Virus record (IMG/VR): IMGVR_UViG_2698536401_000001
DNA from: a virus
Taxonomy: Duplodnaviria; Heunggongvirae; Uroviricota; Caudoviricetes
Strand: one strand, 5' to 3'
Length of the DNA stretch: 22,996 bases
Shown: in pieces, positions 1 through 22,996 of the stretch
How positions within the stretch are numbered: position 1 is the stretch's first letter
Layout of the letters: the number at the start of each line of letters is the position of its first letter
Made by a program: the position numbers and the translations under genes
The notes under the pieces: generated by a model
Told to the model about the DNA's origin: nothing
Databases searched by the model: none
Seen by the model: only the letters and a program-made list of their open reading frames with translations

Positions 1-283
1 ATATAGGGGCAAATCCAGCCTGGTTAATTAGTAGCTGTCTTTCTGATTCAGTAATTTCAATAAGCTCTTCATGAGTAGGTGGAGGAATATCTGCCCACGC
101 AGGCAGCCCATCATCTCCGGCAATACGGATTTTTCCTTGTGGCGGTTCAGCCATAAACTCACTGATAATATTTTGATTTACTTCCTTAGCGTCTGATAAA
201 TCCCATCCCTCTGATTTATATTTATCAATCATATCCACAGGAAAAAAAGCATTATGCCTTGCGCTATAAACATATTCGTTCAT
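1..283 (-). CDS. tail fiber assembly protein (partial; ATG at 281-283, 3' end runs off the window edge)
   Basis: Open frame of 94 codons, not in the ORF track because it is truncated. Translation MNEYVYSARHNAFFPVDMIDKYKSEGWDLSDAKEV...DIPPPTHEELIEITESERQLLINQAGFAPI resembles the PPPT-x-EE...LL..A region of Tfa/Mu U-type chaperones as I recall them. It lies immediately downstream of the tail fiber gene. Confidence 0.5.
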   Translation of the reverse strand, partial: MNEYVYSARHNAFFPVDMIDKYKSEGWDLSDAKEVNQNIISEFMAEPPQGKIRIAGDDGLPAWADIPPPTHEELIEITESERQLLINQAGFAPI

Positions 284-303
284 ATAAATCACCCTGAATA
301 AAA

Positions 304-1032
304 TTACTCACCAACAGCCCACCAACTGTAATTCATCGATACCGTGTCGCTGGTTGATGACGTTCTGTAAGCAGAATTAAAGCCGGTTAACGTTGGGCCT
401 TCTGCAGTCATCACGAACCCTCGCCCAGCGCCTAAAGGCGCACCGCCATCACCAGAATGAGTAAGCATGGCGCAGTCCGCTTTTTTGGGGAAAGGGATGC
501 TGAATGTAATTCTCATTGTTTGCGTCGATAATGTCGGCGTAACCGCACCACGACCATATTGCAGGATTTTCCCGTTGGGTAATTTCATCCATCCATCACC
601 ACTGGCAAAAGAGGCCATGTCCGGTATCTGATTTCCCCCTGTCCCCACATCCCGTTTTGCCGCTTCTCCCAAACCAAGGTTTTCGAGAGCCGTTTTCACC
701 GTGCCATCCGATTTGATATCACCAAACGGATTCTTGCGGCTCAGGTATTCAACAGCAAACCCCGATCCCAGCAATTCAACAAAACCGGGCAGATCACCAT
801 TATCAAGCACATCCCGTTGCGTTTTGTCACTTACAAACTGGGCCAGAGCTGCAGCAATAAAGCTGGCCTGCCGAATAACCTTATTGACTTGCGCACTGGA
901 TGCTTTCCCTGCTGTAAATCCGGATAAAAGCGCAGGCAACGCTTCCCATTCCTCCTGCGACATAACATTGGCATTTTTACCCGTTGCGAATGCTTTAAAG
1001 TCATTTTTTGCCATCAGAGTAATACTCCCCAT
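304..1032 (-). CDS. tail fiber protein
   Basis: 242 aa. N-terminus [33 protein letters not shown]... matches the conserved N-terminal domain of enterobacterial side tail fibers as I recall it. It is the last structural gene before the assembly chaperone. Confidence 0.65.
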
Positions 1033-1694
1033 GCCCCTACATCAAAACCACTGATGAATTCGTTATCCATATCAAAACCAAAAAATTTTGAACCTTCCGA
1101 TGGGGTTTCCACCGAAGGTGTTTCAATGCCACCCGCCCACACCCCGGCGGCTTTTACTGTGAGATATCCCTGTTTAATTGCAGCAATTAACTCACGCGAT
1201 ACATCTGAAATATCAGTATCAGGAAAGACCCAGACCGATATCGTCATGTCCTGGTTATCGACAATCTGCATTCGCAGCCCGGATCCTGCTGTTGCCGCGT
1301 CAAGAATTGCCGGAAGCGAATCATTCCGTCCGTCCCAGTTATTAATCGCAATCTTCGCTTTAAGAATGACACGATAAGTTTCATCGCTGAGATACATGTA
1401 TCCAGAATCAGGATCATATGGCCCCTGCCATACCCCCTGATCATATCCAAGCCCGTCGGTATCCCAGCTGAAATAGACACCTGAGATAGGCTGGCTGACA
1501 ACACGGCTACGTCCGATCCACAATCCCAGAATGTCAAGTTGCACACCAACCGCAGAGTCAATATCAAATGCAGTAATCAGCCCTCTGGTGGCAGCCGCAA
1601 CATCAATAAGCGGCCGGGTCATCAGATCAACATGCGCAAGAAATTTAGGTTTGGTGGCGTGGTAGTTCGTGATTAGTTCGGTGTATTTGCTCAT
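1014..1694 (-). CDS. baseplate wedge/tail protein (P2 gpI / Mu gp48-like position)
   Basis: 226 aa ORF between the baseplate J-like gene and the tail fiber gene, with short overlaps to both neighbours. Call is from position. Confidence 0.45.
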
Positions 1695-2890
1695 GACTCC
1701 ACCGTTATAACGATATTTTCCGGGGTACAGGACGCAGATTCGTTGTATCTGATATCAATGTTTGATGACGACAAAGCCCCCGGGGATTTCCCAATCGTCA
1801 GTTCCTGAATATCGTAATAGCGTGCATTCCCGCCACTCACCACGCCAAGATTGGCCGGTGAGTAAATGCGACTTAAAAGGACTGAATCACCAATCGTCAG
1901 ACTATTGATATAGTCGGAAATAGCCTGCTGGATCTGCTGCCCTATCTGTGAGGTATAACCCGTAAAAACTTTTAATTTAATCCGGGCATAAACAGGTACA
2001 TCACTGGAACGCGAGAATTTGATTACATGGGGATTGCCGTATTTATCCGGAACCGTAACGGATGTTGTACCGTGAGTGGCTGTCCCCTGACCTTTATTCC
2101 CTCTGATAGCCTGAGCAATATCCGTCACATCACCGCCATCCACAATTACAGCAACAGAGTGTGGTGGTAACCCGTTACCGTCCTCCGAACCAGTATCGTT
2201 TTCATAGAGTTTGTGGCGGGTTACACCGGTAACATTAGAAACAGCACCATCCAGTGCTTCAAATGGGGTTATTGATGGCAATGCAACACTTTGCGACTGG
2301 CGGATACGTAACTCCGCATCAGTTTCTGCCGGAGTGCCCACAGTAGCCGCAGCAGGATTGGTTACCGAAACCCAGCCACGGGTTGGCGTATTAATTTCAG
2401 TGATAGTTCCATCCAGCGCCGCCACTGCACCACTGACAGAACATGTTGCGGTCGCCATCACTGTACCATCCACGCCGACCACCACTGAAGCAGGCAAACG
2501 CCATATCACATTATTACTGTCTTTCACGCTGCCATTAATGATGGTTGTTCCGGCAGTTCCTGTAAGAAGCAAATCAACCGTAGAGTTCGTCGCACCTTTA
2601 CGTGAAATACCATTTATTTTCACGTTGCTGGTCAGTGCAGCCCCATAGCCGGTTGCCGGTGAAAAACAGTTGTAGACAGTTATCGCCATATTATTGGCAT
2701 CATGAATCGCCAGCGCTATCAGAGCCACCATCTGGCCGTCTTTGCTGTCCGGTTCGAGGTAGGCATCACTGCCATAAATCTGCTGAAAATAGCTAATCAG
2801 GGTGCTGAGTATCGTCTGATAATCAGGCGCACTGATCCCCTCTGCGGTTACCTTTGCAGATAAACCAAGAGAATCAAGGTTCAGAGCCAT
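1691..2890 (-). CDS. baseplate J-like protein
   Basis: 399 aa, size and position typical of baseplate J (Mu gp47 / P2 gpJ). ATGA-type overlap with the upstream gene. Confidence 0.55.
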   Translation of the reverse strand: MALNLDSLGLSAKVTAEGISAPDYQTILSTLISYFQQIYGSDAYLEPDSKDGQMVALIALAIHDANNMAITVYNCFSPATGYGAALTSNVKINGISRKGATNSTVDLLLTGTAGTTIINGSVKDSNNVIWRLPASVVVGVDGTVMATATCSVSGAVAALDGTITEINTPTRGWVSVTNPAAATVGTPAETDAELRIRQSQSVALPSITPFEALDGAVSNVTGVTRHKLYENDTGSEDGNGLPPHSVAVIVDGGDVTDIAQAIRGNKGQGTATHGTTSVTVPDKYGNPHVIKFSRSSDVPVYARIKLKVFTGYTSQIGQQIQQAISDYINSLTIGDSVLLSRIYSPANLGVVSGGNARYYDIQELTIGKSPGALSSSNIDIRYNESASCTPENIVITVES

Positions 2891-3243
2891 TACGCCTCCG
2901 ATGTAACAGTCGTTATTCCATAAAGAGTGTCGATTTCAGCGGAAAACATGACACGTCGGGTCGTGGTATCCACCGTCGTATTGAAAGAGAGGATTGATTT
3001 AACGCCCCGCGTTTCGAGGATGCGCTTACGGATCGCCAGGTTGTAGGTTTCCGGCTTCTGCTTACCGAGTACGGACTGGATCCACGGAGTCCCCTCAGTG
3101 GTGTCGAGAAACCATTGCCCATACCACAATTCGAATCGCGTTTTTACCGCCTGCGCCACGGCCTCCGGTGAGTTAATCAGCCAGGTGTCATCACCGCTGC
3201 CAAAGGTGTAATCGCCAACGGCGTCTTCACGTCTGTATCGCAT
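2890..3243 (-). CDS. baseplate assembly protein (gpW/gp25-like)
   Basis: 117 aa ORF between the spike and baseplate J genes, the canonical position of the small gpW/gp25-like wedge protein. Confidence 0.45.
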   Translation of the reverse strand: MRYRREDAVGDYTFGSGDDTWLINSPEAVAQAVKTRFELWYGQWFLDTTEGTPWIQSVLGKQKPETYNLAIRKRILETRGVKSILSFNTTVDTTTRRVMFSAEIDTLYGITTVTSEA

Positions 3244-3998
3244 CAGTTAGGCGCTCCTGTGTTACCGCCGCCGGTCTGTACTCCGCCGTGCGTGTGCGTC
3301 ATCAGGCTCTTACCACCAGCTTTTACATCGTTAGTCACCGTGACAGGGCCAAGCATCGTCGCGGTGCCGCCGCTTTCGCCCATCCCCTGAGAAAGATTCC
3401 CGTTTATTGTCACGTTGCCGTTTAGCGTGATGGTGGGTGATGTGATCGTGGTTCCTCCTTCTGCTGTCGCCGTCAGCGCGCCGGGGGTTTGAACCGTGAT
3501 GTTATGGCCTGCGGCCACTTCCACAAACGCAGCGCCATCATCAGTACGCAGTTGCGCGGCGCTGGTGCTGATTCCGCTGATTTTCTGCGCCTGCGACTGG
3601 GGACCTACAATACAAAACGCATCCGATAAATCATGCATTCTGTCATCAACAGGCTCCTGTATTCCGCCGTTCTGCCACCAGAAATCAATACAACGATCGG
3701 CAAAAATCACCAAACATTCATCACCGGCTTTAACCGGGAACGTTAGCGTGCATCCTCCGCCGCGCGGGAATACCACTGGCACATCCACCAGCAGCGGGTA
3801 ATTTTTGGTAACGCGATTGCCGTCGTTATCCGTTTCAACCGAACGGATAGAAGGCTGCACAACCGCCGTCACAGCGTCAGGATCGAATGACTGGACGATG
3901 CCAGGCAAAGCGACTCGGATCTGGTTCTTTGTTGTTTCCCGTTCAGATTTGAATGTTTCAGCAAGGTCGCCGCTGCGGGTCTGGTCAGATACTGCCAT
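3243..3998 (-). CDS. baseplate central spike protein (gpV / Mu gp45-like)
   Basis: 251 aa with Gly/Thr-rich repetitive C-terminal half (TITSPTITLNGNVTINGN...THTHGGVQTGGG) typical of spike proteins. ATG at 3996-3998 preceded by GGAG. Confidence 0.55.
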   Translation of the reverse strand: MAVSDQTRSGDLAETFKSERETTKNQIRVALPGIVQSFDPDAVTAVVQPSIRSVETDNDGNRVTKNYPLLVDVPVVFPRGGGCTLTFPVKAGDECLVIFADRCIDFWWQNGGIQEPVDDRMHDLSDAFCIVGPQSQAQKISGISTSAAQLRTDDGAAFVEVAAGHNITVQTPGALTATAEGGTTITSPTITLNGNVTINGNLSQGMGESGGTATMLGPVTVTNDVKAGGKSLMTHTHGGVQTGGGNTGAPN

Positions 3999-4010
3999 TT
4001 AGTAGGCTCC

Positions 4011-4043
4011 AGAAAGCAAAAAACCCGCCGGGTGGCGGGTTTA
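4011..4043 (-). terminator. rho-independent terminator closing the inserted cassette
   Basis: Minus-strand transcript reads UAA-ACCCGCC-ACCC-GGCGGGU-UUUUUUGCUUUCU: a 7 bp GC-rich stem (plus 4023-4029 with 4034-4040), 4 nt loop, then a U-run. It overlaps the stop codon of the 4041..4457 gene. Confidence 0.6.
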
Positions 4044-4457
4044 TGAATCGTAGGTTTTCAATTTTTCGAGTTCATCAGGAGGAAGTTCTATGAAGGTTTC
4101 CTCTGCTAATTTTATCAGCCGGGGAAGCATCGAATCAGCTTGCTGATGAGCGTTTGGGCTGATGATTGCCAATATCTGATAGTGTTCATCGATATAAAGA
4201 TGCTGAGCATATACCAAAAAATTATCACATGTCCGTTCACTCAGAGATGCTTCTGGAGGCCAGGGTTTATCGCCAGGTAGCTTTAAGTGAATTTTCCTGA
4301 TGTTGGCAGCCATCGCATCATAGTTACGTTCAAAACCGCCTAACGAACCAAAACACCAGAACTGGGAACCCTTTGAAATATAATCGGCAAGCATTTGAGC
4401 ATACTTATGTGCTGCAGCTAAATGACGCAATTCTCCCGTGATACTGACTTTTGCCAT
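4041..4457 (-). CDS. YafO-family toxin-like protein (putative ribosome-dependent mRNA interferase)
   Basis: 138 aa. Segment IRKIHLKLPGDKPWPPEASLSERTCDNFLVYAQHLYIDEHYQILAIISPNAHQQ...LIKLAEETF aligns by eye to the E. coli YafO core as I remember it (IHL, P-PP, S-RT-D, LVY-Q, DE, LAI, P-H, AE-F). ATG lies 1 nt after the upstream gene's stop. AT-rich relative to flanking genes. Confidence 0.55.
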   Translation of the reverse strand: MAKVSITGELRHLAAAHKYAQMLADYISKGSQFWCFGSLGGFERNYDAMAANIRKIHLKLPGDKPWPPEASLSERTCDNFLVYAQHLYIDEHYQILAIISPNAHQQADSMLPRLIKLAEETFIELPPDELEKLKTYDS

Positions 4458-4458
4458 G

Positions 4459-5031
4459 TCACATCCATTTAGGGGCGTCGGCTCCCAGCATCTTATGCGA
4501 TGTTGAGATCAGTTCAATCGCCTCTTCACGGGTAACATTATCTGACAAGAGTTCAGCCTGGAAAGGCTGCGATTGCCTAACTTCAGCGGCCAACTGAGTT
4601 GCAGTGTTCTCGACGGCGGTCAACGCACGAACATATTTGCGTTTTAATGGGCGCAACATTTGCAGATGGCCTTGCCACATAGGGGACCTTTCCGCTTCAG
4701 AGAACATATCCACTAAATGTCCTTTAGCATTTCGGCATGCCTTGGCAAGACCTTCGAGATGGGATAAAAACCCTTCCGGAAGCTCATCAACAATGATTCT
4801 TCCATTTCGAAAAGCTTCGAGATGAGACATGCCTTCCTTCGCGGTATTTTCGATTTCTTGAGCGCGTGCAGCAATCGCGGTACAACGACGAAATGCCTCT
4901 TCAGCATCTAATCGTTGTGGCAGTTCACAAGCATTAGAGATCAGGGGTTTGAAAGCACCGTTAACAGCTTCCTGAACCTGATTCATTTGTTGTGTAATTG
5001 TTGCCAGCGCAAATGCGTAGCTAATCGCCAT
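4459..5031 (-). CDS. hypothetical protein, upstream partner of the YafO-like gene (candidate antitoxin/regulator)
   Basis: The track ORF begins at a TTG (5037). The first in-frame ATG is 5029-5031, preceded by AGAGGGA 7 nt upstream, giving about 190 aa. Stop TGA is separated by 1 nt from the downstream ATG. No family recognised from the sequence. Confidence 0.5.
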   Translation of the reverse strand: MAISYAFALATITQQMNQVQEAVNGAFKPLISNACELPQRLDAEEAFRRCTAIAARAQEIENTAKEGMSHLEAFRNGRIIVDELPEGFLSHLEGLAKACRNAKGHLVDMFSEAERSPMWQGHLQMLRPLKRKYVRALTAVENTATQLAAEVRQSQPFQAELLSDNVTREEAIELISTSHKMLGADAPKWM

Positions 5032-5037
5032 ACCCAA

Positions 5038-5199
5038 TCCCTCTGTCGTTTTAAACGACTATACACCACTTATTCAAAGTTAGCTGAGCGCTAAAAGTTC
5101 GCAAAGTTTAGTGATCATGCAACCACCTAGCAAGCGATAAAAAATCATTATTTAGTGAATGTGAACAAACTCAACACTATGCAGAAATGTAACTTTTGG
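5038..5199 (-). promoter_or_regulatory. AT-rich intergenic region, putative promoter for the two-gene cassette
   Basis: 162 bp non-coding AT-rich spacer inside an otherwise tightly packed operon, directly upstream of the cassette. Contains a TATAGT -10-like hexamer and TTGCTA/TTGCAT -35-like hexamers on the minus strand. Exact promoter not resolved. Confidence 0.3.
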
Positions 5200-5541
5200 T
5201 TAACCAGAAACCTTTTTACACGGGAAAGAGCCGATGATTTTCGGCGCATCCATGCTGTTCTGCAGCAGTTGGACGTTCAGGAAGCGCGTTTCGGTACCCG
5301 GACGACGAATGTATTCAAAGCCGTAGTTGTTGCCGTCTTTGGCAGGCATTAGCCCCATATCAATCTTAATGCCATCAGCACCAAGATTTGTAATTTTCTG
5401 AGATGTGACGCGTTCACCGTTAATCATGTCCATTTCCCCCAACCTTGCAGTGATGGTGTAAGGTCCACAATAAGCGGTGTAACCGCTTGCAGATGCCCCA
5501 AATGACATAAAGGCAACAATTAAAATGGCTAAGGCTTTCAC
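5200..5541 (-). CDS. small Sec-exported protein with N-terminal signal peptide (moron candidate)
   Basis: 113 aa. N-terminus MKALAILIVAFMSFGASA|SGY is a classic signal peptide with an A-S-A cleavage site. Two Cys in the mature part. The start is a GTG preceded by GGGGGT, 2 nt after the hub gene stop. Confidence 0.5.
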   Translation of the reverse strand: MKALAILIVAFMSFGASASGYTAYCGPYTITARLGEMDMINGERVTSQKITNLGADGIKIDMGLMPAKDGNNYGFEYIRRPGTETRFLNVQLLQNSMDAPKIIGSFPCKKVSG

Positions 5542-5543
5542 AT

Positions 5544-6605
5544 TTACCCCCGGTTAAGCGAGTCCTGAGTGCGGAGATCCGCCGCGCCACGCGCTTCGCA
5601 CATCATATCCATGTACCACGCCAGGCCCCTTGTATCGCCAGTGTACATAATCCCGCGCACAATATAAACGCCATCCGTTGCGATGCTGGCAGGCTGCGAT
5701 GTGGTGCCGCTTAGCGTGATATTTCCATCCGTGTTCTGGTCGGTGATCTGACCACCAGCCATCGCAATATCGTTGTTCGACAAGGCGGTACGATACACGG
5801 AAGCCTGATCCAGCTGAATGAGTCCGTTAACCCGGATGTTCGGATTAATAAGCGCGCGGACGTTTACGCCGTTACCGATAGTCTGCTGCGGCATGCCAAT
5901 AAGCCCGGTAGCGCTGTTGAGCACAATCGCTTCATGAACATATTCGTTATTCTCCACCATCTGGCGTTGACCGTCCACGAATTGCCATGTTGCGCCACAT
6001 TGACCGGCTACGTTATCCATAAGATGCCGCGTCATGCCAAAGAGTACCCGCCCCCGGGGGAATACAGTAGCAGGCATTTCAGGCGTCAGGCCTTCGGTCG
6101 CGCCTTTGGCTTCGAAGTCTTTCATCAGCGCACGGTTCACATCAGCGACCGTGTAACCGGCAGCCAGCGTCTGTGAGGTTATACTGGTGGCAAAAGCCAG
6201 ATCAGTATCTGCTGCCTGAATCAGGACGTAGGTATCAACCGGACTGTCTTTTCCTGTGACCGAGTAGCGAATTTCACCGCTGAAAATCAGTCCGTAGTTG
6301 CGGCCATCTCTCTGGCCCACGTCCGCCGCGTCAACTTCCCGCACGGTCCCTACGTCGCTTGCTGACACCTCTGGCGCGACACCGTCGTAACCGGCAATCA
6401 GACGCACTTTCGAAAATTCCTGCCCGGTGATTCGGTTCACAGTATCTGCCGAGAGGTTATAAATTTTGATAGTCCCTACCCGGGACGCGCTGCTGATGTT
6501 GAACCAGTCGATCGTAAAGGTGACTTTGAAATCACTTAGCTCAATTCCCTGACCGTTCCCGTCCACAAGCTGCAGCTCGAAATGTCTCATCCAGTTCTGT
6601 GACAT
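5544..6605 (-). CDS. baseplate hub protein (P2 gpD / Mu P-like)
   Basis: 353 aa ORF at the hub position, downstream of the tape measure and two small tail genes. Call is from size and synteny. Confidence 0.45.
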   Translation of the reverse strand: MSQNWMRHFELQLVDGNGQGIELSDFKVTFTIDWFNISSASRVGTIKIYNLSADTVNRITGQEFSKVRLIAGYDGVAPEVSASDVGTVREVDAADVGQRDGRNYGLIFSGEIRYSVTGKDSPVDTYVLIQAADTDLAFATSITSQTLAAGYTVADVNRALMKDFEAKGATEGLTPEMPATVFPRGRVLFGMTRHLMDNVAGQCGATWQFVDGQRQMVENNEYVHEAIVLNSATGLIGMPQQTIGNGVNVRALINPNIRVNGLIQLDQASVYRTALSNNDIAMAGGQITDQNTDGNITLSGTTSQPASIATDGVYIVRGIMYTGDTRGLAWYMDMMCEARGAADLRTQDSLNRG

Positions 6606-6607
6606 GC

Positions 6608-6910
6608 TTACTCCGTTGATACCAGTAAATGACTGAGGCCGCCCAGATCAGTTTTCGTGGGATAATCCTGTGTGTTGTCATCGCAGACCACCACCAGCTT
6701 AAAACCAAGTCCCATACAGGCGTACTGCGCCAGCAGATCAGCGCCAGTGACGAGAGGAATACCGGAGATTACCGGCTCCCCTCTGTCGTTCTGCAGGTCC
6801 ATAATCCAGTAAGGATCGCGCCATATGATGCTAATCTGCCAAGTGACACCACCCAAGACGATGCTGAACTGCTGGTTGTCCGCTGTCAGCGGAATTTCCT
6901 GAATTGTCAT
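6608..6910 (-). CDS. tail/baseplate assembly protein
   Basis: 100 aa ORF tightly packed between tail genes. Call is from position only. Confidence 0.35.
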   Translation of the reverse strand: MTIQEIPLTADNQQFSIVLGGVTWQISIIWRDPYWIMDLQNDRGEPVISGIPLVTGADLLAQYACMGLGFKLVVVCDDNTQDYPTKTDLGGLSHLLVSTE

Positions 6911-7497
6911 TAGCCGCCTCCCAGTAATGACGCCACGTTACCCGTGATGCTTTTCAGCAGTGAAGTATCTGGAGGCTTTGTGGTTTTGTTGCCGCTATTC
7001 TGTACCGCCGACGTGCTGGCCCCTTCCTTCATGTTGGTTTTATCCGCGACGGTAATCTGCTGCGTCCGGGAGATAAGGACCTCCCTCAGGGTGAGGACGG
7101 CGGACAGGACGTTTTCGGTTGTCTTGTCCGTCGTCACTTCCAGCGCCCGGATCAACATGTTGCTGTACAGTCGTTTACCGGTTACCACATCGAAGGGGAT
7201 ACGGCTTTCCTGCAGATCCAGTAGCTCCTGATACGTCTGCTGAGGACTCAGGCCGAGCAGGCTGGTAGCCGTCAGATTACTGGCAAAAGCCAGCAATGCG
7301 CCGCCACCGGCGAAACCAACCTCCATCACCACTTCTGACGGTTTTTTATAGGCATGATCAGCGACAGCGGCCCCGACCTCTACCGGATGCTCTGTTATTT
7401 CAAGCATATCTGTATGCTTCTCTGAAATAACAACACTGGGAACAATCATTCCTATTTTTCTGCTCTGCTGATGAAAAAGTGTAGAGAGAATATCCAC
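6910..7497 (-). CDS. tail protein (post-tape-measure, distal tail/baseplate)
   Basis: 195 aa ORF immediately downstream of the tape measure gene, abutting it without a gap. Call is from position only. Confidence 0.35.
   Translation of the reverse strand: MDILSTLFHQQSRKIGMIVPSVVISEKHTDMLEITEHPVEVGAAVADHAYKKPSEVVMEVGFAGGGALLAFASNLTATSLLGLSPQQTYQELLDLQESRIPFDVVTGKRLYSNMLIRALEVTTDKTTENVLSAVLTLREVLISRTQQITVADKTNMKEGASTSAVQNSGNKTTKPPDTSLLKSITGNVASLLGGG

Positions 7498-22996: not shown

Follow-up and report, generated by a model that had tools for sequence, protein, structure and literature searches.

The intrinsic terminator that stands directly against the ribosome-binding site of the baseplate spike gene in this temperate phage is best understood as the fixed downstream border of an accessory gene slot, located between the hub and spike genes of SEN34-like (Brunovirus-type) lambdoid temperate myoviruses. 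We assign a rough probability of 0.7 to this reading jointly with its functional half, namely that the terminator stops transcripts of the slot's cargo in the lysogen and is read through by a Q-modified RNA polymerase during late expression; termination, read-through and expression of the cargo in lysogeny are all three things that we infer. The DNA analysed is a stretch of 22,996 nucleotides (IMG/VR record IMGVR_UViG_2698536401_000001), hereafter 'the window' at its full length. In the window the last cargo gene before the terminator encodes a YafO-family toxin. The terminator is not part of this YafO cassette but an element of the phage backbone, which occurs with about 45 different contents of the slot and persists in slots that are empty.

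Anatomy of the hub-spike junction

The window comprises the late region of a temperate phage, transcribed from the minus strand, with all structural genes on that strand and few gaps between them. A lambda-type lysis cassette beginning with the holin heads this single long co-oriented operon, followed by terminase, head, sheath, tube, tape-measure and baseplate genes, with the tail-fibre genes last, near coordinate 300. The slot lies between two genes of the baseplate portion (Table 1). One encodes the hub, whose match to PF22759 is sub-threshold (24.0 bits against a 27-bit cut-off), and the other the central spike, to which PGAP gives the name 'membrane-puncturing spike protein' in relatives. 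GC content is 0.545-0.553 in the hub and spike genes versus 0.42-0.48 in the cargo ORFs that they enclose.

Homologs of the 113-residue protein (27-100% identical) are the first occupant of the slot in most loci, directly after the hub gene. The partner ORF of the toxin can be read as 192 residues from a TTG at 5037 or as 190 residues from an ATG at 5031, the latter being the PGAP start, and it has no match in Pfam or PADLOC. In the leader of the cassette there is a promoter-like TTGAGT-16-AATAAT (5174-5147) that agrees with the consensus at 9 of 12 positions and does not stand out from chance, as well as an operator-like inverted repeat, GTCGTTT(a)AAACGAC (5059-5045), just upstream of the ribosome-binding site.

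Table 1. Coordinates of lysis genes, slot borders, slot contents and terminator components in the window.
Feature	Coordinates	Strand	Basis or remark
Lambda-family holin, GH24 endolysin and Rz/Rz1-like genes	21652-22974	minus	PGAP names from a 99.9% identical relative
Baseplate hub gene, 353 aa; left border of slot	5544..6605	minus	phrog_196, 1.3e-87
Gene for 113-aa signal-peptide protein	5200..5541	minus	phrog_3443, 2.4e-46; 2 nt after hub stop
AT-rich leader of cassette, 162 nt	5038..5199	minus	promoter-like site and inverted repeat
Partner ORF, putative antitoxin	4459..5037	minus	phrog_35514, 7.9e-93; ends 1 nt before toxin ATG
YafO-family toxin gene, 138 aa; last cargo gene	4041..4457	minus	PF13957, 4e-17, and PGAP name; GC 0.42
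Toxin stop codon TAA	4043-4041	minus	overlaps foot of hairpin
Terminator hairpin	4021..4042	minus	9-bp stem with 6-bp all-GC core CCCGCC/GGCGGG, 4-nt loop
Hairpin 5' arm, AAACCCGCC	4042-4034	minus	
Hairpin loop, ACCC	4033-4030	minus	
Hairpin 3' arm, GGCGGGTTT	4029-4021	minus	
U-tract, TTTTTTGCTTTCT	4011..4023	minus	TTTTTT 4023-4018, then GCTTTCT to 4011
Shine-Dalgarno GGAG of spike gene	4007..4010	minus	adjoins U-tract; 8 nt before ATG
Spike start codon ATG	3998-3996	minus	8-nt spacer CCTACTAA after GGAG
Central baseplate spike gene, 251 aa	3243..3998	minus	PF18352, 6.6e-44 (N-terminal domain); PF18946, 5.9e-08 (GpV apex motif)

The 42 nt that separate the toxin stop codon from the spike ATG are taken up by a hairpin, a U-run and the ribosome-binding site; here the minus strand reads AAACCCGCC-ACCC-GGCGGGTTT-TTTGCTTTCT-GGAG-CCTACTAA-ATG; coordinates 3996-4043 span exactly the interval from the toxin stop codon through the spike start codon. 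The first three T residues of the U-tract are able to pair with the A-tract of the stem. As the initial annotation had anticipated, the minus-strand RNA folds into a hairpin, with an energy of -15.6 to -17.8 kcal/mol, and the 81-nt context of the hairpin has a z-score of -2.64 against shuffles. On this canonical anatomy the element is a Rho-independent (intrinsic) terminator, at which transcription would be expected to end. Layout, pattern scan and folding thus bear out the initial annotation, which had placed an intrinsic terminator adjoining the spike ribosome-binding site and was correct both in its description and in its coordinates.

The hairpin upstream of the spike gene is the top match in a terminator pattern scan of the window (9 pairs, 6 of them GC), and on the sense strand of these 23 kb no other intergenic hairpin with a T-run falls below -9 kcal/mol. 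Its 16-nt palindrome is found a single time in the window, where 0.03 occurrences would be expected. Taken over all its sites, the scan does not clearly exceed chance (18 versus 10.4 +/- 4.1 in shuffles). The proof of the element is comparative and consists in its presence at 76 of 76 related loci and in compensatory changes of its stem. An Rfam scan of positions 3700-5600 returned no family match, and its single sub-threshold match, to the terminator part of a Pseudomonas sRNA, is one of chance.

Conservation of the terminator and variability of the slot

Close relatives of the window include Salmonella phage SEN34 (genus Brunovirus), several vB_EcoM coliphages and Yersinia phage YP3. The comparison drew on 80 IMG/VR loci with spike proteins 73-100% identical to that of the window, 76 of which hold both hub and spike, and in every one of these 76 a hairpin with T5-8 is found 17-26 nt upstream of the spike ATG. 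Their stems come in 11 variants, several of them compensatory, those of more divergent relatives being CTCGCC/GGCGAG, CCCAGT/GCTGGG, CCAGC/GCTGG, CCCTC/GAGGG and GGTCGC/GCGGCC. Five T columns and the GG.G of the Shine-Dalgarno sequence are invariant in a 31-sequence alignment. From an unbiased MAFFT alignment RNAalifold predicted five pairs, of which four show changes on both sides; MAFFT set several divergent hairpins one column out of register, and hence per-sequence hairpin calls anchored on the T-run were also used. In an alignment fitted with a covariance model, which is biased towards structure, 99.3% of cells pair, all five pairs covary and none of 500 shuffles reaches the observed values, while slid controls on the same alignment lower the paired share to 23-54%. 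Drift of the stem by way of compensatory changes points to selection on the pairing of an RNA, as judged from these alignments, and not on the identity of the DNA.

The conserved block upstream of the spike ATG measures about 45 nt across relatives and consists of hairpin, T-run and ribosome-binding site; beyond it there is unrelated cargo, the similarity of relatives to the window starting at the foot of the hairpin. Fifty distinct hub-spike contents were distinguished in the 76 loci, placing 0 to 2.8 kb upstream of the hairpin, about 45 with cargo and five essentially cargo-less. An identical CCCGCC/GGCGGG stem follows 31 different cargo types, and Klebsiella phage ST11-OXA48phi15.1 has the same terminator arrangement with other cargo in the slot. 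The minimal occupied form (L025, L034) is composed of hub gene, 113-aa gene, terminator and spike gene, in that order. A Pfam scan of 30 cargo representatives gave mostly no match, and a PADLOC 2023 scan of ten slot proteins (three from the window and seven cargo representatives) gave no convincing defence match, with one marginal match to BrxF (E = 1.9e-4).

The same contrast between a constant border and variable contents is seen in prophages. Among 5426 complete E. coli genomes, 321 match the hub-spike segment of the window (3200-6700), but owing to differences in its middle part the match extends over at least 80% of the segment in only 34. A 103-nt query for the terminator and spike start, beginning at the hairpin foot, finds 301 genomes, with at least 80% of the query covered in 266. 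The YafO cassette is found in only 37 of the 5426 genomes, versus those 301. Isolated 34-nt matches in E. coli were considered as copies of the element in other contexts and rejected; they lie in this very slot, next to a spike gene whose 5' end has diverged. Copy number is one each in the window, in SEN34 and in the E. coli EC17CM13 prophage. T4-type phages have repeated promoter/stem-loop cassettes that shuffle genes, and kinship with mobile regulatory cassettes of that kind was rejected on account of this single copy.

In three independent metagenomic contigs without cargo (L061, L064 and L065), a 64-nt spacer separates the hub stop codon from the spike ATG, with the terminator inside it. 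These cargo-less relatives have no cargo transcript for the terminator to stop, and it may have a cargo-independent role there or be a remnant. In Acinetobacter phage AbTJ, with a spike 46% identical to that of the window, the hub stop and spike ATG are two bases apart, and in virulent FelixO1 the two genes overlap; the hub-spike junctions of both phages are devoid of a terminator. We regard the terminator as a border of the slot, and not as a feature of the YafO cassette, because cargo-less relatives keep it while phages with abutting hub and spike genes do not have it. Its limitation to the lineage with a cargo slot favours an origin and a role tied to cargo. The cargo-less forms would then most simply be secondary losses, a step that we infer.

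Proposed read-through of the terminator and competing explanations

The window extends only about 20 nt past the holin start in the upstream direction, which leaves the position of Q beyond its end, and its match to the best relative stops 17 nt before that end, at a mosaic joint. A Q gene is present upstream of the lysis genes in all three relatives examined: in SEN34 there is a Q-like gene before the holin (PF03589, E = 1e-50), the EC17CM13 prophage (L085; 96.5% identical over the hub-spike region) encodes a Q with the same domain at E = 1e-57, and in the E2348/69 prophage, 99.9% identical to window positions 19000-22979, a gene annotated as Q precedes the same holin. In the EC17CM13 prophage the spacer between Q and holin contains TTGACT-17-TAAATT with a 13-bp-stem terminator about 35 nt downstream, pattern matches only, in the manner of pR'/tR'. 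RNA polymerase loaded with Q is resistant to terminators, since Q narrows the RNA exit channel and blocks formation of the hairpin (PMC9388147, PMC6606751). The suggestion of Q-like antitermination, which the initial annotation had found consistent with the lambda-type lysis cassette, is strengthened by the Q of three relatives; the window itself contains neither a Q gene nor a late promoter, and read-through is an expectation drawn from the relatives.

We propose that in the lysogen, where the late operon would be silent, transcripts from cargo promoters stop at the hairpin, which would keep the spike, wedge and tail-fibre genes beyond it silent. Upon induction, a Q-type antiterminator would modify RNA polymerase at the late promoter upstream of the lysis genes, some 19 kb away, a distance within the span of the lambda late operon. 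The modified polymerase would then ignore the hairpin and continue into the spike gene, whose ribosome-binding site starts right after the U-tract. Type II toxin-antitoxin pairs need continuous transcription from their own promoter, and the YafO cassette would be expected to need one of its own because it is a low-GC toxin-antitoxin pair with a 162-nt AT-rich leader; without the hairpin, its transcripts would enter the spike and baseplate genes. The initial annotation had argued for insulation during lysogeny, and this part of its argument fits the toxin-antitoxin nature, low GC and leader of the cassette, whereas the terminator has proved not to be the cassette's own. The logic would extend to most cargo types, because cargo ORFs across relatives are mostly co-oriented with the late genes (90, versus 12 in the opposite orientation).

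Read-through would be unneeded if the spike gene and those downstream had a promoter of their own, which we consider scarcely credible. Although an outward-facing promoter at the 3' end of each cargo is formally conceivable, nothing of the kind was found: the sequence beyond the conserved block is entirely different between cargo types, no promoter-like site was seen there, and promoter-like matches in the window are fewer than in shuffles. A conserved spike promoter has no room, since hairpin, U-tract and ribosome-binding site use up the whole of the block. With no spike promoter available, the spike, wedge and fibre genes would have to be served by polymerase arriving from upstream across the terminator, as the initial annotation had claimed. 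A different question is whether the terminator might act on the late polymerases themselves, stopping a part of them in lytic growth and so attenuating transcription of the spike, wedge and fibre genes irrespective of cargo. Retention of the terminator in cargo-less relatives speaks for such a dosage effect, as do comparable terminator-RBS units that precede other late genes of AbTJ, and partial termination is named as a possible role of intra-operon terminators in the phage L genome paper (bioRxiv 10.1101/2020.10.05.325894). We nevertheless judge it unlikely, as a polymerase carrying Q should pass intrinsic terminators unhindered (PMC9388147, PMC6606751) and the hairpin, with its U6 and the folding energy given above, is strong and not leaky. 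Moreover, in more distant phages that share the baseplate module, the hub and spike genes abut or overlap with no terminator between them, which indicates that the module needs no attenuation at this point. Hub and spike are both low-copy parts of contractile-tail baseplates, and a step down in expression between them would for this reason have no obvious purpose.

Two further explanations would give the hairpin a function other than termination. It could serve mainly to protect the 3' end of the upstream mRNA, either that of the cargo or that of the hub after cleavage; conservation of stem structure rather than sequence, and stable tetraloops such as UUCG in 12 loci, are in keeping with a stabilising or processing element. 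The invariant T-run that follows the stem is a hallmark of termination, however, and superfluous in a stabilising hairpin, and a processing site is without evidence, making this explanation improbable. More improbable still, in our estimation, is that the hairpin-RBS block was selected as a linker for the exchange of cargo modules. A border of this kind would account for the boundary between conserved and variable sequence at the hairpin foot in more than 30 cargo types, for the 34-nt block that remains 97-100% identical beside spike 5' ends diverged enough to stop blastn extension, and for a YafO cassette that is at least 99% identical in 36 genomes with flanks that differ by 2-8%. With one copy per genome, however, recombination between copies within a genome is impossible, exchange between phages already has long homology available in the adjoining spike and hub genes, and the compensatory drift of the stem speaks for selection on RNA pairing instead of DNA identity.

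A cargo hotspot and its precedents

The arrangement of an accessory gene slot closed by a terminator is known in principle from P22 and from lambda-type morons, and the closest precedent is the 'ant moron' 5' of the P22 tailspike gene. In P22-like phages this variable region (immI) lies immediately 5' of tailspike gene 9 and after gene 16, is represented by 10 types in 16 genomes while being absent in some, and must be transcribed through by polymerase from the late promoter to reach the tail gene (PMC2629481). Both systems have a variable accessory region within a Q-type late operon (gp23 in P22), 5' of a tail-tip gene, and some relatives of the window hold P22 Ant-like genes (P22_AR_N/C, Bro-N), together with a divergent small gene, in the hub-spike slot itself. 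They differ in that the downstream gene encodes a myovirus baseplate spike here and a podovirus tailspike in P22, in that the flanking genes are not homologous, and in the single terminator-RBS block that is conserved here in every relative examined, whatever the cargo.

A moron, in the usage of Juhala and Hendrix, is an extra gene between late genes with deviating base composition, a putative promoter of its own and a factor-independent terminator. Lambdoid phages provide examples in HK97 gp15 and in lambda lom and bor, and such genes are considered to be active in the prophage (PMC2629481, PMC10884400). The cargo of the hub-spike slot resembles them in deviating GC content and in being variable or absent among relatives between conserved neighbors, but the terminator belongs to the slot and the backbone, unlike that of a classical moron, which each unit would bring along. 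Variable cargo at a fixed position between conserved genes is likewise a property of the hotspots of P2-like phages and P4-like satellites, as summarized from Rousset et al. 2022 in PMC10884400; those are found in another phage family, the present position is within the tail gene cluster, and any defence role here is putative. In Tn916, a terminator insulator blocks untimely expression of the element and is overridden by antitermination on activation (PMC11658703). The resting-state insulation that we propose would be overridden in a comparable manner, although Tn916 is a Gram-positive conjugative element with a different antitermination mechanism and no homology to the phage. In the literature we found no description of the hub-spike slot or its terminator for SEN34-like phages, and the SEN34 genome paper mentions neither terminators nor the hub-spike region.

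Seen against these precedents, the slot would be a clean and comparatively well-supported example of a known design, in which a terminator that silences downstream genes in the lysogen is overridden by antiterminated polymerase, and it opens no new question in this regard. In practice it is useful as a landmark: the conserved hub gene and the terminator with the spike start bracket a cargo hotspot, found in the prophages of about 6% of complete E. coli genomes and also in phages of Salmonella, Klebsiella and Yersinia. Most of the roughly 45 cargo sets are without Pfam or PADLOC assignment and are a source of candidate genes for lysogenic conversion, toxin-antitoxin functions and defence. The phage L genome paper states of intra-operon terminators that their 'roles are not known' (bioRxiv 10.1101/2020.10.05.325894), and the cargo-less relatives allow a direct test of whether late terminators within an operon have a role of their own.

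A broader proposal, which we put forward tentatively and hold to be doubtful, is that the series of hairpin, U-tract and ribosome-binding site has evolved as a self-contained, insulated docking border, selected even in an empty slot and accepting any gene set that bears a promoter. If so, an inserted cargo would neither activate tail genes in the lysogen nor uncouple translation of the spike, which would explain how some 45 mostly uncharacterized cargo sets have come to occupy a single position in the tail cluster, and the recurrent two-gene cargo modules could be toxin-antitoxin or anti-phage systems of unknown kinds.

The AbTJ genome also contains a very similar terminator-RBS unit following cargo in reverse orientation, a placement that insulation from cargo transcripts cannot explain. 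A match of the covariance model in AbTJ (46 bits) was considered as a mobile terminator-RBS unit and rejected as homology; since CCCGCC-type stems, U-runs and GGAG are generic, we treat it as possible convergence.

Gene content of the hub-spike slot

The first position in the slot, the accessory-gene region between the baseplate hub gene and the central spike gene, is held in 39 of the roughly 45 slot types (related loci L004-L083) by homologs of a 113-aa signal-peptide protein, whose gene in the window starts 2 nt past the hub stop codon. These homologs are 27-100% identical to the window protein, as against 47-100% for the hub; in locus L006 the corresponding values are 59.8% and 96.6%. The 113-aa product looks like a fast-evolving envelope protein. 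In loci that lack it, a different secreted protein or lipoprotein occupies the first position (L009, L011 and L024).

The window slot also carries a cassette of a YafO-family toxin and an upstream partner of 190-192 aa, a protein roughly double the length of classical YafN and without a match in Pfam or PADLOC. Among 37 E. coli genomes, 36 have a cassette of at least 99% identity, against differences of 2-8% in the hub and spike genes on either side; this suggests that the cassette has spread recently between related prophages.

Features of the slot in the window and of the late region of Acinetobacter phage AbTJ (L090)
Feature	Coordinates	Strand	Remarks
113-aa signal-peptide protein gene	5200-5541	-	phrog_3443; no Pfam hit
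YafO-family toxin and upstream partner ORF cassette	4041-5199	-	
AbTJ hairpin-T-run units	19158-19189; 29895-29943; 35238-35289; 38039-38066	sense strand of late region	

A two-gene module, encoding a protein of 243-272 aa and then one of 126-154 aa in overlapping or abutting frames, recurs as the last two genes before the slot terminator in about 11 different cargo types (L007, L011, L015, L016, L033, L035, L048, L052 and L079, and probably also L041 and L058). Its larger proteins fall into four unrelated families. Four representatives of the module were scanned without a hit in Pfam, and two of those four likewise gave none in PADLOC; the module could represent a toxin-antitoxin or defence pair not yet recognised as such.

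Four other slots (L055, L059, L063 and L069) contain P22 antirepressor-like genes (P22_AR_N/C, Bro-N), preceded in each case by a small gene of opposite orientation and, in L059, L063 and L069, followed by a gene for a 250-270-aa protein. This layout recalls the immI region of P22, and both lie at an analogous place before a tail-tip gene.

Hairpin units in a distant relative

In the AbTJ late region, GGAG and a start codon clearly come next after two of the four hairpin-T-run units. The unit at 29895, AAACCCACC-ACTT-GGTGGG-TTTTTT-ATTGCCCGGAG, sits after two oppositely oriented cargo genes and is closely similar to the enterobacterial element in which hairpin, T-run and GGAG precede the spike ATG.

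Variable positions toward the lysis genes

The 866 nt between the small terminase and spanin genes (20786-21651) hold no convincing minus-strand gene in the window. At this place the 99.9% identical E2348/69 prophage has an annotated 549-nt gene on the opposite strand, which would be a reverse-oriented accessory gene within the late operon. Content here differs among other relatives, with a KilA-N protein in the E. coli EC17CM13 prophage (L085). In the same prophage a second hairpin and T-run (38194-38220, minus strand) follows a small hypothetical gene located between the lysis genes and the gene for the small terminase; it would be another internal late-operon terminator, in a relative.

Alignment to the best E. 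coli relatives stops 17 nt short of the window end (22979-22996), 5 nt upstream of the ATG of the holin gene, at a mosaic joint. This joint is consistent with the differing types of the late antiterminator gene Q (624, 519 and 798 nt) and the differing Q-holin spacers of the relatives; in E2348/69, tRNA and HNH genes are inserted in the Q-holin region.

Follow-up and report, generated by a model that had tools for sequence, protein, structure and literature searches.

Why does a phage tail operon whose genes otherwise overlap or abut open, in the midst of its baseplate genes, to hold an AT-rich spacer, two small genes and a terminator? The question is raised by a 22,996-nucleotide stretch of caudovirus DNA (the window; IMG/VR record IMGVR_UViG_2698536401_000001), in which the host prophage is a SEN34/Brunovirus-like, contractile-tail prophage of E. 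coli. The first-pass annotation had read the arrangement as a moron, that is, an autonomously expressed accessory module carried inside a late operon. This interpretation gained support from the patchy distribution of the two genes, the alternative cargos of related phages, the deviant composition of the segment and the presence of the pair at other positions in other phages. We consider it likely that the segment at about 4043 to 5209 is acquired moron cargo of a toxin-antitoxin-like kind, lodged in a recombination hotspot of the baseplate cluster. The cargo consists of a YafO-family toxin (gene B) and an undescribed partner protein (gene A). Moron architecture is already known; the partner family of A is undescribed.

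Layout and composition of the locus

All features lie on the minus strand. The order of transcription is hub, 113-aa gene, spacer, A, B, terminator, spike, as listed here:

5544..6605, minus strand: baseplate hub gene, 353 aa (phrog_196 "baseplate hub," E 1.3e-87; weak match to Pfam E217_GP41); backbone gene, left flank of the slot
5200..5541, minus strand: 113-aa gene with a signal-peptide-like N-terminus (phrog_3443); starts 2 nt past the hub gene
5032..5199, minus strand: noncoding spacer of 168 bp; no annotated gene in RefSeq copies; holds a candidate promoter and the 5' leader
4459..5031, minus strand: gene A, 190 aa (phrog_35514, "unknown")
4041..4457, minus strand: gene B, 138 aa (YafO family)
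4015..4042, minus strand: intrinsic terminator, from a terminator scan; fixed right edge of the slot
3243..3998, minus strand: baseplate spike gene, 251 aa (Pfam PF18352 N-terminal domain, E 6.6e-44, and GpV Apex motif; "membrane-puncturing spike protein" in RefSeq); backbone gene, right flank of the slot

The tail operon is as tightly packed as had been claimed, with gaps between neighboring genes of −29 to +14 nt. Within the structural operon, the spacer is the sole gap of more than 50 nt that has no annotated gene; what look like two further gaps are occupied by small genes in the RefSeq copies. Placement of the cassette between the hub and spike genes was correct on the spike side, where the spike gene begins 16 nt beyond the T-run of the terminator; directly upstream of the spacer, however, lies the 113-aa gene and not the hub. 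The AT-richness of the spacer is likewise real (GC content of 36.9%, in the bottom 0.24% of 168-nt windows across the structural operon), but its length required correction from 162 bp (5038 to 5199) to 168 bp, since gene A starts at the ATG at 5031 and not at the TTG at 5037. Homologues, RefSeq and Shine-Dalgarno spacing agree on this start: all gene A homologues begin with MAIS.., the RefSeq annotation is 190 aa long, and the Shine-Dalgarno sequence AGAGGGA (5044 to 5038) stands 6 nt ahead of the ATG.

Base composition sets genes A and B apart from their neighbors. GC content at third codon positions (GC3) was 0.419 for A and 0.374 for B, compared to a mean of 0.561 (standard deviation of 0.064) for the other 24 genes of the window; these are the two lowest values among all 26 genes (z = −2.2 and −2.9, respectively). 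The proposed comparison with the flanking tail genes thus gave a clear difference, both in the GC3 of A and B and in the GC content of the spacer. The description of A and B as two AT-rich, translationally coupled genes also held, as only 1 nt separates them (TGAcATG). Downstream of B, the textbook intrinsic terminator placed at 4011 to 4043 was recovered as a stem at 4042 to 4021 (9 pairs, 6 of them G-C, with a loop of 4) followed by TTTTTT at 4020 to 4015, and it is a strong one. An Rfam scan of 3800 to 5400 returned a single sub-threshold match, to the Pseudomonas sRNA P9 family (E 0.43); it covers the terminator on the opposite strand and was rejected.

A YafO-family gene and its helical partner

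Profile matches and a structural model identify B as a toxin of the YafO family whose fold is RelE-like (BECR). The protein matches the Pfam family YafO_toxin (PF13957) with 62.6 bits (gathering cut-off of 25), is named YafO family toxin in RefSeq and shows 25% identity to E. coli K-12 YafO along 125 aligned residues (E 5e-7). Its model is of high confidence, and its structural matches are of the RelE/HigB type, as expected for a RelE/BECR fold. Three residues of B (His57, Arg75 and His104) vary neither within its own family nor between that family and K-12 YafO. Against the NCBIfam YafO equivalog model NF007377, B scored 31.4 bits (cut-off of 153), which places it in a distant subfamily rather than among YafO orthologs; its activity and specificity may therefore differ from those of YafO. 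B is presumably an mRNA endoribonuclease that blocks translation. A profile search of PDB sequences gave no real match for B. The slot gene of phage SEN34, which also encodes 138 aa, was considered as a relative of B and found to be unrelated despite its equal length.

The partner protein is far less familiar. Gene A has no match in Pfam, NCBIfam or PADLOC, and every database source labels it "hypothetical." The AlphaFold2 model (pLDDT 77.5) consists of four long helices and a short C-terminal helix, with a conserved ..PKWM tail; a structure search with this model returned only generic helical-bundle matches, for example to MukF and to chaperones of the FlgN/FliJ type, and a profile search of PDB sequences gave no real match. 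With its 190 aa, A is double the length of YafN, to which it shows no similarity (hhalign probability of 0.2%), and it is not markedly acidic relative to B (pI of 5.98 and 5.83, respectively). Neither a DNA-binding domain nor a likeness to any known antitoxin was detectable in A, so canonical autoregulation is unsupported and the antitoxin role is read from context alone. The family is tiny: clustering at 90% identity gives 36 groups, and a set of 1.84 billion proteins contains 14 representatives. It occurs in prophages of E. coli, Klebsiella, Enterobacter, Citrobacter, Serratia and Pantoea. Literature searches brought up no described YafO partner of the A type and no YafO-based defense system. 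By these sequence comparisons, A belongs to a small, undescribed family found, among the homologues examined, next to YafO genes only.

This linkage is strict. Each A homologue examined (from Pantoea, Klebsiella, Serratia, a bat-gut siphovirus and two remote relatives at 22 to 23% identity) is followed within 0 to 2 nt by a YafO_toxin gene of 137 to 142 aa, down to 22% identity, and A never occurred without an adjoining YafO gene in these loci. Pairwise identities of A and B are correlated (r = 0.97), and A was the more divergent protein in 45 of 45 comparisons. A precedes B, and antitoxin-first gene order is typical of YafO modules (PMC11980606). Together, the antitoxin-first order, the 0- to 2-nt junction, the strict co-occurrence and the faster evolution of A form the usual signature of a cognate antitoxin-toxin pair. 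A-B is thus bicistronic, antitoxin first, tightly coupled and strictly co-occurring, and it resembles a type II toxin-antitoxin system in which B would be toxic and A would neutralize it. On this basis, A is a putative antitoxin, most likely acting by binding B. The upstream antitoxin of the YafN (Phd/YefM) type that characterizes type II YafO-family systems was not found, its place being taken by the helical bundle. No PADLOC-DB v2 model matched A or B at E ≤ 0.01.

Comparison with the K-12 yafN-yafO module gives the same mixed picture. The two are alike in the match of the toxin to PF13957, in the His, Arg-Thr and His positions that B shares with YafO, in the RelE-like predicted fold of B and in the tight, antitoxin-first coupling. 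They differ in the low identity of B to YafO (25%, and below the equivalog cut-off), in the partner (a 190-aa helical bundle versus the 97-aa Phd/YefM-type YafN) and in setting, since A-B is phage-borne whereas yafNO is chromosomal, in the dinB operon. These differences leave some room for a pair that is not a functional toxin-antitoxin system at all, with A serving as a cofactor, sensor or chaperone of B, or with B being a domesticated, nontoxic protein of RelE fold. The large size and helical nature of A, the absence from it of any DNA-binding domain or antitoxin domain of a known type, its generic structural matches to MukF and FlgN/FliJ-type chaperones and the score of B far under the YafO equivalog cut-off would all suit such a pair. 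However, the gene order, the short junction, the strict co-occurrence and the faster evolution of A are what a cognate antitoxin would leave behind, and the three invariant residues of B persist through to K-12 YafO. We therefore regard a pair without toxin-antitoxin function as improbable and favor A as the putative antitoxin of B.

A slot for variable cargo and its terminator

Alignment of the window with its relatives delimits the variable segment. Homology stops within the final few codons of the 113-aa gene and restarts at the terminator stem, which puts the segment at about 4043 to 5209. The last few codons of the 113-aa gene, itself found in 80 of 97 related IMG/VR loci, are by this sequence evidence the left recombination joint. 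In phages whose slot is empty, roughly 30 bp stand in place of the segment.

Many genomes share the backbone without sharing the pair. The backbone from hub to spike was present in 321 of 5,426 complete E. coli genomes, only about 38 of which carry A-B. Other relatives hold a DUF4282 gene, a 258-aa gene together with a HEPN-annotated gene, a gene for an HMG-box protein or a DUF2335 gene at this position, and unrelated slot genes occur in SEN34, vB_EcoM-689R2 and YP3. A scan of IMG/VR with a 20-mer from the terminator retrieved at least 120 loci, in 118 of which the 20-mer lies directly upstream of the spike gene. The 97 loci that contain both terminator and hub carry at least 12 types of cargo. 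The commonest is a pair of 276-aa and 153-aa genes (42 of 97); A-B accounts for 5 of 97, and 4 of 97 have no cargo at all. When the alternative cargos were searched with PADLOC, only a weak match to PycTM was obtained, for one cargo, and nothing was significant. The proposed alignment against related prophages thus found the slot empty in four IMG/VR relatives and filled with unrelated cargo in others. Related phages do not all carry A-B, and the accessory status first suggested from the layout of the locus is borne out.

The terminator behaves differently from the cargo. The arrangement AACCCGCC-loop-GGCGGGTTTTTTGCTTTCTGGAGCCTAC..ATG (the ATG being that of the spike gene) is kept in relatives whatever their cargo, with variation in loop and stem. 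The terminator is also retained in the four relatives with an empty slot, although this IMG/VR locus set, empty slots included, was picked by means of the terminator itself. Among eight relatives fetched by backbone homology, seven have it, and only YP3 does not. Because it is common to slots with other cargo and to empty slots, the terminator is a resident feature of the slot that was not brought in by the A-B cassette. The cassette had been called self-contained; a conserved promoter-like element does lie ahead of the genes and a terminator downstream of them, but the terminator belongs to the slot, and the unit is consequently not strictly self-contained. A near-identical terminator followed by GCTTTCT closes A-B in unrelated phages as well, with compensatory changes in the stem, an observation which hints that the terminator may double as a recombination joint.

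In those other phages, the pair occupies several further positions. In siphoviruses, A-B, again joined with a 1-nt gap, was found either after the tape measure gene or between that gene and the one for the tail chaperone. Klebsiella lambdoid prophages carry it in their nin region, and it was seen once in a non-phage context; for a single Klebsiella variant of the toxin, the assembly collection lists 926 blocks. No direct or inverted repeats, target-site duplications or terminal inverted repeats surround the cassette, which indicates exchange by recombination rather than transposition and rules out insertion of the transposon type.

These features match the published definition of a moron (PMC3594210), and we count this match in favor of the moron interpretation. 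Like other morons, the cassette is extra DNA relative to related phages, deviates in GC content and lies within a tail operon, with a promoter-like element upstream and a terminator downstream. A published example is gene 15 of HK97, which lies where the tail chaperone gene is followed by that of the tape measure (Juhala, Hendrix; PMC3594210), and other copies of A-B sit in exactly the gene-15 position. Unlike HK97 gene 15, which is a single gene for a membrane protein, the A-B cargo comprises two genes and is toxin-antitoxin-like; unlike in HK97-type morons, the terminator is resident in the slot and common to other cargos and empty slots.

The slot provides a clean, comparatively documented docking site for morons inside a myovirus baseplate cluster, in which many interchangeable cargos enter ahead of the resident terminator and the late genes beyond it would be insulated. 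Its organization recalls the defense hotspots known from temperate phages and satellites, such as those of P2 and P4 that Rousset et al. reportedly described in 2022: a fixed position between conserved genes with many small cargos, here including the HEPN-annotated pair and A-B. It differs from those hotspots in that no slot cargo, A-B included, has a significant PADLOC match. BstA prophage defense (PMC8585504) offers a further comparison. With at least 12 mostly unannotated cargos, the slot is a site that may be mined for defense or exclusion genes.

Candidate promoter, leader and proposed function

Two promoter-like sites within the spacer were considered as starts for an independent transcript:

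5105..5133, minus strand: candidate sigma-70 promoter, with −35 TTGCTA at 5133..5128, a 17-bp spacer and −10 TAAACT at 5110..5105; 73 nt upstream of the ATG of gene A
5147..5174, minus strand: alternative promoter-like site TTGAGT-16-AATAAT, scoring 9/12 in the consensus scan

The consensus promoter scan did not rise above chance (3 sites found versus 3.6 expected), and the alternative site is not kept in other copies of the cassette. The candidate at 5105 to 5133 scores 8/12 against the consensus, under the threshold of the scanner, and what speaks for it is conservation only. An element of the form TTGnnn-16 to 18 bp-TA(C/A)ACT precedes A in 9 of the 10 loci examined, the flanks having otherwise diverged, and the TAAACT of the window aligns with the TACACT of the Klebsiella and bat-phage copies (L009 and L010). 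The loci represent several types of diverged upstream region. In eight of them the element stands 70 to 100 nt ahead of A; the non-phage locus (L024) has it at 33 nt, and in the tenth locus (L025) no such element was found upstream of A. A conserved promoter-like element therefore travels with the A-B pair across contexts, and it may act as a promoter in lysogens.

We propose the following mode of action. In a lysogen, the pair would be transcribed from its own candidate promoter (TTGCTA-17-TAAACT, 5133 to 5105), and transcription would end at the resident terminator (4042 to 4015), so that the spike and later tail genes would stay silent. During lytic growth, late transcription modified by Q would pass through the promoter region and the terminator; in a near-identical prophage, the late genes are preceded on their own strand by a gene for a Q-family antiterminator. 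B would be an RNase toxin that A restrains. Release of B upon loss or titration of A would then benefit the lysogen through abortive infection or superinfection defense, or would serve prophage addiction.

The cassette has the same orientation as the late operon, which implies that it is also expressed in lytic growth, and its main role could lie there. A stricter version of this idea is that the cargo is mobile and has no lysogen promoter, is transcribed solely by Q-dependent late read-through and serves a lytic role, such as an RNase-driven stop to translation in the host or a competitor, moderated by A. Apart from co-orientation, the weakness of the window promoter (8/12, in a scan not above chance) is consistent with such a cassette, as is the terminator-like hairpin that lies between the promoter-like element and A in the Serratia and Pantoea-type copies. 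Yet the element accompanies A in 9 of 10 loci, among them early-region and non-phage contexts that have no late transcript, and a resident terminator directly downstream of B fits an insulated unit expressed in lysogens. We accordingly give exclusively late expression a low probability. It is very hard to credit that A and B are instead conserved structural or assembly components of the baseplate, with the spacer a mere gap within the operon: the two genes do lie among baseplate genes in the same orientation, but most relatives lack them and have unrelated cargo or nothing in their place, the pair also occurs in nin regions and in a non-phage context, B is of the YafO/RelE toxin family, and the composition of both genes is unlike that of the flanking genes.

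Returning to the reading of A-B as acquired, toxin-antitoxin-like moron cargo, a bolder extension of it seems to us possible rather than probable. A may found a new family of antitoxins or sensors that serve a phage-borne clade of YafO RNases exclusively: helical bundles of about 190 aa in which a C-terminal Trp is invariant and a DNA-binding domain is missing. The pair would then be an undescribed prophage abortive-infection system. Promoter, A, B and terminator would move as one unit from the moron slot of one phage to that of another, unrelated phage, and the terminator common to both would be the recombination joint. With A confirmed as a new kind of antitoxin or as a sensor of phage, the RelE/ParE superfamily would gain a new antitoxin fold, and prophage defense a candidate system. 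In either case, the comparisons identify a widespread, unnamed partner family for toxins of the YafO type. The locus has a textbook architecture; what merits experimental follow-up is the A family, the rich variability of the slot and the terminator common to different settings.

A minor observation concerns the leader of gene A, which contains two short inverted repeats:

5080..5094, minus strand: leader inverted repeat 1, TTAGC-N5-GCTAA
5045..5059, minus strand: leader inverted repeat 2, GTCGTTTaAAACGAC

The predicted fold of the whole leader did not surpass shuffled sequence in stability (z = 0.35), and the covariation in the two hairpins, with 4 sequences, is too little to call. L009, L010 and L019 all retain the first repeat, which differs there by a single compensatory change (CTAGC..GCTAG). 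The second lies directly 5' of the Shine-Dalgarno sequence AGAGGGA and is kept in relatives through changes from U-A to U-G.

The slot terminator

Whichever cargo they carry at the variable slot upstream of the spike gene, relatives of the phage have the same terminator immediately preceding that gene.

Window 4015..4042, minus strand: slot terminator, kept 5' of the spike gene among relatives.

The terminator was also retained in the empty slots of four relatives (L045, L073, L141, and L145), a set that was itself selected via the terminator. In addition, where the pair formed by the putative antitoxin gene A and the YafO-family toxin gene B occurs in unrelated phages (L009, L010, and L016-L019), it ends in a near-identical terminator plus GCTTTCT. 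Moron exchange may use the terminator as a portable recombination joint.

Alternative cargos

The most frequent slot cargo was a two-gene unit distinct from the A-B pair, encoding proteins of 276 and 153 aa (42 of 97 hub-containing IMG/VR loci). The 153-aa protein is named HEPN domain-containing in RefSeq; neither protein had a match in Pfam or PADLOC. This unit may be a further toxin-antitoxin-like or defence pair.

L013 828..1956; L036, L097, L087, and 39 more IMG/VR loci: 276-aa plus 153-aa unit.
L102 365..896 (numbering of the extracted slot segment, not of the locus): 176-aa membrane protein.
L002 2291..2707: SEN34_21, a 138-aa gene at the slot of phage SEN34.

For the L102 membrane protein, similarity to the PycTM effector models of PADLOC was weak (E 2.6e-4) and falls well short of proof. 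SEN34_21 was rejected as a gene B homologue: it has the same 138-aa length but no sequence similarity, indicating coincidence rather than homology.

Gene A C terminus and cassette leader

Trp189, the penultimate residue of gene A, was invariant in all gene A homologues, down to 22% overall identity, while the surrounding codons and the gene B start context differed between them. Trp189 is a candidate for a key contact to the gene B toxin.

Window 4459..4470, minus strand: gene A C-terminal end with Trp189.
L016-L018, about 2340..2420; L005 and L006, about 3930..3990: leader hairpin plus T-run.

Between the conserved promoter-like element and the gene A ribosome-binding site, the Serratia and Pantoea-type cassette copies have a GC-rich hairpin with a T-run after it, an arrangement resembling a terminator or attenuator in the leader. 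The leader in the window instead has a hairpin that no T-run follows.

Variation beside the slot

The position directly after the hub also varied.

Window 5200..5541; alternative genes in L046, L103, and L014: first gene after the hub, in 113-aa, 176-aa, or 241-aa forms.

Because every form begins with a signal-peptide or lipobox-like sequence, this may be a second variable position, adjoining the slot and held by a putative secreted or lipoprotein accessory gene. Farther along, the distal baseplate/tail-fibre-side genes (window 304..2890; Baseplate_J, DUF2612, and the next open reading frame) had a GC3 of 0.44-0.46, lower than in the remaining structural operon (about 0.57-0.67), a drop that points to another mosaic boundary close to 2890.

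Follow-up and report, generated by a model that had tools for sequence, protein, structure and literature searches.

A small protein predicted to be exported occupies a polymorphic position behind the baseplate hub in contractile-tail modules of Enterobacterales

Directly behind the baseplate hub gene of a contractile-tail module, we identified a 113-aa protein that is very probably an exported, non-virion accessory protein, encoded in a polymorphic slot that can hold unrelated exported proteins in its place. The gene lies on the minus strand at positions 5200-5541 of a 22,996-nucleotide stretch of Caudoviricetes DNA (IMG/VR record IMGVR_UViG_2698536401_000001), referred to below as the window. 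From sequence comparison we tentatively propose that the protein may act in the periplasm, where it would recognise or block a target in the manner of superinfection exclusion or entry interference, a role to which we give somewhat less than an even chance. The features of the window on which the analysis draws are as follows.

2890-3243, minus strand: sheath initiator
3243-3998, minus strand: membrane-puncturing gpV-like spike (Pfam N-terminal domain and GpV Apex motif), the far boundary of the hub-spike junction
4021-4042, minus strand: terminator-like hairpin (9 pairs, 6 of them GC, with a T-run) that closes the YafO cassette
4041-5037, minus strand: variable cargo outside the conserved unit, made up of a 192-aa protein of unknown function (4459-5037) and a YafO-family toxin (4041-4457)
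5038-5199, minus strand: AT-rich intergenic region (GC 0.36) 3' of the 113-aa gene, with a sigma-70-like site at 5147-5174
5200-5541, minus strand: 113-aa gene, phrog_3443 / 'STY1065/STY2022' family, with a GTG start and the stop codon (5200-5202) included
5203-5487, minus strand: mature domain (residues 19-113), modelled as an 8-stranded beta-barrel, with C25 and C108 invariant and residues 19-39 and 76-85 variable
5488-5541, minus strand: predicted Sec (signal peptidase I) signal peptide, residues 1-18, with cleavage placed after ASA, the exact site being a prediction
5544-6605, minus strand: baseplate hub, E217 gp41-like / phrog_196 (Pfam E217_GP41, E 2.6e-5; phrog_196 'baseplate hub', E 1.3e-87)
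5547-5551, minus strand: Shine-Dalgarno-like GGGGG run in the last hub codons, 5 nt before the GTG, as read from the sequence
6608-6910, minus strand: Pam3 gp18-like plug
6910-7497, minus strand: Dit-like protein
7497-9506, minus strand: tape-measure protein, a lytic transglycosylase by annotation in relatives
21652-22974: lysis cassette of holin, endolysin and Rz-like spanin, complete and far from the 113-aa gene

The protein is a member of a catalogued but uncharacterised family. It matched phrog_3443, a PHROG of unknown function, with an E value of 2.4e-46, residues 2-112 aligning with positions 2-114 of the 115-position profile, and RefSeq gives the name 'STY1065/STY2022 family phage-derived protein' to an orthologue in E. 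coli TUM1880 that is 71% identical and lies at the equivalent position. As a full-length member that sits directly downstream of the hub in a SEN34-type module, it differs in no respect from the family as catalogued. A word-indexed search retrieved 393 homologues in Enterobacterales, and a second search seeded with a 31%-identical homologue from a Klebsiella phage added 68 more. The family is narrow, since a profile search of 1.84 billion representative proteins yielded only 64 clusters at 50% identity. Neither Pfam, NCBIfam nor PADLOC profiles gave a match, and a literature search for STY1065/STY2022 returned nothing relevant on the family.

The open reading frame listing and the sequence itself bear out the GTG start that an earlier reading of the DNA, made from the sequence alone, had placed 2 nt after the hub stop; the two nucleotides are 5542-5543, the hub frame ending at 5544. 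The same reading had called the gene AT-rich, which holds insofar as its GC content (0.468) is below that of the hub (0.545) and of the window (0.516), but the bias is only mild. Across the mature part of the protein the median dN/dS was ~0.14, indicating purifying selection and thus a real, functional coding gene. At this value, positive selection was ruled out at the whole-gene level. In the GenBank records of SEN34 (SEN34_20, 5109-5342 of locus L002) and ST340-VIM1phi10.1 (5109-5342 of locus L007), the gene is begun at an internal ATG, giving a 77-aa version that loses the signal peptide and the first cysteine; in SEN34 the full frame starts 3 nt past the hub stop, and in ST340-VIM1phi10.1 the frame and the stop overlap by 1 nt.

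The N-terminus reads MKALAILIVAFMSFGASA/SGYTAYC, the slash marking the predicted cleavage; residue 2 is a lysine, the hydrophobic core is free of charges (best Kyte-Doolittle mean over 10 residues, 3.09) and A-S-A occupies -3 to -1. It therefore has the charged n-region, the hydrophobic h-region and the small -3/-1 residues (ASA/S) of a Sec/signal peptidase I substrate. This n/h/c layout is conserved in ~61 of 65 homologues even though the signal segment is the most variable part of the family (highest sequence entropy), the pattern expected of a cleaved signal peptide, and the export features are shared by two subfamilies that are only ~30% identical. Some distant homologues are named 'putative exported protein' or 'Secreted protein' in their source annotations. 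Our signal-peptide call combines the n/h/c heuristic with this conservation and these annotations; a crude signal-peptide predictor gave false positives on about half of the Dit-like proteins, and the slot-class counts reported below were therefore taken from reading the sequences. A lipobox ([LVI][ASTVI][GAS]C) is absent from the end of the signal peptide, C25 lying 7 residues past the predicted cleavage in the context TAY-C, whereas four fused relatives (L038, L051, P0194 and P0215) do carry one.

The protein has exactly two cysteines, C25 and C108, and in an alignment of 65 sequences spanning the two subfamilies both are invariant, together with G26, N41, G74, L88 and N89. The cleavable signal peptide and the pair of cysteines on which the sequence-only reading had built its case are thus both upheld, the first by a canonical Sec layout in nearly all homologues and the second in 65 of 65, with the disulfide putative. 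All the sequence hallmarks of a periplasmic protein that is exported by Sec and carries a disulfide are present, and we infer that the 113-aa protein is indeed exported, cleaved and disulfide-bonded.

An AlphaFold2 model based on the 65-sequence alignment (pLDDT 85.4) has eight strands over residues 21-111 forming an 8-stranded beta-barrel, with C25 on the first strand and C108 on the last, and a detached, low-confidence N-terminal helix at residues 3-11. In the model the barrel is generic: its structural matches were all at 5-12% identity, and Foldseek against PDB and BFVD returned nothing significant. A profile search of PDB sequences with the family gave no match, and there was no sequence-profile match to the avidin family, whose 8-stranded barrel topology the model shares. 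Neither the Pfam profile nor the conserved motifs of MliC/PliC were matched, and searches against lysozyme-inhibitor and exclusion families, which had been named as the places where relatives might be found, gave no match in Pfam, NCBIfam or PADLOC; nor did the protein match known anti-phage defence or superinfection-exclusion families in PADLOC or the exclusion-annotated PHROGs. Profile searches of PDB, Foldseek and structure comparisons revealed no likeness in sequence or fold to a solved tail or baseplate protein, so that, as far as these comparisons reach, the earlier view of the protein as unlikely to be structural holds: a signal peptide is predicted and no virion component was matched.

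We compared 166 related loci overall. Of these, 78 genome loci were fetched through hub alignment (hubs 40-95% identical); with seven phage records and the window added and short contigs removed, 81 rows were scored. In 65 of them a member of the 113-aa family is the first gene after the hub, three with a lipobox-like match, while an unrelated signal-peptide protein or lipoprotein takes that place in eight, and in five, all distant modules, the hub is followed directly by the spike; the other three rows are artefacts (a split hub, an IS-disrupted locus and a masked stretch). A second set comprised 80 IMG/VR contigs with hubs at least 94% identical to that of the window. Here the family was found in 68 contigs, a 241-aa lipoprotein in six and a ~153-aa signal-peptide protein in five (frameshifted in at least one and placed from gene order in two), and one contig ends before the slot can be read. 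Wherever it is readable, the first gene behind the hub encodes a protein that is exported by its sequence, in ~150 loci of which 133 have the 113-aa family; a few of the remaining rows are frameshifted, truncated or unreadable. Homologues directly follow the hub in all the annotated phage and prophage relatives examined, namely SEN34, Mulock, YP3, vB_EcoM-683R1, RCIP0034, ST340-VIM1phi10.1 and E. coli TUM1880, and the open reading frames of the unannotated Omnitron record have the same order. This position is kept at 30-97% identity while the genes between the homologue and the spike vary; in eight loci the homologue is the sole gene between them.

The coupling to the hub is equally constant. 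Across 65 loci the homologue starts between -26 and +19 nt from the hub stop, mostly with overlaps of 4 nt or 1 nt (start codons ATG in 45, GTG in 17 and TTG in three), and the geometry is also kept by the non-homologous proteins that replace it. Such tight, conserved coupling makes co-expression with the late tail genes, which the sequence-only reading had thought probable, a reasonable inference on geometry, and the gene would accordingly be expressed late. No promoter or terminator of its own was called for the 113-aa gene, both types of site flanking the YafO cassette instead. In nearly all loci a sigma-70-like match (TTTATA-N17-TAYACT) does lie ~98 nt before the start codon, and the best sigma-70-like scores in the 3' end of the hub gene average 8.6 against a background of 7.1, but the site overlaps the conserved hub peptide VYIV..YTGD and is therefore inseparable from constraint on the hub protein.

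Downstream of the 113-aa gene, the YafO-family toxin (Pfam YafO_toxin, E 4e-17) is overlapped or abutted by the 192-aa protein (phrog_35514). The sigma-70-like site at 5147-5174, a consensus match only, would drive this cassette. The cassette is missing from seven of the eight phage and prophage loci compared, and the toxin together with the 192-aa gene occurs only in some E. coli prophages (36 of 285 matching E. coli genomes, at a coverage of at least 80%). It had been suggested that the small gene and the toxin-like cassette share one insertion point; this needs correction, the 113-aa gene being fixed after the hub and the cassette being separate, variable cargo. As the cassette has promoter-like and terminator-like sites and the 113-aa gene has neither, we regard the cassette as the moron and the 113-aa gene as the constant tenant. 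The cassette resembles a self-contained toxin-antitoxin-like moron whose upstream partner is not an antitoxin of the YafN type. One viral contig (L088, IMGVR_UViG_2671180676_000001), which matches the window at 100% identity in hub, small protein, spike and initiator and carries cargo of equal length, is probably the same element.

The slot itself is modular. A ~180-aa lipoprotein N-domain ('YKKRPGW..DDC') is fused to a barrel of the 113-aa type in the four lipobox-bearing relatives, to a domain that we call X in one locus and to a domain Y in another; X also occurs alone with a signal peptide, Y also occurs in shorter lipoproteins, and the two domains have a C-x4-AYT-x6-C motif in common. A fourth type of occupant is a ~80-aa exported protein rich in Thr, Gly and Cys, with TGTTYC repeats. 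Examples of these alternative occupants, with coordinates in their own loci, are listed here.

L038, 7099-7989: lipoprotein N-domain fused to a 113-aa-type barrel
L051, 7075-7941: lipoprotein N-domain fused to a 113-aa-type barrel
L026, 7086-8210: lipoprotein N-domain fused to domain X
L015, 4493-4957: domain X with a signal peptide
L034, 7068-7616: domain X with a signal peptide
L133, 5446-5907: domain X with a signal peptide
L031, 7068-8207: lipoprotein N-domain fused to domain Y
L033, 7071-7811: shorter lipoprotein with domain Y
L114, 6068-6793: shorter lipoprotein with domain Y, which is found in others as well
L074, 7032-7277: ~80-aa Thr/Gly/Cys-rich protein
L076, 4545-5535: ~80-aa Thr/Gly/Cys-rich protein and the signal-peptide proteins that follow it

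None of the alternative occupants matched Pfam, NCBIfam or PHROG profiles (those of L114 and L133 were placed by homology), and those of L015 and L031 had no sequence match in the PDB. Two more signal-peptide proteins follow in a row after the ~80-aa protein of L076. A second, unrelated signal-peptide protein of 128 aa (MIRILLMLGMVLTSF..NA/EVK) follows the slot protein in Citrobacter phage Omnitron (L006, 5356-5742) and in an Enterobacter bugandensis prophage (L038, 8009-8395).

Variation within the family is just as marked. Among loci whose hubs are at least 94% identical, the hubs and the initiators each form a single cluster at 90% identity; the mature small protein falls into eight clusters at that threshold and the spike (3243-3998 in the window; L088-L167) into five. 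Twenty combinations of small-protein and spike alleles were found among 60 of these constant-hub loci (r = 0.23), and the small-protein alleles thus assort independently of the spike alleles. Between TUM1880 and the window, dS was 0.25 for the hub, 0.77 for the small gene, 0.98 for the spike and 0.01 for the initiator; values for the small gene and the spike so far above those of their neighbours in some genome pairs point to allele exchange of a functional gene. Within the window's subfamily, the variation is concentrated at residues 19-39 and 76-85. In Serratia aquatilis (NZ_CP173186.1; 7092-11980 of locus L055), six full-length tandem paralogues and one truncated copy extend from the hub to the spike, interrupted by an IS transposase (9959-11167), and the paralogues have nearly identical C-terminal halves and divergent N-terminal hairpins.

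Outside this lineage, Pseudomonas phage E217 also has a gene in the hub-spike junction: gp42 (7595-8128 of locus L087), whose start overlaps the stop of the hub gp41 and which is followed by the spike gp43. The gp42 protein lacks a signal peptide and is perhaps a factor in assembly; the paper on the E217 virion does not name it among the baseplate components that it describes (PMC10329688). The hub-spike junction thus appears to be a general insertion point, with exported tenants specific to the enterobacterial lineage.

We searched for a partner of the small protein by correlating its distances with those of the other tail proteins over 51 loci. Mantel r was 0.68 for the hub, 0.61 for the N-terminal domain of the spike, 0.53 for the Dit-like protein, 0.36 for the plug, 0.20 for the initiator and 0.13 for the C-terminus of the spike; it was 0.19 for the C-terminus of the tape-measure protein (49 loci), and the hub and the whole spike correlate at 0.61. 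This pattern is what linkage to two flanking genes predicts and so singles out no target. An early comparison of TUM1880 and SEN34 had found the small protein and the spike both changed and the hub not, but the spike was rejected as a specific partner on its C-terminal r of 0.13 and on the free combination of alleles in the constant-hub loci. The lytic-transglycosylase domain of the tape-measure protein found no support as a partner either (r = 0.19). No segment of the tail module diverges more than the last 200 residues of the tape-measure protein, the part to which the lytic-transglycosylase annotation of relatives applies; the mean pairwise distance there is 0.57, against 0.26 for the first 200.

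On the reading that we favour, the 113-aa gene would be translated together with the baseplate hub, and its product would be exported by Sec, cleaved by signal peptidase I and folded in the periplasm into a disulfide-stapled 8-stranded beta-barrel. The conserved core of the barrel would serve as a scaffold, and the choice of target would lie with two variable parts, the first hairpin (residues 19-39) and the loop at 76-85. The target would be a component either of the tail tip of an incoming related phage or tailocin, or of the envelope, in the latter case one that those tails need. The family would then be the commonest tenant of a hub-coupled slot for envelope-targeted proteins in the contractile-tail modules of Enterobacterales. 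Arrays, allele classes and non-homologous replacement are typical of specificity-driven exclusion and immunity loci, and it is on this resemblance that an exclusion-type role is suggested. The weakest point of the exclusion model is timing, because a gene expressed only late would be badly placed to protect a lysogen. More speculatively, and with rather less likelihood, the hub-spike junction of SEN34-type contractile tails as a whole might be a dedicated polymorphic 'exclusion slot' for interchangeable, allele-specific entry-blocking modules. These would comprise the beta-barrel family, the two Cys-AYT-Cys types, the Thr/Gly/Cys-rich 80-mer and the fusions to a common lipoprotein anchor, and would stop related phages or tailocins from penetrating with their tail tips or from bringing in DNA.

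The same timing would suit a helper of the late cycle, made along with the tails and acting in the envelope of the dying cell on behalf of the producing phage; it might mask or alter an envelope component, in the manner of T5 Llp, and so keep released contractile virions from being lost to debris, or tune a lysis or peptidoglycan step. The hub-stop coupling, conserved in 65 loci and in the non-homologous replacements, fits a function needed when tails are made, as does the failure to find a separate promoter or terminator. We nevertheless consider such a helper unlikely, as a complete holin, endolysin and Rz-like spanin cassette is encoded elsewhere (21652-22974), receptor choice should follow the tail fibres rather than the hub-spike junction, and an array of six paralogues is hard to explain for a housekeeping role in lysis. 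A spanin or lysis role for the 113-aa protein itself was rejected on the strength of that complete cassette.

Quite unlikely, in our view, is a factor for lysogenic conversion or host fitness like lambda Bor or Lom, in which a periplasmic ligand-binding barrel would have nothing to do with phage entry. Avidin-like and calycin-like barrels often bind small ligands, and a predicted exported, non-structural protein of a temperate phage, encoded at a GC content somewhat below that of its neighbours, would suit such a factor. Against it, the independent promoter and terminator of classical morons are absent, and the 64 clusters at 50% identity are always found after the hub; confinement of the family to one position in the tail module speaks for a tie to the tail and not to host physiology.

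The protein could instead be a periplasmic inhibitor of peptidoglycan hydrolases, similar to PliC/MliC or T4 Spackle and directed against the C-terminal lytic transglycosylase of the tape-measure protein of incoming phages, but the correlation with the tape-measure C-terminus lends this no support and we consider it very unlikely. Least probable of all, and only faintly so, is a virion or assembly protein whose hydrophobic N-terminus is a membrane-insertion or assembly helix and not a cleaved signal, for although the gene is embedded between two tip genes, as is E217 gp42 with its overlapping start, gp42 has no signal peptide and is not among the E217 baseplate components described (PMC10329688), the N-terminal segment evolves fastest yet keeps the n/h/c pattern and an AXA-like site, the slot can hold lipoproteins with lipoboxes instead, five related modules have no gene in it at all, and no solved baseplate protein was matched.

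Exported accessory proteins of the late region are a known kind, and the family had already been catalogued, so that the gene alone is a modest finding. What is new is a single hub-coupled position that has an envelope-targeted protein wherever it can be read and that swaps unrelated exported domains, and, further, the allele classes of the slot in otherwise identical tail modules and its capacity to expand into a tandem array. If the slot proteins do block entry, they would explain patterns of cross-immunity among SEN34-type prophages, which are very common in E. coli, Salmonella, Klebsiella and relatives. The finding would then bear on the choice of therapeutic phages and would make available a small collection of periplasmic binders whose specificity varies naturally; if the 'exclusion slot' reading is true, superinfection exclusion would gain a new family and a new genomic logic. 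A test of the hypothesis would cost little, since different alleles are found in phages already isolated (SEN34, Mulock, YP3 and the Klebsiella RCIP phages).

Among known systems, lambda lom and bor resemble the 113-aa gene as late-region genes for exported proteins that are additional and non-essential, the slot being empty in some related modules. A moron is by definition an autonomous transcription unit, and the 113-aa gene falls outside that definition because autonomous transcription signals were not found. Unlike lom and bor, it is coupled to the hub by its geometry and lacks promoter and terminator signals, and it is the YafO cassette that fits the definition. Phage T5 Llp belongs to the exported proteins and lipoproteins of phages that block entry or mask a receptor. 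T4 Sp (Spackle) and Imm and the Cor proteins of phi80 and N15 likewise block the entry of related phages or mask the receptor (PMC11436027). All of these are without homology to the 113-aa protein, and their expression is early or comes from the prophage. For a role in blocking entry, the closest analogy in function is HK97 gp15, a moron for superinfection exclusion that lies within the tail gene cluster (Cumby et al. 2012, PMC3430355, as cited in PMC11436027). Like the 113-aa protein, gp15 is envelope-targeted, non-structural and encoded among the tail genes of a temperate enterobacterial phage; the two have no sequence similarity. Whereas gp15 sits in the inner membrane and is transcribed from a unit of its own, the 113-aa product is predicted to be a soluble periplasmic barrel, encoded by a gene for which no promoter or terminator was called.
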